Below are positions 1 to 64,000 of a stretch of 64,000 bases of DNA, in pieces (positions within the stretch are counted from its first letter, which is position 1; the number at the start of each line of letters is the position of its first letter). The DNA is from Nitrosopumilus sp. GTDB lineage: Archaea > Thermoproteota > Nitrososphaeria > Nitrososphaerales > Nitrosopumilaceae. The position numbers and the translations under genes were made by a program. Below the pieces are notes generated by a model. It did no database searches. It had not been told where the DNA came from and was given only the letters and a program-made list of their open reading frames with translations. Location: contig QOOS01000005.1 in the NCBI GenBank assembly GCA_003331425.1, positions 22,144 through 86,143 of the forward strand, in the 5' to 3' direction.

Positions 1-627
1 TGCACCACCTTCAATCATATTTGCTACTAATGGTGCTTTGATTTCTTTTCCAATTCTTTTCATTTCGCCTAATGATTTTGGTGCTTCAATAAATACAGCA
101 TCTGCACCTGTTTTTTTATTTTCTAGTCCTCTTTCAATTGCTTTATCTAATCCTTCAGTTGCTCTTGAATCTGTCCTAGCTACAATAATGAAATCTTTGT
201 TTTCACGTGCATCAATAGCAGCACCCAATTTTTCAGTATATTCCTCTTGTGATATTACATCTTTACCTTGCATATGTCCACATCTTTTAGGCCATTTTTG
301 ATCCTCAAGAAAAATTCCTGCAGCCCCTGCAGCCTCTAATTCTTTAACTAATTTCCAAACACTTAATGCATTTCCATAACCTGTGTCTGAATCAACAATT
401 AGTGGAACTGAAATTGCGTTTGAAATTCTTCTTGCATTATCAACTGTTTCGGTTGCACCAATAAATCCATAATCTGGCATTCCAAACAATGTTGCTGAAG
501 TTCCATATCCAGTTTGAAACATTGCATCAAATCCAACATTTTCTGCAATTTTAGCTCCAATTGCATCATATACTCCTGGAATTACTAGAGGTTTTTTTGA
601 TTTAATCATACTGGATAATTTTTTCAT
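1..627 (-). CDS. Isocitrate lyase/PEP mutase family lyase (2-methylisocitrate lyase-like), 3' end outside window
   Basis: Manual translation from ATG 627: MKKLSSMIKSKKPLVIPGVYDAIGAKIAE..GFDAMFQTGYGTSA..DSDTGYG..GIFLEDQKWPKRCGHMQGK; KRCGH is the lyase-type active-site loop; frame stays open to position 1. Confidence 0.9.
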   Translation of the reverse strand, partial: MKKLSSMIKSKKPLVIPGVYDAIGAKIAENVGFDAMFQTGYGTSATLFGMPDYGFIGATETVDNARRISNAISVPLIVDSDTGYGNALSVWKLVKELEAAGAAGIFLEDQKWPKRCGHMQGKDVISQEEYTEKLGAAIDARENKDFIIVARTDSRATEGLDKAIERGLENKKTGADAVFIEAPKSLGEMKRIGKEIKAPLVANMIEGGA

Positions 628-667
628 AAGTTTCTACTTTTTTTGAATTATTTATGATTTTAATTTA

Positions 668-1177
668 TTATTGTATTTTGATTTCTTTTCCTTTTTTCTT
701 TACTTTTTTTCCATCCATTTTATTTAATTCATCTTGAAGAAATTGTCTATATTTTTGAGTTTCTTCATCTGTCATATTTGTCAAGTTTGAACTTAAAATC
801 GAACCCATTGATGAAATTTTTTCTAATAAATCTAATGCGACAAATCTTCCCACATTTCCTAATCTAAAAAGGACATCTAATTGATTTTTAACAATATCAT
901 TAATTTTGTCTACATCTTGTGCTGTTTCTAAACCGTGTTTTGTTAATTGATATCTGCCATCTTTTGTCTCTTCAATTAATTTTTCATCTAGTAATCTACC
1001 TAATAATGGATAGATTAATCCTGGGGATGGTTTCCAAATCCCATTACTTTGCTCAACTGCATAATCGATAATTTCTTTTCCTGTGTATGTTTTCTCTTTT
1101 AGTAATTCCAAAATGAAATATCTTGAAAATCCTCTTGGTACTGAACTTCCTACTCTTTGAAACCACTCTGAAATCAT
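668..1177 (-). CDS. PadR family transcriptional regulator
   Basis: RYFILELLKEK..TGKEII..WKPSPGLIYPLLGRL..Y.LT..G is the PadR wHTH pattern; ATG 1177 preferred over GTG 1192 of the ORF track. Confidence 0.9.
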   Translation of the reverse strand: MISEWFQRVGSSVPRGFSRYFILELLKEKTYTGKEIIDYAVEQSNGIWKPSPGLIYPLLGRLLDEKLIEETKDGRYQLTKHGLETAQDVDKINDIVKNQLDVLFRLGNVGRFVALDLLEKISSMGSILSSNLTNMTDEETQKYRQFLQDELNKMDGKKVKKKGKEIKIQ

Positions 1178-1199
1178 CACTAGTGATATCACTAGTGAT
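1176..1199. promoter_or_regulatory. Tandem perfect palindrome (ATCACTAGTGAT)x2, putative PadR operator
   Basis: Two abutting copies of a 12-bp palindrome overlap the padR start codon, next to an AT-rich TATA-like element at about 1201-1214, in the padR/sdhA divergent region. Confidence 0.6.
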
Positions 1200-1261
1200 A
1201 TATTTTAATATTTCTGAACAATACTTCATATTTAACCCAGAAATAGTGAATTTGTATTAAA

Positions 1262-2974
1262 ATGGTAAATTCATTAGAATTTGATCTCATCATTTGTGGT
1301 TCTGGTCTTGCAGGATTAAGAGCAGCAATTTCTGCTGCAAAAAAAGGTCCAAATCTCAAGATTGGAGTTGTTTCTAAAGTTCAGGTAATGCGTTCTCATT
1401 CTGTTTCTGCAGAAGGTGGAACTGCTGCAGTTCTTTTTGAAGATGAAGGTGACACAATTGAATCTCATGTTTATGACACTGTAAAAGGAAGTGACTTTCT
1501 TGCAGACCAAGATGTAGCTGAAAGATTATGTGTAGAAATGCCTCAACAAATTCGTCAATTAGATCATTGGGGAATGCCTTGGTCTAGAAGAGATGATGGT
1601 AGAATTGATCAACGAAATTTTGGTGGGTATAGTTTTCCTAGAGCAACATATGCATCTGATAAAGTTGGATTTTATGAAATGCAAACTTTGTATGATACTT
1701 GTCAAAAATATGAAAATATTGAATATCTAAACGAATGGTTTGTTACATCAATTATTCATGATGGTAAAAAATTCATGGGTGTTACTGCCATAGAATTGTC
1801 TTCTGGTAATTTTTACACCATTAAAGGTAAAGCCCTAATTATTGCAACTGGTGGAGCAGGACGTTTATACAGCTTTTCAACATATGCACTTTCTTCAACT
1901 CCTGATGGTTTGGATATGGGATTCCGTGCAGGTATGGCATTGAAGGATATGGAGTTTGTCCAGTTCCATCCAACTGGAATTTTACCATCTGGAATTTTAA
2001 TCACTGAAGGTGCAAGAGGTGAAGGTGGATATTTGCTTAATAGTCAAGGTGAGAGATTTATGAAAACTTATGCCGCTGGAAAAATGGAATTAGCTCCACG
2101 TGATATTGTTTCAAGATCAATAATGACCGAAATTCAAGAAGGTCGTGGATTTAAACATGAAACTGGAGTTGATTGTATGAAACTTGATTTGAGACATCTA
2201 GGTGATGAAAAAATTAAAGAAAAATTGGGTGGAATTAGAGAAATATCCATTAAGTTTTCAGGAATAGATCCTTCAAAAGATTTGCTTGACATTAGACCTG
2301 TATGCCATTACATGATGGGTGGATTACATACTGATATTGATGGCGCCACCGAAATTCAAGGTGTCTGGGCAGCAGGCGAGGTTGCATGTAATAGTGTACA
2401 TGGTTCCAATCGTTTAGGTGCTAATTCTACTTCTGAATGTATTGTATGGGGCAAAATTACTGGTGAACTTGCAGCAGAATATGCTATGAATAATAATAAT
2501 GGTGATCAATGGCCTCATCATTTAGTTGCAGCAGAAGAGAAGCGAATCTATGATGGAATTTTTAGAGGAAATGGAGATGTAAATCCATATGAAATTAGAC
2601 AAGAACTTACAGATACTTTGAATGATAAAGCATATGTTTTCAGAAATGAAACTGATCTTGTTGATGGTTTAAAGAAAGTTAGAGAACTAAAACAAAAAGC
2701 CTGGAAACATGTTGATGATAAAGCAAAAGAATACAATACCAATTTTGCAAATGTTATGGAACTCGATTCAATGTTTAGAGTTGCTGAGGTACTTTTAGTT
2801 GGAGCTATTAATCGTAAAGAATCTCGTGGTGCTCATTCAAGAACTGATTATCCTAAACGTGATGATGAAAATTTCCTATATCATACACTTGCTTATTATG
2901 ATCCAAATGAACCAATAATGAAAAAACACCCTGTAACAATTACTAAATACAAACCAGTGGAGAGAAAATATTAG
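1262..2974 (+). CDS. sdhA: Succinate dehydrogenase flavoprotein subunit
   Basis: GSGLAG FAD motif, RSHSVSAEGG (FAD-binding His), QFHPTG, EGARGEG, HYMMGG, HGSNRLGANS, ESRGAH. Confidence 0.97.
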   Translation: MVNSLEFDLIICGSGLAGLRAAISAAKKGPNLKIGVVSKVQVMRSHSVSAEGGTAAVLFEDEGDTIESHVYDTVKGSDFLADQDVAERLCVEMPQQIRQLDHWGMPWSRRDDGRIDQRNFGGYSFPRATYASDKVGFYEMQTLYDTCQKYENIEYLNEWFVTSIIHDGKKFMGVTAIELSSGNFYTIKGKALIIATGGAGRLYSFSTYALSSTPDGLDMGFRAGMALKDMEFVQFHPTGILPSGILITEGARGEGGYLLNSQGERFMKTYAAGKMELAPRDIVSRSIMTEIQEGRGFKHETGVDCMKLDLRHLGDEKIKEKLGGIREISIKFSGIDPSKDLLDIRPVCHYMMGGLHTDIDGATEIQGVWAAGEVACNSVHGSNRLGANSTSECIVWGKITGELAAEYAMNNNNGDQWPHHLVAAEEKRIYDGIFRGNGDVNPYEIRQELTDTLNDKAYVFRNETDLVDGLKKVRELKQKAWKHVDDKAKEYNTNFANVMELDSMFRVAEVLLVGAINRKESRGAHSRTDYPKRDDENFLYHTLAYYDPNEPIMKKHPVTITKYKPVERKY

Positions 2975-3406
2975 ATGACTCGAGATGAAAATAAAGAAGG
3001 CATCAAAGGAATGGCCAACCCTGGTCGTTATGGAATTGAAAGAATAGCCTATCTGTTAATGCGTTTAACTGGATTGGGATTGTTAGGCTACTTTATTGCA
3101 CATGTTTATGAAACAAGTAATATTTTACGAGGTAGAATGGGCTGGGATGATTTTCTAGCAATGACTCAAACCACTGAAGGCCATCTCTTTTTAGTTCTTG
3201 TAATTGGTATGTGTGTTTTTCATACTGGAAATGGAATTAGAATTATGTTGGGACATGGTGGTGTTGGTGTGGGAAAACCTGCCAGACCAGATTATCCATA
3301 TAACCCTGCATCCCAAAATTATAGACATAAAATAGGAATTTACTCCTCCATTGTCCTTGCAGCAGTTGCAATGATGTATGGAATGGCAGTAATGTTTGGT
3401 GAATAA
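2975..3406 (+). CDS. sdhC: Succinate dehydrogenase cytochrome b membrane subunit
   Basis: RLTG..F.IAH and VFHTGNGIR heme-His motifs, three TM helices, inside sdh operon. Confidence 0.88.
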   Translation: MTRDENKEGIKGMANPGRYGIERIAYLLMRLTGLGLLGYFIAHVYETSNILRGRMGWDDFLAMTQTTEGHLFLVLVIGMCVFHTGNGIRIMLGHGGVGVGKPARPDYPYNPASQNYRHKIGIYSSIVLAAVAMMYGMAVMFGE

Positions 3407-3752
3407 AATGAAAGAAAGTACAATAATGAAAATTCACTATGGGACTGCTTTAGCATCAGTTGGATTAGTTGCAGTTCATATTTTGATGCGTTTAACAACT
3501 GGGTTTTCAGACTCTTTATCTTATGAAAACGTTTTAGCAAATTATCGATCCGTTCCTTATGTAATAATGCTTGAATTGATTTTGATTTTACTTGCAGTAC
3601 ATGGATTTAATGGATTAAGAGTTATTCTACTAGAACTAAAACAAGGTAGGGTTTATGAAAAGGCTGTTTCGTACGGTGTTGTAATAGGAATGATTGCATT
3701 AATTGGATATGGCTCAAGAACGATAATTATGACAAATATGGGGATGGTATAG
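3396..3752 (+). CDS. sdhD: Succinate dehydrogenase membrane anchor subunit
   Basis: Three TM helices, IHYGT/AVHIL/LAVHGFNGLR; alternative start ATG 3408. Confidence 0.85.
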   Translation: MVNKMKESTIMKIHYGTALASVGLVAVHILMRLTTGFSDSLSYENVLANYRSVPYVIMLELILILLAVHGFNGLRVILLELKQGRVYEKAVSYGVVIGMIALIGYGSRTIIMTNMGMV

Positions 3753-3754
3753 AA

Positions 3755-4522
3755 ATGGCTCAGGTTTCTAGTGTTGCAGATGAACAACCACCAAATCCAC
3801 TTTCTACAACAAAATCCATTTTACTTAGAATTTCAAGATTTAATCCTGAATTTGATGAAACAAACAAATTCATGGAGTTTACTGTATCCTATGAAAAGTG
3901 GACAACAGTACTAGAAGCAATTCTAGATGTTAAAAAACATCATGATCATTCAGTAGCAGTTCGTTATTCTTGTAGACAAGCAACATGTGGATCTTGTGGT
4001 ATGTTGATTAATGGAAAACCTAGATTAGCATGTTTTACTAAAATTAGTGAATTAGATTCTAATGTTGTAACCGTTGAACCTATGAATAATTTCCCAGTAA
4101 TTCGTGATTTAGCTGTAAAATTTGAAAGATTATTTGATACACATCATAAAATCAAACCTTATTTGATTAATGAGGATTCTGAAGTGGATTCCGATGAAAA
4201 AGAATTTCTACAAACTCCTAAAGAAGTAGAAAATTTTATCCAATTTGCAAATTGCATTAAATGTGGATTATGTAATTCTGCATGTCCAACCATGACTACT
4301 GATTCATCATTTGTAGGACCTCAAGCATTAGCACAAGCATATCGATATGTTGCTGATAGTAGAGACAAAGGAAAAGATAGTAGATTAGACATAATTGATG
4401 AATCTCATGGAATTTGGAGATGTCATTTTGCTGGTTCATGTAGTCAAGTATGTCCAAAAGGTGTTGATCCAGCAATGGGAATTCAATTCCTTAGAGGATA
4501 TTTGTTAGGATTTAGAAGTTAA
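3755..4522 (+). CDS. sdhB: Succinate dehydrogenase iron-sulfur subunit
   Basis: SCRQATCGSC..C [2Fe-2S], CIKCGLCNSACP [4Fe-4S], CHFAGSCSQVCP [3Fe-4S]. Confidence 0.97.
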   Translation: MAQVSSVADEQPPNPLSTTKSILLRISRFNPEFDETNKFMEFTVSYEKWTTVLEAILDVKKHHDHSVAVRYSCRQATCGSCGMLINGKPRLACFTKISELDSNVVTVEPMNNFPVIRDLAVKFERLFDTHHKIKPYLINEDSEVDSDEKEFLQTPKEVENFIQFANCIKCGLCNSACPTMTTDSSFVGPQALAQAYRYVADSRDKGKDSRLDIIDESHGIWRCHFAGSCSQVCPKGVDPAMGIQFLRGYLLGFRS

Positions 4523-4863
4523 TCTGTTTTTTTTGGAAGTTCATTTACTTTGTTTGGATTGGGACTATTGTTAACTTGATTGTTGATTTGTTCTGCCATA
4601 AAATGATTTGATACATTTACTTTGACATCTTCAACCCCATCTACCTTCAAAAGATAATCATGAACATCTTGACAAATTTTGAAACCAAATACTGCTGGAC
4701 AAAATGGACTAGTTAGATGTAAATCTACTTTGACGTTACTATCATTGATGTCTACTTCATCAATTAATTCTAATTCCACAATGGATGTGTTGATTTCTGG
4801 ATCTACAATCTTTGATAATTCATCAAAAATTTTGACCCTAAGTAATTTGATATCTTGGCTCAT
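4519..4863 (-). CDS. DUF59 / SufT-like Fe-S cluster assembly protein
   Basis: IVDPEINTSIVELELI..V.LHLTSPFCP DUF59 motifs; converges on sdhB. Confidence 0.85.
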   Translation of the reverse strand: MSQDIKLLRVKIFDELSKIVDPEINTSIVELELIDEVDINDSNVKVDLHLTSPFCPAVFGFKICQDVHDYLLKVDGVEDVKVNVSNHFMAEQINNQVNNSPNPNKVNELPKKTD

Positions 4864-4908
4864 GTCGAAAAAACATTTATGCTATATATAACCATTTTAC
4901 AATCTTAG

Positions 4909-6369
4909 TTGATGTATCGTTCACGATTAGGGACTGATTTGAGTAATATCACTTTAGACTACGTTTCATCAATTGATGATGATTCTCAAATTGCTTTGTA
5001 TGATATTATTGGTAGTCAAGCCCATACAGTAATGCTACTAGAAAATAAAATTATTACCAAAAATGATGCAAAAAAAATTCTATCATCGTTAGAAAATTTG
5101 AAAAATGAAAAATTTGATTCTTCATCTGGGGCAGAAGATATTCATGAGTTAATTGAATCTCTAGTAATTAAAAAATCAGGTATGGCTAGCGGTGGAAAAA
5201 TGCATACTGCAAGATCTAGAAATGATCAAGTTGTTTTAGATGTAAGAATGAAAATTCGAGATGATATTAACATAATTTGTAATTGTCTTTTAGATACTAT
5301 AGAATCACTTGTATCTGTTTCAAAAAATCATCAAAAAACAATTATTCCATTTTACACTCATCTTCAACAAGCTCAAGCTGGTTTATTTTCACATTATCTT
5401 TTAGCTCAAGCTGATGTTTTATCTCGAGATTTTCAAAGACTGTTTGACACATTTGAAAGAATTAATCAAAGCCCACTTGGAGCTGGACCTGTTGGAGGTA
5501 CAAGTATTACAATTGATAGACATAGTACTGCAAAGATGTTGGGTTTTGATGGTGTTGTTGAAAATTCGCTTGATGCAACAAGTACACGTGATTTTGTAGC
5601 AGAGTATGTTGCAATGGTTTCAATTTTAATGACTAATCTTAGTAGAATTTCTGAAGATTTTATAATTTGGTCAACATCTGAATTTTCATTTATTGAATTA
5701 TCTGATGAGTTTACATCACCTTCAAGTGTAATGCCTCAAAAAAAGAATCCTGATATACTTGAACTTACTAGAGGAAAAACTGCAGAAATAATTGGAAATC
5801 TCACTGCAATCTTAACTACTGTAAAAGGTCTAGCTTCTGGTTATGGACGTGATTTACAACAAATCAAATCATCTATTTGGTCAACATCAAAAATTTCCAT
5901 TAGTGCATTACTAATTATAAAATCAATAATTCTAACAATGAAAGTAAATGAAAAACAAATGAAAAAAGTAACTGAGTCTAGTAATTTAATTGCATTAGAT
6001 ATTGCTGAAAAATTAGTACAAGAAGGAGTACCATTTAGAGTAACTCATAAAATTGCAGGTGTCTTAGTTCAATTAGCACATAATTCCAAAAAACCTATTT
6101 CTAAATTATCTACAATAGAAATTAAAAAATCTGTAGAGGGAACCAAAGTTGATTCTAAAGTGGTATCTAAGATAATTTCCAATACTAGTGTTGTTTCGTC
6201 TTTGAAAGACCGAAAATCATTTGGTTCTTCAGGATATGATGAACAAAAAAGAATGATTTCTGATCGAACTGAAAAAATTAATTCTTGGAGGTTAGAAATG
6301 TCTGAAAGAGAAAATAAAATCAAATCTTCCTTAAATGAACTTCAGAAAATAGTTAATGACCTTACCTGA
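4909..6369 (+). CDS. argH: Argininosuccinate lyase
   Basis: HTARSRNDQ, YTHLQQAQ, SSVMPQKKNPD fumarase/ASL signature. Confidence 0.96.
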   Translation: MMYRSRLGTDLSNITLDYVSSIDDDSQIALYDIIGSQAHTVMLLENKIITKNDAKKILSSLENLKNEKFDSSSGAEDIHELIESLVIKKSGMASGGKMHTARSRNDQVVLDVRMKIRDDINIICNCLLDTIESLVSVSKNHQKTIIPFYTHLQQAQAGLFSHYLLAQADVLSRDFQRLFDTFERINQSPLGAGPVGGTSITIDRHSTAKMLGFDGVVENSLDATSTRDFVAEYVAMVSILMTNLSRISEDFIIWSTSEFSFIELSDEFTSPSSVMPQKKNPDILELTRGKTAEIIGNLTAILTTVKGLASGYGRDLQQIKSSIWSTSKISISALLIIKSIILTMKVNEKQMKKVTESSNLIALDIAEKLVQEGVPFRVTHKIAGVLVQLAHNSKKPISKLSTIEIKKSVEGTKVDSKVVSKIISNTSVVSSLKDRKSFGSSGYDEQKRMISDRTEKINSWRLEMSERENKIKSSLNELQKIVNDLT

Positions 6370-6384
6370 TTAATAGAAAGGGAG

Positions 6385-6458
6385 CGGGTCTAGAGGGATT
6401 CGGACCCTCGACAACCGGATTAAAAGTCCGGTGCGCTACCTGGCTGCGCCATAGACCC
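6385..6458 (-). tRNA. tRNA-Lys(UUU)
   Basis: Cloverleaf: acceptor GGGTCTA/TAGACCC, anticodon arm CCGGA-CTTTTAA-TCCGG, T-loop TCCGAAT; CCA not encoded. Confidence 0.95.
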
Positions 6459-6553
6459 ACACAGAAAAATTATTTTCGTGTATAATTTAGTCTTTTAGAA
6501 ATATATCTTATGACAGAAACTTTTAATCTAGGATTTTGATTCATAGTACTTGT

Positions 6554-6631
6554 GCCCTTGTAGTATAGCCCGGTCTAGAATTCGGCCCTGTCACGGCTGA
6601 GACGCGTGTTCAAATCCCGCCGAGGGCGCCA
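6554..6631 (+). tRNA. tRNA-Asp(GUC)
   Basis: Acceptor GCCCTTG/CGAGGGC, anticodon arm CGGCC-CTGTCAC-GGCTG, T-loop TTCAAAT, CCA encoded. Confidence 0.95.
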
Positions 6632-6742
6632 TTATTTTCATTAATTTCGTTGTTATAGCGATCAATATTCAATTTGTCTAGAAAAATTCCACCAAAATTT
6701 CCTACAAGAATATTAAAATTCAGGGAATTTTAGGGAAATTTA

Positions 6743-7459
6743 TTGTCTGAAGAGAAAAAAGAATCTGAAGTTGAAGCAAAAACCACTGAAGAGACTAAAT
6801 CCGAAGAACCATCTGCTGAGGAAATAAAAAAAGCAGAAGAAGCAAAAGCAGAAGCAGAATCAAAAGTAGCTCAAGAAGCAGCAGCTAAAGTTGAAGCAAA
6901 TCTAAAAGCAGTTGCTGATGCAGAAGCTGCAGTAAAAGAAGCTCTTGAAAAAGCAGAAGAAGCAAAAGCCAAATTAGAATCTGCAGCAGAAGAGGAGTAT
7001 AAGGCAATTGCTGCAGAAGTAAAAGCAGATACAGGAAAAAAAGTTGATTATACATTCAAACGTCAAGGTGAAGAAATTTTTAGAAGAGATATGGGTGAAC
7101 CTGAATTTTGGTTAGAAAAAGAAGATAGATTCCCAAGACCTATTCTTTCATCAGATGAACAGGAATCTATTACAAGACAAGCCGAAACTCCTCAGGATCA
7201 AACTCCTGCATACAATCCACAACATGTTCTTAGTCCTGAATTTGGTGGAGTGTCAAATTATGAACGTGGAGTAGATTCTTTCTTGGATGAATTAAAAGCT
7301 AAACTTGCAAAACAAAAAAGTGATCCTGAATCTACAGAAAAAGAAATCCTTGCAACAGAAAATGAAATTACTTACTTAGAATCAATACATGAAAATTTCT
7401 ATATCGGAATGAATGTTTTTAGAACTGCAAAAGGCGGACGGAATAAAATTAGCGCTTAG
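6743..7459 (+). CDS. Hypothetical protein with Ala/Glu/Lys-rich helical N-terminus
   Basis: 238-aa ORF, TTG start, low-complexity EAK-rich first ~95 aa, globular-looking C-terminus; no family recognised. Confidence 0.75.
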   Translation: MSEEKKESEVEAKTTEETKSEEPSAEEIKKAEEAKAEAESKVAQEAAAKVEANLKAVADAEAAVKEALEKAEEAKAKLESAAEEEYKAIAAEVKADTGKKVDYTFKRQGEEIFRRDMGEPEFWLEKEDRFPRPILSSDEQESITRQAETPQDQTPAYNPQHVLSPEFGGVSNYERGVDSFLDELKAKLAKQKSDPESTEKEILATENEITYLESIHENFYIGMNVFRTAKGGRNKISA

Positions 7460-7474
7460 GAATGAGATGAGAAG

Positions 7475-8551
7475 ATGGATCACGTAATTTTTGATGTAAT
7501 GAATGCGAGAGTAACTTTCAAAAATGTTCCATTACATGAGTTATCTAAATTTACGTTTAAGGATGTTGGAGCAGCAGCAGATGAATTTAAAAAAATTCCT
7601 GGTGTTGATGAATGTATTATTATTCAAACTGCTAGCAGAATTGAAATTTTTACAGTAAGTAATACTGAAACTGTAGATTCTCCTGATGCAAGAAGAGCTG
7701 AAGGTAAAACCCTCATTTTGAATCAAGTAAAAGAAACATGGATAAATTTAACAGAATTAGAACAAATTGACATTGATCACTTTGATCAAACAATTGAAGT
7801 TTACAAAAGTGATGATGTTTACCTTAATCTCTTACGTTTAGGTTCTGGTATTGATTCATTTGTTGTTGGAAAACAAGAAGTATTTGATGAAATAGTTCAG
7901 TCTTTATCTCATGCAAAATCTGCAGGAACATCTGGTACTATTCTCAATAAATTATTTGAAAGTGTAATTCGATTATCTTCAAGAATGAGAGATTCTACTG
8001 GAATTGCAAAAGATATTGTATCTCTTGGGGATGTTGCAGTAAAGTTAGTTGAAGAGAAAGCTGGATTAGATGCAAAGAAAAAAGTTTTGTTGATAGGTAC
8101 TGGAAATTCCGCTGCTTTAGTTGCAAAAACACTAAACAAAAAAGAAATTTCTTATGATGTTAGTAGTAGAACCATTGAACGTGCTACAGGATTTAGTAGT
8201 GTTGTCGGTGGAAATCCAATTGATTTCAATGATGTATTAACCACATTTGATAAATATGATATTATTTTTGTAGCCACAACATCGGATTATTTCTTGATTA
8301 CATTTGAAAGAATTCAACTTCTAATGAAAGAAAAGAAAAAGGGTACATTGATTTTAGATTTATCAGATCCTAGAACTGTTGATGAAGGTATAACTGCTCT
8401 TCCCGGAATTAAATTATTGTTTAGAGACCAAATTGCTGAAATTTATGACGAAAGTGTTAAGCACAGAACTACAATTGTTCCTGCCGTTGAAAAAATTATT
8501 GCTAAAGAATTACCTGTATTATCTGCAAGAATGAAAAAACTAGATGCTTAG
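7475..8551 (+). CDS. hemA: Glutamyl-tRNA reductase-like protein, catalytic Cys absent
   Basis: HemA architecture (ECIIIQTASRIE, SG.DSFVVGKQEV, VLLIGTGN, LILDLSDPR.VD); TCNR is TASR and the C-terminal dimerisation region is short. Confidence 0.8.
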   Translation: MDHVIFDVMNARVTFKNVPLHELSKFTFKDVGAAADEFKKIPGVDECIIIQTASRIEIFTVSNTETVDSPDARRAEGKTLILNQVKETWINLTELEQIDIDHFDQTIEVYKSDDVYLNLLRLGSGIDSFVVGKQEVFDEIVQSLSHAKSAGTSGTILNKLFESVIRLSSRMRDSTGIAKDIVSLGDVAVKLVEEKAGLDAKKKVLLIGTGNSAALVAKTLNKKEISYDVSSRTIERATGFSSVVGGNPIDFNDVLTTFDKYDIIFVATTSDYFLITFERIQLLMKEKKKGTLILDLSDPRTVDEGITALPGIKLLFRDQIAEIYDESVKHRTTIVPAVEKIIAKELPVLSARMKKLDA

Positions 8552-8557
8552 AAATAT

Positions 8558-8722
8558 CTATTTTTGTTTTCTAATTAGAATTTGTTTTACTGCTTCAACT
8601 GTATAATCTATCCCATGTTCATTTTCTGCATGATTTCTAAAATCTTCAATTACTTTTTCAGTTTCTCCCTCTGCCACAAAATCACATTCAAAACCATAGT
8701 CACGACACATTATCTTAGCCAT
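8558..8722 (-). CDS. Small DUF1059-like metal-binding protein (54 aa, not in ORF track)
   Basis: Manual translation MAKIMCRDYGFECDFVAEGETEKVIEDFRNHAENEHGIDYTVEAVKQILIRKQK*; C-x6-C and H-x4-H pattern. Confidence 0.8.
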   Translation of the reverse strand: MAKIMCRDYGFECDFVAEGETEKVIEDFRNHAENEHGIDYTVEAVKQILIRKQK

Positions 8723-8793
8723 ATTTTCTTGAAATTAATTATAGTATAAAAATTAAGATATTTTAGATTTAACAAAATAACACTAGGATTTTT

Positions 8794-9636
8794 TTATCCA
8801 TATGATTCGTATTTGATACCATAACTACCGTCAGATTTCTTTTCATGTTCTGTTACGAAACCCTTTGGACCTAAATGATCAATTACACCATCAATAGTAC
8901 CTTGATATCCACAAATGTAGACGATTGTATTTTCAGGAGTTAATTCTTCTCCCACCATTTCTTCTACTGGTGACAATCCTGTTTTTTTGTCTGGTTTGAA
9001 AAATGACTCTACCCTACCCACATGACCATTCCATGATCTGTTGAAAAATTCTTTTGGTCTACTAATTGCTGCTCTATATCTAAAATTCCATTTATCTCTA
9101 CCATTTTTTTCACTTTCTAATTCCATATCTGTTAAGAGACGTTTGTAACTTAACTCATCAACATAACTTGCGCCATGCAATACAATAACCTCTCTTTTGT
9201 CATTTGTATCCTGAAAATGTTTTGCAAATGCAATGAATGGAGCTAAACCTGTTCCTCCACCTACACAAATTACTCTTCTGTTGTCTTGTTCACCATTATG
9301 TAATTTATCATTAATCAATAATGCAGCTCCTGTAGGATCACCTAAAGTTACTTCATCACCAACACTAAGATAAAATAATTCTGTTGTAACTCGTCCTGGA
9401 AGTGGTTTTCTTACCCATCTGATAACAAATTCAAAGTAATCTCTATTCTCAGCATGTGATGCAATAGAATATGCTCTTCTAACCACTTTTTTTTCTGCTG
9501 GTATTGGAAGACCAATTGTTAAAAATTGTCCAGTTTTGTACTCTGGCATCCCATTTTCTGGAACCAATCTAATGATCACTAGATCCTCTTTTAGTAGTTC
9601 TCTGTAGACAACTTTTGCCTTCATTTCAGTAACCAT
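8794..9636 (-). CDS. Ferredoxin--NADP(+) reductase (bacterial Fpr-type)
   Basis: RAYSIAS FAD motif, GGGTGLAPF, YICGY, C-terminal YESYG. Confidence 0.9.
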   Translation of the reverse strand: MVTEMKAKVVYRELLKEDLVIIRLVPENGMPEYKTGQFLTIGLPIPAEKKVVRRAYSIASHAENRDYFEFVIRWVRKPLPGRVTTELFYLSVGDEVTLGDPTGAALLINDKLHNGEQDNRRVICVGGGTGLAPFIAFAKHFQDTNDKREVIVLHGASYVDELSYKRLLTDMELESEKNGRDKWNFRYRAAISRPKEFFNRSWNGHVGRVESFFKPDKKTGLSPVEEMVGEELTPENTIVYICGYQGTIDGVIDHLGPKGFVTEHEKKSDGSYGIKYESYG

Positions 9637-9714
9637 TAACGAAGCATCCTGCTACTTTGGATAAATATATTTCTCTTACAAAGTAACTCTAGAGATCAGA
9701 TTATTACTAAAATT

Positions 9715-10518
9715 CTAATTAATTTGTGACATTATTTCATCAAGAATTTTTTGATTTGCTGCAGCAATAAATGAGACTCTTGTCTCATAACTTAGATCTG
9801 CATCAAGTGGATTCAAATCTGCATCCAATAATAAACCTCCAGCTTCTTTTACAATAATACATCCTGCAGCAATATCTTGAATTCTAATTTTATCTCTAAA
9901 GTCAATAAAAACATCCATCAAACCTCTTGCAAACAATGCCATTTCTAATGCATTGGCCCCAAAATGTCTGGTATGATTATGATTCTGAAATATTGGATAC
10001 ATTCGTTGCATTAATTCATTAGAGCCACCAGATGTGTTAATTCCAACAATTTTGTAAATTGGTTCTTTTTGTTGTACTTTGATTTGTTTTTCATTCAAAA
10101 ATGAACCCTTTCCTTTTGAAGCCCAATACATATCTCCATTTGTTAAATCTGTAATTACTCCATCTGTAATAGAACTAAGTTTATTTTCTGTTGCAAATGC
10201 TAATGAACTACAAAAAAATGGTACACCACGTACAGCATTTGCTGAACCGTCTATTGCATCCATTATGATGTAGCCTTTTGGATTATCTGATAATTCTACT
10301 CTACCACATTCTTCACCTAAAACAATACATTCAAAATTTATTTCTTTTAGATAATCCAAAACAGTTTGTTCAGCAGTGATGTCAATATTTCGTGAAATAT
10401 CTCCACCTGCACCTCTTCCAAAATCACCTGCAGCCTCTTCTGTCCCTGCAAGATCTTTTACATTTTTATAAATTCGATTTGATGCTTCACGAAGAATCTC
10501 TATAACTTCCACAATCAA
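9715..10518 (-). CDS. Bifunctional fructose-1,6-bisphosphatase/inositol monophosphatase (FIG superfamily)
   Basis: VLGEECG, MDAIDGSANA, IQDIAAG..IVKEAGG. Confidence 0.9.
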   Translation of the reverse strand: MIVEVIEILREASNRIYKNVKDLAGTEEAAGDFGRGAGGDISRNIDITAEQTVLDYLKEINFECIVLGEECGRVELSDNPKGYIIMDAIDGSANAVRGVPFFCSSLAFATENKLSSITDGVITDLTNGDMYWASKGKGSFLNEKQIKVQQKEPIYKIVGINTSGGSNELMQRMYPIFQNHNHTRHFGANALEMALFARGLMDVFIDFRDKIRIQDIAAGCIIVKEAGGLLLDADLNPLDADLSYETRVSFIAAANQKILDEIMSQIN

Positions 10519-10588
10519 TAATTCTTCTTTCGTAATTTAAGTGAAGAAAATTTTTCTTTTGAAAGCATAAATAACAACACATTGAATT

Positions 10589-11716
10589 GTGTGTGTGAGT
10601 GGAAAAGACGAATCTATTTTTAGTAAAGGTGCTTTAATGGGAACCAAACCTGGAAAACAAATCATTAAACAAGGTCTTTTCAAATCAAAGGGTTTCAAAT
10701 TATTCAATCAGTATAAACAAGAGGCTGAAGATACGTTTCCTGCATTTGCTCAAAGATTTGCAAAGAATCTATTTGATCAAATAAACGCTGATCAATCTCC
10801 AAATACAACACAACAACAATTTGCTGAAGAAGTAGGTTCAACTGAAATTATTTTGAATGCATCTGAAATTGAGCCTATAAAATCTAAATTACAAGATTTT
10901 GACACATTGCACGATAGGGTACTTAGAATTTTAAATTCAAATTTCGTTAAAATGACATTTCCTGTTTTTAATGGTCTTTTTGATGCATCTACAGATTATT
11001 TCAAAGATGATAAAAGTACTACAATGAGAGAAGATATTGTTGATGGTCATATTATTGCAATTGATCTTAGTGAACCAATGGATAGAATTGTAGACAAAGA
11101 TGAAGACTTGGAATATTTAGATGATTACAAATTGATGAATCCTTACATTTTGAAACTTGCAAGAGAAAAAATTTCAAAAGGTGGTGAAGATGTACTAAAA
11201 GAATTTGAAGAAGGTTTCAAACAAGCAAGAATTGGACAGTATCTTGATACAAAATTAAAAGATAAACCTACAGAAATCACAGAAGAAGAATTAATTGAAA
11301 GCTACAAAAAATATCGTTCTGTAATGGGAACTGCTGGTAGAAACATGGCTTTGAATCGTGCACCTCTAGCTGATATTTTCTACACTGGAATGGCAAAAGC
11401 TGCTGAATCTGTAGGATGTGGAAATGAAATTGAAGATAGTATTAGAGATAGGGCTGCAAAAATTCCTTCTTGGCCATTATTTTATTCATTAAAAATGAAT
11501 GATGCAAAAAGTGGATTTGAAGAAACAATGAATCATAGTGAATCTTATTTGAGTGAAGCAAGAGATGCTTTAGAAAAATTGCCTGATAATTTTTCACATA
11601 CAAAATTCTTAGAATTTCTATTCCTTACTGTAGAACATTATAATCAATTCTGGTATAAGAAATTACAAGAAGAAAACATCTGGTCAGATTTGAACAAAAA
11701 TCTTCCAACCAAGTGA
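10589..11716 (+). CDS. Hypothetical protein with divergent class I isoprenoid-synthase-like motifs
   Basis: 375-aa helical ORF (alternative start ATG 10637); MDRIVDKD, IGQYLD, GCGNEIEDSIRD and KIPSWPLFYSL occur in prenyltransferase order; the fold call is inference. Confidence 0.7.
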   Translation: MCVSGKDESIFSKGALMGTKPGKQIIKQGLFKSKGFKLFNQYKQEAEDTFPAFAQRFAKNLFDQINADQSPNTTQQQFAEEVGSTEIILNASEIEPIKSKLQDFDTLHDRVLRILNSNFVKMTFPVFNGLFDASTDYFKDDKSTTMREDIVDGHIIAIDLSEPMDRIVDKDEDLEYLDDYKLMNPYILKLAREKISKGGEDVLKEFEEGFKQARIGQYLDTKLKDKPTEITEEELIESYKKYRSVMGTAGRNMALNRAPLADIFYTGMAKAAESVGCGNEIEDSIRDRAAKIPSWPLFYSLKMNDAKSGFEETMNHSESYLSEARDALEKLPDNFSHTKFLEFLFLTVEHYNQFWYKKLQEENIWSDLNKNLPTK

Positions 11717-12882
11717 TAAAATTGATGTGGTCTGAAAAATATCGACCCCAGAATATTTCTGATATGGTGGGTAATGAAGAACCCCGTGAAGCAATAATCA
11801 AATGGTTTGCAAAATGGAAAAAGGGTACAAAACCTCTTTTGATAATTGGACCTCCTGGAATTGGAAAGACTACTATCGCATATCTTTTAGCTAAACAATT
11901 TGGTTATGATATGATCGGACTTAATGCTAGTGATGTGCGTAGTAAATCTAGAATTAATGAAATTCTCACTCCTGTTTTAGGTAATGTCAGTGTTTTGGGA
12001 ACTCCTATGATTTTTGTTGATGAGGTTGACGGAATTCATGGTCGTGGAGATTATGGTGGTGCTTCTGCACTAGTTGATATTTTGAAGAAACCAAATGTTC
12101 CAATTTTACTTGCTGCTAACTATGATGATTCAGATAAAATGAAGAGTATAAAAAAAGCAGTAACAACAATATCATTTAAAAAAATCCCACCAAGATTGTT
12201 GCGAGTATATTTGGATAATATTTTAAAAAAAGAAAATGAAAAACTTAGTCCTGGTTCTTTAATCAAAGTAATTGATAAATCTAAAGGTGATATTCGTTCT
12301 ATGATTAATCTCACTCAATCTTTGATTACTGGATTTAATCCACAAACTGCATCTTCTTTTGAAACTATTAACATTGAAGATGGAGTGAATGCATTTTTCA
12401 AAGCAAATTCTATTGAAGAAGCTCGTGGTGTTTTATATTCAATACAAATTGATCCCAGAGAAAAAATTAATGCATTTTATTCAAGTGTAATTACTAGTGA
12501 TTTAGATAGTGATTCCCTCGCAAAATATTTAGAAATTATTTCCAACGCTGATATGTTATTTGGAAAAATTATGAAAACTCAAAATTGGAGATTATTACGT
12601 TATCTTAATGATATTTTAATTAATTTGTATCAAAAAGATGATAGAATTAGATATTCAAAATATAATTTATCCTGGCCTGTTCTTAACAGAATTCGGTGGG
12701 ATGGTGCAAAAATTAAATCATTGTCTTCAGTAATGTCTAAAAAATTACATCTATCATCTAGTGCATTTGTTACAATATGTTTACCATACGTTTTATTTTG
12801 TATAAAAAATAAAACATTGGAATTAGAATTAGAAGAAACCTTTGGTGATATTATTGATAAGGAGATTGAAATGTTACAATGA
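11713..12882 (+). CDS. rfcL: Replication factor C large subunit
   Basis: WSEKYRP (RFC box II), GPPGIGKT Walker A, LNASDVR, FVDEVDG, GDIRSMIN. Confidence 0.92.
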   Translation: MIKLMWSEKYRPQNISDMVGNEEPREAIIKWFAKWKKGTKPLLIIGPPGIGKTTIAYLLAKQFGYDMIGLNASDVRSKSRINEILTPVLGNVSVLGTPMIFVDEVDGIHGRGDYGGASALVDILKKPNVPILLAANYDDSDKMKSIKKAVTTISFKKIPPRLLRVYLDNILKKENEKLSPGSLIKVIDKSKGDIRSMINLTQSLITGFNPQTASSFETINIEDGVNAFFKANSIEEARGVLYSIQIDPREKINAFYSSVITSDLDSDSLAKYLEIISNADMLFGKIMKTQNWRLLRYLNDILINLYQKDDRIRYSKYNLSWPVLNRIRWDGAKIKSLSSVMSKKLHLSSSAFVTICLPYVLFCIKNKTLELELEETFGDIIDKEIEMLQ

Positions 12883-13190
12883 GCTGGATCAAAATTCCTA
12901 TGAAATTCCCTGGAACTTGTATTGTTTGTAATGACAAAATTGAAATTAATGAAATTGGATTATGGTCAAAGGGTGTAGGTGTGAAGCATGAAAAATGTGC
13001 TCAAACTAATGAATTACAATGTATTGTATGTGGTTCCCCTGCTGGATGTTCCCAATGTGAATTTCAAGATATTTGTGATATTCCAAATGTTTCTCAGTTA
13101 TGTATATGCAAGAAATGTAGTGATGAAAAAGATGCTTTTAATTCATACCAAAAATCATCTCACAAGAAATTTTCAATTATTAATTCTTGA
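12879..13190 (+). CDS. Small Cys-rich zinc-binding protein
   Basis: 11 Cys in 103 aa (CxxC..HxxC, CxxC, CxxC, CxCxxC); ATGA overlap with rfcL stop. Confidence 0.75.
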   Translation: MSWIKIPMKFPGTCIVCNDKIEINEIGLWSKGVGVKHEKCAQTNELQCIVCGSPAGCSQCEFQDICDIPNVSQLCICKKCSDEKDAFNSYQKSSHKKFSIINS

Positions 13191-13250
13191 TTTTTTGTCT
13201 TTAGATCTACATTTTTGATAGATTTTCATGATTTCAAATTAGATTAATAT

Positions 13251-14825
13251 ATGAAAACTTTTGATTCTAATCAAATAATGCATTCTGAGAAGATCGATGA
13301 ATATACAAAAAACAAAAACACTGCATTACAAGGCGGTGGTCAAGAACGTATTTCATCTCAGCATGAAAAAGGCAAATTAACTGCTCGTGAAAGAATAGAT
13401 CTACTTCTTGATGAAGGTACTTTTGTTGAAGTAGATCCAATGACTACCCATCATTATTATGAATATGATATGCAAAAAAAGAAATTTTTTACTGATGGTG
13501 TAATAGGCGGATATGGCAATGTTTCAGGTCGTCAAATCTTTGTTTTTGCATATGATTTCACTGTTTTAGGTGGAACATTAAGTCAGATGGGAGCTAAAAA
13601 AATTACTAAATTAATGGATCATGCAGTAAGAACTGGATGTCCAATTATTGGAATTATGGATTCTGGCGGTGCTAGAATACAAGAAGGAATTATGAGTTTA
13701 GACGGATTTGCAGATATATTTTATCATAATCAATTAGCTTCTGGAGTTATTCCACAGATTACTGCAAGTGTTGGTCCATCTGCAGGTGGTTCAGTATATT
13801 CACCTGCAATGACTGATTTTGTTATTATGGTAGAAAAAATTGGAAGTATGTTTGTAACTGGACCTGATGTTGTCAAAACTGTATTAGGTGAAGAAATCTC
13901 TTTTGAAGACCTTGGTGGTGCTAATACCCATGGAACAAAAAGTGGTGTTGCACATTTTGTTGCAGAAAATGAATACGAATGTATGGATTATATTAAAAAA
14001 TTAATTTCCTTTTTACCTCAAAATAATACTGAACAACCACCTAAAGTTTCAACTGATGATGATCCAAATAGATTGGATAACAATTTAATCAACATCATGC
14101 CAGAGAATCCTTTACAACCATACGACATGAAAGAAATTATTAATTCAATTGTTGATGATCATGAATTCTTTGAGGTTCATGAATTATTTGCACCAAATAT
14201 TATAGTTGGATATGGCAGACTAAATGGCAATGTTGTTGGAATTGTAGCTAATCAACCAATGCATCTTGCAGGTGCATTAGATATTGATTCATCAAATAAG
14301 GCTTCACGTTTTATTCGATTTTGTGATTCCTTTAATATTCCAATAATTACTTTAGTTGATACACCAGGTTACATGCCAGGTTCAAATCAAGAACATAATG
14401 GAATTATTAGACATGGAAGTAAATTGCTCTATGCATATTGTGAAGCAACTGTTCCAAGAATTACTTTAGTTATCGGTAAAGCATATGGTGGTGCATACAT
14501 TGCAATGGGAAGTAAAAATCTTAGAACTGATATTAATTATGCATGGCCTACAGCTAAATGTGCTGTTTTGGGTGGTGAAGCAGCTGTAAAAATCATGAAT
14601 AGAAAAGATCTTGCTGCTTCAGATGATCCTGAATCTCTTAAAAAACAACTTGTAGATGAATTTGCAGAGAAATTTGAAAATCCATATGTTGCTGCATCTC
14701 ATGGAACAGTTGATAATGTAATTAATCCTGCTGAAACCAGACCTATGTTGATTAAAGCATTAGAAATGCTTGCAAATAAAAGAGAAAAACAATTACCTAG
14801 AAAACATGGAAATATCAATTTGTGA
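13251..14825 (+). CDS. pccB: Acetyl-CoA/propionyl-CoA carboxylase, carboxyltransferase subunit (3HP/4HB cycle)
   Basis: GKLTARERI, DSGGARIQEG, FVTGPDVV, DTPGYMPG, KAYGGAY. Confidence 0.95.
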   Translation: MKTFDSNQIMHSEKIDEYTKNKNTALQGGGQERISSQHEKGKLTARERIDLLLDEGTFVEVDPMTTHHYYEYDMQKKKFFTDGVIGGYGNVSGRQIFVFAYDFTVLGGTLSQMGAKKITKLMDHAVRTGCPIIGIMDSGGARIQEGIMSLDGFADIFYHNQLASGVIPQITASVGPSAGGSVYSPAMTDFVIMVEKIGSMFVTGPDVVKTVLGEEISFEDLGGANTHGTKSGVAHFVAENEYECMDYIKKLISFLPQNNTEQPPKVSTDDDPNRLDNNLINIMPENPLQPYDMKEIINSIVDDHEFFEVHELFAPNIIVGYGRLNGNVVGIVANQPMHLAGALDIDSSNKASRFIRFCDSFNIPIITLVDTPGYMPGSNQEHNGIIRHGSKLLYAYCEATVPRITLVIGKAYGGAYIAMGSKNLRTDINYAWPTAKCAVLGGEAAVKIMNRKDLAASDDPESLKKQLVDEFAEKFENPYVAASHGTVDNVINPAETRPMLIKALEMLANKREKQLPRKHGNINL

Positions 14826-14831
14826 TTAAAG

Positions 14832-16319
14832 ATGATTGAGAAAGTACTTATCGCTAACAGAGGAGAAATTGCTTTACGTGTAATTCGAACTTGTAAGGCA
14901 CTTGGAATCAAAACAGTTGCTGTATACTCTGATGAAGACACAAATTCAATGCATGTAAAACAAGCAACTGAAGCATATCATATTGGTGAAGCTGCACCTG
15001 CAAAATCATATCTTAATCAAGAAAAAATTCTAGATGTAATGTTATCATCTGGTGCAGATGCTGTACACCCTGGTTATGGTTTCCTTTCTGAAAATGATGA
15101 TTTTGCTAGATTATGTGAGAAAAATAAAATTACATTTATTGGCCCATCTGCAGATTCAATGAATCTTTGTGGTGATAAGATGGAATGTAAGGCTGCAATG
15201 TTAAAAGCTGAAGTTCCAACTGTCCCTGGAAGTCCTGGCTTAGTAAAGGATGCAGAAGATGCAGCAAAAGTTGCAAATGATATTGGATACCCTGTTATGT
15301 TAAAATCAGTTTATGGTGGTGGAGGTCGTGGAATTAGAATTGTAACAAATGACAAAGAATTACACGACGGTTTTGAAACAGTAACCTCTGAATCTATTGC
15401 AGCTGTTGGAAAGTCTGCAATTATTGTTGAGAAATTCTTGGAAAAAACAAGACACATCGAATATCAAATGTGTAGAGATCATCATGGAAATTCAGTACAT
15501 CTCTTTGAGAGAGAATGTTCTATTCAAAGAAGAAATCAAAAATTGATTGAACAAACACCTTCTCCTGTGGTAGATGATGCAAAAAGAGAAGAAATTGGTG
15601 AAATAGTTGTTAGAGCAGCAGAGGCAGTTGATTATACTAATCTAGGAACTGCAGAATTTTTGAGAGCAGATAATGGAGAATTTTATTTTATTGAGATTAA
15701 TGCAAGACTTCAAGTCGAACATCCAATCAGTGAAATGGTTTCGGGATTAGATTTTGTTAAATTACAAATTGATATTGCAAATGGAGAACCACTTCCATTC
15801 AAACAAAAGGATCTAAAGATGAATGGTTATGCAATTGAATGTAGAATTAATGCTGAGGATACATTTTTGGACTTTGCACCTTCAACAGGACCTGTTCCAG
15901 ATGTTACAATTCCTTCAGGACCTAATGTTAGATGTGATACTTATCTTTATCCTGGATGCACTGTTTCACCATTTTATGATTCACTAATGGCAAAACTCTG
16001 TACATGGGGACCAACATTTGATGAATCTAGAACTAGAATGCTCACTGCATTAAATGATATGTATGTTGAAGGTGTTGAAACTTCTATTCCTCTTTACAAA
16101 ACAATTCTTAATTCTGAAGAATACAAAAAAGGAGAATTGTCAACAGACTTTTTGAAACGTTATGGTATGATTGATAAATTAACCGAAGATCTTAAACAAG
16201 AAAAAGAAAATAAAACTGATGCCGCATTAGCTGCTGCAATTATTCATTCTGAATACTTTAAGAGCCAAGTACAAAATAACTCTAACAATAGCGCAAACTG
16301 GAAAAATAAACTGGACTGA
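14832..16319 (+). CDS. accC: Acetyl-CoA/propionyl-CoA carboxylase, biotin carboxylase subunit
   Basis: KVLIANRGEIA, HPGYGFLSEN, GGGGRG, ECSIQRRNQK, RLQVEH. Confidence 0.97.
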   Translation: MIEKVLIANRGEIALRVIRTCKALGIKTVAVYSDEDTNSMHVKQATEAYHIGEAAPAKSYLNQEKILDVMLSSGADAVHPGYGFLSENDDFARLCEKNKITFIGPSADSMNLCGDKMECKAAMLKAEVPTVPGSPGLVKDAEDAAKVANDIGYPVMLKSVYGGGGRGIRIVTNDKELHDGFETVTSESIAAVGKSAIIVEKFLEKTRHIEYQMCRDHHGNSVHLFERECSIQRRNQKLIEQTPSPVVDDAKREEIGEIVVRAAEAVDYTNLGTAEFLRADNGEFYFIEINARLQVEHPISEMVSGLDFVKLQIDIANGEPLPFKQKDLKMNGYAIECRINAEDTFLDFAPSTGPVPDVTIPSGPNVRCDTYLYPGCTVSPFYDSLMAKLCTWGPTFDESRTRMLTALNDMYVEGVETSIPLYKTILNSEEYKKGELSTDFLKRYGMIDKLTEDLKQEKENKTDAALAAAIIHSEYFKSQVQNNSNNSANWKNKLD

Positions 16320-16324
16320 TAGAT

Positions 16325-16840
16325 ATGACTAATTTTAAAATCCAAGAAATTGAAAAATCCTTTGATGGAAAAATTATAGAAAATCTCGGTGATAATGACT
16401 ACATAATCAAAATTAATGACAATGAACATAAATTAAAAATAATTAGTATGAATTCACGTGGAATAGAATTTATCTTAAATCAACAATACCACAAGGCAAA
16501 ATATCTTGAACAATCCACAAATGAAATGAATATTGTTATAGATAATGTACCAATGATTATCAATCTACATACTCATTATGATAAAGTTGTTTACAAAAAT
16601 TCTGGTGGAAGTAGTTCTGGTGGAGCACAAATAGCATTAAAAAGTCAAATTCCTGGTAAAGTCGTTTCAATTTCAGTTGAACATGGGGATTCAGTAAAGA
16701 AAGGTGATGTTGTTTGTACTTTGGAGTCTATGAAAATGCAAGTTGCAGTTAAAGCACACAAAGATGGAGTTATCCGAAATATTAAAGCTAAAGAAGGTGC
16801 ATCTGTTGCAAAAGGCGATATAATTTCAGATATAGAATAA
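16325..16840 (+). CDS. accB: Biotin carboxyl carrier protein
   Basis: LESMKMQ biotinylation motif in C-terminal lipoyl/biotinyl domain. Confidence 0.93.
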   Translation: MTNFKIQEIEKSFDGKIIENLGDNDYIIKINDNEHKLKIISMNSRGIEFILNQQYHKAKYLEQSTNEMNIVIDNVPMIINLHTHYDKVVYKNSGGSSSGGAQIALKSQIPGKVVSISVEHGDSVKKGDVVCTLESMKMQVAVKAHKDGVIRNIKAKEGASVAKGDIISDIE

Positions 16841-16850
16841 AAAAATTATT

Positions 16851-17315
16851 TTATTTTAAAAAGTTTTTAATTTCTTCGTAATTTGGTTCTTTTAATGGAT
16901 CTTCTGATACCCATTTGTATCCAATTTTCCCATCTTCCATAATTATGAATACTGAACGTTTTGCCGCATTGTAGTCTTTGATGTGTAATAGATCTTTTAG
17001 TAAGATATCATACTCTTTGATTGTTTTACTTGTATAATCTCCTAATAATGGAAAATTGAAATTATGTTTCTCTGCAAATGCTTTATTTGCAAAGGGTCCA
17101 TCATTACTGATTGAAATTATTTGTGCACCCATATCTGAAATTTCTTTCCATGAATCTCTGAATGTGCATAATTCAACCTCACATACTGGTGAACTTGCTG
17201 CTACAATGAATGATAATACGATCTTTTTACCCTTAAATTCTTCTAAAGTCCTCATTTTTAATTCTGTATCAGGGAGTTCAAAATTTGGAGCAAGATCGCC
17301 TACATTCAATACCAT
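16851..17315 (-). CDS. bcp: Peroxiredoxin (BCP/PrxQ type)
   Basis: APNFELPD, SPVCEVELC (CxxxxC), ISNDGPF, AKRSVFI. Confidence 0.88.
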   Translation of the reverse strand: MVLNVGDLAPNFELPDTELKMRTLEEFKGKKIVLSFIVAASSPVCEVELCTFRDSWKEISDMGAQIISISNDGPFANKAFAEKHNFNFPLLGDYTSKTIKEYDILLKDLLHIKDYNAAKRSVFIIMEDGKIGYKWVSEDPLKEPNYEEIKNFLK

Positions 17316-17415
17316 GATCGGACATTTACTATATCCTATTAATTACTTTTCAAATTCTTCATTTCCAAAAACCCGATCGAAAAAGGAGGCATATCTTATT
17401 ATATAAAAGTCAGAA

Positions 17416-17802
17416 ATGAAAATTAAATTGGTCGGAGAAATAGCGGGCAATTACAGCACCGTAGTATTGATGTTTGGCTTTGCCGTAGTAGCAATGGCAC
17501 CCGCATTATTGATTTCTCGAATGATTTCACCTCGTAAAAAGAGTAATCCTGTAAAATTTTTGCCAATGGAATGTGGACAAGTTCCTAGTGGTGAAGGTAG
17601 AACTCATTTTATGATGCAGTATTACCCGTACATTTTGATGTTCGTAATTTTTGATGTAGTTGCAATTTTCTTATATGCTTGGGGTAGTGCACTTTTGGAA
17701 CTTCCAAAAAGTGCAACTTTACCAATGATAGGATTCTTAGCAATTATGTTCGGTGCAATGTCTTTTGCACTTTACCAGTCTGGGAGAAGAAGAATTTGGT
17801 AG
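17416..17802 (+). CDS. nuoA: NADH-quinone oxidoreductase subunit A
   Basis: PMECG, FVIFDV three-TM pattern; true start may be TTG 17428. Confidence 0.93.
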   Translation: MKIKLVGEIAGNYSTVVLMFGFAVVAMAPALLISRMISPRKKSNPVKFLPMECGQVPSGEGRTHFMMQYYPYILMFVIFDVVAIFLYAWGSALLELPKSATLPMIGFLAIMFGAMSFALYQSGRRRIW

Positions 17803-17830
17803 TTATTTATACAAATGATGCTAATGGGGG

Positions 17831-18367
17831 TTGGGAATAAAATTGCTTAAAGATCTAGTAACACCAGAAAATGCAAATGTCTTCATTGGAAAACTTGGAG
17901 ATATTTTAGAAAAAGCAATTGACAAACCATTGGGCTATGCTATCAATTGGGGTAGAATTTGGTCACTTTGGCCTGTGCATATTGAAACAGCTTGTTGTAG
18001 TGTTGAGTTTGGTGCAGCATCAAGTCCTAGATACGATGTTGAAAGATTTGGTATCATTGAAGCATTTGGATCACTAAGACAATGTGATCTTATTGTTGTA
18101 CAAGGTACCATTACACGAAAAATGGCTCCACGTTTAAGATTAGTTTATGATCAAATGCCAGAACCAAAATATGTGATTGCTATGGGAGCTTGTGCAATTA
18201 CTGGAGGATTGTATTTTGATTCATACAATGTACTTCCAGGAATTGATGGAGTTCTTCCAGTTGATGTCTATGTTCCGGGTTGCCCACCTAGACCTGAAAC
18301 TCTCATACAAGGATGTATTTTGTTACAAGAAAAAATTAAGAGAATGAAGGCTAGGAAGTTTGTATAA
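17831..18367 (+). CDS. nuoB: NADH-quinone oxidoreductase subunit B
   Basis: TACCSVE, GACAITGG, VPGCPP (cluster N2); likely start TTG 17843. Confidence 0.96.
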   Translation: MGIKLLKDLVTPENANVFIGKLGDILEKAIDKPLGYAINWGRIWSLWPVHIETACCSVEFGAASSPRYDVERFGIIEAFGSLRQCDLIVVQGTITRKMAPRLRLVYDQMPEPKYVIAMGACAITGGLYFDSYNVLPGIDGVLPVDVYVPGCPPRPETLIQGCILLQEKIKRMKARKFV

Positions 18368-18990
18368 TGAGTTCTGATACTGAAGCAAAAACTGAAACTA
18401 AACCAGCTGCAAAACCAGCTGCAAAACCAGCTGCAAAACCAGCTGCAAAACCAGCTGCAAAACCAGCTGCAAAACCAGCTGCAAAACCAGTAGAATTACC
18501 TGCTTTTGAAAAAAGTATTTCTGATAAAGTTGTTGAAAAATTTGGTGATAAAGTAGAAGTTGAATTTGTTAAAGAAAATAGAGTTGGAATTAAAGCTAAA
18601 AGAGAAGATGTTCACGATGTTGCAGAATTTATTCGAGATGGATTGAATTATGATCATGTAGAATCAGTTTCAGGAGTAGATTATCCACAGGATAAAGAAA
18701 TTGAGGTAGTTTATCATATTGGCTCTTATTCGGACTCATCATTGGCTAAACAAATTCTTGTTTTATCTACTAGAGCACAAAGAGAGGAAAATCCACTTCC
18801 CGGAAAAGATGCAACAAAATTACCTTCTCTTAGAGATATATTCTACAGTGTAGAATTTCACGAAAGAGAAGTTTTTGAAATGTTTGGAGTTTATTTTAAT
18901 GGTCATCCAGATAACAGACGATTACTTTTGCCTGAAGATTGGGCAGATTTACCACCTCTCAGAAAGGACTTTGCAATAAAAGGACGATAG
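18367..18990 (+). CDS. nuoC: NADH-quinone oxidoreductase subunit C with N-terminal KPAA repeat
   Basis: HEREVFEMFG..F.GHPD.RRLLLP..W...PLRKDF. Confidence 0.95.
   Translation: MSSDTEAKTETKPAAKPAAKPAAKPAAKPAAKPAAKPAAKPVELPAFEKSISDKVVEKFGDKVEVEFVKENRVGIKAKREDVHDVAEFIRDGLNYDHVESVSGVDYPQDKEIEVVYHIGSYSDSSLAKQILVLSTRAQREENPLPGKDATKLPSLRDIFYSVEFHEREVFEMFGVYFNGHPDNRRLLLPEDWADLPPLRKDFAIKGR
18400..18490 (+). repeat. Perfect 12-bp tandem repeat (AAACCAGCTGCA)x7 plus partial copy, encoding (KPAA)7KP
   Basis: Read directly from the sequence. Confidence 0.97.
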
Positions 18991-18991
18991 A

Positions 18992-20128
18992 ATGACTGCA
19001 GAATTACCACCTGGATTAGCAATCCAAAAAGTTGACGAGAGAATTATGACTCTCAATGTTGGACCACAACATCCTGGTTCTGGACATATGAGAATTATTG
19101 TACAAATTGATGGTGATTATATTGTAGCTTGTGATCCTGATCCAGGTTATGTACACCGTGGAGAGGAAAAAATGGCTGAATATAGAAATTACATTACAAA
19201 CATTCCTCACTTAGAAAGACCAGTAATTCATGATTCGTGTAATGTTCTTTATCCATACGTTTTGGGTGTAGAAGAACTACTTGGTATTGAAGTTCCAGAA
19301 CGTGCAAAATATGTTCGAGTAATCTGTTCAGAATTAAATCGTTGTATTTACACAATGTACTGGCTTGCAATTTATGGAATCTTCTTAGGTCATTCTACAA
19401 TGTTTATGTGGCCAGCTGGAGACCGTGAACTCTTAATTGATTTAATGGAGAAAATAAGTGGTGCAAGAGTAACACATGCACACTTTGTTCCAGGTGGAGT
19501 TAGAAATGATTTACCACCAAACTTTGAAGAAGTATGTTTACGTCAAGTCAATTACTTTGAGAAACGTATCAAAGAATATGCTGCAGTCTTTTATGATAAT
19601 CCAATTTTAATTTCAAGAACAAGAGATACTGGAGTTCTTTCACGTGAAGATGCAATTAGACTTGGAACAACTGGTTCTGTTTTACGTGCAAGTGGAGTAG
19701 ATTATGATCTTAGACAAAAGGAACCTTATGATGTCTATGAAGAATTAGATGTTCACAGTAATGTGATGAAAGAAGGTGATTCTTACGCAAGATCCAAAGT
19801 ACCATGGCTTGATATGATGGAGAGCTGTAATATTATTAGACAAGCATTACAAAAAATGCCAAAGTCTGGTTCTGTTAGAGTTAAACTAAAACCAAATCCA
19901 AAAGGTAAAGGACTGGATTCTGTTTACAAACGTGTAGAATCTGGAAGAGGTTCTTTGGGATGTCATATTGTTTCTGATGGTAAAGTTGAACCATACCGAT
20001 TAAAACTGAGTGTTGGTTCATTTAGAAATCTAATTGCTTTACCATATCTGTTAAAAGGTGAAAAACTTGGTAACATGCCATCTGTTTATTGGAGTCTTAA
20101 TTATTGGCCAGTGGAGGCAGACCGATAA
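18992..20128 (+). CDS. nuoD: NADH-quinone oxidoreductase subunit D
   Basis: LNVGPQHPGSGH, GYVHRGEEK, VESGRG, C-terminal EADR. Confidence 0.96.
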   Translation: MTAELPPGLAIQKVDERIMTLNVGPQHPGSGHMRIIVQIDGDYIVACDPDPGYVHRGEEKMAEYRNYITNIPHLERPVIHDSCNVLYPYVLGVEELLGIEVPERAKYVRVICSELNRCIYTMYWLAIYGIFLGHSTMFMWPAGDRELLIDLMEKISGARVTHAHFVPGGVRNDLPPNFEEVCLRQVNYFEKRIKEYAAVFYDNPILISRTRDTGVLSREDAIRLGTTGSVLRASGVDYDLRQKEPYDVYEELDVHSNVMKEGDSYARSKVPWLDMMESCNIIRQALQKMPKSGSVRVKLKPNPKGKGLDSVYKRVESGRGSLGCHIVSDGKVEPYRLKLSVGSFRNLIALPYLLKGEKLGNMPSVYWSLNYWPVEADR

Positions 20129-21442
20129 ATGTCTGTAATTGCACCAAATTTCAAACTTAGTGGATTTATCAAATCTATAATTGATGATGCAGTTTGGTTC
20201 CTTTTGATATTTTCATTAATTGGTTTCCCTGTAATCATGATGGTATTATTTTATATTCCAATGCCAGTTATTGATGGAGAATTACTTACGCCATTTTTGG
20301 CATTTACTTATTTAGCGGATCCAACGCGAACACTTCCAATTGTTCAAGCCTTTATGACAACTGATATGTTTAAAGTAATGGCATTTCCTGGATTTGGTTT
20401 TGCTGCATTATTAGCTGCTGGTACTATTTTTGTTGAAAGAAAAATGTTAGCAAAATTACAATTAAGAGTCGGTCCTTTTTACTGTGGAAAAGTAGAAGGC
20501 ATTTTACAATTAGCAGGTGATGGTTTAAAATTAATTTCCAAAGAAATTATCATTCCGGCAAAAGCTGATAAACCAATTTTTTGGGCAGCGCCAGTTCTGT
20601 TTGTTGCATCTGCAGCAGCATTTGTTGCATTAATTCCAGTTGCACCAGGTTGGGTAGTTGCAGATGTAGATATGGGATTGCTTGCTGTTTTTGCTGTAAT
20701 TGGATTTTTCCCAATTGTAACTATTCTTTCTGCATGGTCTGCAAATAGTAAATTCCCATTCATTGGAGGAATTAGAGCATTATTCCAAATGGTTTCATTT
20801 GAAATTCCGTTAATCTTATCATTACTAGGAGTTGTAATGGTTACTGGAACTCTTAACTTATCTGAAATTGCTGCAAGTCAATCTAGTTTCCCATGGATTG
20901 TATTTTTACCAGTAGGTGCAATTGTATTTTTCATTACAATGCTTGCAGAATTAGAAAGAATTCCATTTGATTTACCTGAAGCAGAAAGTGAAATTGTTGC
21001 TGGATGGTTAACTGAATTATCTGGAATGATGTATGGACTCGTTCAATTAGGAACTTATTTGAAACTTTACGCATTTGCAGCACTGTTTGTTGTATTATTC
21101 CTCGGTGGATGGAATGGTCCAATGATAGTTCCACCATTCCCAATGGAACTTGCTACTGAAGGAATTGAACTTGGTCCTGTAACTGCAAAGATAGGTGGAT
21201 TGGAACCAATACTTAGTCAAGTAATTACTCAAGAAATGATTAATGGAACATTGATGTTTGTTCTAAAGACTGTTGGTGTAATCTTCTTTATACTATTACC
21301 AAGAGGTGTTTTCCCAAGAATTAGAATTGATATGTTGTTAAGTCTTGGATGGACCAAATTGATCGGTCTTGCTTTCGTTAACATCTTTATTGCACTAGCT
21401 TTGGTTTACGCTGGAGTGCTCGGGCCAGGAGGATTACAATGA
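20129..21442 (+). CDS. nuoH: NADH-quinone oxidoreductase subunit H
   Basis: ERKMLAKLQLRVGP, DGLKLISKE, RIPFDLPEAESE, PRIRIDM. Confidence 0.96.
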   Translation: MSVIAPNFKLSGFIKSIIDDAVWFLLIFSLIGFPVIMMVLFYIPMPVIDGELLTPFLAFTYLADPTRTLPIVQAFMTTDMFKVMAFPGFGFAALLAAGTIFVERKMLAKLQLRVGPFYCGKVEGILQLAGDGLKLISKEIIIPAKADKPIFWAAPVLFVASAAAFVALIPVAPGWVVADVDMGLLAVFAVIGFFPIVTILSAWSANSKFPFIGGIRALFQMVSFEIPLILSLLGVVMVTGTLNLSEIAASQSSFPWIVFLPVGAIVFFITMLAELERIPFDLPEAESEIVAGWLTELSGMMYGLVQLGTYLKLYAFAALFVVLFLGGWNGPMIVPPFPMELATEGIELGPVTAKIGGLEPILSQVITQEMINGTLMFVLKTVGVIFFILLPRGVFPRIRIDMLLSLGWTKLIGLAFVNIFIALALVYAGVLGPGGLQ

Positions 21443-21939
21443 CAAATACTGCTACAGGAATTGTACGTGCCCTAAATTCTGGAATTAAACATATCGCAAC
21501 TAAACGATTTACTCTTCGCTATCCTGAGGAGAAACTAAAGTTTGTAGGTGACGGTTATCAATTTGATCCATCTACGGGTGTTGGAATTGCTGGCCTAAAG
21601 GGTCGTCACATGTTATTCCATGATCACTGTACTGGATGTCAATTATGTTCTATTGCATGTGAGGGTGTTGCTGAAGCTATAGCAATGGTAAAAGTTCCAG
21701 AAGAACAAAAACAAAATAAAAAATCTATTATGCCTCAAATTGATTATGGGAAATGTGTTTTTTGTGGTTTATGTGTAGACGCATGTCCATTTTATGCACT
21801 TTACATGACTAATGATTACGAATTATCTTCATTTAGTAAAGAAGGTTTAATCTATACCCCTGCACAACTTGCAGTCAAACCCTATGTTGAACAAGATAGT
21901 GAAATTGTAATTACTAAAAACGGAGCAACTCATGGCTGA
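21439..21939 (+). CDS. nuoI: NADH-quinone oxidoreductase subunit I
   Basis: CTGCQLCSIAC and CVFCGLCVDACP 2x[4Fe-4S]. Confidence 0.95.
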   Translation: MTNTATGIVRALNSGIKHIATKRFTLRYPEEKLKFVGDGYQFDPSTGVGIAGLKGRHMLFHDHCTGCQLCSIACEGVAEAIAMVKVPEEQKQNKKSIMPQIDYGKCVFCGLCVDACPFYALYMTNDYELSSFSKEGLIYTPAQLAVKPYVEQDSEIVITKNGATHG

Positions 21940-22444
21940 TGCTGTATTTCTTGCATTAACTGTAATCACAATTGGTTCTGCAATTGCAGCTCTTGAAATG
22001 AGATCATTAATTTATGGTTCAATTGCATTGATGGGAACTCTTGGTGGTATTGCTGGTTTCTTCTTTATACTTGATGCCCCATTTGTTGCATTGTTCCAAC
22101 TAGCAGTTTACGTTGGCTCAATTGCAGTCTTAATTTTATTCACTGTAATGCTTGTAAAAAGAGAACTTATCTTTAAAAAAATTGAGGATAGAAAAAGAAA
22201 GTTTGCTGGGATTGGATTGATGTTAATTATTATGGTATCTTTGGGTGCTGTATTCTTAGACTCTGGAATTAAAACAATAACTACTGATGAACCTGCAGTT
22301 GATTTTAGAGATATTGGTACAGACTTTGTTACTTACTATTGGCCAGCATTAATTTTGATGGGCTTAATTTTAGCCGGTTCTGTAACTGGTGCATTAGTTT
22401 TAGCTAGAAGAGAGGATGTGGAGAATGACCAACGAGTTAGTTGA
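21932..22444 (+). CDS. nuoJ: NADH-quinone oxidoreductase subunit J
   Basis: QLAVYVGSIAVLILF motif, five TM helices. Confidence 0.92.
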   Translation: MADAVFLALTVITIGSAIAALEMRSLIYGSIALMGTLGGIAGFFFILDAPFVALFQLAVYVGSIAVLILFTVMLVKRELIFKKIEDRKRKFAGIGLMLIIMVSLGAVFLDSGIKTITTDEPAVDFRDIGTDFVTYYWPALILMGLILAGSVTGALVLARREDVENDQRVS

Positions 22445-22730
22445 TTTCACACTAGTCTCTATTGCTTTACTGGCAATAGGAATCTATGGACTAGCAGTAA
22501 AACGTAATTTCATCAGAATGTTATTTGCTGTTGAAATTATTATCAATGCAGCAAATCTTAATCTTGTCGCATTTGGTAGATTTATTCCTGATAGTGCTGG
22601 TCAAACTTTGGCATTATTTTCAATTGCAATTGCAGCAGCAGAAGTAGCAGTTGGATTGTCATTAATCATAGTAGCATACAGAATGTATCAAAATGTCGAT
22701 ATTGCAGACTTTAGGAGCTTGAAAGGATAA
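22425..22730 (+). CDS. nuoK: NADH-quinone oxidoreductase subunit K
   Basis: AVEIIINAANL, IAAAEVAVGL; ATG 22425 follows GGAG. Confidence 0.94.
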   Translation: MTNELVDFTLVSIALLAIGIYGLAVKRNFIRMLFAVEIIINAANLNLVAFGRFIPDSAGQTLALFSIAIAAAEVAVGLSLIIVAYRMYQNVDIADFRSLKG

Positions 22731-24283
22731 TGGAATATGCATTATTACAGGCTGTTTTCCTGCCATTACTGTTATCTCCAGTAGCCTATATTCTTGGAAG
22801 AAAAGTAGGTCCTACTCCGGCAATGTGGTTTACATTTGCAATTTTACTTTACACTACAATCCTAGTAATCAATGCAGCACTATCTGGAACTGTAGAAGAA
22901 CATTATCCATGGACAGAACAATTTGGTGAATTTGGTTTCTTACTAGATGGACTTGCTTCACCATTTGCAATTATGATTTATGTATTGTCTACCATCTTGG
23001 CAATCTATTCAAAACCATACATGATTCACAAATTCCATGAACAATTTGAAGAAGAACAAAAAATCAATCATTCAGAGAGTGGACAGTCTTCTGTTGTTGA
23101 ATCATCAGCTTTAACAAATTATGTAAATGCTAAATCTGGTCTTTACTTTGCACTTTATCTTGTATTTGCTATGGGAATGCTTGGAACAGTTATGTCCACA
23201 AATTTGATTGAATTTTATATTTTCTTTGAAGTTATGTTAATTCCTGGTTTCTTTTTAGTTGCTTTATGGGGTGATGGACCAAGAAGAAAAATCGGTTTGA
23301 TGTTCCTATTTTGGACTCATGCTGGTGCAGTTGTTTTATTGTTAGGATTTTTGATGATAGGTCTAACACTTGGTAGTTTTGATTTTGCTGATATTCAAGA
23401 ATCTGAATTACCTGCAGACATTGCGATGTATTCAGCGGTAGCTATTTCGATAGGTCTTGGAGTTAAACTGGCAGTTTTCATGTACCATATTTGGCTTCCA
23501 TATGTTCACGGTGCAGCACCTACACCAATTAGTGCATTATTATCTCCTGCAATGATTGGAATTGGAGCTTATGGTCTCTTTAGATTAGTTGTTGAATTCT
23601 TACCTGTAACATTTTCAGAACTTGCAATTTGGTTCCACATTTGGGGTCTTGTCACTATGATCTATGGTGGTGCTATGGCATTAATGCAAGATGACTTGAA
23701 ACGTTTCCTTGCTTATTCTAGTATCAGTCAGATGGGATATTTGCTATTTGGAATAGGATCAATGTCCGCATATGGTCTTGCAGGTGCTGAAATGATGTAT
23801 GTTACTCACGCTATTGGAAAAGGTATTCTCTTCATGATGGCCGGAATTATTATTGTTAAAGTTGGAACTAGAAGCTTCTCTAAACTTGGAGGACTTGCTG
23901 GTAAGATGCCAATTACTGCAGTATGTGCAGTTATTGGTGCATTAACAATAATGGGAGTCCCACCAACCAGTGGATTTATGGGTGAATGGATTATGTTTTA
24001 CGGTGCATTAGAAACTGCAATTGCAGAAGGTTCTACAGTTAGAGCCGTAGCATTTGGTTTAGGTTTAGTTGCAACAGCACTTACAATGTCATACATGCTT
24101 TGGATGTTAAAACGTGTATTCTTTGGAAAACTTCCTGAAAATCTTCAAAATGTTAAAGAAGGAAGTTGGTACATGACAATTCCAATGATGGTTCTCGCAG
24201 GATTTTCAATTGTAGTTGGAATTTATCCTGACATTTTCTTGAAAACAATTATTCCATACATGAACGGAGTGATGGGGGTTTAG
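22730..24283 (+). CDS. nuoM: NADH-quinone oxidoreductase subunit M
   Basis: FYIFFEVMLIP, HIWLPYVHGAAPT, LAYSSISQMG, PPTSGFMGE. Confidence 0.92.
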   Translation: MEYALLQAVFLPLLLSPVAYILGRKVGPTPAMWFTFAILLYTTILVINAALSGTVEEHYPWTEQFGEFGFLLDGLASPFAIMIYVLSTILAIYSKPYMIHKFHEQFEEEQKINHSESGQSSVVESSALTNYVNAKSGLYFALYLVFAMGMLGTVMSTNLIEFYIFFEVMLIPGFFLVALWGDGPRRKIGLMFLFWTHAGAVVLLLGFLMIGLTLGSFDFADIQESELPADIAMYSAVAISIGLGVKLAVFMYHIWLPYVHGAAPTPISALLSPAMIGIGAYGLFRLVVEFLPVTFSELAIWFHIWGLVTMIYGGAMALMQDDLKRFLAYSSISQMGYLLFGIGSMSAYGLAGAEMMYVTHAIGKGILFMMAGIIIVKVGTRSFSKLGGLAGKMPITAVCAVIGALTIMGVPPTSGFMGEWIMFYGALETAIAEGSTVRAVAFGLGLVATALTMSYMLWMLKRVFFGKLPENLQNVKEGSWYMTIPMMVLAGFSIVVGIYPDIFLKTIIPYMNGVMGV

Positions 24284-24286
24284 ATT

Positions 24287-26356
24287 ATGGCAACTGAATT
24301 AATGGGATTTGAAATTACAAGTGCATGGTTAATCTGGATGCTTCCATTTGCTGCAGCATTAATTATGCCAGGTATTGGAAAATTATCTCAAAATGCAACA
24401 AAGTATGTTGCAGTTGGATTTGCTCTAATGAGTGCTGTGTCTGCAGCATCCTTAGTCCCTCTTGCATTAGAAGCAGGTGAAGTTCATAGTCAAATAATGT
24501 GGATTGAAGCACTTGGAATTAAAGCTGGTGTACTAGCAGATCCTCTTTCAATTATAATGGCAAATGTTGTTGCTTGGATTTCCTTCTTGATTATGATTTA
24601 CAGTACTGGATATATGAAAGGCGATAAAGACATTACAAGATTCTGGTTCTGGATGATGTTCTTTATTGGTTCAATGCAATTAATTGTATTATCTGACAAC
24701 TTACTTCAAGTATTCTTTGGTTGGGAGGGTGTAGGACTTGCATCTTATGCTCTGATCAGCTTTTGGTATCGTGATAAAAAGAAAGATCATGTTGGTACTG
24801 AAGGACGTACTGTTCTTGGAATGTTAGATTACTATTCACCAACACACGCTGGTATGAAGGCATTCATCATGACAAAAGTTGGAGATGTAATGATGATTGC
24901 TGGTATGCTTTTGATATTCTTGTTTGCAGGTACATTTGGATTTAAAGAATTAATGGGTGACACTGATTGGGCAACTGCAATGGCTGCTCAAGGATTGTTA
25001 GTTCCTGCATTTGTTTTACTATTTGGTGGTGCAATGGGTAAATCTGCACAATTCCCATTAAATGAATGGTTGTTAGAAGCAATGACTGGACCTACTGCAG
25101 TATCTGCATTAATTCACGCTGCTACAATGGTTAAAGCAGGTGTCTTCTTGGTTGCAAGAATTGGTCCACTTGTATTTGCTTTAGGTGCTGCAGGAATTTT
25201 AGCAGATCAATTCTTTGAAATTGTTGCTTGGGTCGGTGCAATTACTGCATTATTGTTAGCAACACAAGGTATGGTTAATCCAGAAATTAAGAAAGTCTTA
25301 GCATATTCTACAGGTTCTCAAATTGGTTACATGATGATGGCTTTAGGTGTGGCAGGATTATCTCATCAATATGTTGATGGTTATACTGCAGGATTTTTCC
25401 ACTTAATTTCTCACGCAATGTTCAAGGCTTCATTATTCATGGCAGCAGGTTCTTTACTGCATATTGTTGGCTCTCGATTTATGACTGACATGGGTGGTCT
25501 GAGAAAGCATATGAAGAAAACATATGCATTCATGTGGGCCGCAGGTCTTGGTTTGATGGGAGCACCATTTATCACAACAGGTTTCTGGAGTAAAGATGCA
25601 ATCTTTGCAGCAGTATATGAATCTGGAAACGAATGGGCATTACCATTATTCATCATCGCCGTTTTAACTGCTATAATTACAGCATTCTATACCACAAGAA
25701 TGATTGGTTTGGTATTCTTTGGTAAGAAGAGTAAACATATTGAAAAGATGGAAGAGGAAGGACATCATATTCATGAAGCATCAGTATCTATGTGGGTCCC
25801 ATATGGCATTCTTGCAGTACTTACAATTGGTATCGGTATTATTGGATTATCTGCAGAAGAAGGATTACATCATACGTTTGAATATTATCTTAAAAACTCA
25901 TTTGGAATTTATAGTTCACATGCAGCAGCAGATGAATCCTCAATATTGCCAGAATTCTTACAAGGACTTAATCCAGTTGCATTAGGTGCATCCTTAGTAG
26001 CATTTGCTACTGGTATTGGATTAGGTTACATCTTTTACATTGGAAGATGGGTTGATCCTGTTAAATTTGTAAATTCAAATATTTTCTTTTATGCAATTCA
26101 CAAGCTTTTCTTAAACAGATGGTATCTTAACGCAATTGTCTATTGGTGCTTTGTTACAACACCATTATGGTTGGCTAGAGGCGTTTCAAGATACTTTGAG
26201 AAAACAGCAATTGATTATGGTATGAATGACGGCGTTCAAAAAGCCGCTAGTTGGGGTGCTAAAGTTATTCAAGGAACCCAAACCGGTGTTTCACAATCGT
26301 ATCTATTTGTATTTGGAGCAGGATTATTATTTGTAGTTCTGATATTGTTGATGTAG
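24287..26356 (+). CDS. nuoL: NADH-quinone oxidoreductase subunit L
   Basis: GWEGVG, GKSAQFPL..WLLEAMTGPTAVSALIHAATMVKAG, HAMFKA; long C-terminal helix. Confidence 0.96.
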   Translation: MATELMGFEITSAWLIWMLPFAAALIMPGIGKLSQNATKYVAVGFALMSAVSAASLVPLALEAGEVHSQIMWIEALGIKAGVLADPLSIIMANVVAWISFLIMIYSTGYMKGDKDITRFWFWMMFFIGSMQLIVLSDNLLQVFFGWEGVGLASYALISFWYRDKKKDHVGTEGRTVLGMLDYYSPTHAGMKAFIMTKVGDVMMIAGMLLIFLFAGTFGFKELMGDTDWATAMAAQGLLVPAFVLLFGGAMGKSAQFPLNEWLLEAMTGPTAVSALIHAATMVKAGVFLVARIGPLVFALGAAGILADQFFEIVAWVGAITALLLATQGMVNPEIKKVLAYSTGSQIGYMMMALGVAGLSHQYVDGYTAGFFHLISHAMFKASLFMAAGSLLHIVGSRFMTDMGGLRKHMKKTYAFMWAAGLGLMGAPFITTGFWSKDAIFAAVYESGNEWALPLFIIAVLTAIITAFYTTRMIGLVFFGKKSKHIEKMEEEGHHIHEASVSMWVPYGILAVLTIGIGIIGLSAEEGLHHTFEYYLKNSFGIYSSHAAADESSILPEFLQGLNPVALGASLVAFATGIGLGYIFYIGRWVDPVKFVNSNIFFYAIHKLFLNRWYLNAIVYWCFVTTPLWLARGVSRYFEKTAIDYGMNDGVQKAASWGAKVIQGTQTGVSQSYLFVFGAGLLFVVLILLM

Positions 26357-26369
26357 GAGATTTGATGAC

Positions 26370-27854
26370 ATGTTAGAAATTACTTCAACTCCTCTTGTAA
26401 TAATCGGTATATTGGGTACCGTTGGTATTCTACTTCCAATAATTAGTATTGCACGAAAAGAACAAGGTTCTAACACATTTTATGCCATTATTGCATTTGC
26501 AGCATTAATCGTATCTATGGGATATGTTGGATATCAATTCCTAGAAGAAAATGTGTCTCCGTCTGCTCTGTTTGCTGAAGATGTAGTTGTTGATGATGCA
26601 TTTGGTGGTTTCTTTGCAATTGCCATGTTGATAGTTGCTTTGTTCACTACTGTTGGCTCCTTTAATTACATGAGAAAACATAACTCTCCAGCTGTTTACT
26701 ATTCTCTAATTTTACTTGCAACTATTGGTATGGTTCTAGTTGCCTACTCAACTGATCTTGTAATGTTATTTGTTGCATGGGAACTAATGAGTATTCCAAC
26801 ATACATTTTGGTTGGATTTAGGAAAAAGAACCCAAGCTCAAATGAAGCTGCTTTGAAATATTTCTTGTTTGGTGCATTATCTTCAGCAATTATTGTTTAT
26901 GGTATTTCACTTGCATACGGATTAACTGGTTCTACAAATATTGGCGAAGTCATTCAAGGTTATTCCACACTTGATCCATCAATGCTTCCACTAGCGTTAT
27001 TATCAGTAGGATTGTTTATTGCAGGATTTGGATTCAAGATGGGATTAGTTCCATTCCACCAATGGCTTCCAGATACCTATGAAGGTGCACCTGCACCAAT
27101 TACTGCACTTCTTGCAGCAGCAACCAAAAAAGCCGGATTTGCTGCAACAATTAGAATTGTAATTTTGGGAATGGTGGTACTGCATCTTGATTGGACTTTA
27201 GCCCTTGGTATAATTGCAGTTATGACAATGACTATTGGTAATATTGCAGCAATTATGCAAAAGAATATTTCAAGAATGTTAGCATATTCTAGTATTGCAC
27301 ATGCCGGTTACATTTTGATTGGACTTGCAGTTGCTCCACATAGTTCTCTAGGTTTACAAGGTTCATTGTATCAGATAATGAATCATGCAGTTATGAAAGG
27401 TGCTGCATTTATTGCAATTGCAGGAATTGTAACAACTCTTGCAGTTACTCATATTGATAAATTAAAAGGACTTGGAAGACGAATGCCTGTAACTGCATTA
27501 GGTCTGGTAATTGCATTATTTGCACTCGCTGGTGTTCCTCCACTTTCTGGATTCTGGAGTAAATTGATGCTATTTGGAAGTGCATTAGATGCTGGTACTG
27601 CATTATGGTGGGCCCCATGGCTTGCAATTGCAGGTGTATTAAACAGTGCATTGTCATTAGCTTACTATGGTTGGTTAACAAGGAAAATGTACTTTGAAGG
27701 TGAAACTGAAAAGAGAGTTATTGAACCAAGATCTGTTATGGCAATTATGATCATCTCAACAGTCTTCTTGGTAGGATTCGGTGTTTATCCAGAACCATTA
27801 ATTAAATTTGTAGAACTTGCAACACCAGTACTTAGTTTAGGTTCTATGCCTTAA
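26370..27854 (+). CDS. nuoN: NADH-quinone oxidoreductase subunit N
   Basis: EAALKYF, FKMGLVPFHQWLPDTYEGAP, RMLAYSSIAHAG, GVPPLSGF. Confidence 0.96.
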   Translation: MLEITSTPLVIIGILGTVGILLPIISIARKEQGSNTFYAIIAFAALIVSMGYVGYQFLEENVSPSALFAEDVVVDDAFGGFFAIAMLIVALFTTVGSFNYMRKHNSPAVYYSLILLATIGMVLVAYSTDLVMLFVAWELMSIPTYILVGFRKKNPSSNEAALKYFLFGALSSAIIVYGISLAYGLTGSTNIGEVIQGYSTLDPSMLPLALLSVGLFIAGFGFKMGLVPFHQWLPDTYEGAPAPITALLAAATKKAGFAATIRIVILGMVVLHLDWTLALGIIAVMTMTIGNIAAIMQKNISRMLAYSSIAHAGYILIGLAVAPHSSLGLQGSLYQIMNHAVMKGAAFIAIAGIVTTLAVTHIDKLKGLGRRMPVTALGLVIALFALAGVPPLSGFWSKLMLFGSALDAGTALWWAPWLAIAGVLNSALSLAYYGWLTRKMYFEGETEKRVIEPRSVMAIMIISTVFLVGFGVYPEPLIKFVELATPVLSLGSMP

Positions 27855-28695
27855 ATGAAGTAAATTTAATTAATTCTTCTAAATTCATTTTTGCTTCGTT
27901 ATGTGGAATTTTTCTCAAAAATGATCTGGCCTTCTCAGAATATTCTTTCAACAATTCTTCCATTTTGTTAAAACCATCTCTTGGATCAACACTTTTCTTA
28001 ATTAGTAAATTAAATAATTTTTCTTCATTTTTCCAATCTAGTAAATCATCTCTTATTTGATATGCAATTCCAAGATTTTTTCCATATCCTGTTAATGCTT
28101 CAATCTCTTCTTCAGTTCCACCGGCTACTATTCCTCCGATTCTTGCTGCAACTTCAAATGCGGTTGCAGTTTTGTATTCTATCACTTTCAAGTAATCATC
28201 AAATGTAATGTCTCCACTTTCTTCTAATCTTCCTTCAATAATTTCTCCTTCACTCATTAGCATTGCAGTAGTTGCTAAATCTTTTGTAATTCTTGCATTA
28301 TCCAATCTTGATGATATTGCAAGAATTAATCCTAAAACAAAATCTCCTGTTAAGACACTCGTATTGTAACCATATTTTACATGAAAAGGGTCTTTTTGTC
28401 TTCTCATCGTTTCATCGTCTATGATGTCATCATGAATGATTGATTCCATGTGTAAAAATTCTACAGCACATGATGCTGCCAATACATTTTCATCTATTTT
28501 TCCTATACTCTCTGCAGATAAACTCAAAATTATTGGTCTAATTCTTTTTCCGCCTTCTAATGAATATTTTAGAGGTTCAATAAATTCAGATTCTGAGTAT
28601 AGTGCAAGTTCTTTATCCAAAGCAAGATCAATTTTTTTAATATATTCCCCATATGTCTCTAGTAGAGGATTAATTTCGATATTTTTCCTGTCCAA
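27844..28695 (-). CDS. Polyprenyl diphosphate synthase (probably longer-chain, quinone side chain)
   Basis: GGKRIRP, HDDIIDD..RR (FARM), YKT, QIRDDLLD (SARM); no aromatic residue at -5 of FARM. Confidence 0.88.
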   Translation of the reverse strand: MDRKNIEINPLLETYGEYIKKIDLALDKELALYSESEFIEPLKYSLEGGKRIRPIILSLSAESIGKIDENVLAASCAVEFLHMESIIHDDIIDDETMRRQKDPFHVKYGYNTSVLTGDFVLGLILAISSRLDNARITKDLATTAMLMSEGEIIEGRLEESGDITFDDYLKVIEYKTATAFEVAARIGGIVAGGTEEEIEALTGYGKNLGIAYQIRDDLLDWKNEEKLFNLLIKKSVDPRDGFNKMEELLKEYSEKARSFLRKIPHNEAKMNLEELIKFTSFKA

Positions 28696-28735
28696 GATAA
28701 TTGATCAAAACCCCTCTTCATTAGTAATTAAATCT

Positions 28736-28814
28736 TGGTGCTCCAGCCGGGATTTGAACCCGGGATCACTGCCTTGAAAGGGCAGTATGCTTGACCGGAC
28801 TACACCACTGGAAC
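28736..28814 (-). tRNA. tRNA-Glu(UUC)
   Basis: Acceptor GTTCCAG/CTGGAGC, anticodon arm CTGCC-CTTTCAA-GGCAG, GGTTCAAATCC, CCA encoded. Confidence 0.96.
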
Positions 28815-28895
28815 CCAAAGAATTTTTTTATTTAGATCATAAAATCTTTTGGTACACAACAAAGATTTTTGTATTGGAAAATTTAGACAAGAATT

Positions 28896-29528
28896 ATGAA
28901 TGTAATCCAAAGAATTGATAAAATTATTGAAGAAAGAAGCCTTCTAAAACACCCATTTTATGAAATGTGGTCTGACGGTAAATTAACTCAAGAGTCATTA
29001 GCTGGATATTCAAAAGAATATTTCCAACTTGTAAAAGCTGTTCCTGAATTTATGGCACCAATTATTGAAAAAGCACCTGATTCTGTAGTTTCAGAGCTAG
29101 TTGATAATCAACAAGAAGAATCTGATCACATTAAACCTTGGATTAGTTTTGCAGGAGAACTTGGAATTTCTGAAAATGAATTAATTCCATATTCTGGATT
29201 AGAAAAAACTAATCAAGCTGTATCTGATTTGGCTGAATTAATGAACACTTTTGATAGTGGTGCATGTGCAATGTATGCATTTGAAAAAGAAATTCCAAAA
29301 ATTAGTCAAACAAAACTAGATGGATTATCTGAATTCTATCAAATTACAACTGATAAAGCAACTGAATATTTCAAACTCCATACTGAGGCTGATATTAGAC
29401 ATGCAGCATCTTGGAGAAATATCATTGAAAAATCCAATGCTAATACAAGTGACCTAATTGAAATTGCTGAAAAATCTGTATCAGCACAAAATTTGTTACT
29501 TGATAGTTGTTATGAAGAATACTGTTAA
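28896..29528 (+). CDS. CADD/CT610-like heme-oxygenase-like dimetal oxidase (TenA/PqqC superfamily), putative p-aminobenzoate synthase
   Basis: LLKHPFY..W..G.LT, EE..H, Y.FE..IP.I...K..GL, YF..H.EAD.RH match the CADD pattern. Confidence 0.8.
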   Translation: MNVIQRIDKIIEERSLLKHPFYEMWSDGKLTQESLAGYSKEYFQLVKAVPEFMAPIIEKAPDSVVSELVDNQQEESDHIKPWISFAGELGISENELIPYSGLEKTNQAVSDLAELMNTFDSGACAMYAFEKEIPKISQTKLDGLSEFYQITTDKATEYFKLHTEADIRHAASWRNIIEKSNANTSDLIEIAEKSVSAQNLLLDSCYEEYC

Positions 29529-29569
29529 TCTCATAACATTTTATACCTCAGAAAATTTTTGTTATTTTA

Positions 29570-29643
29570 GGGCCCGTAACTCAGCTTGGTAGAGTAACCG
29601 GCTCATAACCGGTGAGCCAAGGGATCGAAGCCCTTCGGGCCCA
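29570..29643 (+). tRNA. tRNA with CAU anticodon, probably tRNA-Ile2 (agmatidine-modified) rather than Met
   Basis: Acceptor GGGCCCG/CGGGCCC with A73, anticodon arm ACCGG-CTCATAA-CCGGT; lacks initiator A1:U72 and three G:C pairs; GGGCCC acceptor resembles archaeal Ile2 (isotype is inference). Confidence 0.85.
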
Positions 29644-29685
29644 TTTTTTCAATTAGTTTTAAAATGAGTTAATACAAAAATTACT

Positions 29686-29750
29686 GGCTGCAATGAAGAA
29701 TCAGAGTTATATCTGAAATTGATGATTGGAAGGCATTTGTCTGAGCTGCC
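29686..29750 (+). ncRNA. Box C/D 2'-O-methylation guide sRNA
   Basis: C box ATGAAGA 29693-29699, D' CTGA 29713-29716, C' TGATGA 29720-29725, D CTGA 29741-29744, terminal stem GGCTGC/GCTGCC; TTTTAAAA at 29657-29664 upstream, T-rich tract downstream. Confidence 0.8.
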
Positions 29751-29755
29751 TTAAT

Positions 29756-30373
29756 TTATTTACTAATTTGCTTCTTTACCTTATCTAAAATTTCTACATC
29801 AATCATTTTCTGTTCATATAATATTTCTGTAATTTGTAAAATGTTTAGAATTGAGTGCATTTTTACTCCAAGTTCTTCCAAGGCTTCAGTCGCTCCTTCC
29901 ATTCTATCTACAATTACATATGCATCTTTTACTGGAACATTTACTTCTGTTAGTGATTTGATTGCATTTACAACTGAACCTCCAGTAGTTGCAACATCAT
30001 CTATCATCACAACTTTCATACCGTCATGAATTTTGCCTTCAACTGATTTTGAAGTTCCATAATCCTTTGGTTTACTTCTTACATAGATTAGTGGTTTTAC
30101 TGTTTCAATTGCTAATGCTGAAGCAATAACTAACCCTCCGGTTGGTACAGAAACAATACTTTCAAAATTTTCCAGTCCTATGTCTTCCGTTATCTGATTT
30201 TCGAGATATTTTACCATCATCCTAAATTCATGAGGATAACTAGGAACTAATCTTAAATCAACATAATACGAACTACTTTTCCCACTGGCTAGTGTAAAGT
30301 CTCCAAACTTAATTATCTCTTTTTGATGTAAAAAGGTCACAAATTCTTTCACAAACTCCATATCAAAATTCAC
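29756..30373 (-). CDS. pyrE: Orotate phosphoribosyltransferase
   Basis: FTLASGKSSSYYVDLR, VRSKPKDYG, VMIDDVATTGGS. Confidence 0.95.
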   Translation of the reverse strand: MNFDMEFVKEFVTFLHQKEIIKFGDFTLASGKSSSYYVDLRLVPSYPHEFRMMVKYLENQITEDIGLENFESIVSVPTGGLVIASALAIETVKPLIYVRSKPKDYGTSKSVEGKIHDGMKVVMIDDVATTGGSVVNAIKSLTEVNVPVKDAYVIVDRMEGATEALEELGVKMHSILNILQITEILYEQKMIDVEILDKVKKQISK

Positions 30374-30411
30374 TACATTGGATTTATTTTGGTTTGTATT
30401 TAGTATCTATT

Positions 30412-31494
30412 ATGCCTGAAATTTGGTTAAATTATGGGATTACAGACGTTGTTTTGGATATAAAGGCCGAGAATTTAGAGCAAAAAATTGATTCGGACGG
30501 CAAAATTCTGGATGATCAAGCAATTACGGAGAAACTCAATACTCTGGATTTATCAAAACCCATGGAACTAGTAGTTTTACATAACTCCAAATCGATTCTC
30601 AAAATTATTACAACTTTATTCACTCTATGTGAACAAAAATCTAAACCATTTCCAAAAATTTTGACTGACAAAAAAATCCTAAATTTAGTTAAATCTGGTT
30701 TACCTGAAGGTAGTTCAATCAATGAATTTGATGATGTTGAAATTAAAAATTCAAATCTTGTTTTTATGGGAGAAATGGGATTTGATGGTCTATTTGGATA
30801 TGAAACTGTTGCAACTCGGTTAATCAAAAAATTTGGAGAAGAATCTATGCTCTCAGCTTATGCTAAGAGACAAAGTAATCTTCCAACACCTGGACAATAT
30901 ACAGAAAGTTTAACCGAGGCAAAAAAATTTGCAGACAATTTTGAGATACAGGCAATTGAAATTATTGCAAATTCCGAAGGAATACTTGACTTTACAATTG
31001 CTCATCCTTCAAAAACACTTTCTACTACAAAAACTCTAGAATCAAATTCAATTAAAGATGTTGGTGAGCACAAAACAATAATCATGAGTACTGGTAAAGA
31101 TGCAAGTAACGATACATTGGGAAATTCTTTATCGTCCCTTTGGAATTGTTCAAATGCTATCAAAAAAGATGGGTTAGCAATTTTAGTTGCTGAATGCAAA
31201 AGTGGTTTAGGTTCAGATGCTATTCAACAATATATCGAAGATAGACTGACACTTGAACAATTAAGAAATCCTACAAAATACATTAATGGAATGGAAGATT
31301 TACTTTACCTTTCTGAAATACAAAAAAATTTTCAAATTGGTTTGGTCTCAATTTTACCTGAATTTTATGCAAAAAAACTTGATATGATTTCTTTACCTGG
31401 AATAAAATATTCTATGGATTATATTTTAAAAACACAGGGTGCAAGACAAAAAGTTACAGTAGTTGCAGATGGTGCTAGACTCTTTCTAAGGTAA
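30412..31494 (+). CDS. Degenerate LarA (lactate racemase)-superfamily-like protein
   Basis: N-terminal MPEIWLNYG..V.LDI..ENL and C-terminal AIKKDGLAILVAECKSGLGS resemble LarA; ATG 30412 preferred. Confidence 0.55.
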   Translation: MPEIWLNYGITDVVLDIKAENLEQKIDSDGKILDDQAITEKLNTLDLSKPMELVVLHNSKSILKIITTLFTLCEQKSKPFPKILTDKKILNLVKSGLPEGSSINEFDDVEIKNSNLVFMGEMGFDGLFGYETVATRLIKKFGEESMLSAYAKRQSNLPTPGQYTESLTEAKKFADNFEIQAIEIIANSEGILDFTIAHPSKTLSTTKTLESNSIKDVGEHKTIIMSTGKDASNDTLGNSLSSLWNCSNAIKKDGLAILVAECKSGLGSDAIQQYIEDRLTLEQLRNPTKYINGMEDLLYLSEIQKNFQIGLVSILPEFYAKKLDMISLPGIKYSMDYILKTQGARQKVTVVADGARLFLR

Positions 31495-32592
31495 AATACC
31501 TGAAAATAATCCTGATGGTAATGGTGCACACAAAATTGCTAATACTATAATTCCGATATATGCAAGTTTTCTATTTTTTGTAAGAGGTGATATATCATCA
31601 AGTGGTGTTGCACTTGGATTCTTCATTGACATAACTAAAATTAAGATTGCCATGAGCCAATAATTTAACAAAACAAGTATCAACATACTACCATACGTTG
31701 CATATTTGTGAATTTTTTGACCCAAAAGAGTTCTTGCCATGTGGCCACCATCAAGTTGCCATGCTGGAAGTAAATTCAAAAATGTAATTAAAAATCCAAT
31801 CCATGCTGCAAACATTACTGGTGTCATAATTACTTCATGACCTGGACCTCCTTTACCAAACACAGCTAAACTTGCAGTCATTAGTAATGGTTCACCTTGT
31901 TCCCATTCAACTAAAACTTGTTCTGCAAATAGTCCCTCTGCAATTTCTTGATCTAATATTGGAGCCGTATATGCACCATAAAGTGATACAATAATTGCAA
32001 TTGCTAATCCTGCAATTGGGCCTGCAATAGCTACATCAAATAAGATATTTCGATTAATTGTCAATCCTTTTGATTGAATGAATGCACCAAATGTTGGAAT
32101 TCCAACTATCGGTAAACCTGGAATAAAGTAAGGCCAACTTGTTTTTAGTTTATGTGCTTTAGCTGCAATGATATGTCCAAGTTCATGTGTACCTAAAATT
32201 CCTAAAAGTGCAAGTGTATAGACAATTGCCATTTCAAATGGCTCTCCAATTTCTATAATAGAATTTGTACCTGATGTTCTATAGTACCCATCAATCATTA
32301 CAAATCCAATTACAATTGCAAACAATATTCGTGGTGTCCATGTTGCATTGAGCCATTTTCTTGGTTTTTTTATTGTAAATTTTTGAACTTCAATCAAAAT
32401 TCCCTCATCATTTTTTACTACTTTGCAAACATAACTCATGTTTTCTAAGGCTCTAGCTAAATCTTCAAATTTTGTTTGAAATTCTGTATTATTAATTTTA
32501 AATTGTAATGTGAATTCTGTCTTTGTAAATTCTTCCACATTAAAAATTGAATTAACTAATGAAATTACGCCATCTTGAGAATCTTCAACCAT
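31486..32592 (-). CDS. Site-2 protease (M50 family)
   Basis: HELGH, AIAGP, NLLPAWQLDGGH. Confidence 0.93.
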   Translation of the reverse strand: MVEDSQDGVISLVNSIFNVEEFTKTEFTLQFKINNTEFQTKFEDLARALENMSYVCKVVKNDEGILIEVQKFTIKKPRKWLNATWTPRILFAIVIGFVMIDGYYRTSGTNSIIEIGEPFEMAIVYTLALLGILGTHELGHIIAAKAHKLKTSWPYFIPGLPIVGIPTFGAFIQSKGLTINRNILFDVAIAGPIAGLAIAIIVSLYGAYTAPILDQEIAEGLFAEQVLVEWEQGEPLLMTASLAVFGKGGPGHEVIMTPVMFAAWIGFLITFLNLLPAWQLDGGHMARTLLGQKIHKYATYGSMLILVLLNYWLMAILILVMSMKNPSATPLDDISPLTKNRKLAYIGIIVLAILCAPLPSGLFSGILP

Positions 32593-32665
32593 CTATTTTC
32601 CTATCTTTTATTCATTAATGATCTTTTTGTTTAAAATTAAATATTGATTGTTTTATCCTGTATTT

Positions 32666-33163
32666 GTGCAAGTGATTTTGAGACAAATTGGTGATTGTAA
32701 TATTCGTAGAGCCACACAAAGCGATCTAATTTCTGTTATGGAAATTAATCTCAAAACTTTACCTGAACACTATTCTGATTATTTTTATGAATCATTACTT
32801 AAAGAATTACCTGAAGCATTTTTGGTTGCAGAAATTAATGGTAAAATTGTTGGATATGAAATGTGTAAAACTGAATTTGGTTTTTCAAATTTTAAAAAAC
32901 TGGGTTTTGTAAAAAAAGGTCATGTTGTTTCTATTGCAGTATTAGATGAATATAGAAAAAAAGGAATTGGTAAAGCACTTGTTGAAGAATCTGTAATAGG
33001 TATAAAGAATAGAAATTGTGATGAGTTTTACTTAGAAGTACGATGTAGTAATACTGATGCTGTTCGTCTTTATGAAAAACTTGGATTTGTTATTAGACAA
33101 GAACTAAATGCATACTATCGTGATGGTGAATCTGCTTATTTGATGGCAGTTGAATTGAATTAA
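32666..33163 (+). CDS. rimI: Archaeal N-terminal acetyltransferase (Ard1/RimI, GNAT)
   Basis: LPEHY, GHVVSIAVLDEYRKKGIG, LEVRCSN..A..LY, YYRDGESAYLM; GTG 32666 preferred. Confidence 0.9.
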   Translation: MQVILRQIGDCNIRRATQSDLISVMEINLKTLPEHYSDYFYESLLKELPEAFLVAEINGKIVGYEMCKTEFGFSNFKKLGFVKKGHVVSIAVLDEYRKKGIGKALVEESVIGIKNRNCDEFYLEVRCSNTDAVRLYEKLGFVIRQELNAYYRDGESAYLMAVELN

Positions 33164-33203
33164 TATATTAAAACAATAAATAACTCAGAAAAAATTTTCC
33201 GAT

Positions 33204-33434
33204 ATGGATAAACGTAAGGGAATGGGAGTTCTAATTTTTGTTTTATGTATTGGTGGATTCTTTGTTTATGCATATTTACTAATGTTATCAGAATGGTCTC
33301 CAATTGTTTTACAGTTATCTGTATTGATGGCAGTTGGTGGTATTCTTGGAATTATTGCATGGATAGGATATGTGATGGCAACAACAAAACCTACATCTGC
33401 GACAATTACATCAGCTGATGATTCATCTACTTAG
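33204..33434 (+). CDS. Small two-TM membrane protein
   Basis: 76-aa ORF with two hydrophobic helices, fills the intergenic space. Confidence 0.7.
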   Translation: MDKRKGMGVLIFVLCIGGFFVYAYLLMLSEWSPIVLQLSVLMAVGGILGIIAWIGYVMATTKPTSATITSADDSST

Positions 33435-34263
33435 TAATTTTAACATCTACAACAGTTTGATAATACCTTGGTCCTACAGCTCTTACAATTTTTGATCCAA
33501 GAATTTCTGATTTTACTGGTGTGATTTTTTTATAATGTTCCTCTGTTAATTTTCCAGCTTCAGATTTTTTATCTGCATGAATGTGAGAATAATAATGAAT
33601 GATTCCACCATTTTTTGTTGTACTGATTGCAGAATCTAAAAATTCATCTGACCTTTCTGGTAATAATGTCAATGTTCTATCTGATTTATCGATTAATTGC
33701 TCTTCAATAATTTTTGATGCATCACCATTAATTGAAATTACTTCTCCTGCTAGTTTGTTAATTGCAATATTTCTTTCACAAAGTTTTGATGCAATTGGAT
33801 TCAAATCTAGACTATATACTGTGCATTTTTTCTTTTTTGCAGCCATTATGGAAAACATTCCCACGCCTGCAAACATGTTTGTAATTACTTCCCCATCTTG
33901 AGTTAATTTTGCAATCCTTTCTCTTTCTGTTGATAATCGAGGTGAGAAAAATGCATTTTCTACATCAACAATGAATTTACATCCAAACTCTTTGTACTCT
34001 GTTTCCGTATTGTCCTCTCCGGCTAAAATTTCCAAATTTCTTGTGCGAAAATCCCCATCTACTGCTGATGATTGATAAAATACACTTTTTACAATTTTTA
34101 CCTCATTTAGTAGAGTTTCACCAATAATTTTTTTCTTAGATAATAGTGAGTCTGGAATTCTAACAATGATTATATTTCCAACTTGATCAAATGCTGAAAT
34201 TAATTCATTACTTTCTTGTGATGTTAAAACGCTTTCTAGTGATTTTTTTAGCATTCGAGTCAA
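33427..34263 (-). CDS. Trm5/Taw2 (Met-10+ like) tRNA-modifying SAM-dependent transferase
   Basis: AFDQVGNI, FFSPRLSTERERI, NMFAGVGMFS, LNP.A, IHYY. Confidence 0.85.
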   Translation of the reverse strand: MTRMLKKSLESVLTSQESNELISAFDQVGNIIIVRIPDSLLSKKKIIGETLLNEVKIVKSVFYQSSAVDGDFRTRNLEILAGEDNTETEYKEFGCKFIVDVENAFFSPRLSTERERIAKLTQDGEVITNMFAGVGMFSIMAAKKKKCTVYSLDLNPIASKLCERNIAINKLAGEVISINGDASKIIEEQLIDKSDRTLTLLPERSDEFLDSAISTTKNGGIIHYYSHIHADKKSEAGKLTEEHYKKITPVKSEILGSKIVRAVGPRYYQTVVDVKITK

Positions 34264-36047
34264 TGTTTGTAGTAAAAGTTTCCTGATGCCTTTTGATCTT
34301 TGTCTAATCTACTTTCTATTTTATTTACTCTTGGTCTCAAACTTTTTTCATCTCTTCGAAATGACATGTCTAATGATTTTAGAAATCTGTTCATTGCTTC
34401 TGATTTTGGAAGTGGTGATGTTGCAGTTCCTGCTTTTCCTGATTCACCTTCAAAAATTATCATAGAATCAGACATCAAATCCATTAATTGCAAATCGTGA
34501 TCAATAATTATTGCTGATTTTCCAAATGAGCGAACAAATTTCTGTAAAAATTTTGCAACTGCAATTCTATCTTCTACATCCAAAAATGCTGAAGGTTCAT
34601 CTAGTGCATACAAATCTACTTTTTGAATTAGACATGATGCCACAGCAATTTTTTGAAGTTCTCCTCCTGAGAGGTTTTTGACTGATTTATTGTATAGTTT
34701 TTTAATTTTTAATGGATCTAGAATTTGTTCTTCTTCTTGACTTCCCTCAATTGGTCCTCCATTTGCTTTTTCTAAAAGTGCAATCACTTCAACATCAATA
34801 TCATTTTGCAGATATTGTGGTTTGTATGCAATTTTGATCTTTTTATCAACAGAACCTACATCTGGTTTTTGAACACCTGCAATCATTTTCATCATTGTTG
34901 TTTTTCCAAGAGCATTTGCTCCCATAATGCCCAAAACTTCTCCTTTTCTTACTCTTCCAGGCTCAATGGATACTGAAAATGAATCAAATTTCTTTTCTAA
35001 TTTTGGATAATTTACTATTTCTGTGTCTTCTTGAAAAATATCTGTTGAAGATGATGATACATCCATAGAGAATTTTTTCTCCCTGAATCTAACATTTTCA
35101 TTTGGAAGATATCCGTCAAGAAAAACATTGATTCCTATTTTCGTTGATAAAATATTTGAAACAATTCCATACGCTGCTGGTTCACCGTATAGTACCTCGA
35201 TATAATCACTGAGGAAATCTAATAATGTTAAATCATGTTCTACAACCATTACACTTTTTCCAATTTTTGCTAATCCTTGAATTACTCTTGCAACACCTGT
35301 TCTTTGAAATACATCGTTGTATGATGATGGTTCATCAAAAAAGTAAAATTCTGTATCTTTTGATGCAGCAGCAGCTACTGCAATTCTTTGTAATTCTCCT
35401 CCACTAAGTTCTTTCAAACTTTGTTCCATTGAATTTTGTAATCCTAATTCTCTTACTAATTCTCTTGAAACTCCTCTTTCATCATATTTATCAAGTAATT
35501 CATTTCCTGTACCGTCAAATGCTTCTGCAAGATGATGGATTTGTTGTGGTTTAATTGATGCGCGAATTTGATTCTGTTCAATTTTTTGGAAATGTTGTTT
35601 TAATTCTGTTCCACTATAATGCTTAAAAATTTCATCCCACTCTGGTGGATTTTCATATCTTCCAAGATTTGGTTTTAGTTTTCCTGAAAGTATATTTACA
35701 ACTGTACTTTTTCCCATTCCATTTCTACCTAATAATCCAACAACTTCCCCTTTTCTTGGAGTAGGTAATTTGTATAATCTAAAAGAATTTGTTCCATATT
35801 GATGAATTTTATCGGTAGCTAATTCGCTTGCTAAATTCACAATTGTAATTGCATCAAACGGGCATACTTTGACACATATTCCACAACCATTACAAATATC
35901 CTCATCAATTTGAGCTTTTTTTGATTCTTCATGAATCGTTACACATTCTGCGCCTGATTTGTTAACTGGACAATATTTTATGCATTCTAGGCCGCATTTT
36001 TGTGGCTGACATAGATCTTGATCCAATACTGCAACTCTATGTGTCAT
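34260..36047 (-). CDS. rli: Ribosome recycling ATPase ABCE1/RLI
   Basis: N-terminal 2x[4Fe-4S] (CQPQKCGLECIKYCP, CNGCGICVKVCP) and two ABC NBDs (GRNGMGKS, LSGGELQ, GANALGKT). Confidence 0.96.
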   Translation of the reverse strand: MTHRVAVLDQDLCQPQKCGLECIKYCPVNKSGAECVTIHEESKKAQIDEDICNGCGICVKVCPFDAITIVNLASELATDKIHQYGTNSFRLYKLPTPRKGEVVGLLGRNGMGKSTVVNILSGKLKPNLGRYENPPEWDEIFKHYSGTELKQHFQKIEQNQIRASIKPQQIHHLAEAFDGTGNELLDKYDERGVSRELVRELGLQNSMEQSLKELSGGELQRIAVAAAASKDTEFYFFDEPSSYNDVFQRTGVARVIQGLAKIGKSVMVVEHDLTLLDFLSDYIEVLYGEPAAYGIVSNILSTKIGINVFLDGYLPNENVRFREKKFSMDVSSSSTDIFQEDTEIVNYPKLEKKFDSFSVSIEPGRVRKGEVLGIMGANALGKTTMMKMIAGVQKPDVGSVDKKIKIAYKPQYLQNDIDVEVIALLEKANGGPIEGSQEEEQILDPLKIKKLYNKSVKNLSGGELQKIAVASCLIQKVDLYALDEPSAFLDVEDRIAVAKFLQKFVRSFGKSAIIIDHDLQLMDLMSDSMIIFEGESGKAGTATSPLPKSEAMNRFLKSLDMSFRRDEKSLRPRVNKIESRLDKDQKASGNFYYKH

Positions 36048-36142
36048 AGTTGTAATTCGATATTTTCTTTGCTTTATACCTATTTTGAGTTGATTTCAAA
36101 TCTGTCGTTACCTTAATACATTAGAATTATGGAATGATTTTC

Positions 36143-36260
36143 AAGCCGGCCATAGCGTCAGGGTGCGACCTAATCCCGTTCCGAACTTAGAAGTCAAACC
36201 TGATGTCGCTGTTGTGCTACTAAGATGCGAGAGCTCTTGGGAAGCAACAGTGCTGGCATT
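36143..36260 (+). rRNA. rrf: 5S rRNA (stand-alone)
   Basis: GGCCATAGCG..CCCGTTCCGAAC..GAAGTCAAACC..GCGAGAG; terminal helix GCCGGC/GCTGGC; ends approximate. Confidence 0.93.
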
Positions 36261-36315
36261 TTCTACTTTTCAATCAATCTTTTAATATCCATGTTATCTG
36301 ATTGAATTGATTTCA

Positions 36316-36444
36316 ATGCCAAACTGTAGTGTCTGTGGACAAAAATGTGATAATGACATTAGATTACTAAATCATATGATGGAAAAACATGGTTGGAGAA
36401 ATCCAAATGTTGGAACTCCTGATAGAAATAGTAGAGGTTACTAA
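36316..36444 (+). CDS. 42-aa C2H2 zinc-finger microprotein (not in ORF track)
   Basis: MPNCSVCGQKCDNDIRLLNHMMEKHGWRNPNVGTPDRNSRGY*; C-x2-C-x12-H-x4-H. Confidence 0.7.
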   Translation: MPNCSVCGQKCDNDIRLLNHMMEKHGWRNPNVGTPDRNSRGY

Positions 36445-36446
36445 TT

Positions 36447-37922
36447 TTATAATTTCTGTAAATAATCTAAAATCAATCTAACCCCAAATCCTGTTCCACC
36501 TTTTGGATTGTATGGCTTTTCTTTTGTTGCTGCTCCTTGAGTCCATGCAACACCTGCAATATCTAGATGTGCCCATGGTGTATCTTTAATTGCACTTTTC
36601 AAAAATGCTGCAGCTGTTATAGTTCCTGCAGCTCTTCCAATTCCCATATTTTTAATATCTGCAACATCTGATTTTATCATATCCATATAGTCTTGTGTTA
36701 GTGGTAACTCCCAAATTTCTTCTGTTGTTGCTTTAGATGATGTTTTAATTTTTTCTGTTAATTGATTATTGTTTGAAACTATTGCAGCTACGTTATTTCC
36801 AAGAGCTATAATGCATGCACCTGTTAAAGTTGCAAAATCAATTATTGCCTTTGGCGAATATTGTTTTTCACCATAAGCTAATGCATCTGCTAAAATGAGC
36901 CTACCTTCTGCATCTGTATTTAGAATTTCTGCAGTTTTTCCATTGTATAGTTTTATTATGTCACCAGGTCTGTATGCTTCTCCTCCTGGCATATTTTCTA
37001 CTGAAGGAATAATTCCCACTACATTAATTGGTAATTTTAATTCTGAAACTGATTTCATTATTCCTAGCACTGTACATCCTCCACATTTATCAAATTTCAT
37101 TTCATCCATACTTTGACCAGGTTTTAATGAAATGCCACCAGTATCAAATGTCACTGCTTTTCCAACTAATACAATTGGTTTTTGATTTTTAGGGCCATTG
37201 TTATGTTCCATTGTGATTAATTTTGGTTCATTCTTACTTCCTTTACCTACTGCTGAAATTCCTCCAAAACCTTTTTTCTTTAATTCTGGTTGTGAAATTA
37301 CAGTACATTTCATTTTATTCTTTTTTGAAATATTTTTAGCAAAATTTGCTAATGTTGTAGGTGTACATTCGTTTGGAGGTAAATTTGCAATACTCTTTGT
37401 AAATATAGCCCCATCAGCAACAGATTCAGCAATTTTCATTGCTTTTGAAATTTTACTTGATTTAGAAACTATGATTGTCATGTCTGGTGATTTATCTGCT
37501 TTTTCAGCTTTAAATTTATCAAATTTGTATAATGACATTTTTGCACCTTCCACAATTTGGGAAATTGATGAAACTGAATCATTTACAAAAGTTGGTGGAA
37601 TTATAATTGAAAATTCTTTTAATTTTAACTCTCTTGCAGTTTGTGCAATTTTACCTGAAACAAATCTTATTGTATCATTTGTAATTTCTTCTTTTTTCCC
37701 AATACCTGCAAGAAGGATTCTTTGAGCCTGTTTTTTTCCTGGAATTGGAATAATTGTCAATTTTCCAAGTTTACCATTCATATCTTTTAATGATTGATTT
37801 ATTGATGATGTTGTTTTAGCATCAACTTTTGGTAACCCTAAAACTTTGTTTGAATCTTCTAAAACAAATCCACATAGAAGTTCTGTTTTTCTTTTTGCAG
37901 AACTATCTGTTTTTATCTTCAT
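36447..37922 (-). CDS. pepA: Leucyl aminopeptidase (M17)
   Basis: VGKAVTFDTGG, MKFDKCG, NTDAEGRL, WAHLDIAG. Confidence 0.96.
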   Translation of the reverse strand: MKIKTDSSAKRKTELLCGFVLEDSNKVLGLPKVDAKTTSSINQSLKDMNGKLGKLTIIPIPGKKQAQRILLAGIGKKEEITNDTIRFVSGKIAQTARELKLKEFSIIIPPTFVNDSVSSISQIVEGAKMSLYKFDKFKAEKADKSPDMTIIVSKSSKISKAMKIAESVADGAIFTKSIANLPPNECTPTTLANFAKNISKKNKMKCTVISQPELKKKGFGGISAVGKGSKNEPKLITMEHNNGPKNQKPIVLVGKAVTFDTGGISLKPGQSMDEMKFDKCGGCTVLGIMKSVSELKLPINVVGIIPSVENMPGGEAYRPGDIIKLYNGKTAEILNTDAEGRLILADALAYGEKQYSPKAIIDFATLTGACIIALGNNVAAIVSNNNQLTEKIKTSSKATTEEIWELPLTQDYMDMIKSDVADIKNMGIGRAAGTITAAAFLKSAIKDTPWAHLDIAGVAWTQGAATKEKPYNPKGGTGFGVRLILDYLQKL

Positions 37923-37944
37923 TATACATCGTGTTTTTAAAGCA

Positions 37945-38334
37945 TTATTTAGATTTTCTATATGCCAATTTTTTACTATTTGTAATTAATGTAAACGATC
38001 TAACAAATACTGCTTTAGCACTCTTACATTCATCACTACAAATACTATTCATTTGAGCAAATTTTGTTTTTCTTGATTTAGTAGAGAAAATTGCTTTGAT
38101 TAATGGGAATAATGCTGCCCTTCCACCACTTGCAATTTTTTCATCAATAAACCAAAACATCTCTAATGCGGAATCATCTAAAATTTCTTCTCTTATTTTT
38201 TCTCCAAAATCAGAATAATGTCCTACCATTGTAATTTTTCCTCTTGAAAAAAAATTCACAATTGTTGCAAATTTTATACAAACATAACATTGATCATCAA
38301 AAAGTACAATTGGAATTTCATCTTTAATTTCCAT
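37945..38334 (-). CDS. DCC1-like (DUF393) thiol-disulfide oxidoreductase
   Basis: VLFDDQCYVC (DxxCxxC) N-terminal motif. Confidence 0.75.
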   Translation of the reverse strand: MEIKDEIPIVLFDDQCYVCIKFATIVNFFSRGKITMVGHYSDFGEKIREEILDDSALEMFWFIDEKIASGGRAALFPLIKAIFSTKSRKTKFAQMNSICSDECKSAKAVFVRSFTLITNSKKLAYRKSK

Positions 38335-38409
38335 ATTTACACTAAATTGCGATCAAATTAAAATATTGCAGAAGTAGATTTTTATTCAATTTATGAAGAA
38401 ACGATCCAG

Positions 38410-40077
38410 ATGGGCCTTAATTATTATCAAATTAAAAAAAATATTCTAAGAGCTCGTAAATTAGTAATAAAGGCAACTAATACAGCGGGTTCTGGACATC
38501 CAGGTGGCTCATTTTCAATGGCTGAAATTTTGGGTTGTTTATTTAACAAACATTTGAAATTTGATCCTCAAAATCCTCAATGGGAAGATCGTGATAGGTT
38601 AGTATTATCAAAAGGTCACGCTGCACCTGGATTATTTTCTAATATGGCAGTAGCTGGATATTTTCCTGAGTCTGAAATTGAAACTCTACGAAAATTTGGT
38701 AGTAAATTACAGGGTCATCCAGATTTGAAATGTCCTGGTGTTGAATTTTGTGGAGGTTCACTTGGTACAGGATTATCTTATTCTGTTGGAATTGCACTTG
38801 CAGCAAAAATTGATTCTAAAGATCATCATGTCTATACGATAATTGGTGATGGTGAATCTGATGAAGGCCAAGTTTGGGAGGCTGCAATGACAGCTTCAAA
38901 ATACAAAGTCGATAATCTAACTGCTTTTCTTGACAGAAATTTTATTCAACAGGATTCTTACACTGAAAAAATAATGCCATTAGATGAAAAATTAGAAAGT
39001 GATGATATTACAGAAATGTGGAAAGATGCATCACGATGGAAGACTGGTGATAAATGGAGATCATTTGGTTGGAATGTTCTTGAAATTGATGGACATAGAG
39101 TTGAACAAATTGATGCAGCAATAACAAAAGCTAATGCAACTAAAGGAGTTCCTACAATTATTATTTCTAGAACTATCAAAGGAAAGTCCTTGGAACATAT
39201 GGAGGATAACCCTCAATGGCATGGCAAAGCTCCTGATTCTGATGTTGTTCCTATAATTAATTCCGAATTAGATTCTCAATTTTTGATTGCACCTTCAATT
39301 ATTGCCGGTGATATGTCTAATTTAGAAAGCGAAGTTAAGAGATGTGTTACTGGAAGATCTGATTTAATTCATCTTGATGTCATGGATGGTCAATTTGTTC
39401 CAACAAAAACTTTTGATCATAATAAAATTAAAGAGCTTAGACCATTAACTGTAATTCCATTTGATACACATCTTATGATAAATGATCCTGTTAAACATGT
39501 GAAAGATTACATAGATGCAGGCAGTGATATTGTCACAGTTCATGCTGAAGTAACTGATGAATCCAGTTTTGGAGAGATTCATGATACTTTAAAACAAAAT
39601 CAAGTTGGTGTTGGTTTTGCTATTAATCCAGATACTGAATTACCCGAATGGTCCCACAAATTTTTGTCAACATTGGATCAGATAATTGTAATGTCTGTTG
39701 TTCCTGGAAAATCTGGTCAAAAATACATTGAAGAAACTCATTCCAAAATGGCTAGGTTGAATTCTATTCTTAACCAACATAATTTTTCAGGATGTATTGA
39801 GGCTGATGGAGGTGTAAATATTGACAACATAGGTTCTGTATTTGCAGATGGCGCACGCGCTTTTGTTGGTGGTGGTGCAATTATTGGACAGCAAGATGTC
39901 AGAGCCGCAATCAAAGATTTTAGAAATGCGGTTTTAAAATCAAGAAGACGAATGTTACTTGATAAAGCAAATCAATTAGGTGGTTCTGATTTAGTGAATA
40001 AATGGATTGGGTTACATGTTATTGGTGCAAAACAAGAAGAAATTAAAAAAATTGCAAAGGAGGCAGGATATCTATGA
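38410..40077 (+). CDS. Fusion: transketolase N-terminal (TPP-binding) subunit + ribulose-phosphate 3-epimerase
   Basis: SGHPGG, LSKGHAAP, GDGESDEG, then IAPSII, IHLDVMDGQFVP, FDTHLMI, MSVVPG.SGQ, EADGG. Confidence 0.93.
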   Translation: MGLNYYQIKKNILRARKLVIKATNTAGSGHPGGSFSMAEILGCLFNKHLKFDPQNPQWEDRDRLVLSKGHAAPGLFSNMAVAGYFPESEIETLRKFGSKLQGHPDLKCPGVEFCGGSLGTGLSYSVGIALAAKIDSKDHHVYTIIGDGESDEGQVWEAAMTASKYKVDNLTAFLDRNFIQQDSYTEKIMPLDEKLESDDITEMWKDASRWKTGDKWRSFGWNVLEIDGHRVEQIDAAITKANATKGVPTIIISRTIKGKSLEHMEDNPQWHGKAPDSDVVPIINSELDSQFLIAPSIIAGDMSNLESEVKRCVTGRSDLIHLDVMDGQFVPTKTFDHNKIKELRPLTVIPFDTHLMINDPVKHVKDYIDAGSDIVTVHAEVTDESSFGEIHDTLKQNQVGVGFAINPDTELPEWSHKFLSTLDQIIVMSVVPGKSGQKYIEETHSKMARLNSILNQHNFSGCIEADGGVNIDNIGSVFADGARAFVGGGAIIGQQDVRAAIKDFRNAVLKSRRRMLLDKANQLGGSDLVNKWIGLHVIGAKQEEIKKIAKEAGYL

Positions 40078-41048
40078 ATGATCCAATAATGACTGACATG
40101 CGTTCAGAATATTCAAAATCCTTAATTCAAGTTGGACATGAAAATTCTAATGTTGTTGTTTTAGGAGCTGATACAACTGATTCGTTAAAAACTTCTGGAT
40201 TTGGAAAACAATTTCCTGACAGATTTTTCAATGTTGGTATTGCTGAAGCAAATTTAGTTACTATGTCTGCAGGATTGGCTGTATCAGGAAAAATTTCTTT
40301 TGCAAGTACTTATGCAATTTTTTTACCTGGAAGAGCTGTTGATCAAATTAGAAATAATATTGCATATCCTTCACCTCCAGGAAAAAAAGGACTTAATGTG
40401 AAATTGGTTACATCCCATGGGGGTTTATCTGTTGGACCTGATGGAGGTTCACATCAACAAATTGAAGACATTGCAATAATGAGAGTTATTCCAAACTTCC
40501 GTGTTTTTATTCCTGCTGATACAATTGCTGTTTCAAAATTAACTAATTTGATGGCATCTGAATATGGGCCATTTTATATGAGAATGGCAAGATCAAAAAC
40601 TCCTCTAGTGCATTCAGAATCACAAGAATTCAAAATTGGTAAAGGAATTACTGTTAGAGATGGTTCTGATTGTACAATTGCTGCATGCGGAATAACTGTT
40701 AGAATGGCATTAGAAGCTGCTGAAATGTTAGAACAAGATGGAATTTCTTGTCGAGTTTTAGATATGTTTTCAATCAAGCCTATTGATGGGGAAATTTTGG
40801 AAAAGGCAGCAAGAGAAACTGGATGTATAGTTACAACTGAAGAACATAATATTTTTGGTGGAATGGGATCAGCAGTAGCAGAATCTGTCTCTGAATCTTA
40901 CCCTGTTCCAATAAAAAGAATTGGAGCCCAGGACATGTTTGGTGAATCTGCACGTGATGCTGAAATTCCTTTACTTTTAGAAAAGCATGGAATTACATCT
41001 TTTAATATGGCAAAACAAGCTAAAGAATTAAGGAGTAAAAAAATATGA
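40074..41048 (+). CDS. Transketolase C-terminal subunit
   Basis: FFNVGIAEAN, GPDGGSHQ, TEEHNIFGGMG. Confidence 0.94.
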   Translation: MNDPIMTDMRSEYSKSLIQVGHENSNVVVLGADTTDSLKTSGFGKQFPDRFFNVGIAEANLVTMSAGLAVSGKISFASTYAIFLPGRAVDQIRNNIAYPSPPGKKGLNVKLVTSHGGLSVGPDGGSHQQIEDIAIMRVIPNFRVFIPADTIAVSKLTNLMASEYGPFYMRMARSKTPLVHSESQEFKIGKGITVRDGSDCTIAACGITVRMALEAAEMLEQDGISCRVLDMFSIKPIDGEILEKAARETGCIVTTEEHNIFGGMGSAVAESVSESYPVPIKRIGAQDMFGESARDAEIPLLLEKHGITSFNMAKQAKELRSKKI

Positions 41049-41710
41049 AAATTTTTCTTGATACTGCTAATTTAGAATCCATAAAAAAATTCAATGATAT
41101 GGGTTTGCTAGATGGAATTACAACTAATCCTTCTTTAATGTCAAAAGAAGGTGGTAATCCTAAAGATGCAATGGAAGAAATTACAAAAATTATTCAAGGT
41201 GATGTTAGTTTAGAAGTTGTTAGTACTGATTATTCTGGAATGCTTGAAGAAGGTAAACGTCTTCGCGAATACGGTGATAATGTTGTTGTTAAAGTTCCAA
41301 TGACTCCTGATGGTCTAAAAGCATGTAAATCTTTTTCATCTCAGGGAATTCCTGTTAATGTCACTTTGATATTTTCTGCAAATCAGGCTTTACTTGCAGC
41401 AAAATCTGGTGCAAAATATGTTAGTCCATTTATTGGAAGATTAGATGATATTGGTCAAGATGGAATGAATTTGATTAAAGAAATTAAAGAAATTTTTTCA
41501 AATTATACTTTTGAAACACAAATTCTTGTTGCAAGTGTTCGTCATCCACTACATGTAATTGATGCAGCAAAAATTGGTGCAGATGTAGTAACATTACCTC
41601 CAGGTGTTTTAGATAAAATGCTTCAACACCCTTTGACAAAAATTGGTTTAGATAATTTCCTTGCAGATTGGGAAAAATTAAAACAAAAAAATCCAGATAC
41701 TAAAATCTAA
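41045..41710 (+). CDS. tal: Transaldolase / fructose-6-phosphate aldolase
   Basis: IFLDTAN, GITTNPSL, VVVKVP Schiff-base Lys, YVSPFIGRLDD. Confidence 0.94.
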   Translation: MKIFLDTANLESIKKFNDMGLLDGITTNPSLMSKEGGNPKDAMEEITKIIQGDVSLEVVSTDYSGMLEEGKRLREYGDNVVVKVPMTPDGLKACKSFSSQGIPVNVTLIFSANQALLAAKSGAKYVSPFIGRLDDIGQDGMNLIKEIKEIFSNYTFETQILVASVRHPLHVIDAAKIGADVVTLPPGVLDKMLQHPLTKIGLDNFLADWEKLKQKNPDTKI

Positions 41711-41754
41711 TCAATAATAGAAAAATATAAGAAAAATAAAATCCAAAAAGGAGT

Positions 41755-42015
41755 TTATGTTGTACCTTTTCTTGAACCAGTTCCTCTGCCAGTACTTCTT
41801 GTTTTTCCTTTAGTTGAAGGTCTAGCTTTTGGCTCTGGGGTATCTGAAAGTTTTCTTCTACCAGTACCTCTACCTGTTGAAACTGTTCTATTGCCTGCAG
41901 CTTTCTTTCTTTCAGCTTGAATTTTTTTAAATTCTTCACCTGAGAATTTGAGATCGCCTACGTCAACTTCTATAGTTCCGGTACCTCTACCTGTTCTAAC
42001 TTTTACTTTAACCAT
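41755..42015 (-). CDS. Small basic protein with three TGRGTG motifs
   Basis: 86 aa, about 23 K/R versus 8 D/E; motifs kept at protein level with synonymous nucleotide differences. Confidence 0.7.
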   Translation of the reverse strand: MVKVKVRTGRGTGTIEVDVGDLKFSGEEFKKIQAERKKAAGNRTVSTGRGTGRRKLSDTPEPKARPSTKGKTRSTGRGTGSRKGTT

Positions 42016-42174
42016 GTTTTTACTAAAATCATCTACGGGCTTTTATAAGATATGTCTATATTTTCCTTCTAAAAACAATATATCATAATTTAATTTTATT
42101 ATGATACATTAAACATCTTTTCATAATTGATTTGTACCATTACTGTAAAATTATCTTAATTTAAAAAAATCGCT

Positions 42175-42957
42175 ATGAAGAAAATATTTCTTATTTTACC
42201 TGCTATTGCATTTGCAGTACTTCTTTTGAATGGATTTTATGGACATTTACTATTTGCATCCCCTTATGATCAAGACATAAACAAATATTCAATTTATGTA
42301 CATTTTCAAGAAGAATGGAATAGTTTTCCTGTAAATGTTTTATTTGAAATAACAAATGTCTGGTCTAATCCAAATCCTAATGATCATGTTTACTCTACTG
42401 ACTTCTCCAATGTTTCTAATTTTGATAATTATAATTTTAACAATTTACAATTTCAAGACAATCGAGGTTATGTTGAATTAAAACATCAATTCAGTGATTG
42501 TAATTCAAGTTGGAAACCTATGACATATCGTTATGCAATTGATTCAGTTAGAACTCAAATTGAATTAATTCAAGGCTCTAAACTCAACAGTGATACTTAT
42601 GTTTCAATTATACCAAATGTTAAAACTATTAATTCAGTTGAATCAAATTATTATGCTCAATTCATTCCAATTTGTTCTGATAAAAAAATTACATCTTACG
42701 AATATTCTATTTCTATTGATGATCGAAATTCTTGGTTTGATGTATATTTTGTTGACTCCAAAAAACAATTTGATAATTATTTAAAATCTGAAAAATTTAA
42801 TTTTTATACAAATGATGGTTGTTTTGGAAAAAGTTATACTAGTTTTAGTGGAGTTTGTGAAAATATAGATGGAAACTCTGGATTATTAATTTTAATTCCT
42901 GATAATTTGAGTCGTTCTTTAACAAAAATTGAAATAAATCTTCACGAAAAAATTTAG
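42175..42957 (+). CDS. Hypothetical secreted or membrane-anchored protein
   Basis: N-terminal signal/TM helix, Asn/Ser/Tyr-rich body, four Cys. Confidence 0.65.
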   Translation: MKKIFLILPAIAFAVLLLNGFYGHLLFASPYDQDINKYSIYVHFQEEWNSFPVNVLFEITNVWSNPNPNDHVYSTDFSNVSNFDNYNFNNLQFQDNRGYVELKHQFSDCNSSWKPMTYRYAIDSVRTQIELIQGSKLNSDTYVSIIPNVKTINSVESNYYAQFIPICSDKKITSYEYSISIDDRNSWFDVYFVDSKKQFDNYLKSEKFNFYTNDGCFGKSYTSFSGVCENIDGNSGLLILIPDNLSRSLTKIEINLHEKI

Positions 42958-42968
42958 AAAATGTTTTT

Positions 42969-43991
42969 CTAACTGCTTATCCAGCCTAATTTTTTGAAAT
43001 AAATGAACATCAAGATTGCAGGTATTGCAGATGCTAGAATTACGACTATAAATGTGGTAAATGGTCCTAAAACCATTGAATTTTCTCCAATTCCTCCTGG
43101 TAGATTTACATTCATTCCATAAAATGTTCCAATTACTGTTGATGGAATAGCTAATGTGAAAATCATAGTTAAGACAGCTAAAACTTTATTTGTTTTTTCA
43201 TTACTCAACACAAAATCGGTATCTTTGTAAATTTCCATTGTTTCTCTTGATTCCTCTAATGTTTCAATTACTTTATCAATGTGATCAATTACATCATCAA
43301 AATATAGCGCAAGCTCATCATCTGAATTATCTGAAAATCTTTTAACATTTTTTGCAATTTCTAATACAAATCTCTTAAGTGGTACTGATATTCTTCTTAA
43401 TCTATTGATTTCTCTTCTAAGTAAAGCAATGCTTCTGGCAACTGGTTTTGATTCATCAAATACATTATCCTCCATTTCATCTAAATTTGCAATAATTTTT
43501 CTTGATGTATGTAGAAGATCATCGACTAAAGCATCTATAATTTCGTGAAGTAAATCTCCAGATGATTCTCCTACTAATCTATTCTTTAAATCCTTATCAG
43601 AATCTAAAATACATGTTTGTACTAATTGTACTAATGGTTTGAGATCCCCTTGATGTACAGTTACTAGAAAATTTTTTCCAACAAATATTGATAATTGACT
43701 ATTTTTTGAAATTCCAATTTTTTGTGCAAGTGGTGGAAATTGTAAAATTACAAAGAAATGATCATCATAACTATCAAGTTTTGGAAGTTCAAATTTTGTC
43801 ATACAATCTTCGATGTTTAATTCATTGAAGTTGTAATCTGGAGCTAATTTTTCAACATCTTCTCTATCTGGATTTTGTAAATCTATCCATGTGAATCCAT
43901 TACCTTGAATTTTTTCAATTTTTTTTTCTACAGGTATTGCTAATGATTTCTTTCCTGAACGTAACCTGTTAGTGATAAATCCTCGTCTCAT
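42969..43991 (-). CDS. corA: CorA family Mg2+/Co2+ transporter
   Basis: WIDLQNP, PKLDSY, GTFYGMN (GMN motif), two C-terminal TM helices. Confidence 0.94.
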   Translation of the reverse strand: MRRGFITNRLRSGKKSLAIPVEKKIEKIQGNGFTWIDLQNPDREDVEKLAPDYNFNELNIEDCMTKFELPKLDSYDDHFFVILQFPPLAQKIGISKNSQLSIFVGKNFLVTVHQGDLKPLVQLVQTCILDSDKDLKNRLVGESSGDLLHEIIDALVDDLLHTSRKIIANLDEMEDNVFDESKPVARSIALLRREINRLRRISVPLKRFVLEIAKNVKRFSDNSDDELALYFDDVIDHIDKVIETLEESRETMEIYKDTDFVLSNEKTNKVLAVLTMIFTLAIPSTVIGTFYGMNVNLPGGIGENSMVLGPFTTFIVVILASAIPAILMFIYFKKLGWISS

Positions 43992-44154
43992 GGTGAAAAA
44001 TACCCAGATTCTTCAAATTTAAAGCGATCGTTACTTCTTATTCACAAATAATCTTTAATTCAAATTTGAGGCTACTTTTTTATTAATTCTTGATATTTTT
44101 CATCTTCATTCAATGTTAAAGATTATTACAGGATGAAAAAATTAATTTTTTTGT

Positions 44155-44227
44155 GGCCCTCGTAGTACAGTGGTTAGTATAGAGGATTGTGGATCCTCGG
44201 ACAGGAGTTCGATTCCCCTCGAGGGCC
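44155..44227 (+). tRNA. tRNA-His(GUG) with encoded G-1
   Basis: G-GCCCTCG/CGAGGGC-C, anticodon arm GAGGA-TTGTGGA-TCCTC, T-loop TTCGATT. Confidence 0.95.
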
Positions 44228-44236
44228 CTTTTTATT

Positions 44237-44605
44237 TTAAAATATTCCGAATTTACTTGATTCCATCTCTTCTTTGATGGCAACTTTAAATCTAGGTGAT
44301 GTTTTTTCAACATTTTTGGTTAACCACGTTAGAAATTTTTTATCAGTTGTCTTACCTTTTAATTTTTGAAAATCTTGAGCCATCATTGATTCCAGTTTTT
44401 GAATTAACGTTCTATTAACACTAAGTACAAAAAAATGCCATCCAAAAGCAAATTCTGAATCTGTCATAACAAAGTCATCTTGACCATGAACCATCTCTTC
44501 TAAAAATGTGAGTTGTTGTGTTAATGCTTTACTTGTTTTGTCGTAATCTATTGCAGATACATTGATGTTTAGTCTGCTTTCCATAACTTTTTCATGGACA
44601 TACAA
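44237..44605 (-). CDS. Hypothetical protein
   Basis: 122-aa ORF (alternative start 44584) in a minus-strand run; no family recognised. Confidence 0.7.
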   Translation of the reverse strand: MYVHEKVMESRLNINVSAIDYDKTSKALTQQLTFLEEMVHGQDDFVMTDSEFAFGWHFFVLSVNRTLIQKLESMMAQDFQKLKGKTTDKKFLTWLTKNVEKTSPRFKVAIKEEMESSKFGIF

Positions 44606-44624
44606 AATAAAAGGCTTACAGTCA

Positions 44625-45383
44625 TTATTTTAGTAAATACTCAAAATCAATATCAAAATGCATTTTCATTATTCCAATATACGTTCTAATTGATTCTGGT
44701 ATTTCTTTAGTACATGTTACACCTAACTCTTTAGCATTAATCCAAATAATCAATGTTTGAAGAATTGTAAGAAATCTATCGTTTTTTATTTCTGAACCTG
44801 ACATAGATTTAGTGTATCTTTCTGCAAATTCCCATGCTGTTACAAAATCTATACATTTAACTCCAAAAACTGCTAATAATTGTTCTTGCAAGTTTTTTGC
44901 TTTTTGTAATGGTATTTTATTAATAATAAATGGAAAATTCACTTGATCAGGAAGATAATTTGGTAGTGGTCCCCAGATTGTAATTATTTTTGTTTCTGGT
45001 TTTAATTCTTTAAATTTTTCAGTCATCTCATTAATGATTTCTTCATCTGTAAACCAAAATAATATTACAGTTGCATCTGACAAATCTGCTTCTTGTATAT
45101 TTTGACAAATTAATTTTACATCAATCTTTTTTCCATTAATATTATTTTCTCCATTTTTGATTTTTTCAAGATTATTGTCGATACCTATTGCTTTTTTAAC
45201 ATTGAATTCTTTATTTGCTATTTCTATTCCTTTTTCATCATGACAACCCAGATGATAAAATATGTCATCTTTTCCTAGGGCAGCAAATTTGAAAATATCT
45301 CTAAATGTTTTTTCAGGTAATTGAACATCTTCTCCACTAAGAACATTTTTTGGAAGTGTGTCTAAATATTCTTCAAACTTCAA
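44625..45383 (-). CDS. Class I SAM-methyltransferase-fold protein with degenerate motif I
   Basis: FYHLGCHDEK, AIGID, ADLSDATVILFW, IITIWGP. Confidence 0.7.
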   Translation of the reverse strand: MKFEEYLDTLPKNVLSGEDVQLPEKTFRDIFKFAALGKDDIFYHLGCHDEKGIEIANKEFNVKKAIGIDNNLEKIKNGENNINGKKIDVKLICQNIQEADLSDATVILFWFTDEEIINEMTEKFKELKPETKIITIWGPLPNYLPDQVNFPFIINKIPLQKAKNLQEQLLAVFGVKCIDFVTAWEFAERYTKSMSGSEIKNDRFLTILQTLIIWINAKELGVTCTKEIPESIRTYIGIMKMHFDIDFEYLLK

Positions 45384-45408
45384 TAACTACACTAGTTTAA
45401 AGAAGAAT

Positions 45409-45687
45409 TTATTCTCTTATACTTTCTAATTTTGATACGGCTTGCCATAATTGAGTTCTTACATATGATGGCATGTTTGGATCTTGTGTAACATCATCTA
45501 ATAGACTAATTGTATTTGCAGCTCTAACTGATAACGAATATTCTTCTTTAACCAAATCTGCAACAAGATCAGTTATTGATTTCTTTATTGTTTTTGGAGT
45601 TGAATTTGTTGAAATTATTAGGTTTAATGTATCAACAGCTTCTTTCATCGCTTGTTTATTTTGAGTGTCATCTGCCATCTTTAACAT
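45409..45687 (-). CDS. UPF0147 family protein
   Basis: TPKTIKK..LSVRAANTISLLDDVTQDPNMPSYVRTQLW. Confidence 0.88.
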   Translation of the reverse strand: MLKMADDTQNKQAMKEAVDTLNLIISTNSTPKTIKKSITDLVADLVKEEYSLSVRAANTISLLDDVTQDPNMPSYVRTQLWQAVSKLESIRE

Positions 45688-45713
45688 ATTTTGTTAAAAA
45701 TTAGCATATATAG

Positions 45714-46022
45714 TTACAGCTCTACAAATACACTATCAGATTCGACTACTACACTGTATGATGTCAAATCTCTTAATTTCATTGGAAATTTTAAAAATTT
45801 GCCATTTTTACAATCAAATTCTGCTGCATGCCATCCACACGTAATTACACATCCATCTAATTTTCCTTCTGATAAACTAGAACCTGAATGAGTACATGAA
45901 TCATCTGTAGCAAAATATTTGCCATCGATATTTGCTACTAAGATATCTCTGCCATCTATTGAAACTTTTATCATTTTTCCAGGCGATATGTCTGATGTTT
46001 TTCCTACAATTATTTTTCCCAT
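45714..46022 (-). CDS. Rieske [2Fe-2S] ferredoxin
   Basis: CTHSG and CGWH..F.C Rieske ligands. Confidence 0.92.
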   Translation of the reverse strand: MGKIIVGKTSDISPGKMIKVSIDGRDILVANIDGKYFATDDSCTHSGSSLSEGKLDGCVITCGWHAAEFDCKNGKFLKFPMKLRDLTSYSVVVESDSVFVEL

Positions 46023-46061
46023 GAGCCTTTTTATTTGATAATTCTTAATATTTTTTCGTAT

Positions 46062-46841
46062 ATGGAAATTAGAGAAGCAAATATTTCTGATAAAAATTCT
46101 GTCTTAAAATTTTGTAAAAATACATTTTCTTGGGGTGATTATATCGAAAAAGTTTGGTCCTCATGGCTTGATGAAGGAAATTTATTTTTATTTGAAAAGC
46201 AATCTCCAGTTGGAATATGTCATGCATTTTATTCTGAAAATCAGATATGGATAGAGGGTATTCGCATTGATCCCAAACATCGTAGAGAAATGATTGCATC
46301 AAAACTCATAACTTATGCAGAATCCATTGGGAAAAAAAATCAAAAATTATTTTCTTATATGTTGATAGATACTGAAAATAAAAACTCAATTTCTATGGCT
46401 AATTCATTAAATTATGATACTTTTGAAACATGGAATTACTATTCATTAAACCCTAAAAAAAATTCAAATTTTAAAATTGAATTTGAAAAATCTGTAGATA
46501 GTGAAATTTTTACTTTTTATGTTGATTCATGGAGATGGGTTAAAACTACTAAGCAAATTTTAACTGATCTATCTTCTCAAAATAAAATTATTAAATCTAA
46601 TTTAAATGGAAAACAAACTACTGCAATAATTGGAAATTACAAACATATTGATAATACGTTAATTGTTACTCTATCTTCAGGCTCATTTGATACTTTATGT
46701 AATATTTTGTCTTATCTACAAAATTTTGCATTTGAAAATAATTATGAACGAATTCAAATTTTAACTAATAAAAAATTAGAATTTTTTGATTCTTTAGACT
46801 ACAAAATATCATTTTACTTAATGAAAAAATCTTTAGATTAA
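46062..46841 (+). CDS. GNAT family acetyltransferase
   Basis: IWIEGIRIDPKHRREMIASKL acetyl-CoA motif; ATG 46062 preferred. Confidence 0.8.
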   Translation: MEIREANISDKNSVLKFCKNTFSWGDYIEKVWSSWLDEGNLFLFEKQSPVGICHAFYSENQIWIEGIRIDPKHRREMIASKLITYAESIGKKNQKLFSYMLIDTENKNSISMANSLNYDTFETWNYYSLNPKKNSNFKIEFEKSVDSEIFTFYVDSWRWVKTTKQILTDLSSQNKIIKSNLNGKQTTAIIGNYKHIDNTLIVTLSSGSFDTLCNILSYLQNFAFENNYERIQILTNKKLEFFDSLDYKISFYLMKKSLD

Positions 46842-47707
46842 TTTGATTTAATGACTTTAATTGTATTGTTTAGTATTCCTAAACCTTCAATTTCCATTTC
46901 AATTTGATCACCATCTTTTAGGTACACTGCATTTGGTTTGTTTAGCATAACCCCTGCAGGTGTTCCTGTTGAAATTATGTCACCTTTTTGTAATGTCATA
47001 ACTTTAGTAATTTTTGAAATTATCTCTGGAATTTTAATAAACATATTACTTGTTGAGGAATTTTGTCTGACTTCTCCATTTACTTTAGTTACCATCTTTA
47101 GATTTTGTGGATTTTGTATTTCATCAGCTGTTGTTATCCATGGTCCACATGGTGCAAACGAATCAAATCCTTTCCCTCTTGTAAATTGTTTATCTTTATT
47201 TTGAATATCTCTTGCTGAAACATCATTGAAAATCATATAACCAAAGATCATTTCTGAAGCATTTTCAACACTAACATTTTTACAATCTTTTCTAATAATT
47301 AATGCTAATTCTATTTCATAATCTAGTTGAGTAACAAAGTCTGGACAAACAATGTCTGATTTTGTATGATTTAATGCTGTTCGAGGTTTTATTACCAATG
47401 CTGGATCATCAGGTGCGGTTAAGCCTTGTTCTTTTGCATGATCAACATAATTGAATGCTAAACAGATTATTTTATTTGGATTTGGAATGGGTGCTAATAA
47501 TTTATATTTTGAAATGTCTTCTCTATATTCTAATTCATTTGTTTTATTCTTAATTTCTTCATACCATCCGTCAAATAAGAAATCTTTTACATTAATGGGG
47601 ATTGGTACGCCTGTTAATTCTGTAATTTCACTCTTTATTGCTATTTTATTACCTTTGACAAAACCATATGTCTCATTAGTGCCATCTGTTACTCTAACTA
47701 TTCTCAT
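46838..47707 (-). CDS. Fumarylacetoacetate hydrolase family protein
   Basis: KIICLAFNYVDH, DYEIEL, NDVSARD, GKGFDSFAPCGP, GDIISTGTP. Confidence 0.93.
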   Translation of the reverse strand: MRIVRVTDGTNETYGFVKGNKIAIKSEITELTGVPIPINVKDFLFDGWYEEIKNKTNELEYREDISKYKLLAPIPNPNKIICLAFNYVDHAKEQGLTAPDDPALVIKPRTALNHTKSDIVCPDFVTQLDYEIELALIIRKDCKNVSVENASEMIFGYMIFNDVSARDIQNKDKQFTRGKGFDSFAPCGPWITTADEIQNPQNLKMVTKVNGEVRQNSSTSNMFIKIPEIISKITKVMTLQKGDIISTGTPAGVMLNKPNAVYLKDGDQIEMEIEGLGILNNTIKVIKSN

Positions 47708-47713
47708 ATGACA

Positions 47714-49423
47714 TCACTTATGTGTGAAAATTGCTTGATTTTGTGAATCTTTTCTGCAGTATCCAAATCTAATAAATTGTATTTCTTCGCCTTCTTTTAA
47801 TTGTAAGTAATGTGGTTCACAATATGCATCAAGTTCTTCTAAACTATCCTCATTAAATTTCTCATCAATAAATAATATTTTTGGAATAATCATTTTGATT
47901 TTATGTCCTGTTTTTTGTGAAACCCATTGTATTTTGGAAATATCTTTGATATCTCCATCTTTTACATATTCTCCTTCAAATTCTTCCCCTTGTTTTGTAA
48001 TCAAAATATTTCCTAATCCTAAAAGTCTAATTTGTTCTCCTTCTTTGAGATTCTGTGCATCCTCTCCAGAGATGTAAAAATTCCCATCGACATCAATCTT
48101 ACGTTTACCCATATCGTTTACTGGATGATTAGAAATTTCAACAGATGTAATTGATAAATTCTTTACTGATAATTTTTTTGGATTAATTACCATATACAAT
48201 CGAATACTACTTTCATCAACAAATTTTCTGTTAAATGCTTCAAGAGAATCAAAAGGTGCTAGAGTATTTGCTTTGGTTAAACCAAGTGACATGATAAATT
48301 TTCTAATTGCTTCTGGTTTAATCCCTCTTTTCTTTAATGCCTCTAAAGTTGGTAATCTTGGATCGTCATACCATGAAACTTTACGTTCTTCAATCAGTGG
48401 TTTGATAATTCTTTTTGAAATTGGCATGCCTTTGAATTCCAATCTTGAGAAAAACCCTTGTTGTGGTTTTCTCATATTTAGTGAATCTAAAATTGCTTCA
48501 GTCAACTCTTCTCTCAACTCAAATTCTTTTGAACGAAAAGCGTGCGTAATTCCGTCAATACTATCTTCAATTGCTACTGCAAAATCATAACTTGGCCAAA
48601 TTCTATATTTCTCACCTACTGTGTAGTGCTTTCCTTCAATTATTCTGAATAGTACTGGATCTCTCATTACTGCATTATCTGCTTTCATATCTCCACGAAA
48701 TCTGACAATTGCTTCACCTGGTTTGAATTTTGTTTCCATTTTCCTCCAACCATCGATATTTTTATCCACATCTTCATTACTGCATTTACATGCTTTTCTC
48801 TCTCGTCTATTTTTACTAATGTCATCTCTTTTACATTTACAAACGTAGGCTTTTCCAGAATTAATTAATTCCATTCCTTTTTCATAAAATACTTCCATAT
48901 CATCTGAAGTACTTTTTACAATATCAAATTCGATTCCTAACCATTCTAAACCCACTTTAATTGCAGCATGATATTCCATTCTTTCAGCTTCAGGATTTGT
49001 ATCGTCCATTCTTAGAATGAATTTTCCTCCATACATTTTTGCGTATTCAGAATTAATGATAGCTGCTTTTGCATGTCCTATATGCGGATAACCATTTGGT
49101 TCTGGTGGAAATCTTGTAATTACATTTCCTTGTTGTGCATTTTTTAATTCCGGTAACCCTTCTCTTTCTTTTATTTTCTCTTTAGGTGCTAAAATCTCTG
49201 GAAAATTTTCATCAATTTCTTTTTTTTGTTCGTCAATTGATAATTTATTTACGCTTGATACAATTTCAGCTATTTCTATTGAAATTTCTTTTACTTTGGT
49301 TCTAAATTCTGGTTTAGTCCCAAGAATTTTTCCTAAAATTATTTTATCTCTAGTTTCCCCTTCATGTTCAAATGCATTTTGAAGAGTCATTTTTCTAATT
49401 TCCTTTTTAATCTCTTCATCCAT
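47714..49423 (-). CDS. gltX: Glutamyl-tRNA synthetase
   Basis: RFPPEPNGYPHIGH, RMDDTNP, WPSYDF, WYDDPRLPTL. Confidence 0.96.
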   Translation of the reverse strand: MDEEIKKEIRKMTLQNAFEHEGETRDKIILGKILGTKPEFRTKVKEISIEIAEIVSSVNKLSIDEQKKEIDENFPEILAPKEKIKEREGLPELKNAQQGNVITRFPPEPNGYPHIGHAKAAIINSEYAKMYGGKFILRMDDTNPEAERMEYHAAIKVGLEWLGIEFDIVKSTSDDMEVFYEKGMELINSGKAYVCKCKRDDISKNRRERKACKCSNEDVDKNIDGWRKMETKFKPGEAIVRFRGDMKADNAVMRDPVLFRIIEGKHYTVGEKYRIWPSYDFAVAIEDSIDGITHAFRSKEFELREELTEAILDSLNMRKPQQGFFSRLEFKGMPISKRIIKPLIEERKVSWYDDPRLPTLEALKKRGIKPEAIRKFIMSLGLTKANTLAPFDSLEAFNRKFVDESSIRLYMVINPKKLSVKNLSITSVEISNHPVNDMGKRKIDVDGNFYISGEDAQNLKEGEQIRLLGLGNILITKQGEEFEGEYVKDGDIKDISKIQWVSQKTGHKIKMIIPKILFIDEKFNEDSLEELDAYCEPHYLQLKEGEEIQFIRFGYCRKDSQNQAIFTHK

Positions 49424-49443
49424 GATTTCTCTCTTTATTGCAA

Positions 49444-50424
49444 CTATACACTTCGTTTAACTACAAAATCTAATAATGCTACTAGTTCTACTTTGGCAGT
49501 TCCTTTGTATTTTGTTAGTGATTTTTCTGATTTTTCAGCATATTTTAGAGCCTGATTTCTGACTTTTTCTTCGATACCTAATGAACGAATTACTTCGACA
49601 GCCCTACCCAGATCTTTCTTTGAAATTTTAGAATTGCCAAATGCTTTTAAAATTATTTTTTTCTCATTACCTTTTGCTAATTTGATTGCCATTAAAATTG
49701 GAAGAGATTTTTTACCTTCTCTTAAATCATTACCTACTGGTTTCTTTGTAACTTTAGGATCTCCCATAACGCCTATCAAGTCATCAGTAATTTGAAATGC
49801 AATTCCTAAATTTCTTCCAAATGTTGAAAGATTTGAAATATCTTTTGGTTTGTTTGTTGCACAAATTGCTCCCATTGCACATGATACATCAAATAATGCT
49901 GCTGTCTTTTTGCCTATCATTGTAATGTATTCTTTTTCTGTTGGGATTCTTTTCTCATCTGCCATTTTAATATCTAATAATTGACCTTCACAAACATCTA
50001 CACAAGCTTTTGCAAGTCTAGATATCAGATGTGTATTTGCATTTGGTGACAATTTTGATTCTGAAATAATTTGAAATGCTTTTGAAAATAATACGTCTCC
50101 TGCTAATATTGCAATTGGCATTCCAAATTTTTTATGTACTGTTGGAACTCCATGGCGCATTTCATCATTATCCATAATGTCATCATGTACTAAAGTAAAG
50201 TTGTGTACCATTTCTACTGCACTTGCAGAAATCATTGCCGTTGATGATTTACCACCTAAAATTTGACAACTTCTAATTACCATGTATGGCCTAAGTCTTT
50301 TTCCACCATTAACAATAAGATGTCCTGCTGCATCATAGAGTTTTTTTGGATTACCATTTAATTTTGAATTAAGATATTTGTTTACAATTTTAGCATTATT
50401 TTCAATTTGTTTAGTTTTTTTCAT
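49444..50424 (-). CDS. Geranylgeranyl diphosphate synthase
   Basis: GGKRLRP, HNFTLVHDDIMD..MRHG (Phe at -5), GQLLD, KKT, QITDD, DLREGKKSLP. Confidence 0.92.
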   Translation of the reverse strand: MKKTKQIENNAKIVNKYLNSKLNGNPKKLYDAAGHLIVNGGKRLRPYMVIRSCQILGGKSSTAMISASAVEMVHNFTLVHDDIMDNDEMRHGVPTVHKKFGMPIAILAGDVLFSKAFQIISESKLSPNANTHLISRLAKACVDVCEGQLLDIKMADEKRIPTEKEYITMIGKKTAALFDVSCAMGAICATNKPKDISNLSTFGRNLGIAFQITDDLIGVMGDPKVTKKPVGNDLREGKKSLPILMAIKLAKGNEKKIILKAFGNSKISKKDLGRAVEVIRSLGIEEKVRNQALKYAEKSEKSLTKYKGTAKVELVALLDFVVKRSV

Positions 50425-51061
50425 TTACTAATCTCCATTTTTCTGTTGGAATATGGGTTTTAATTGCTTCTTGTAACCCTTCATGGACTTCACTGTTCAT
50501 CCATGCAGATAAGATATTTTCATGTTTTTTGAGCATAGATTGATCTGATTTTTCAAGTAATTCTAATGCAATTAGCATCCATGGACAATAAATTTGAGGA
50601 TTTGTTTTAATTTCAGCAACTAATTCCTTTGCTGAAATCCATTTAATTTCATCAATTTCACCTTCTATTTCTTTCAATTCTGTATTTTTATCAATCACTC
50701 CAACTAGAGTTCCACAAACTTCATTTTCAGATCCTACATCTTTGTATGGTACATGATATTCAAATTTATGAAAATAATCTAATTTTCCTGAAATCCCTAA
50801 TTCTTCAGGCATTCTTCTTTCACCTGATGAAACATATCCTTCTGATTCTCTTGGATGACTTGCAAATGTCCCATCCCAATCTCCAGGCCATAACATTTTT
50901 TCTTTTGCTCTTTTTGTTAGTACTAACCTTCCATCTTTATCAAACAATAATGCGGTAAATGCTCTATGTAATTTTCCATTTGGTAAATGACATTTTACTT
51001 TTTCTTCTGTCCCAATTGGATTGTCATTTTCATCCACTAATATTACAAATTCTTCAGGCAT
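50411..51061 (-). CDS. idi: Type 1 isopentenyl-diphosphate isomerase (Nudix fold)
   Basis: VDEND, CH..G.LHRAF, WPG.W...ASHP, ENEVC, YCPW. Confidence 0.88.
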   Translation of the reverse strand: MPEEFVILVDENDNPIGTEEKVKCHLPNGKLHRAFTALLFDKDGRLVLTKRAKEKMLWPGDWDGTFASHPRESEGYVSSGERRMPEELGISGKLDYFHKFEYHVPYKDVGSENEVCGTLVGVIDKNTELKEIEGEIDEIKWISAKELVAEIKTNPQIYCPWMLIALELLEKSDQSMLKKHENILSAWMNSEVHEGLQEAIKTHIPTEKWRLVNEKN

Positions 51062-51806
51062 TTCTTTTTCCTCTAAACATGGTTCCTTTAAACTCTCTAT
51101 TTTTAACAGCTGCTACAATTCTTTCTGGTTTTTTTCCATTTACAAAAAATACATTCATGCCCATTTTAGAAATTTTAATTGCTTCTTCTACTTTTCTTGT
51201 CATTCCTCCTGTCACATCCATTTTATTTTCTGACATTAATGGAACACTTCCTTTTAGTTCAGAAATTACTTTCTTTGATTTAAGATCTGAATAAAGTCCA
51301 TCTTCATTTAATGCAAAAATACACAATCTTGGTTTTAGAACTTTTGCAAAATGAGTCATTATTTTATCTCCTGATAGGATGTATGTTTTATTTTGACCAA
51401 ACCATAATGCATCTCCATATGTAACTGGGATTAAGCCTGATTTTGCTATTTTTTTAACTTCGTTGATCTTCTTTGAAATTGGTTTATTACCTGACATAAA
51501 ATCCGTTGGCGGTAATGAGTATGGATTTAATTTATTTTTTAATAGCGAATCTAAAATAATTTTATTTAATTCAATCATTGAATTTTTAATAATTGATACT
51601 CCTCTAATATCGTATTTTCTTTCTTTGGTATGCATATCATATTTTACAGACCAATAATGTCCATATGATCCGCCTCCGTGAACTATTATGATTGGCTCTT
51701 TAATTTTTTTCAAACTTTTTGATAAATTATCTATTGTTTTTTTTCTTGCTGATAACGGCTTTTCTTTATTTGTAATAATTGATCCACCTAATTTTATCAG
51801 AATCAT
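51054..51806 (-). CDS. Isopentenyl phosphate kinase
   Basis: IKLGGSIITNK, VHGGGSYGH, SGD, DVTGGM; position in mevalonate cluster. Confidence 0.9.
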   Translation of the reverse strand: MILIKLGGSIITNKEKPLSARKKTIDNLSKSLKKIKEPIIIVHGGGSYGHYWSVKYDMHTKERKYDIRGVSIIKNSMIELNKIILDSLLKNKLNPYSLPPTDFMSGNKPISKKINEVKKIAKSGLIPVTYGDALWFGQNKTYILSGDKIMTHFAKVLKPRLCIFALNEDGLYSDLKSKKVISELKGSVPLMSENKMDVTGGMTRKVEEAIKISKMGMNVFFVNGKKPERIVAAVKNREFKGTMFRGKRNA

Positions 51807-51829
51807 GTTGTACCAAACTAACTAATCAA

Positions 51830-52771
51830 TTAAAAAGTGTTCAGTCCTTTGAAATCTATTTTTGCAGGAAAGCATTCGTATCCATTATTTGTGAATTCTT
51901 TTAATGTATTTTCTAAATTAGATTCATTTGTTAATGCAAAAATACAGCCCCCGCCACCAGAACCTGTTATCTTTGCACCATAAGATGAAATTTGTCCAAT
52001 TTTAATCATGTTTTCTAATTGTTCATTTGAGATTCCAATTTCCTCTAAAAACTTTTGATTTTGATTTATTTTTTCTCCAATTTCTTTTATTTTATTTTCT
52101 TTAATTAATTTTAAAACATCCTCTACTAATTTTGATTCTAAATTTGATAATTCGTTAAATTTCTCCTTGTTTTTATTTTCAAATTCTTTCACTTTTGAAA
52201 CCATTGATTCTGTTGAATGTTCAATGTTTGAATTTGCAATTACTAATTGAAAATTAGGCTCATCCTCAATTTTTTTAAATCCATTATTCTTGTCATATTC
52301 CATTAGCCCTCCATATGTGGAAACTGTACAATCTGCACCTGATGTATTTTGATAAATTGTTTTTTCAGCCTCAATAGCATATTCTAATATTTTTTCCTTT
52401 GAAATTTTTCCAAATAATTTGAAAATAGCTGCAGCACCTGCTACACAACATGCTGATGATGAACCTAGTCCTGCACCAAGTGGGATTTCTGATTCAATTT
52501 CAATTTCTAACCCTTCATTTTGATCTTTGATTGCTTTATTTGCTAAATAATAAAATGGTTTTAACGGTGAATCAATTTTTGAAATTGATTCATTTGGTTC
52601 TAAAACTAATTTTCCTATTTCTGAATTAATTGAAATTTTTCTTTCCTTAGTTTTTTCTGCAGTTACTGTAACCCTTTTGTTTATAGAACATAAAATTGAT
52701 TTAATTCCATAAACAACAAAATGTTCTCCAAACAGAATAACTTTTCCTGGAGCTGATGCTTTAGATTTCAA
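51830..52771 (-). CDS. mvk: Mevalonate kinase
   Basis: APGKVILFGEHFVVYG, PLGAGLGSSS, SGAD, GAKITGSGGGG. Confidence 0.95.
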   Translation of the reverse strand: MKSKASAPGKVILFGEHFVVYGIKSILCSINKRVTVTAEKTKERKISINSEIGKLVLEPNESISKIDSPLKPFYYLANKAIKDQNEGLEIEIESEIPLGAGLGSSSACCVAGAAAIFKLFGKISKEKILEYAIEAEKTIYQNTSGADCTVSTYGGLMEYDKNNGFKKIEDEPNFQLVIANSNIEHSTESMVSKVKEFENKNKEKFNELSNLESKLVEDVLKLIKENKIKEIGEKINQNQKFLEEIGISNEQLENMIKIGQISSYGAKITGSGGGGCIFALTNESNLENTLKEFTNNGYECFPAKIDFKGLNTF

Positions 52772-52789
52772 TTAAACACTTGAAATTTT

Positions 52790-53413
52790 TTATTCGATTT
52801 CCTCTTCGGTAATCTTTGCTTCAAAATCATCAATTTCATATTTCATTGATTCATTTTCTTTTAACTCTCCTTTTTCAATGAGAATTTGTCTGACTAGTAA
52901 CCAGTAAATTGTAGCTAGTGCTTTTCTTCCTCTGTTATTTCCTGGAATTATAATGTCTAATTTTGATGTAATGTTATCTGTATTTGCAATTCCCACTACT
53001 GGAATTCCTGCATTAGTTGCTTCAATTAATGCTTGTTCATCTACTTCAGGATCTGAAATAACAACTAATTTTGGTTCAATGTAATATGGTAATGATGGAT
53101 TTGTCAATGTACCTGGCATGAATCTTCCAAGTAATTTTTTAGCTCCTGTCATCTCACAGAATTTTTCGATAGGAACTTCTGCGTATCGTCTACTAGAACA
53201 AACGATGATATTTTCTGCTCCCAATCTATTGATGAATTTAGCTGATGTATCTATTCTTGCTAGAGTGATATCGATATCTAGCATATAGAGTCCTTCTGGA
53301 CTAGCTTTTGTGATAAAAGGTTTCATGAATTTTGTCTTTACTTGTGTTCCAACTCTGATCCCAGTTGAAATGACTTTTTTCTTAATGTCTACTGTTTCTT
53401 CTTGTTCACTCAT
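52790..53413 (-). CDS. rps2: 30S ribosomal protein S2 (uS2)
   Basis: GIRVGT, GRFMPGTLTN, NTDN, IPGNNRG; start 53413 avoids overlap with eno. Confidence 0.95.
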   Translation of the reverse strand: MSEQEETVDIKKKVISTGIRVGTQVKTKFMKPFITKASPEGLYMLDIDITLARIDTSAKFINRLGAENIIVCSSRRYAEVPIEKFCEMTGAKKLLGRFMPGTLTNPSLPYYIEPKLVVISDPEVDEQALIEATNAGIPVVGIANTDNITSKLDIIIPGNNRGRKALATIYWLLVRQILIEKGELKENESMKYEIDDFEAKITEEEIE

Positions 53414-53420
53414 GACGATT

Positions 53421-54659
53421 TTAAATCTCCGCCATGCCACATATAAAATCATGCCCTGATAAGCGTAATAATTCGTTCAATTTTGCTACTCTTTCGCCGC
53501 CTACCACGCCTACTTTGAGCATTTTTGATTTTGTTGCAATTCCTATGTGTGAAATTTGGGAATCTGTAGATTCTCCAGATCTATGTGATGTAATTAGTCT
53601 GACATTATTTTGATTTGCAACATTTGCAAATTCTAATGCATCATGTAGACTACCTGCTTGGTTTACTTTCAAGATTGCTGCATTACATGCTTTAATACCA
53701 ATTGCTTTTGTCAGGATATCTTTGCTGGTGACAGTCAAGTCATCTCCTGTAACTAGTGTATTTGGAAATTTTGAAGTCAATTCTGCCATATCTTCAAATG
53801 CCTCTTCATGAACTGCATCTTCAGCATAAATTAATTTAAATTTATCAATAATGTCTGCTGCAAAATCAATCTGTTCACCTGTTGAATTTTCAAATCCAGC
53901 TCTATCATAGATGTACTTTCCTTTTTCTTCATTCCATTGTGTTGACGATGCAAAATCTACTCCTAATGATACTTCTTTACCTAAAGTGAAACCTAAATTC
54001 TCACAAGCTTTAGATGAAACTTCTAATGCTTTTTGATTTTCCAATTTTGGTGCCCATCCTCCTTCATCTCCTCTTCCGTTAGTGAAGTTTGGATCTTCTT
54101 TTTCCAAAACTTTTCTTAACTCTTTATGAACTGCTAAATTTGTTTCAATTGCATCTTCGATAGTTTTTGATCCTGTTGCACAAATTAAAATCTCTTGAAT
54201 ATCTGGTGTTCCAGGCCCTGCATGTGCTCCACCACCTAAAATATTTCCTAATGGGAATGGACATTTAGCTTCTGAATTTGGAGATAATGTTTTGAATAGT
54301 GGTTGTTCTAATGATTGTGATGCAGATTCCATTGATGCAATTGTTACTGCAAAAGCAAGTGCACCACCAATAACTGAATAATTACCGGTATTATCCAAAC
54401 TTTTCAATGTTTCATGAATTGTTTTTAAATCTGATGAATCTAAACCAATGAACTTCTGTGAATTTTGTGTTAGTATTTTGAGGCTTTCTTCTGGACCTCC
54501 ATTAGGAAAACTTGTTGCTTCATATTTTCCTACACTGGCACCTGATGGAGCACAAACTCTTCCTAGAAATTTGTTATCTGATTTTATATCAACTTCAATT
54601 GTTTTACTGCCTCTACTATTGAATAAAACTCGTCCTTCAATAGAAGTAATTTTAGACAA
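53421..54659 (-). CDS. eno: Enolase
   Basis: NSRG..T, PSGAS.G..EA, GDEGG, GDDL, LKVNQ, SHRSGE. Confidence 0.96.
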   Translation of the reverse strand: MSKITSIEGRVLFNSRGSKTIEVDIKSDNKFLGRVCAPSGASVGKYEATSFPNGGPEESLKILTQNSQKFIGLDSSDLKTIHETLKSLDNTGNYSVIGGALAFAVTIASMESASQSLEQPLFKTLSPNSEAKCPFPLGNILGGGAHAGPGTPDIQEILICATGSKTIEDAIETNLAVHKELRKVLEKEDPNFTNGRGDEGGWAPKLENQKALEVSSKACENLGFTLGKEVSLGVDFASSTQWNEEKGKYIYDRAGFENSTGEQIDFAADIIDKFKLIYAEDAVHEEAFEDMAELTSKFPNTLVTGDDLTVTSKDILTKAIGIKACNAAILKVNQAGSLHDALEFANVANQNNVRLITSHRSGESTDSQISHIGIATKSKMLKVGVVGGERVAKLNELLRLSGHDFICGMAEI

Positions 54660-54660
54660 A

Positions 54661-54897
54661 TTAATCTAATTCAGATTGAACTTCTTGTTTTCTTTTCTGA
54701 ATTGATTCATAGAATGGAATTACTTGTTGAATTGTTTCAACAGTAGTCAAAAGCATTCTTCTACAACAATATCTGTCTATTTTTAAATCATTTAGAACTT
54801 TTTCAGGATCTTCTCCTGCTTTTAATTTAGTTTGATAATCTTCGAATTTATCTGCAATTAAACATCCACATGTAAAACATCTAACAGGAATTAACAC
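54661..54897 (-). CDS. rpoN: DNA-directed RNA polymerase subunit N (Rpo10)
   Basis: IPVRCFTCG..RYCCRRM; GTG 54897 preferred. Confidence 0.95.
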   Translation of the reverse strand: MLIPVRCFTCGCLIADKFEDYQTKLKAGEDPEKVLNDLKIDRYCCRRMLLTTVETIQQVIPFYESIQKRKQEVQSELD

Positions 54898-54947
54898 GAT
54901 GAAAAAAGTCGTCAAGGATTATAAAAACCATACAAGGTTATTTTGTT

Positions 54948-55035
54948 GCGGGCGTCGCCCAGCCTGGCCAAAGGCGCTAGCTTGAGGGGCTAGTCTCTCA
55001 GGAGTTCGTGGGTTCAAATCCCATCGCCCGCACCA
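54948..55035 (+). tRNA. tRNA-Leu(GAG)
   Basis: Acceptor GCGGGCG/CGCCCGC, anticodon arm CTAGC-TTGAGGG-GCTAG, long variable arm, CCA encoded. Confidence 0.96.
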
Positions 55036-55045
55036 TTTCTTAAAA

Positions 55046-55660
55046 TTATTTTTTCAGTTTTTCTAAAGCTTTGATTAATTCAATACGTCTTTTTTCTTCT
55101 GTAATTGCCGATCTAACATCATCAACTAGTATTCTATTAACATCAATTTTTCTTCTAGCTTCTTTTACTACTTTATCGTATAATGAGAATGTATAAAGTT
55201 GAAGGTAAAGGTTCTCCATAATCTCAAAGAATCTTATAGCTTCATCAATATCTCCTGTTCTCATTTCATCGAAAACTTTTCTTTTTAATTCACCAACACA
55301 ATCTAGTAATCCTAAAACATATGATTCTGGCATAACTGCTAATTTTTTATCTGAAGGAATATCTTTTTTTTCAACAACTGCAATTAGACATGCTGCTTCA
55401 ACGTATTCTTGTTCTGGTGTAATTAGGTATCTTCTTAATTGTCCTGTTGCTTTTTTCTTGTATTTTTTTAATAGTTTATCAGCTTGTTTCAAATTATTTT
55501 TTGCTGTTACTAATTCCCCTTTGTGAACTGCAATGATTGATTTACTACATAGAATAATTATCTCTCTAGTATTTTTTAATAAAAATTCTCGTGAATCTTG
55601 TGTAGCTGCTAAAGATTTTGTAATTTTATTTAATGATGGTTTAACATTTTTTAATGTCAT
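55046..55660 (-). CDS. Translin/TRAX family protein (archaeal C3PO-like)
   Basis: RE..I...REII, EQEYVEA, YVLGLLDCVGELKR; start 55660 avoids overlap with nnrE. Confidence 0.85.
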   Translation of the reverse strand: MTLKNVKPSLNKITKSLAATQDSREFLLKNTREIIILCSKSIIAVHKGELVTAKNNLKQADKLLKKYKKKATGQLRRYLITPEQEYVEAACLIAVVEKKDIPSDKKLAVMPESYVLGLLDCVGELKRKVFDEMRTGDIDEAIRFFEIMENLYLQLYTFSLYDKVVKEARRKIDVNRILVDDVRSAITEEKRRIELIKALEKLKK

Positions 55661-55732
55661 GTAACAAATTTTTAAAACTAGGATAAAGCCGTTTGCTAAA
55701 CTCTTATTTTGGTAATCATTTTCATGTAAAGT

Positions 55733-56380
55733 ATGGAAATAACAGTAGATCAAATGTATCAAATTGAAAATAAAGGTCATGATATGGGTTTTTTAAAAAA
55801 ATTCATGATGGAAAATGCTGGAGCAGCAGCAGTTAGACGTTTACTAACAAAATTCGATAATGTAGCCTCAAAAAATATCTTAATTTTTGTAGGTTTAGGA
55901 AATAATGGTGGTGATGGTTTAGTTATGGCTAGACACTTAGCTGGCTATGGTTCTAATGTCACTGTAATGCTTCTTGGAGATCCTGAAAAAATTAAAACAG
56001 AAGAAAGTAATTGGAACTGGTCAATTTTAAAAAAAATGCCCTCTGTAAATCTAATGTCTGGTAATTCTTTGGACTTTGATTTCAAACCAGATATAATTAT
56101 TGATGGAATTTTGGGTACCGGAATTTCAGGTGAAATTAGAGAACCATATGCATCAGCAATTAATTACATCAATAACACTGATTGCTACAAATTTGCTGTA
56201 GATGTTCCATCTGGATTAGACCCTCAGACTGGAAATACCGCAAACATTTTCACCAAATGTAACATGACAGTTACATTTCATAAAATGAAAGAAGGAATTC
56301 CAAAAAGAAAAGATTTGACTGGTGAACTATTTGCAGAAAAAATTGGCATTCCTGTTGAAGCTGAAGAGGGAATTGTATGA
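55733..56380 (+). CDS. nnrE: NAD(P)H-hydrate epimerase (YjeF N-terminal)
   Basis: MENAG, GLGNNGGDG, IDGILGTG, AVDVPSG. Confidence 0.92.
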   Translation: MEITVDQMYQIENKGHDMGFLKKFMMENAGAAAVRRLLTKFDNVASKNILIFVGLGNNGGDGLVMARHLAGYGSNVTVMLLGDPEKIKTEESNWNWSILKKMPSVNLMSGNSLDFDFKPDIIIDGILGTGISGEIREPYASAINYINNTDCYKFAVDVPSGLDPQTGNTANIFTKCNMTVTFHKMKEGIPKRKDLTGELFAEKIGIPVEAEEGIV

Positions 56381-56985
56381 TAGTACATCAAATTCCCGTT
56401 GGACCAATGCAAAATTTTTCTTACATTGTAGTTGATGAAGATTCTAGTGAATCTATAATCATTGATCCATCATGGAACTTGATGGAATTAGAATTGATAA
56501 TTAAAGAAAATAATTTAAAAATAAAATATATTGTTAATACACATTATCACGATGATCATACACGAGGAAATGAAGAAATGGTTGCATCCACTAAAGCTCC
56601 TATTATTCAACATGAATTATCAACTTTGAAAAATGACATTACTGTAAAAGATGGAGATTTTATTGAATTTGGCAATTCAAAACTAAAAGTTCTTCATACC
56701 CCTGGACATTCTCCTGATAGTGTTTGTCTTGTAGGTGATGGGAAAATTTTTTCTGGTGATACATTATTTGTTGGCAATTGTGGTAGAATTGATTTACCTG
56801 GAGGTAATGCATCTGAACTTTATCATAGTCTTTTTGATGTACTCCATTCTTTAGATGATAATTTGGTAATGTATCCTGGTCACAATTATGGTTCTACTGA
56901 AACATCCACTATAGGAAAAGAAAAAATGACTAACATGATAATGCAAAAGCGTACTGAACAACAGTTCTTAGATATGATGGGTTAG
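56377..56985 (+). CDS. Metallo-beta-lactamase fold hydrolase (glyoxalase II-like)
   Basis: NTHYHDDH, HTPGHS, FSGDTLF, YPGH. Confidence 0.9.
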   Translation: MIVHQIPVGPMQNFSYIVVDEDSSESIIIDPSWNLMELELIIKENNLKIKYIVNTHYHDDHTRGNEEMVASTKAPIIQHELSTLKNDITVKDGDFIEFGNSKLKVLHTPGHSPDSVCLVGDGKIFSGDTLFVGNCGRIDLPGGNASELYHSLFDVLHSLDDNLVMYPGHNYGSTETSTIGKEKMTNMIMQKRTEQQFLDMMG

Positions 56986-56992
56986 TGATATT

Positions 56993-58063
56993 TTGGACGA
57001 TTTTGAGTTATTTGGCAATGTTGAGCAGGCACAAAATTTCCTTGAATCTGTAAAATCTGGAAGATTTCTTCTCTCCTTTGTAATGTCATATACTCAAACC
57101 TGTGAAATTCCGGGAATTACCATTGCAGGTGCAGATAGTCAATCTATGAAATATACTCCTCCTGCTGATGCAGAATACCTCCACTATGGATACTGTAAAA
57201 CTATTGATAATATTCCGATGACTCCTGATGGAAAACCTACTCCTGCTCTATTAACTAAAACAGCTTTGGAATCTGCAAGTATTCCTCATTTAACAATTAA
57301 TGCTGGAAGTAAAATTACGCCACAATTACCTTTCATTGAAACTGGTTTATCTTTTGGAAAAAATATTTCTGTTGAACCGGCAATGACTGATTCAGAAGTT
57401 TCTAGTGCAGTTGAATATGGCAGAATTGTTGGAAGAAATATGGCTTCATTAACTGACTGTTTAGTAATTGGTGAATCAATTCCTGGTGGAACAACAACTG
57501 CTCTAGCTGTATTGAAGGCTTTTGATTTTGATGCAAAAACAAGTTCTAGTATTCCTACAAATCCTATAAAATTAAAAAATGAAGTTGTAGATTCTGCAAT
57601 AAAACGAATTGATTCTGATCATCCGTATAGTATTCTTGCAAAGGTCGGTGATCCTATGATTGCTTTTGTTGCAGGAATGTTAAGTTCTGCATCTGCTGTT
57701 TCTAAAGTAATGTTAGCTGGTGGCACACAGATGACAGCAGTTTTGGCATTTGCATCTAAAATTGGATTTAATGAAGCAAATACTGCAATTGGAACTACAT
57801 CATATATCACAAATGATCAAAATGCAAATTTTGCTAATCTTGTAAAACAAATTGCTGATATTCCTGCAATCTCTGTAAATCCTGGACTAAATAATTCAAA
57901 ATATTCTGGACTAAAGGCATTTTCTGAAGGATTTGGAAAAGAAGGTGCAGGCGCTGGAGGTAGTATTATTTCATCAATGCTCAAAACTGGAAATGATTCT
58001 GCAAAATTCTTGAATCTTGCAGAACAGGAATATGACAGATTATCTTCATTATCAGAGTCCTAA
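56993..58063 (+). CDS. cobT: Archaeal-type nicotinate-nucleotide--dimethylbenzimidazole phosphoribosyltransferase
   Basis: IPGITIAG..TPPADAE, GESIPGGTTTA, GDPM, LAGGTQM, KEGAGAGG. Confidence 0.85.
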   Translation: MDDFELFGNVEQAQNFLESVKSGRFLLSFVMSYTQTCEIPGITIAGADSQSMKYTPPADAEYLHYGYCKTIDNIPMTPDGKPTPALLTKTALESASIPHLTINAGSKITPQLPFIETGLSFGKNISVEPAMTDSEVSSAVEYGRIVGRNMASLTDCLVIGESIPGGTTTALAVLKAFDFDAKTSSSIPTNPIKLKNEVVDSAIKRIDSDHPYSILAKVGDPMIAFVAGMLSSASAVSKVMLAGGTQMTAVLAFASKIGFNEANTAIGTTSYITNDQNANFANLVKQIADIPAISVNPGLNNSKYSGLKAFSEGFGKEGAGAGGSIISSMLKTGNDSAKFLNLAEQEYDRLSSLSES

Positions 58064-58129
58064 TATTTGAAAAAAGCTGAAAATTAGGCACGAAAATGTT
58101 TATCTTAATGAAATTTAACAAGTTTTGAT

Positions 58130-58531
58130 ATGGTGACTAAATCAAGTATTCTTGGATTAATTGCAGCACTAGCCGTTGTATTGATTGCAGTTTCTGCAGT
58201 AGGTGAAAATGCTGATTCTCAAGTACCTAAAATTGGAACAGTAGAAGAATCTGGATTCTCACAATCTTGTGTTGAAACAGGTTGCTACACTCCAAGTGTA
58301 TTGACTATAAAATCTGGTACAATTGTAACAATGACAAATACTGATGCAACAGGTGTTCACACATTTACATCTGGAACTGTTGATGAGTTTGAACCAAACC
58401 CTGATGGAATGTTTAATTCTGAAGTATTAATGCCTGGAGATGCATATGAGAGAAAATTTTCTCAAAAAGGAACTTTTGATTACTATTGTATGTTACATAC
58501 TTGGATGACTGGCCAAATTATTGTTGAATGA
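58130..58531 (+). CDS. Secreted plastocyanin-like cupredoxin (type 1 Cu)
   Basis: Signal helix; VHTFT and YYCMLHTWM give His-Cys-His-Met ligands. Confidence 0.9.
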   Translation: MVTKSSILGLIAALAVVLIAVSAVGENADSQVPKIGTVEESGFSQSCVETGCYTPSVLTIKSGTIVTMTNTDATGVHTFTSGTVDEFEPNPDGMFNSEVLMPGDAYERKFSQKGTFDYYCMLHTWMTGQIIVE

Positions 58532-58644
58532 TTCTTAAAATTAATCATTAAATTTAAACAAATTTTTAGATTATGACAAAAAACTAAACATCCTTTCTGA
58601 ATTTACTTCATTATAGTTATCTTCTTCTTTAGAAATAATTTCCC

Positions 58645-59040
58645 ATGAGTCAAACAATACAATACGACACACTGCTAAACAGACTCTTTGATTTGGATAC
58701 TTGCATACGATTCGCTGCAGTAACAAACAAGTCTGGAGAAATTCTTGCAAAGGGTTCAAAACCTAACACCAAACTTTACTTGTCCCCTGAAGAAACTCAA
58801 GAAACAATACACCATGCAATTAGTGCATGGAGTTCTAGAGAAAAACACTATGACAAAATTGGTGAAGGATTATACACTTTGGCAGTTTATGAAAAACTTC
58901 GACGTGCAACAATTCCATTACCAAGTGGGAATTTGCTTTTGGTGACAATAGATAATGCAGGAGGACAACAGCAGATAATGGAAAAAATTCTCAACGAAGT
59001 AAAAATTCGTGATATTTCTGGAACCATTTCAGGAGCCTAG
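58645..59040 (+). CDS. Roadblock/LC7 (profilin-like fold) protein
   Basis: IRFAAV...GEIL.KG, YT...YEK..RATIP...LLLVT pattern; family call from memory. Confidence 0.6.
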   Translation: MSQTIQYDTLLNRLFDLDTCIRFAAVTNKSGEILAKGSKPNTKLYLSPEETQETIHHAISAWSSREKHYDKIGEGLYTLAVYEKLRRATIPLPSGNLLLVTIDNAGGQQQIMEKILNEVKIRDISGTISGA

Positions 59041-59054
59041 ATATCCAAATTTTC

Positions 59055-60812
59055 TTATTTTACAGTCACGGATTTTGCTAGATTTCTAGGATAATCCGGA
59101 TCTGTGTCTTTTTCTAATGCAGAATAATATGCTAAAAGTTGAATTGGAATAATCTCTGATATTGGATATAGAATTTCACTAATCTTTGGAATTTCTATCC
59201 AGTAATCATAAACATCACTTTCAATATCTGACACTCCAATAATTTTTGCTCCTCTAGCTTTAATTTCTCGTGCACTGGTTAATGTGTCAGCATATGTTGA
59301 ATCATTTGGATTGATAACAATAACAAAAACATCTGTATCCATTAATGCAAGTGGACCATGTTTTAATTCTCCACCTGGAATTCCTTCTGCGTGAATGTAT
59401 GTCAATTCTTTTAGTTTTAATGCTGATTCAATTGCAATTGGATAATTAATTCCTCTACCTAAAATGTAAATGTCTGATACCTCTTTCAATTCTTTTGCAA
59501 TCTCCTGAATTTTATTTGTATTTTCTAACATTTTTGAAATTGAATTCGAAAATTCTTCAAAACCAATTGTAATATTTTCCCCTAATTTTTGAACAATTTT
59601 GTAAAGTAGAATTAATTGTGCAGTAAAGCTTTTTGTTGCAGCCACTCCTATCTCTGGTCCACAATTCATTCCTAATACAATATCTCCTTTGCGTGTAAGT
59701 GAAGATGTTAGTAAATTGACTATGGAAATAATTTTACAGTTTAATTTTTTTGTAATTCTTACTGCTTCCAAAACATCTGCGCTTTCTCCACTTTGAGAAA
59801 TTGCAATTAAAACTGAATTTTCCTCAATTGTCTCTGGTGCAAATTGAAGCTCACTTGCTATTATTGGTTCAGCCTTAATTTTGACATATTTTGATAAAAT
59901 CTGCTTTGCAATTAATGCTGAATTATAACTGGTTCCACTTCCTGTTATGTAGATATTTTTAGCATTTTTGATGAGGTCTGCAGCATCTTTAATTCCATCT
60001 ACTGTTGTTTCTCCTGCTTTTAGAATTACATCTGGTTGTTCGTAAATTTCCTTTAATGTAAAATGTGCATAATCACCTTTGTATGCATCTCCAAATTCTT
60101 TGGAAACTTTTGTAATTTCATGTTTTATTTTATTTCCGTTGAAATCTAAAATTTCAAATTCTTTATTCTCTAAAATTATAAAATTTCCACTTTTCATGTA
60201 TATTGCATTATCTGTATATTCTATGAAGCCTAACACATCACTTGACAAGAAAATGTTCTCTTGTCCAACTCCTACAATTAATGGTTCGTGGAATCTTGCT
60301 GCTGCTATTTGACCGTTTTCAAACATTGCAACAAATGCATAATGTCCTTTGATTACAGCAACTGTTTTCATTATTGTTTCTTTAACATTTTTTGTAGATT
60401 CATAATTTTTTTGTAACAAATTTGCAATTATTTCGCTATCTGTTTCACTTTTGAAATTATATCCTTCTTCTTCTAATTGTTTTTTTAATTCTTCAAAATT
60501 TTCCACAATTCCATTATGTACAATTGCAATTTTTCCAGAATTACTTGGATGTGGATGTGCATTGAGTTCTGTTACTTTTCCATGAGTTGCCCATCTTGTA
60601 TGACCAATTCCAATTTTTCCTGGTAATTTATCTAATTGTACTTTGGAATTTACCTCATTTACTTTCCCTGTCCCTTTTTTTAATTCAATTCCATTTTCTG
60701 ATTCTGTTGCAACTCCAACACTGTCATATCCCCTATACTCCATTCGTTTTAGCCCCTTAACGATAATTGGAGCTGCAATTTCATTTCCAGAATAACCGAT
60801 AATTGAACACAT
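59055..60812 (-). CDS. glmS: Glutamine--fructose-6-phosphate aminotransferase
   Basis: N-terminal Cys, EYRGYDS, GHTRWATHG, HNG, SQSGES, VAATKSF, KHGP, PRNLAKSVT. Confidence 0.97.
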   Translation of the reverse strand: MCSIIGYSGNEIAAPIIVKGLKRMEYRGYDSVGVATESENGIELKKGTGKVNEVNSKVQLDKLPGKIGIGHTRWATHGKVTELNAHPHPSNSGKIAIVHNGIVENFEELKKQLEEEGYNFKSETDSEIIANLLQKNYESTKNVKETIMKTVAVIKGHYAFVAMFENGQIAAARFHEPLIVGVGQENIFLSSDVLGFIEYTDNAIYMKSGNFIILENKEFEILDFNGNKIKHEITKVSKEFGDAYKGDYAHFTLKEIYEQPDVILKAGETTVDGIKDAADLIKNAKNIYITGSGTSYNSALIAKQILSKYVKIKAEPIIASELQFAPETIEENSVLIAISQSGESADVLEAVRITKKLNCKIISIVNLLTSSLTRKGDIVLGMNCGPEIGVAATKSFTAQLILLYKIVQKLGENITIGFEEFSNSISKMLENTNKIQEIAKELKEVSDIYILGRGINYPIAIESALKLKELTYIHAEGIPGGELKHGPLALMDTDVFVIVINPNDSTYADTLTSAREIKARGAKIIGVSDIESDVYDYWIEIPKISEILYPISEIIPIQLLAYYSALEKDTDPDYPRNLAKSVTVK

Positions 60813-60859
60813 GTTATTTTATCTGATAATAGGACTATTTACTGATAATGATGCTATGA

Positions 60860-61513
60860 TTAGTCTGCTTTTGGTGCTTCAGCAGGAGTTGCTTCAGCAG
60901 GAGTTGCTTCAGCAGGAGTTGCTTCAGCAGGAGTTGCTTCAGCAGGAGTTGCTTCAGCAGGAGTTGCTTCTTCACCTTCAGCAGATACTTCTGCTTTTGG
61001 TGCTTCAGCCTTTGTTTTTTCTAACATTTCTGGAATTTTGGATTCAGGGCTAAATTTAACGCTGCCTTCTTCTGCAACTGTTACTGTATATGATGGGATA
61101 TCGACTTTTCTATCTCCAACCATGATGTGACCATGAATAACAGCTTGTCTTGCTTGATATGGTGTTTTAAATCCTAATTTTTTTGAAACGATTGTTTGTA
61201 ATCTTCTTGCAAGTAAATCAGTTGGTTTTAGATTAAGTACATCATCTAATGATGCATTTTCTGATACTAAACCGATTCTTGATAATGATTTTAGTAATAT
61301 TGGTTCTTTTTCTGCTCTGGCTTCTTGTGTCAATGCAAGCAATGATCTTGCTTGTTGTCTTACACGTGATAATTCTGTGTGAGCTTTCCATAATTCTCTT
61401 TTAGTTCTTAATCCAAATGTACCAAGAGTTTGTAACTCATCCATTTTTAATTCATAATTAAGAGGTCGCTTTGGTTTACGCCAAACTTTTCGTGGATATT
61501 TTGGATCTCCCAT
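60860..61513 (-). CDS. rps4: 30S ribosomal protein S4 (uS4) with acidic repeat tail
   Basis: MGDPK, FGLRTKRELW, RRLQT, ARQAVIHGHI. Confidence 0.96.
   Translation of the reverse strand: MGDPKYPRKVWRKPKRPLNYELKMDELQTLGTFGLRTKRELWKAHTELSRVRQQARSLLALTQEARAEKEPILLKSLSRIGLVSENASLDDVLNLKPTDLLARRLQTIVSKKLGFKTPYQARQAVIHGHIMVGDRKVDIPSYTVTVAEEGSVKFSPESKIPEMLEKTKAEAPKAEVSAEGEEATPAEATPAEATPAEATPAEATPAEATPAEAPKAD
60875..60970 (-). repeat. Perfect 15-bp tandem repeat x6 plus partial copy, encoding (ATPAE)6 in the uS4 tail
   Basis: Unit GCTTCAGCAGGAGTT on + strand read directly. Confidence 0.97.
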
Positions 61514-61522
61514 TCAAAACAC

Positions 61523-62101
61523 CTATTCTTTTTTCTCCGCTGGTGCTGCTTCTGCAGCTGGTGCTGGAGCGTCTGCAGTTGCTGCAGCTGGTGCTGCTTC
61601 TGCAGCTGGTGCACCAGAACTTGCTTTCTTAACAGGAGCTGCTAATCCACCTTTTGCTACTCCAACTGCTCCACCTTTTCTACCAGATGTTCTAGTTCTC
61701 TGTCCTCTAACTTTTAGACCACTTAGGTGACGATAACCCCTCCAACTGGCAGTAATTCTTTCTCTTTCAATATCATTTCTTAAAGTAAATGGAATGTCTG
61801 AAGTTAACAAATGTAGATCTTTTCCAGTTTCAATATCTCTTTGTCTATTGATAAACCATAATGGAAAATTTGCTTCAACTGGATTTAAAATTAGTTTTTC
61901 AATTGCTTGAACATTTGCTTCTGTAAGATTACCGATGTTAGAATTTGTATTTATTTTTAATGTACTTGCAACTGCGGTTGCAAAATTATGACCTATACCT
62001 TTAATCTGGGTTAAACCTACGAGAAGTTTTCTTTCTCCTGGAATATCGTTTCCAACTATTCTCACAATGTGTCTGTATTCTTGGCTACTCAAGTATTCCA
62101 A
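61523..62101 (-). CDS. rps13: 30S ribosomal protein S13 (uS13)
   Basis: [25 protein letters not shown]; Ala/Pro-rich tail; TTG start. Confidence 0.96.
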
Positions 62102-62220
62102 AATTCTAAGAAACCCCGATAAAAACCATTGCTAGGCGTTAATCATTTTGAAGAAATTATCTGTTTTTTGATTAGATCTCTACTAGTATGGCTTAATTCT
62201 ACCCAATTTTGATTCAAAAA

Positions 62221-62373
62221 TTATCTAAAGTCCTCATCTTTTGTCCAATTATTACCTTGAACATTCCATTCATTACATTGACAGCATTTTTTGACTCCTC
62301 TTTGTGAATCAATATCTATACAAAAACAATGTTCACCTTTACCTGATGGATCATGACTACAGAGTTTTTGCAT
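62221..62373 (-). CDS. 50-aa Cys/His-rich microprotein (not in ORF track)
   Basis: MQKLCSHDPSGKGEHCFCIDIDSQRGVKKCCQCNEWNVQGNNWTKDEDFR*. Confidence 0.6.
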   Translation of the reverse strand: MQKLCSHDPSGKGEHCFCIDIDSQRGVKKCCQCNEWNVQGNNWTKDEDFR

Positions 62374-62453
62374 ACTTTGAGATATTTTTATTTCTTAATT
62401 ATTCTATTGACTTATTCAAAAAGTTATTACATTCTAATTTTTCAATCTAATTC

Positions 62454-62765
62454 ATGGATGAATCCTTTGATAGAGAAAAAATCATCGATTGTATGTTTGA
62501 CCCCATTACCTCTGAAATATTGGCAAAATTAGAAGATGGAAAAAAAGAATGCTCTGTTTTATCCCAAGAATTTTCAATGTCTGAATCTGATATTTTACAA
62601 AGACTTGATTATTTGATAGAATGTGAGTTTATTTTCAAAACTAATGAAAATCAAAAAAATTTCATATCAGCAAATAACGAAAAACTTAGTTCCTTACTTG
62701 AAAACAATGATACATTTGATAGTGCAATAAATGGTTTGGAAAAAATGGATAGTTATCTAAATTGA
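62454..62765 (+). CDS. Winged-helix protein (ArsR-like HTH)
   Basis: FDPITSEILAKL..LSQEFSMSESDILQRLDYL..FI HTH pattern. Confidence 0.65.
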   Translation: MDESFDREKIIDCMFDPITSEILAKLEDGKKECSVLSQEFSMSESDILQRLDYLIECEFIFKTNENQKNFISANNEKLSSLLENNDTFDSAINGLEKMDSYLN

Positions 62766-63263
62766 TCGTTTTTTATTTCTAATTTCATATATTGCGATAA
62801 TTACTAATCCAATCATTCCAAAAATAGTGCAAATTATTGATACTGTTGAAAATATGATTTGATTATCTGCATCTGGAATTGGACCTATTGCACCCGCAAC
62901 ATAACTTTCTTTATCATCAGAACTTTGAATTATCAATTCATAATTTCCTGAATCAAATATCTCAAATTCTTGTTCAATTGTATCTTCATTAATTTTCTCT
63001 GAAATTATTTCCATTCCTGAAGGATCTAAAATTTTTGCTGAAAATGTATTTTCTTTATATTCCATAATTTGTACAGCAAATATTCCCATTGGTGTTTCAT
63101 TTTTATCTAAATCTACAGAAATTGTTACTATCTCTGAAACACTAACTTTTCCGTTACCTTGAGTAATCCCTTCTAAAGTAACTTGATTTTCAAGTACAGA
63201 TGTTCCAAGACCTGCAACAATTAAAATTCCAAAAATCACAATCAGTAATCCTGTTTTTTGCAC
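62757..63263 (-). CDS. Hypothetical membrane protein
   Basis: N- and C-terminal TM helices flanking a beta-rich acidic domain. Confidence 0.7.
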   Translation of the reverse strand: MQKTGLLIVIFGILIVAGLGTSVLENQVTLEGITQGNGKVSVSEIVTISVDLDKNETPMGIFAVQIMEYKENTFSAKILDPSGMEIISEKINEDTIEQEFEIFDSGNYELIIQSSDDKESYVAGAIGPIPDADNQIIFSTVSIICTIFGMIGLVIIAIYEIRNKKRSI

Positions 63264-63316
63264 AAAATTTGTTTGATTTTCTTTATTTTAAACCTAATTT
63301 TTGATTTTTAATAAAA

Positions 63317-63355
63317 AATTTAGATTAGGCTAAATAAGTTAGCTCATGCTAAATT
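63317..63355. promoter_or_regulatory. Tandem TTAG-N6-CTAA palindromes, putative metalloregulator operator
   Basis: AATTTAGATTAGGCTAAATA (63317-63336) and AAGTTAGCTCATGCTAAATT (63336-63355) directly upstream of the metal ABC gene. Confidence 0.55.
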
Positions 63356-63388
63356 TAAATAATCCTGACCGTAGTATTTTTTGTTGAC

Positions 63389-64000
63389 ATGAAAAAACCC
63401 ATTTTAGTTGGAACTATTGTTATTGTTGCAATACTTATTGGAATCTCAGCCATTTTTGTACAAAATAATGATGATGCAAAAATTAATCATATTGAAAGTC
63501 CTGATAGTTATTCTGAGAAAATTGCTATTACAACAACAACTAACGTTATTACAGATTTAGTAGAAAATATTGGAGGTGATCATGTTTCTGTTACTGGATT
63601 AATGGGTCCTGGTGTAGATCCTCATCTGTATCGACCTAGTGCAAGTGATGTCAAATCACTACAGAATGCTGATATTATATTTTACAATGGATTGGACTTG
63701 GAAGGAAAGATGGGGGATATTTTTGTTAAAATTGGAAGAGAAGGAACTTCTGTTTTGGCAGTTTCTGAAAATATTCCTCCAGAATCACTACTAATCTTGG
63801 ATGCTAATGGTAATTTTGATCCACATATTTGGTGGGATGTAGAACTTTGGACAGAAGCTGCAAAAGTTGTAGCAACTGGATTAAAAGAATATGATCCTAA
63901 TAATTCTGAAAATTATGAGAAAAATCTTTTAGAATATCTGAACCAATTAGATTCACTTAATTCAAATAATTTGAACAAGATTAATTCAATTCCTTCAGAA
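63389..64000 (+). CDS. Mn/Zn/Fe ABC transporter substrate-binding protein (TroA/ZnuA family), 3' end outside window
   Basis: Manual translation from ATG 63389: MKKPILV..TTTTNVITDLVENIGGD..GVDPHLYRPSASD..YNGLDLE..FDPHIWWD. Confidence 0.93.
   Translation, partial: MKKPILVGTIVIVAILIGISAIFVQNNDDAKINHIESPDSYSEKIAITTTTNVITDLVENIGGDHVSVTGLMGPGVDPHLYRPSASDVKSLQNADIIFYNGLDLEGKMGDIFVKIGREGTSVLAVSENIPPESLLILDANGNFDPHIWWDVELWTEAAKVVATGLKEYDPNNSENYEKNLLEYLNQLDSLNSNNLNKINSIPSE

Follow-up and report, generated by a model that had tools for sequence, protein, structure and literature searches.

We propose that a 210-aa protein encoded in a Nitrosopumilus genome is a self-sacrificing, O2-dependent p-aminobenzoate (pABA) synthase that feeds DHPS, which would make it a new archaeal member of the CADD/PabS family, and we consider this prediction probable. 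It is based on homology, fold, residue conservation, a gap in the pathway and phyletic distribution, and from these we infer the pABA synthase activity, the metal pair and the exact downstream cofactor. The first-pass annotation of this DNA had put forward a CADD-type pABA synthase candidate in an archaeon, and that proposal is supported by the family HMM, the fold, the conservation pattern, the pABA gap and the separation from PqqC and TenA. The family has been described in “select” or “diverse” bacteria, among them Chlamydia, Wolbachia, Rickettsia, Chloroflexi, Sphingomonas, and Nitrosomonas (PMC11965152), and a targeted full-text search found no literature linking ammonia-oxidizing archaea (AOA) to CADD-type pABA synthesis. 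One text match to “CADD” in an AOA paper proved to be the family name CADDZS01, not the enzyme. In public records the archaeal protein is called “iron-containing redox enzyme family protein” or, by JGI, “pyrroloquinoline-quinone synthase”.

The gene lies in the window, by which we mean the whole 64-kb stretch of DNA that was analyzed, an AT-rich sequence (GC ~32%) from a Nitrosopumilus-type genome of 1.24 Mb in 16 contigs with a completeness of 96.6%. The ORF opens with ATG, only three in-frame sense codons lying 5′ of it, and closes with TAA, and it is flanked by two tRNA genes (Table 1). Farther upstream are nuoL/nuoN and a polyprenyl synthase gene, and farther downstream are pyrE, a LarA-like gene and a gene for an M50 protease. 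Folate genes were found neither among these neighbors nor adjoining the homolog in six other, distant AOA genomes, and no neighbor gene at this locus or in those six genomes hints at a natural-product or catabolic pathway. The ORF is the sole PF03070/PF14518 match in the genome and the only gene there of the TenA/heme-oxygenase-like dimetal oxygenase (HDO) superfamily. Contigs from RNA libraries of four metatranscriptome runs (three studies) extend over the ORF and agree with its sequence throughout; one of 619 nt corresponds to positions 28946-29564 with zero differences, and the intergenic stretch 28844-28930 is almost uncovered in all four runs. This coverage is compatible with transcription of the ORF, a weak hint that amounts neither to proof nor to a ranking of expression.

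Table 1. Coordinates in the window of the candidate gene, its key codons and the flanking tRNA genes
Feature	Position	Strand	Basis
tRNA-Glu(UUC), flanking gene separate from the enzyme, in the intergenic region upstream	28736..28814	-	ARAGORN
Gene for CADD/PabS-family heme-oxygenase-like dimetal oxygenase, candidate self-sacrificing 4-aminobenzoate synthase	28896..29528	+	HMM, PDB, AF2, Foldseek
Tyr22 codon (=CADD Tyr27 =NePabS Tyr25, sacrificial ring donor)	28959..28961	+	Alignment; role from PMC9522330, PMC11965152
Tyr38 (=CADD Tyr43 =NePabS Tyr41, essential) and Tyr42 (=CADD Tyr47 =NePabS Tyr45, radical relay)	29007..29021	+	Alignments; roles from papers
E75-x2-H78 ligand segment (=CADD E81, H88), then relay Trp82 (=NePabS Trp99)	29118..29141	+	MAFFT
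Phe129 (=CADD Tyr141 =NePabS Phe148, metal selectivity) and bridging ligand Glu130 (=CADD Glu142)	29280..29285	+	Alignments
Lys140 codon (=CADD Lys152 =NePabS Lys159, proposed amino donor)	29313..29315	+	Alignment; role from PMC11965152, bioRxiv 10.1101/2022.08.01.502304
Tyr158 (=CADD Tyr170 =NePabS Phe177) and ligands His162, Asp166, His169 (=CADD H174, D178, H181)	29367..29402	+	Alignments
tRNA-Met(CAU), flanking, 42 bp past the ORF stop codon	29570..29643	+	ARAGORN

Similarity of the protein to the CADD family is far above chance. Over profile positions 2-211 of 212 it aligns to TIGR04305 (“CADD family putative folate metabolism protein”) with 162.5 bits (E = 1e-47), and its best PDB sequence matches are 9pj4 (E = 1e-31) and CtCADD/CT610, the latter as 1rcw (E = 2e-30) and 8va9 (E = 2.5e-30). 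The entries 9pj4 and 8va9 are both titled “4-aminobenzoate synthase” and 1rcw is titled “CT610”, and the sequence of 9pj4 contains the NePabS peptides given in PMC11965152. The TIGR04305 score is below the curated cut-off of 200 bits, and NCBI curators would therefore not assign the family name automatically; none of 251 Nitrososphaeria genomes exceeds that cut-off, the top score among them being 190 bits. The AlphaFold2 model, built from an input alignment of 48 homologs, has a pLDDT of 98.2 and a pTM of 0.93, and a Foldseek search with it returned CtCADD in all of the top four places (TM 0.93-0.94, rmsd 1.4-1.5 Å, 30% identity), with PqqC next (TM 0.85, rmsd 2.9 Å, 17% identity). The lower ranks hold PqqC, TenA, UndA, and BesC at TM ~0.8, rmsd ~3 Å and 12-18% identity, the TenA structures (12-16% identity, rmsd ~3 Å) ranking under CADD.

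The JGI name for the homologs would make the protein a PqqC, and the Pfam match, to PF03070 (TENA/THI-4/PQQC) at 52 bits, is equally in keeping with PqqC or with a TenA-type thiaminase II, but that match, like the “iron-containing redox enzyme” assignment, is at superfamily level. We regard either identity as extremely improbable and as effectively refuted by the family scores, the fold ranking, the dimetal ligands and the absence of a detectable PqqE. Specifically, the PqqC equivalog TIGR02111 gives 36.6 bits (cut-off 240), PqqC appears in the PDB sequence search only at E = 2e-4 compared with 2e-30 for CADD, and its fold is the poorer match by TM, rmsd and identity alike. PqqE was not found in the genome (27.6 bits; cut-off 381), and the 210-aa protein carries a complete six-ligand dimetal site. 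TenA, whose active site is metal-free with a catalytic Cys, has no dimetal site, and neither has PqqC. For PqqC, this difference has been described (PMC4161248). A clustering with TenA/PqqC had been named beforehand as one outcome that would speak against a CADD-type enzyme; the CADD/PabS family in fact comes first in the PDB, HMM and Foldseek rankings.

Residue equivalences were taken from a HMMER alignment to 1rcw together with a MAFFT alignment of the family (112 representatives). In the former, M1 of the query lies opposite M6 of CADD, the N-terminus of CADD that was verified by mass spectrometry (PMC4161248). The residues listed in the first-pass annotation (Y22, Y38, Y42, E74, E75, H78, F129, E130, K140, H162, D166, and H169) all occur at those positions, and its alignment to CADD was borne out by the HMMER alignment, in which the equivalent of Tyr141 is indeed Phe129. 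It had left one ligand as “E74/75”, and this resolves to E75: of the 112 family representatives, 111 have Glu in that column of the MAFFT alignment, while column 74 is E or D. Two pairs beyond its list are Y158, equivalent to CADD Y170, and W82, equivalent to the relay Trp.

All six dimetal ligands of CADD (E81, H88, E142, H174, D178, and H181) are matched in the archaeal protein (E75, H78, E130, H162, D166, and H169), and all of the residues that are experimentally essential in CADD and NePabS are present. Conservation was assessed in a set of 132 archaeal homologs, which diverge down to 42% identity and comprise 120 Nitrosopumilus clusters, six genomes belonging to a further two AOA families, and five cluster representatives from farther away. 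The 35 positions of 210 that are invariant among them include H19, Y22, W25, Y38, Y42, E75, H78, W82, E130, Y158, H162, D166, and H169. Tyr22, which lies inside an HPFY motif, is Tyr in 132/132 archaeal homologs and in 110/112 family representatives, and Lys140 is Lys in 131/132 and 109/112, respectively. A real departure from CADD is seen at the first Glu-His ligand pair, which is spaced E-x2-H in the query and its clade and E-x6-H in CADD and most family members, so that the ligand loop of the archaeal clade is four residues shorter; in the AlphaFold2 model a helix of residues 62-77 stops just before H78 and is followed by a helix of residues 79-88. On the alignments and the tree described below, the 210-aa protein is best described as belonging to a distinct short-loop archaeal subclade of the CADD/PabS family.

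Features that count against a pABA synthase include the identity of ~30% to the characterized enzymes, the lack of folate genes nearby, the sub-cut-off TIGR04305 score and the shorter ligand loop. The last two, together with the distinctness of the subclade, would suit a CADD-lineage HDO whose substrate is a free small molecule or whose product is something else (4-hydroxybenzoate, say, or a different aromatic), with the pABA of AOA coming from the other archaeal route that relatives without the gene use. HDO catalysis is indeed very diverse, UndA, BesC, FlcD, and HrmI all being in the Foldseek list, and the Nitrososphaeria lineages that lack the gene also lack PabB, which points to a second route within the class. 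We nevertheless think such an enzyme unlikely. In CADD, Tyr27 and Lys152 are both consumed and lie ~14 Å from the metal site (PMC9522330), and it is not obvious why a free-substrate enzyme should retain their equivalents, Tyr22 and Lys140; the strict retention of this pair at such a distance from the metals is therefore hard to reconcile with that reading. Conservation extends to the essential Tyr38 and the relay residues, the fold agrees with that of CtCADD at 1.4 Å, and the neighboring genes suggest neither a natural-product nor a catabolic pathway. A self-sacrificing pABA synthase thus remains the reading that we prefer.

The residues around the metal site also bear on the choice of metals. 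The single substitution F177Y turns NePabS from an enzyme that prefers Fe/Fe into one that prefers Mn/Fe, and F148Y gives a cambialistic enzyme (PMC11965152). In the archaeal sequences the position equivalent to NePabS 177 and CADD 170 is Tyr in 132/132 cases, and that equivalent to NePabS 148 and CADD 141 is Phe in 127/132, Nitrosopumilus having Phe. The pair Phe129/Tyr158 is therefore the combination found in NePabS-F177Y, which makes a Mn/Fe cofactor the likelier guess, and by this analogy it suggests that the archaeal clade uses Mn/Fe.

The proposed function would fill a gap in a pathway that AOA evidently need. AOA grow over repeated vitamin-free transfers, and trimethoprim inhibits N. 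viennensis only if no vitamins are supplied (PMC11897584); hence AOA must make a folate-type cofactor, including its pABA moiety, themselves. A paper on the exometabolome of N. maritimus mentions 4-aminobenzoic acid solely as a medium supplement. The Nitrosopumilus genome encodes a DHPS that exceeds the equivalog cut-off (192 bits; cut-off 162.6), its gene divergently adjoining that of an MptE-type HPPK (6-hydroxymethylpterin diphosphokinase), and it also encodes FolD and a MetH-type pterin-binding domain. PabC was not found in this genome, both of its class-IV aminotransferases passing the IlvE cut-offs and falling far below the PabC models. No chorismate-binding enzyme was found in this assembly, in which trpE, G, D, and C are also missing and trpB is at a contig edge; this zero count is an artefact because the trp operon falls in a contig gap. 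The genomes of relatives contain exactly one chorismate-binding gene each, and in a closed congeneric genome that sole gene is trpE, within a trpEGDCBA operon. A PabB above cut-off occurs in 0/251 Nitrososphaeria genomes. It should be noted that for this Nitrosopumilus genome, with its assembly 96.6% complete, the absence of PabB is read from its relatives.

The Nitrososphaeria lineages without the CADD-like gene are likewise without PabB, and another archaeal pABA route must therefore exist, which could in principle serve AOA as well. Since PabB is missing also where the CADD-like gene is missing, its absence does not discriminate between these possibilities. The check for missing pabABC that was suggested at the outset agrees with what is expected of a host of a CADD/PabS enzyme, no PabC having been found in the genome and no PabB in the relatives or the class, with DHPS and the MptE-type HPPK in place, but the part that concerns PabB is non-discriminating.

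The destination of the pABA has to be weighed separately. In many archaea, pABA goes into methanopterin. The protein might likewise make pABA for a non-folate cofactor, either a methanopterin-like pterin or another arylamine-containing molecule, and it counts in favor of this reading that neither a canonical FolC nor a canonical DHFR was found in this genome, so that the pterin pathway is defined only in part at its end. We judge a non-folate destination to be quite improbable, however, as RFAP synthase, the committed arylamine enzyme of the methanopterin branch, was not found in the genome (18 bits against a cut-off of 113.5), the DHPS is above a cut-off that is of the bacterial type, FolD and the MetH-type pterin domain are present, and the trimethoprim inhibition of N. 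viennensis is relieved when vitamins are given (PMC11897584). A replacement for FolC can also be named. There are two CofE-like ligases in the genome, one a true CofE and the other below the CofE cut-off, with a higher score from the model named “putative folate metabolism gamma-glutamate ligase”, and this second ligase could stand in for FolC in a manner that recalls FolC2 of Chlamydia (PMC4161248).

Homologs of the protein were found in 18/18 sampled genomes of the same genus and in 202/251 genomes of the Nitrososphaeria. They are concentrated in ammonia-oxidizer families, with 156/163, 30/32, 8/8, and 4/4 genomes positive in families f1, f14, f9, and f4, respectively. The gene was found in neither of two genomes of family f10, one of them closed and 100% complete, and in the remaining families among the 251 genomes it was mostly not found. 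Two unpublished genomes (G132 and G226) are counted here, each as a positive, and the picture is the same without them. Near-universality in the ammonia-oxidizer families fits an essential, O2-requiring function.

The phylogeny was a quick maximum-likelihood tree of 120 sequences with SH-aLRT support, midpoint-rooted and built without a PqqC/TenA outgroup. All of the AOA sequences form one clade (SH-aLRT 96), which is nested in a short-loop group of 21 rows (SH-aLRT 95). In place of CT610 and NE1434 themselves, the tree contains the NePabS-like representatives P0192 and P0205, recognized by short peptide motifs, and these fall in the half opposite to the archaeal clade; motifs did not single out a clear CADD among the family representatives. 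The archaeal and NePabS-like sequences being in different halves of the tree, and the family being widespread in bacteria (PMC11965152), there does not seem to be a link that is specific to ammonia oxidizers. The first-pass annotation had suggested a route shared by archaeal and bacterial ammonia oxidizers, and of this what stands is that both have members of the family.

Based on the residue equivalences and on what is established for the bacterial enzymes, we put forward a hypothetical mechanism in which the archaeal protein would act as a single-turnover dimetal oxygenase that makes pABA from itself, like CADD of Chlamydia and NePabS of Nitrosomonas. The dimetal centre (E75, H78, E130, H162, D166, and H169) would activate O2, and the oxidizing equivalent would then move via the aromatic residues Y158, W82, Y42, and Y38 to Tyr22. 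We propose that the side chain of Tyr22 is cleaved off the backbone, leaving Gly behind, and that the released side chain is oxidized to the carboxylate, both oxygens of which would come from O2. The amino group would be donated by Lys140, which would become aminoadipate. The resulting pABA would pass to DHPS, encoded beside the MptE-type HPPK, and on into a folate-type cofactor. We extend this picture to the AOA as a group only tentatively, with rather less than even confidence in it as a whole. In this extension, the pABA of every folate molecule would cost one copy of a 210-aa protein and would depend on O2, the enzyme would belong to the distinct short-loop archaeal clade, would probably use Mn/Fe and would go back to a single acquisition close to the group's origin, and a CofE-like glutamate ligase would take the place of FolC.

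If the proposal is correct, metabolic models of Nitrosopumilus and of most other AOA, organisms central to nitrogen cycling in the sea and in soils, would no longer have a pABA gap, and folate synthesis in these organisms would be strictly dependent on O2 and stoichiometrically costly in protein. The self-sacrificing pABA synthase family would extend into the Archaea, and the archaeal Phe/Tyr combination would be a natural variant with which to probe the published rules for Mn/Fe versus Fe/Fe selection. The widespread annotation of the archaeal gene as PqqC would also be corrected.

Among known systems, PqqC and TenA share the heme-oxygenase-like superfamily (PF03070) with the archaeal protein and lack a dimetal site; the archaeal protein is far under the PqqC cut-off and no PQQ pathway was found in its genome. 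UndA, BesC, SznF and other free-substrate HDOs have the same fold and the same architecture of dimetal ligands, and differ in their more distant match (TM ~0.8, 17-18% identity), in their small-molecule substrates and in having no Tyr27/Lys152 pair. The ligand spacing of UndA (Glu101/His104) is E-x2-H, as in the archaeal protein. CtCADD/CT610 of Chlamydia trachomatis (Mn/Fe 4-aminobenzoate synthase; PDB 1rcw, 8va9, and 8vag) is much closer, with the same seven-helix heme-oxygenase-like fold, the same N-terminus, the same six ligands, and matching residues at Tyr27, Lys152, Tyr43, Tyr47, the relay Trp and the Tyr170 position. It differs from the archaeal protein in overall sequence (~30% identity), in the E-x2-H loop, in Phe129 replacing Tyr141 and in the sub-cut-off TIGR04305 score of the latter, and the archaeal gene is outside a folate cluster, in an archaeal host in which a role in host apoptosis is not expected. 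Linkage to folate genes varies within the family, being seen in Chlamydia and Wolbachia and not in Nitrosomonas. NePabS/NE1434 of Nitrosomonas europaea, a Fe/Fe pABA synthase (PMC11965152), differs in having Phe177 where the archaeal protein has Tyr158, in the archaeal loop being shorter and without the long insertion, and in its place in the other half of the tree. Nevertheless, it is the best sequence match (E = 1e-31, through 9pj4), its Tyr25, Tyr41, Tyr45, Trp99, and Lys159 all have equivalents in the archaeal protein and both have Phe at the 148 position. Neither gene is clustered with folate biosynthesis genes, ne1434 adjoining shmT/glyA (PMC11965152), and the host of NePabS is, like Nitrosopumilus, an aerobic ammonia oxidizer, in its case one without pabABC.

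The candidate pABA synthase gene lies between two tRNA genes (table) in an arrangement of nuoL, nuoN, a polyprenyl synthase gene on the minus strand and the CADD homologue on the plus strand (window 24287-29528) that is also found at L102, a locus in an archaeal genome (G180:C1:902400-915000) belonging to an ammonia-oxidiser family, f14, other than that of the source Nitrosopumilus. This order is not kept in the other distant ammonia-oxidiser genomes that were examined.

Features flanking or near the candidate gene, and related genes elsewhere in the source genome
Feature	Location	Strand	Remark
tRNA-Glu(UUC)	window 28736-28814	-	one flank of the candidate gene
tRNA-Met(CAU)	window 29570-29643	+	other flank of the candidate gene
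LarA-like protein gene	window 30394-31494	+	weak matches to nickel-pincer racemases, C-terminal only (43 bits; cut-off 500)
trpB	contig C4, 34329-34937		truncated by contig end
trpA	contig C16, 39023-39820
CofE-like (F420_ligase) gene	contig C9, 16342-16977; locus L112, 1396-2172	-	outside the window
CofE-like (F420_ligase) gene	contig C14, 12988-13611; locus L111

The homologue in one closed genome of the same genus (G002:C1:226025-226784) looks split by an in-frame TAG into a 58-residue N-terminal part and a part spanning profile positions 10-211, and may be a pseudogene or the product of a frameshift or sequencing error. A Nitrosopumilus-type homologue with 80% identity (L072, CBDHDT010000193.1) lies on a 4.55-Mb contig labelled as an Ekhidna sp. 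MAG (Bacteroidota); the assembly behind this contig is probably chimeric or mislabelled. The 219-aa metagenomic family representative P0191, on a long branch of the family tree, retains the HPFY tyrosine and the lysine and has asparagine at two metal-ligand histidine positions (equivalent to H78 and H162 of the candidate); it is possibly a metal-free pseudoenzyme.

Within the class-level genome sample, neither the candidate's homologue nor PabB was found above cut-off in the small-genome genus g32 or in most of the class's remaining families (f15-f23), and the same is true of family f10, of the same order, where the homologue is present in 0 of 2 genomes, including a closed, 100%-complete genome of 1.5 Mb, and no PabB scored above cut-off. 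A different pABA route, or salvage, must therefore operate in these lineages. For the source genome, the apparent lack of a chorismate-binding enzyme is an assembly gap, because the trp operon is broken across the ends of contigs C4, C16 and C13; trpE, trpG, trpD and trpC are all missing from the assembly.

No canonical FolC was found in the source genome, which encodes two CofE-like ligases. With 273 bits, one of them passes the CofE cut-off of 180.65 and is a true CofE. The other reaches 162 bits on CofE, below that cut-off, and does better on the TIGR04132 model, named "putative folate metabolism gamma-glutamate ligase" (110 against 85 bits). This second ligase may be a folate glutamate ligase of the FolC2 type, comparable to that of Chlamydia.

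Follow-up and report, generated by a model that had tools for sequence, protein, structure and literature searches.

A candidate dual-guide box C/D sRNA in a marine Nitrosopumilus with two predicted methylation targets in helices H69–H71 of 23S rRNA

The window analysed here is a 64,000-nt stretch of DNA from Nitrosopumilus sp. with a GC content of ~0.32, and many marine metagenomes contain 98–99% of the stretch's sampled words. The element under study is intergenic, no ORF of at least 40 aa overlapping positions 29686–29750, and it lies between a tRNA gene and pyrE as given in the preliminary description, the tRNA being tRNA-Met(CAT) and pyrE being convergent (Table 1). The tRNA is directly followed by a T6 run at 29644–29649, and the 3′ end of the element is located 5 nt from the pyrE stop codon. 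In identical loci, the called pyrE gene encodes 201 aa and starts four codons later than the 205-aa ORF of the window, and the pyrE genes of relatives are annotated by JGI as orotate phosphoribosyltransferase. Where pyrE is 95% identical, the relatives belong to marine group I Thaumarchaeota and are represented by single-cell genomes, and the host is accordingly placed in the marine Nitrosopumilaceae. A search for pyrE homologues returned only relatives that are at least 94% identical and no other genera. The exact sequence of the TenA-like protein encoded upstream of the tRNA was found in 410 blocks of an assembly collection, including TARA scaffolds. The window has a stand-alone 5S rRNA gene (78 bits) at 36142–36261 (+) and no 16S or 23S gene, which fits an unlinked 5S arrangement.

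Table 1. Coordinates of the candidate sRNA gene, its parts and its neighbours in the window.
Feature	Coordinates	Strand	Basis or remark
TenA/THI-4 / haem-oxygenase-like protein	28896..29528	+	PF03070, PF14518; between tRNA-Glu and tRNA-Met
tRNA-Met(CAT), upstream neighbour	29570..29643	+	ARAGORN, Rfam
TATA-like element TTTTAAAA	29657..29664	+	Centred ~26 nt upstream of 29686; putative promoter
Candidate box C/D sRNA gene, whole, 65 nt	29686..29750	+	Box layout, conservation footprint
Terminal stem, 5′ half, GGCUGC	29686..29691	+	Pairs with 29745–29750
Box C, AUGAAGA (RUGAUGA with U5>A, one departure)	29693..29699	+	Sequence
D′ guide spacer AUCAGAGUUAUAU, 13 nt	29700..29712	+	29701–29710 pair with 23S GUAACUCUGA; N+5 base is 29708
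Box D′, CUGA	29713..29716	+	Sequence
D′–C′ loop, AAU, 3 nt	29717..29719	+	Sequence
Box C′, UGAUGA	29720..29725	+	Sequence
D guide spacer UUGGAAGGCAUUUGU, 15 nt	29726..29740	+	29730–29739 pair with 23S CAAAUGCCUU; N+5 base is 29736
Box D, CUGA	29741..29744	+	Sequence
Terminal stem, 3′ half, GCUGCC	29745..29750	+	Lineages diverge from 29751 on
pyrE, orotate phosphoribosyltransferase, convergent downstream neighbour	29756..30361	-	ORF; PF00156

The upstream element noted in the preliminary description is the octamer TTTTAAAA, which lies ~26 nt from the sRNA, where archaeal TATA boxes are usually found; the octamer is invariant in the 15 haplotypes described below, and the bases right after it vary. 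The T-tract that had been noted downstream turned out to be merely TTAATTTATTT, which is unconserved and overlaps the pyrE stop codon.

On the forward strand, positions 29686–29750 read GGCUGC-A-AUGAAGA-AUCAGAGUUAUAU-CUGA-AAU-UGAUGA-UUGGAAGGCAUUUGU-CUGA-GCUGCC. Boxes C and D are located near the ends, the internal boxes D′ and C′ are separated by a short loop, and a terminal stem is present, as in the box C/D class; the conserved block is 65 nt long from end to end, within the range of ~50–70 nt for archaeal box C/D sRNAs (PMC7994747). The four boxes occur in the order given previously, but the correct spacing claimed for them does not hold, because the D′ and D spacers are 13 and 15 nt long instead of the canonical ~12 nt (10–12 nt), a departure of degree, and box C also departs at one position. 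Tran et al. 2005 reportedly found 12-nt spacers to be optimal for archaeal sRNPs. Each guide nevertheless pairs over 10 nt next to the D or D′ box, and the extra UUGG of the D spacer, which adjoins box C′, would add at most three weak pairs past a bulged G. The terminal stem was also described correctly, and comprises 6 positions, of which 5 are paired and one, 29689/29747, is a U.U mismatch; it is present in both the MFE and centroid folds. The fold energy of the whole sRNA is no better than that of shuffled sequences (z = -0.16). Guide RNAs normally fold weakly overall, and such a weak fold is expected because the guides must stay single-stranded. In the MFE fold, the D′ guide region (29700–29716) can pair with its own D′ box through 5 bp (UCAGA/UCUGA), because the rRNA target itself contains CUGA.

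An arrangement of this kind could also be a chance or decayed motif without any RNA product, the conservation of which would reflect, for example, 3′-end formation of pyrE or tRNA-Met; the short distance to the pyrE stop codon and the unexceptional fold energy are compatible with such an origin, but the weak fold is normal for guide RNAs and the box layout is seldom expected by chance. A scan of the window for C(<=1 mismatch)-10..14-CUGA-2..9-C′(<=1 mismatch)-10..15-CUGA recovered 29686–29750, the sole other hits being an artefact in a 15-nt tandem repeat, and the same layout occurred with a mean of 0.025 hits in 40 Markov shuffles of the window searched on both strands. A relaxed search for further C/D sRNAs in the window gave only chance-like matches inside coding regions, which were rejected. 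As for the repeats of the window, a ribosomal protein uS4-like ORF at 60860–61513 (-) contains a perfect tandem repeat of 15 nt x 6.4 (60875–60970) encoding an (EATPA)x6 C-terminal tail, and a perfect tandem repeat of 12 nt x 7.6 (AAACCAGCTGCA) at 18400–18490 is probably a coding low-complexity repeat.

In the Rfam search, no family reached its threshold for 29686–29750. Below threshold, the whole element was aligned to several archaeal and eukaryotic C/D families, of which sR14 scored best (20.9 bits vs 38). The alignments to sR14, sR11, sR20, sR17, sR1 and snoPyro_CD are full-length and extend across boxes C, D′, C′ and D, but the likeness, sub-threshold in every case, is confined to the boxes, and the guides of these families are unlike those of the window sRNA.

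The conservation of the locus was assessed with 15 distinct haplotypes of the region 29440–29900, collected from 36 loci of close relatives (pyrE 94–100% identical). Among these haplotypes, none of the 65 sites of the sRNA is variable, whereas variable sites amount to 11/41 in the spacer upstream of the tRNA, 11/42 in the tRNA-to-sRNA spacer, 3/5 in the five bases downstream of the sRNA, 37/145 in the pyrE 3′ end and 2/74 in the tRNA; the difference between the sRNA (0/65) and the flanking noncoding sites (25/88) is significant (Fisher p = 2e-7). Variation ends at 29683–84 and resumes at 29751, and the invariant block thus coincides with the ends of the sRNA and not with those of pyrE or the tRNA, which speaks against a chance motif kept for the sake of its neighbours. 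Wider sampling gave two variants within the sRNA, a T>C change at the mismatched stem position 29689 in a contig from an RNA run and a 2-nt deletion in the D′–C′ loop, both at positions without a predicted role.

A diverged copy in a different upstream context, which also argues against a chance motif, was found in contigs of a second lineage from three metagenomes. These contigs match 29685–29716 with 31/32 identical positions and then continue with TTAATGATGTAAAGGCATTTGACTGAGCTG. The second thaumarchaeal lineage shares boxes C, D′ and D, the stem, the D′ guide and the core of the D guide with the window sRNA and differs in the loop, box C′ (UGAUGU), the D spacer (12 nt) and the upstream context; a TATA-like sequence, ATTTTAAT, stands at the same distance from the sRNA as TTTTAAAA. 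A guide RNA gene that carries its own promoter would be expected to show this pattern.

Metatranscriptome contigs (X25-X28, X29, X30, X35, X36) span the sRNA locus but run into both neighbours, so that DNA or read-through is a possible source, and they give no transcript boundaries at the sRNA locus; the lack of a discrete transcript among these contigs is compatible with a chance motif. The contigs come from standard metatranscriptomes, and the locus was found in no size-selected library. Contig ends at exactly 29750 were considered as RNA ends and rejected, as they are graph branch points where lineages diverge. A very high depth of the tRNA in run X39 was likewise rejected as a sign of expression, since its words are shared among many organisms.

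For the analysis of the targets, 23S genes were gathered independently of the guides through a scan of genome contigs for a marine-group-I 16S motif, which yielded 119 rRNA-operon loci from named Nitrosopumilus, Nitrosarchaeum, Nitrosopelagicus and related genomes. Six of the loci (L084, L089, L092, L096, L126 and L174) carry the thaumarchaeal 16S motif under Serratia, Poseidonia, Desulfobacterota, Thermoplasmatota, SAR324 and Desulfobacterales genomes or MAGs, and L092 and L174 additionally contain the thaumarchaeal H69–H71 sequence, which suggests errors of binning or contamination in public records. All 52 family 23S sequences that reach H69–H71 read GAGUAACUCUGACUCUCUUAAGGUAGCCAAAUGCCUUG. 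The 52 loci extending to H69 likewise all read GGGAGUAACUCUGACUCUCUUAAGGUAGCCAAAUGCCUUGU, followed by CGGG in 51 and AGGG in one. Both target sequences given in the preliminary description are present in every one of the 52 loci in the order GUAACUCUGA, 16 nt, CAAAUGCCUU. The host's own 23S gene lies outside the window, and we infer its target region from this family-wide identity.

The D guide forms 10/10 Watson-Crick pairs with CAAAUGCCUU through guide positions 2–11 counted from box D (duplex energy -14.6 kcal/mol at 37 °C), and the D′ guide forms 9 Watson-Crick pairs and one G.U pair with GUAACUCUGA through positions 3–12 (-13.4 kcal/mol at 37 °C). The guide complementarity claimed earlier is thus real, but it comprises only 10 nt per guide, and one D′ pair is G.U rather than A-U. 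Each guide has the at least about 9–10 bp covering the fifth nucleotide upstream of box D or D′ that a guide–target pair of this class requires. Alignment to the annotated E. coli 23S (rrl) bore out the predicted N+5 nucleotides, which correspond to E. coli A1938 for the D guide and A1912 for the D′ guide, and the A1912 equivalent lies 26 nt upstream of the A1938 equivalent, in line with the ~26 nt estimated before.

In an unbiased target scan covering one full operon (16S and 23S, with boundaries from Rfam) together with the 5S and the six tRNAs of the window, the H70/71 site of the D guide and the H69 site of the D′ guide rank first. The six tRNAs and the 5S of the window showed no pairing of more than 7 bp with the guides. 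Shuffled guides equalled the D score anywhere in the 4.5 kb of rRNA in 39/2000 cases (2%) and the D′ score in 148/2000 cases (7%), so that each guide alone is only modestly significant (0.02 for D, 0.07 for D′). Within 100 nt of the D site, shuffled D′ guides equalled the D′ score in 412/200000 cases (0.2%), and the chance of 2% for D combined with that of 0.2% for a nearby D′ site therefore gives a joint probability of ~4e-5. That both guides hit neighbouring rRNA sites by accident is thus hardly to be expected of a chance motif, and an origin of this kind appears highly improbable when it is taken together with the box layout and the conserved block. The two-target pattern was also searched in viral contigs, where the 58 matches were all chance matches in protein-coding sequence, none in rRNA, and were rejected; two scans of viral contigs for the sRNA itself gave none, or one coding chance match.

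The second of the two predicted methylations is the less certain one. The D′ duplex is offset, with position 2 mismatched and position 3 forming the G.U pair, and for this reason some weight is left to a genuine sRNA of which only the D guide methylates, the D′ guide being inactive or serving as a tether or chaperone for H69. Such a division of labour would agree with the spacers of 13 and 15 nt, off the 12-nt optimum, and with the 7% of shuffled D′ guides that match rRNA equally well somewhere; the D guide, moreover, is common to many sRNAs, and the D′ guide is confined to this lineage, its relatives aiming D′ elsewhere, at the H69 5′ strand (~G1906) or at A1913. On the other hand, neither guide varies among the 15 haplotypes and the D′ guide is retained in the second lineage, shuffling yields an equal D′ site no further than 100 nt from the D site in only 0.2% of cases, a D′ spacer of 13 nt likewise occurs in Sac-sR125, and A1912 lies within a reported archaeal methylation hotspot (PMC4644070). 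H68–71, and the surroundings of A1912 in particular, are such hotspots and lie at the subunit interface (PMC4644070; PMC7994747). On balance, a particle with a working D guide only is considered unlikely.

A different or additional substrate of the D′ guide, be it another 23S site, a tRNA or an mRNA, was also weighed. The sequence AUAUAACUC at 23S ~468 is perfectly complementary to D′ guide positions 1–9 (9/9 Watson-Crick, -9.6 kcal/mol), and it occurs in 5/79 family loci, all of Nitrosopelagicus type. It is found in L105 at 3181–3196 (23S ~460–475) and at the same place in L109, L139, L170 and L186, in a variable stretch of domain I. In contrast, other Nitrosopumilaceae, including the type of the window, read AUAUUUCUC or otherwise at ~468. 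The assignment of the window organism to a 23S type was based on depth in four metagenomes (X16, X6, X12 and X7): the window contig has depths of 203.5, 41.2, 13.4 and 23.7, the 23S type with AUAUUUCUC has 203.5, 52.8, 14.1 and 19.2, and the Nitrosopelagicus-type 23S has 0, 21.8, 2.9 and 10.6, respectively. The depth of the window contig thus tracks the AUAUUUCUC type and not the Nitrosopelagicus type. Three loci (L106, L141, L167) represent the variable-region type of the window organism and have the same H69–H71 sequence. With AUAUUUCUC, the D′ duplex at ~468 would yield only -4.9 kcal/mol, and 23S ~468 was accordingly rejected as a D′ target in the window organism on the grounds of depth matching and duplex energy. 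Since no tRNA or 5S of the window offers more than the short pairings noted above, a D′ guide directed to substrates other than H69 is scarcely to be believed. If the Nitrosopelagicus-type clade has the same sRNA, a second D′ target at ~468 would be possible there.

Among known systems, the closest counterparts of the window sRNA are Sac-sR125 of Sulfolobus acidocaldarius and IHOsR109 of Ignicoccus hospitalis, which are RNA-seq-supported sRNAs (Dennis et al. 2015, PMC4644070, supplement). Both are dual-guide box C/D sRNAs of 57–65 nt with an identical D guide core, AAGGCAUUUGU, adjoining box D. The window sRNA has the D guide AAGGCAUUUG directly adjoining box D and aimed at A1938, that is, the 10-nt core plus the U at position 1 of Sac-sR125 and IHOsR109. 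Sac-sR125 further resembles it in box C plus two bases (AUGAAGAAU) and in its 13-nt D′ spacer, and the box C variant AUGAAGA followed by AU is seen both in Sac-sR125 and in 5/36 of the metagenomic relatives described below. The D′ guides of Sac-sR125 and IHOsR109 (UUACCCCCGAAC and GUACUCCCGGAG) also aim at H69, as that of the window does, but at its 5′ strand, where, to judge from the guide sequences, they would select the G1906 equivalent; pairing of the window D′ guide is displaced by six nucleotides in the 3′ direction and selects A1912, in the loop. The two known sRNAs also differ in having a 12-nt D spacer, in contrast to 15 nt in the window sRNA, and their hosts are hyperthermophilic Crenarchaeota, whereas the window host is a mesophilic marine thaumarchaeon.

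Further relatives were obtained from metagenomes with the pattern D′-loop-C′-(0–3 nt)-AAGGCAUUUGN-D, which on purpose excludes the 4-nt extension of the window sRNA. The scan returned 36 loci (L188–L223) with the D guide GAAGGCAUUUGN on contigs with a GC content of 0.34–0.56, and in all 36 a box C occurs 12–13 nt upstream of D′, though it is absent from the pattern. These sRNAs have the same C′-guide-D module as the window sRNA, but their D spacer is 12 nt in 36/36 and their D′ spacer 12 nt in 33/36, compared with 15 and 13 nt in the window. Most of their D′ guides read xUACCUCCGGxx and, judged from the guide sequences, would be directed to the H69 5′ strand at the G1906 equivalent. In two of the loci, L206 and L211, the D′ guide contains CUCAGAGUU as in the window sRNA, and the guide, CUCAGAGUUGGA, is the window guide with its register moved by one nucleotide, which directs it to the A1913 equivalent. 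These two (L206 1707–1735 and L211 4551–4579, GC ~0.55) combine the common D guide with the D′ guide GCUCAGAGUUGGA directed to the A1913 equivalent, which we take to be yeast Am2256.

In eukaryotes, the same guide–target pair is found in snR13 of yeast and SNORD15/U15 of vertebrates. These RNAs are longer than the window sRNA. To our knowledge, no H69 guide is paired with the A1938 guide in snR13/SNORD15 RNAs. By the offset between yeast and E. coli numbering, yeast A2281 is the equivalent of E. coli A1938. Yeast snR13 guides Am2280 and Am2281 in H70/71 (PMC4174444), and the D-guided site had rightly been described as the snR13 site, Am2281 being guided by snR13 (PMC4174444). The SNORD15 consensus (RF00067) ends with GAGGCAUUUGUCUGA, and the window sRNA with AAGGCAUUUGUCUGA, 14/15 bases being matched. 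The score against RF00067 is 19 bits vs a gathering threshold of 75 and covers the last 40/146 model positions, with only the guide and box D aligned. The window sRNA would thus work like SNORD15/snR13 at the A1938 site, yet it is not a member of the RF00067 family. The likeness to snR13/SNORD15 may reflect either common descent or convergence on an invariant target.

Taken together, the anatomy, the complementarity to 23S rRNA, the conservation and the homology of the D guide support the reading of 29686–29750 as a box C/D sRNA gene, and from these we infer transcription, RNP assembly and the methylations. The dual-guide interpretation offered in the preliminary description is upheld, and the conservation, the published homologous sRNAs and the conserved putative promoter element lend it independent support. 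The locus is very probably a genuine sRNA gene, and it probably encodes a functional box C/D sRNA with two predicted 23S methylations. The predicted D-guided methylation at the A1938 equivalent is likely, and the predicted D′-guided methylation at the A1912 equivalent is moderately likely.

Based on the established mechanism of the family, a probable course of action can be proposed for this sRNA. The gene would be transcribed from its own TATA-box promoter, and the transcript would be trimmed to ~65 nt. The terminal stem would bring boxes C and D together to form a kink-turn, boxes C′ and D′ would form a kink-loop, and both would be bound by L7Ae before Nop5–fibrillarin joins. In the family, L7Ae, Nop5 and fibrillarin act in this way, each guide pairs over ~10 bp, and the ribose opposite the fifth guide base is methylated (PMC7994747); fibrillarin is near-universal in archaea (PMC8481954). 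The D guide (29730–29739) may then pair with CAAAUGCCUU of nascent 23S rRNA at the H70/H71 junction and bring fibrillarin to the A1938 equivalent (yeast A2281), and the D′ guide (29701–29710) could pair with GUAACUCUGA in H69 and select the A1912 equivalent. As the two target sites are 26 nt apart, one particle could hold both, and it may also help the intersubunit-bridge region H69–H71 to fold.

Other archaea and eukaryotes already provide examples of the class, the mechanism and the A1938 guide–target pair. What appears to be new here is that the H69/H71 dual-guide sRNAs have a thaumarchaeal member, whose D′ guide is aimed at another nucleotide and whose D spacer is of unusual length. A full-text search of open-access papers found no description of C/D box sRNAs in Nitrosopumilus or in other ammonia-oxidising archaea or Thaumarchaeota, and this sRNA has seemingly not been described before in Thaumarchaeota. 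Most of the box C/D guide RNAs catalogued so far are from thermophilic archaea, and mesophiles possess few. Two more far-reaching and doubtful proposals would be that the A1938 guide is an ancient module, inherited from the common ancestor of Thaumarchaeota, Crenarchaeota and eukaryotes (snR13/SNORD15) and not re-invented, and that thaumarchaeal sRNPs tolerate a eukaryote-like asymmetric box spacing (15-nt D, 13-nt D′) forbidden by the 12-nt ruler of thermophiles. If the ancient-module proposal were true, a mesophile with probably few sRNAs would have kept the A1938 guide in its minimal essential set.

In practical terms, the analysis adds an ncRNA annotation that is missing and could seed a new Rfam-type family, and with its 15-nt D spacer the sRNA lends itself to testing the 12-nt spacing rule in a natural case. 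The host is among the most abundant archaea of the ocean, as is reflected by the 410 blocks of the assembly collection in which the neighbouring gene occurs. Modification in Sulfolobus, Ignicoccus and eukaryotes affects the same H69–H71 sites as those predicted here. The sRNA may also indicate which sites a streamlined mesophile keeps. A conserved guide with two predicted methylations in H69–H71 would provide a testable entry into rRNA modification in this group.
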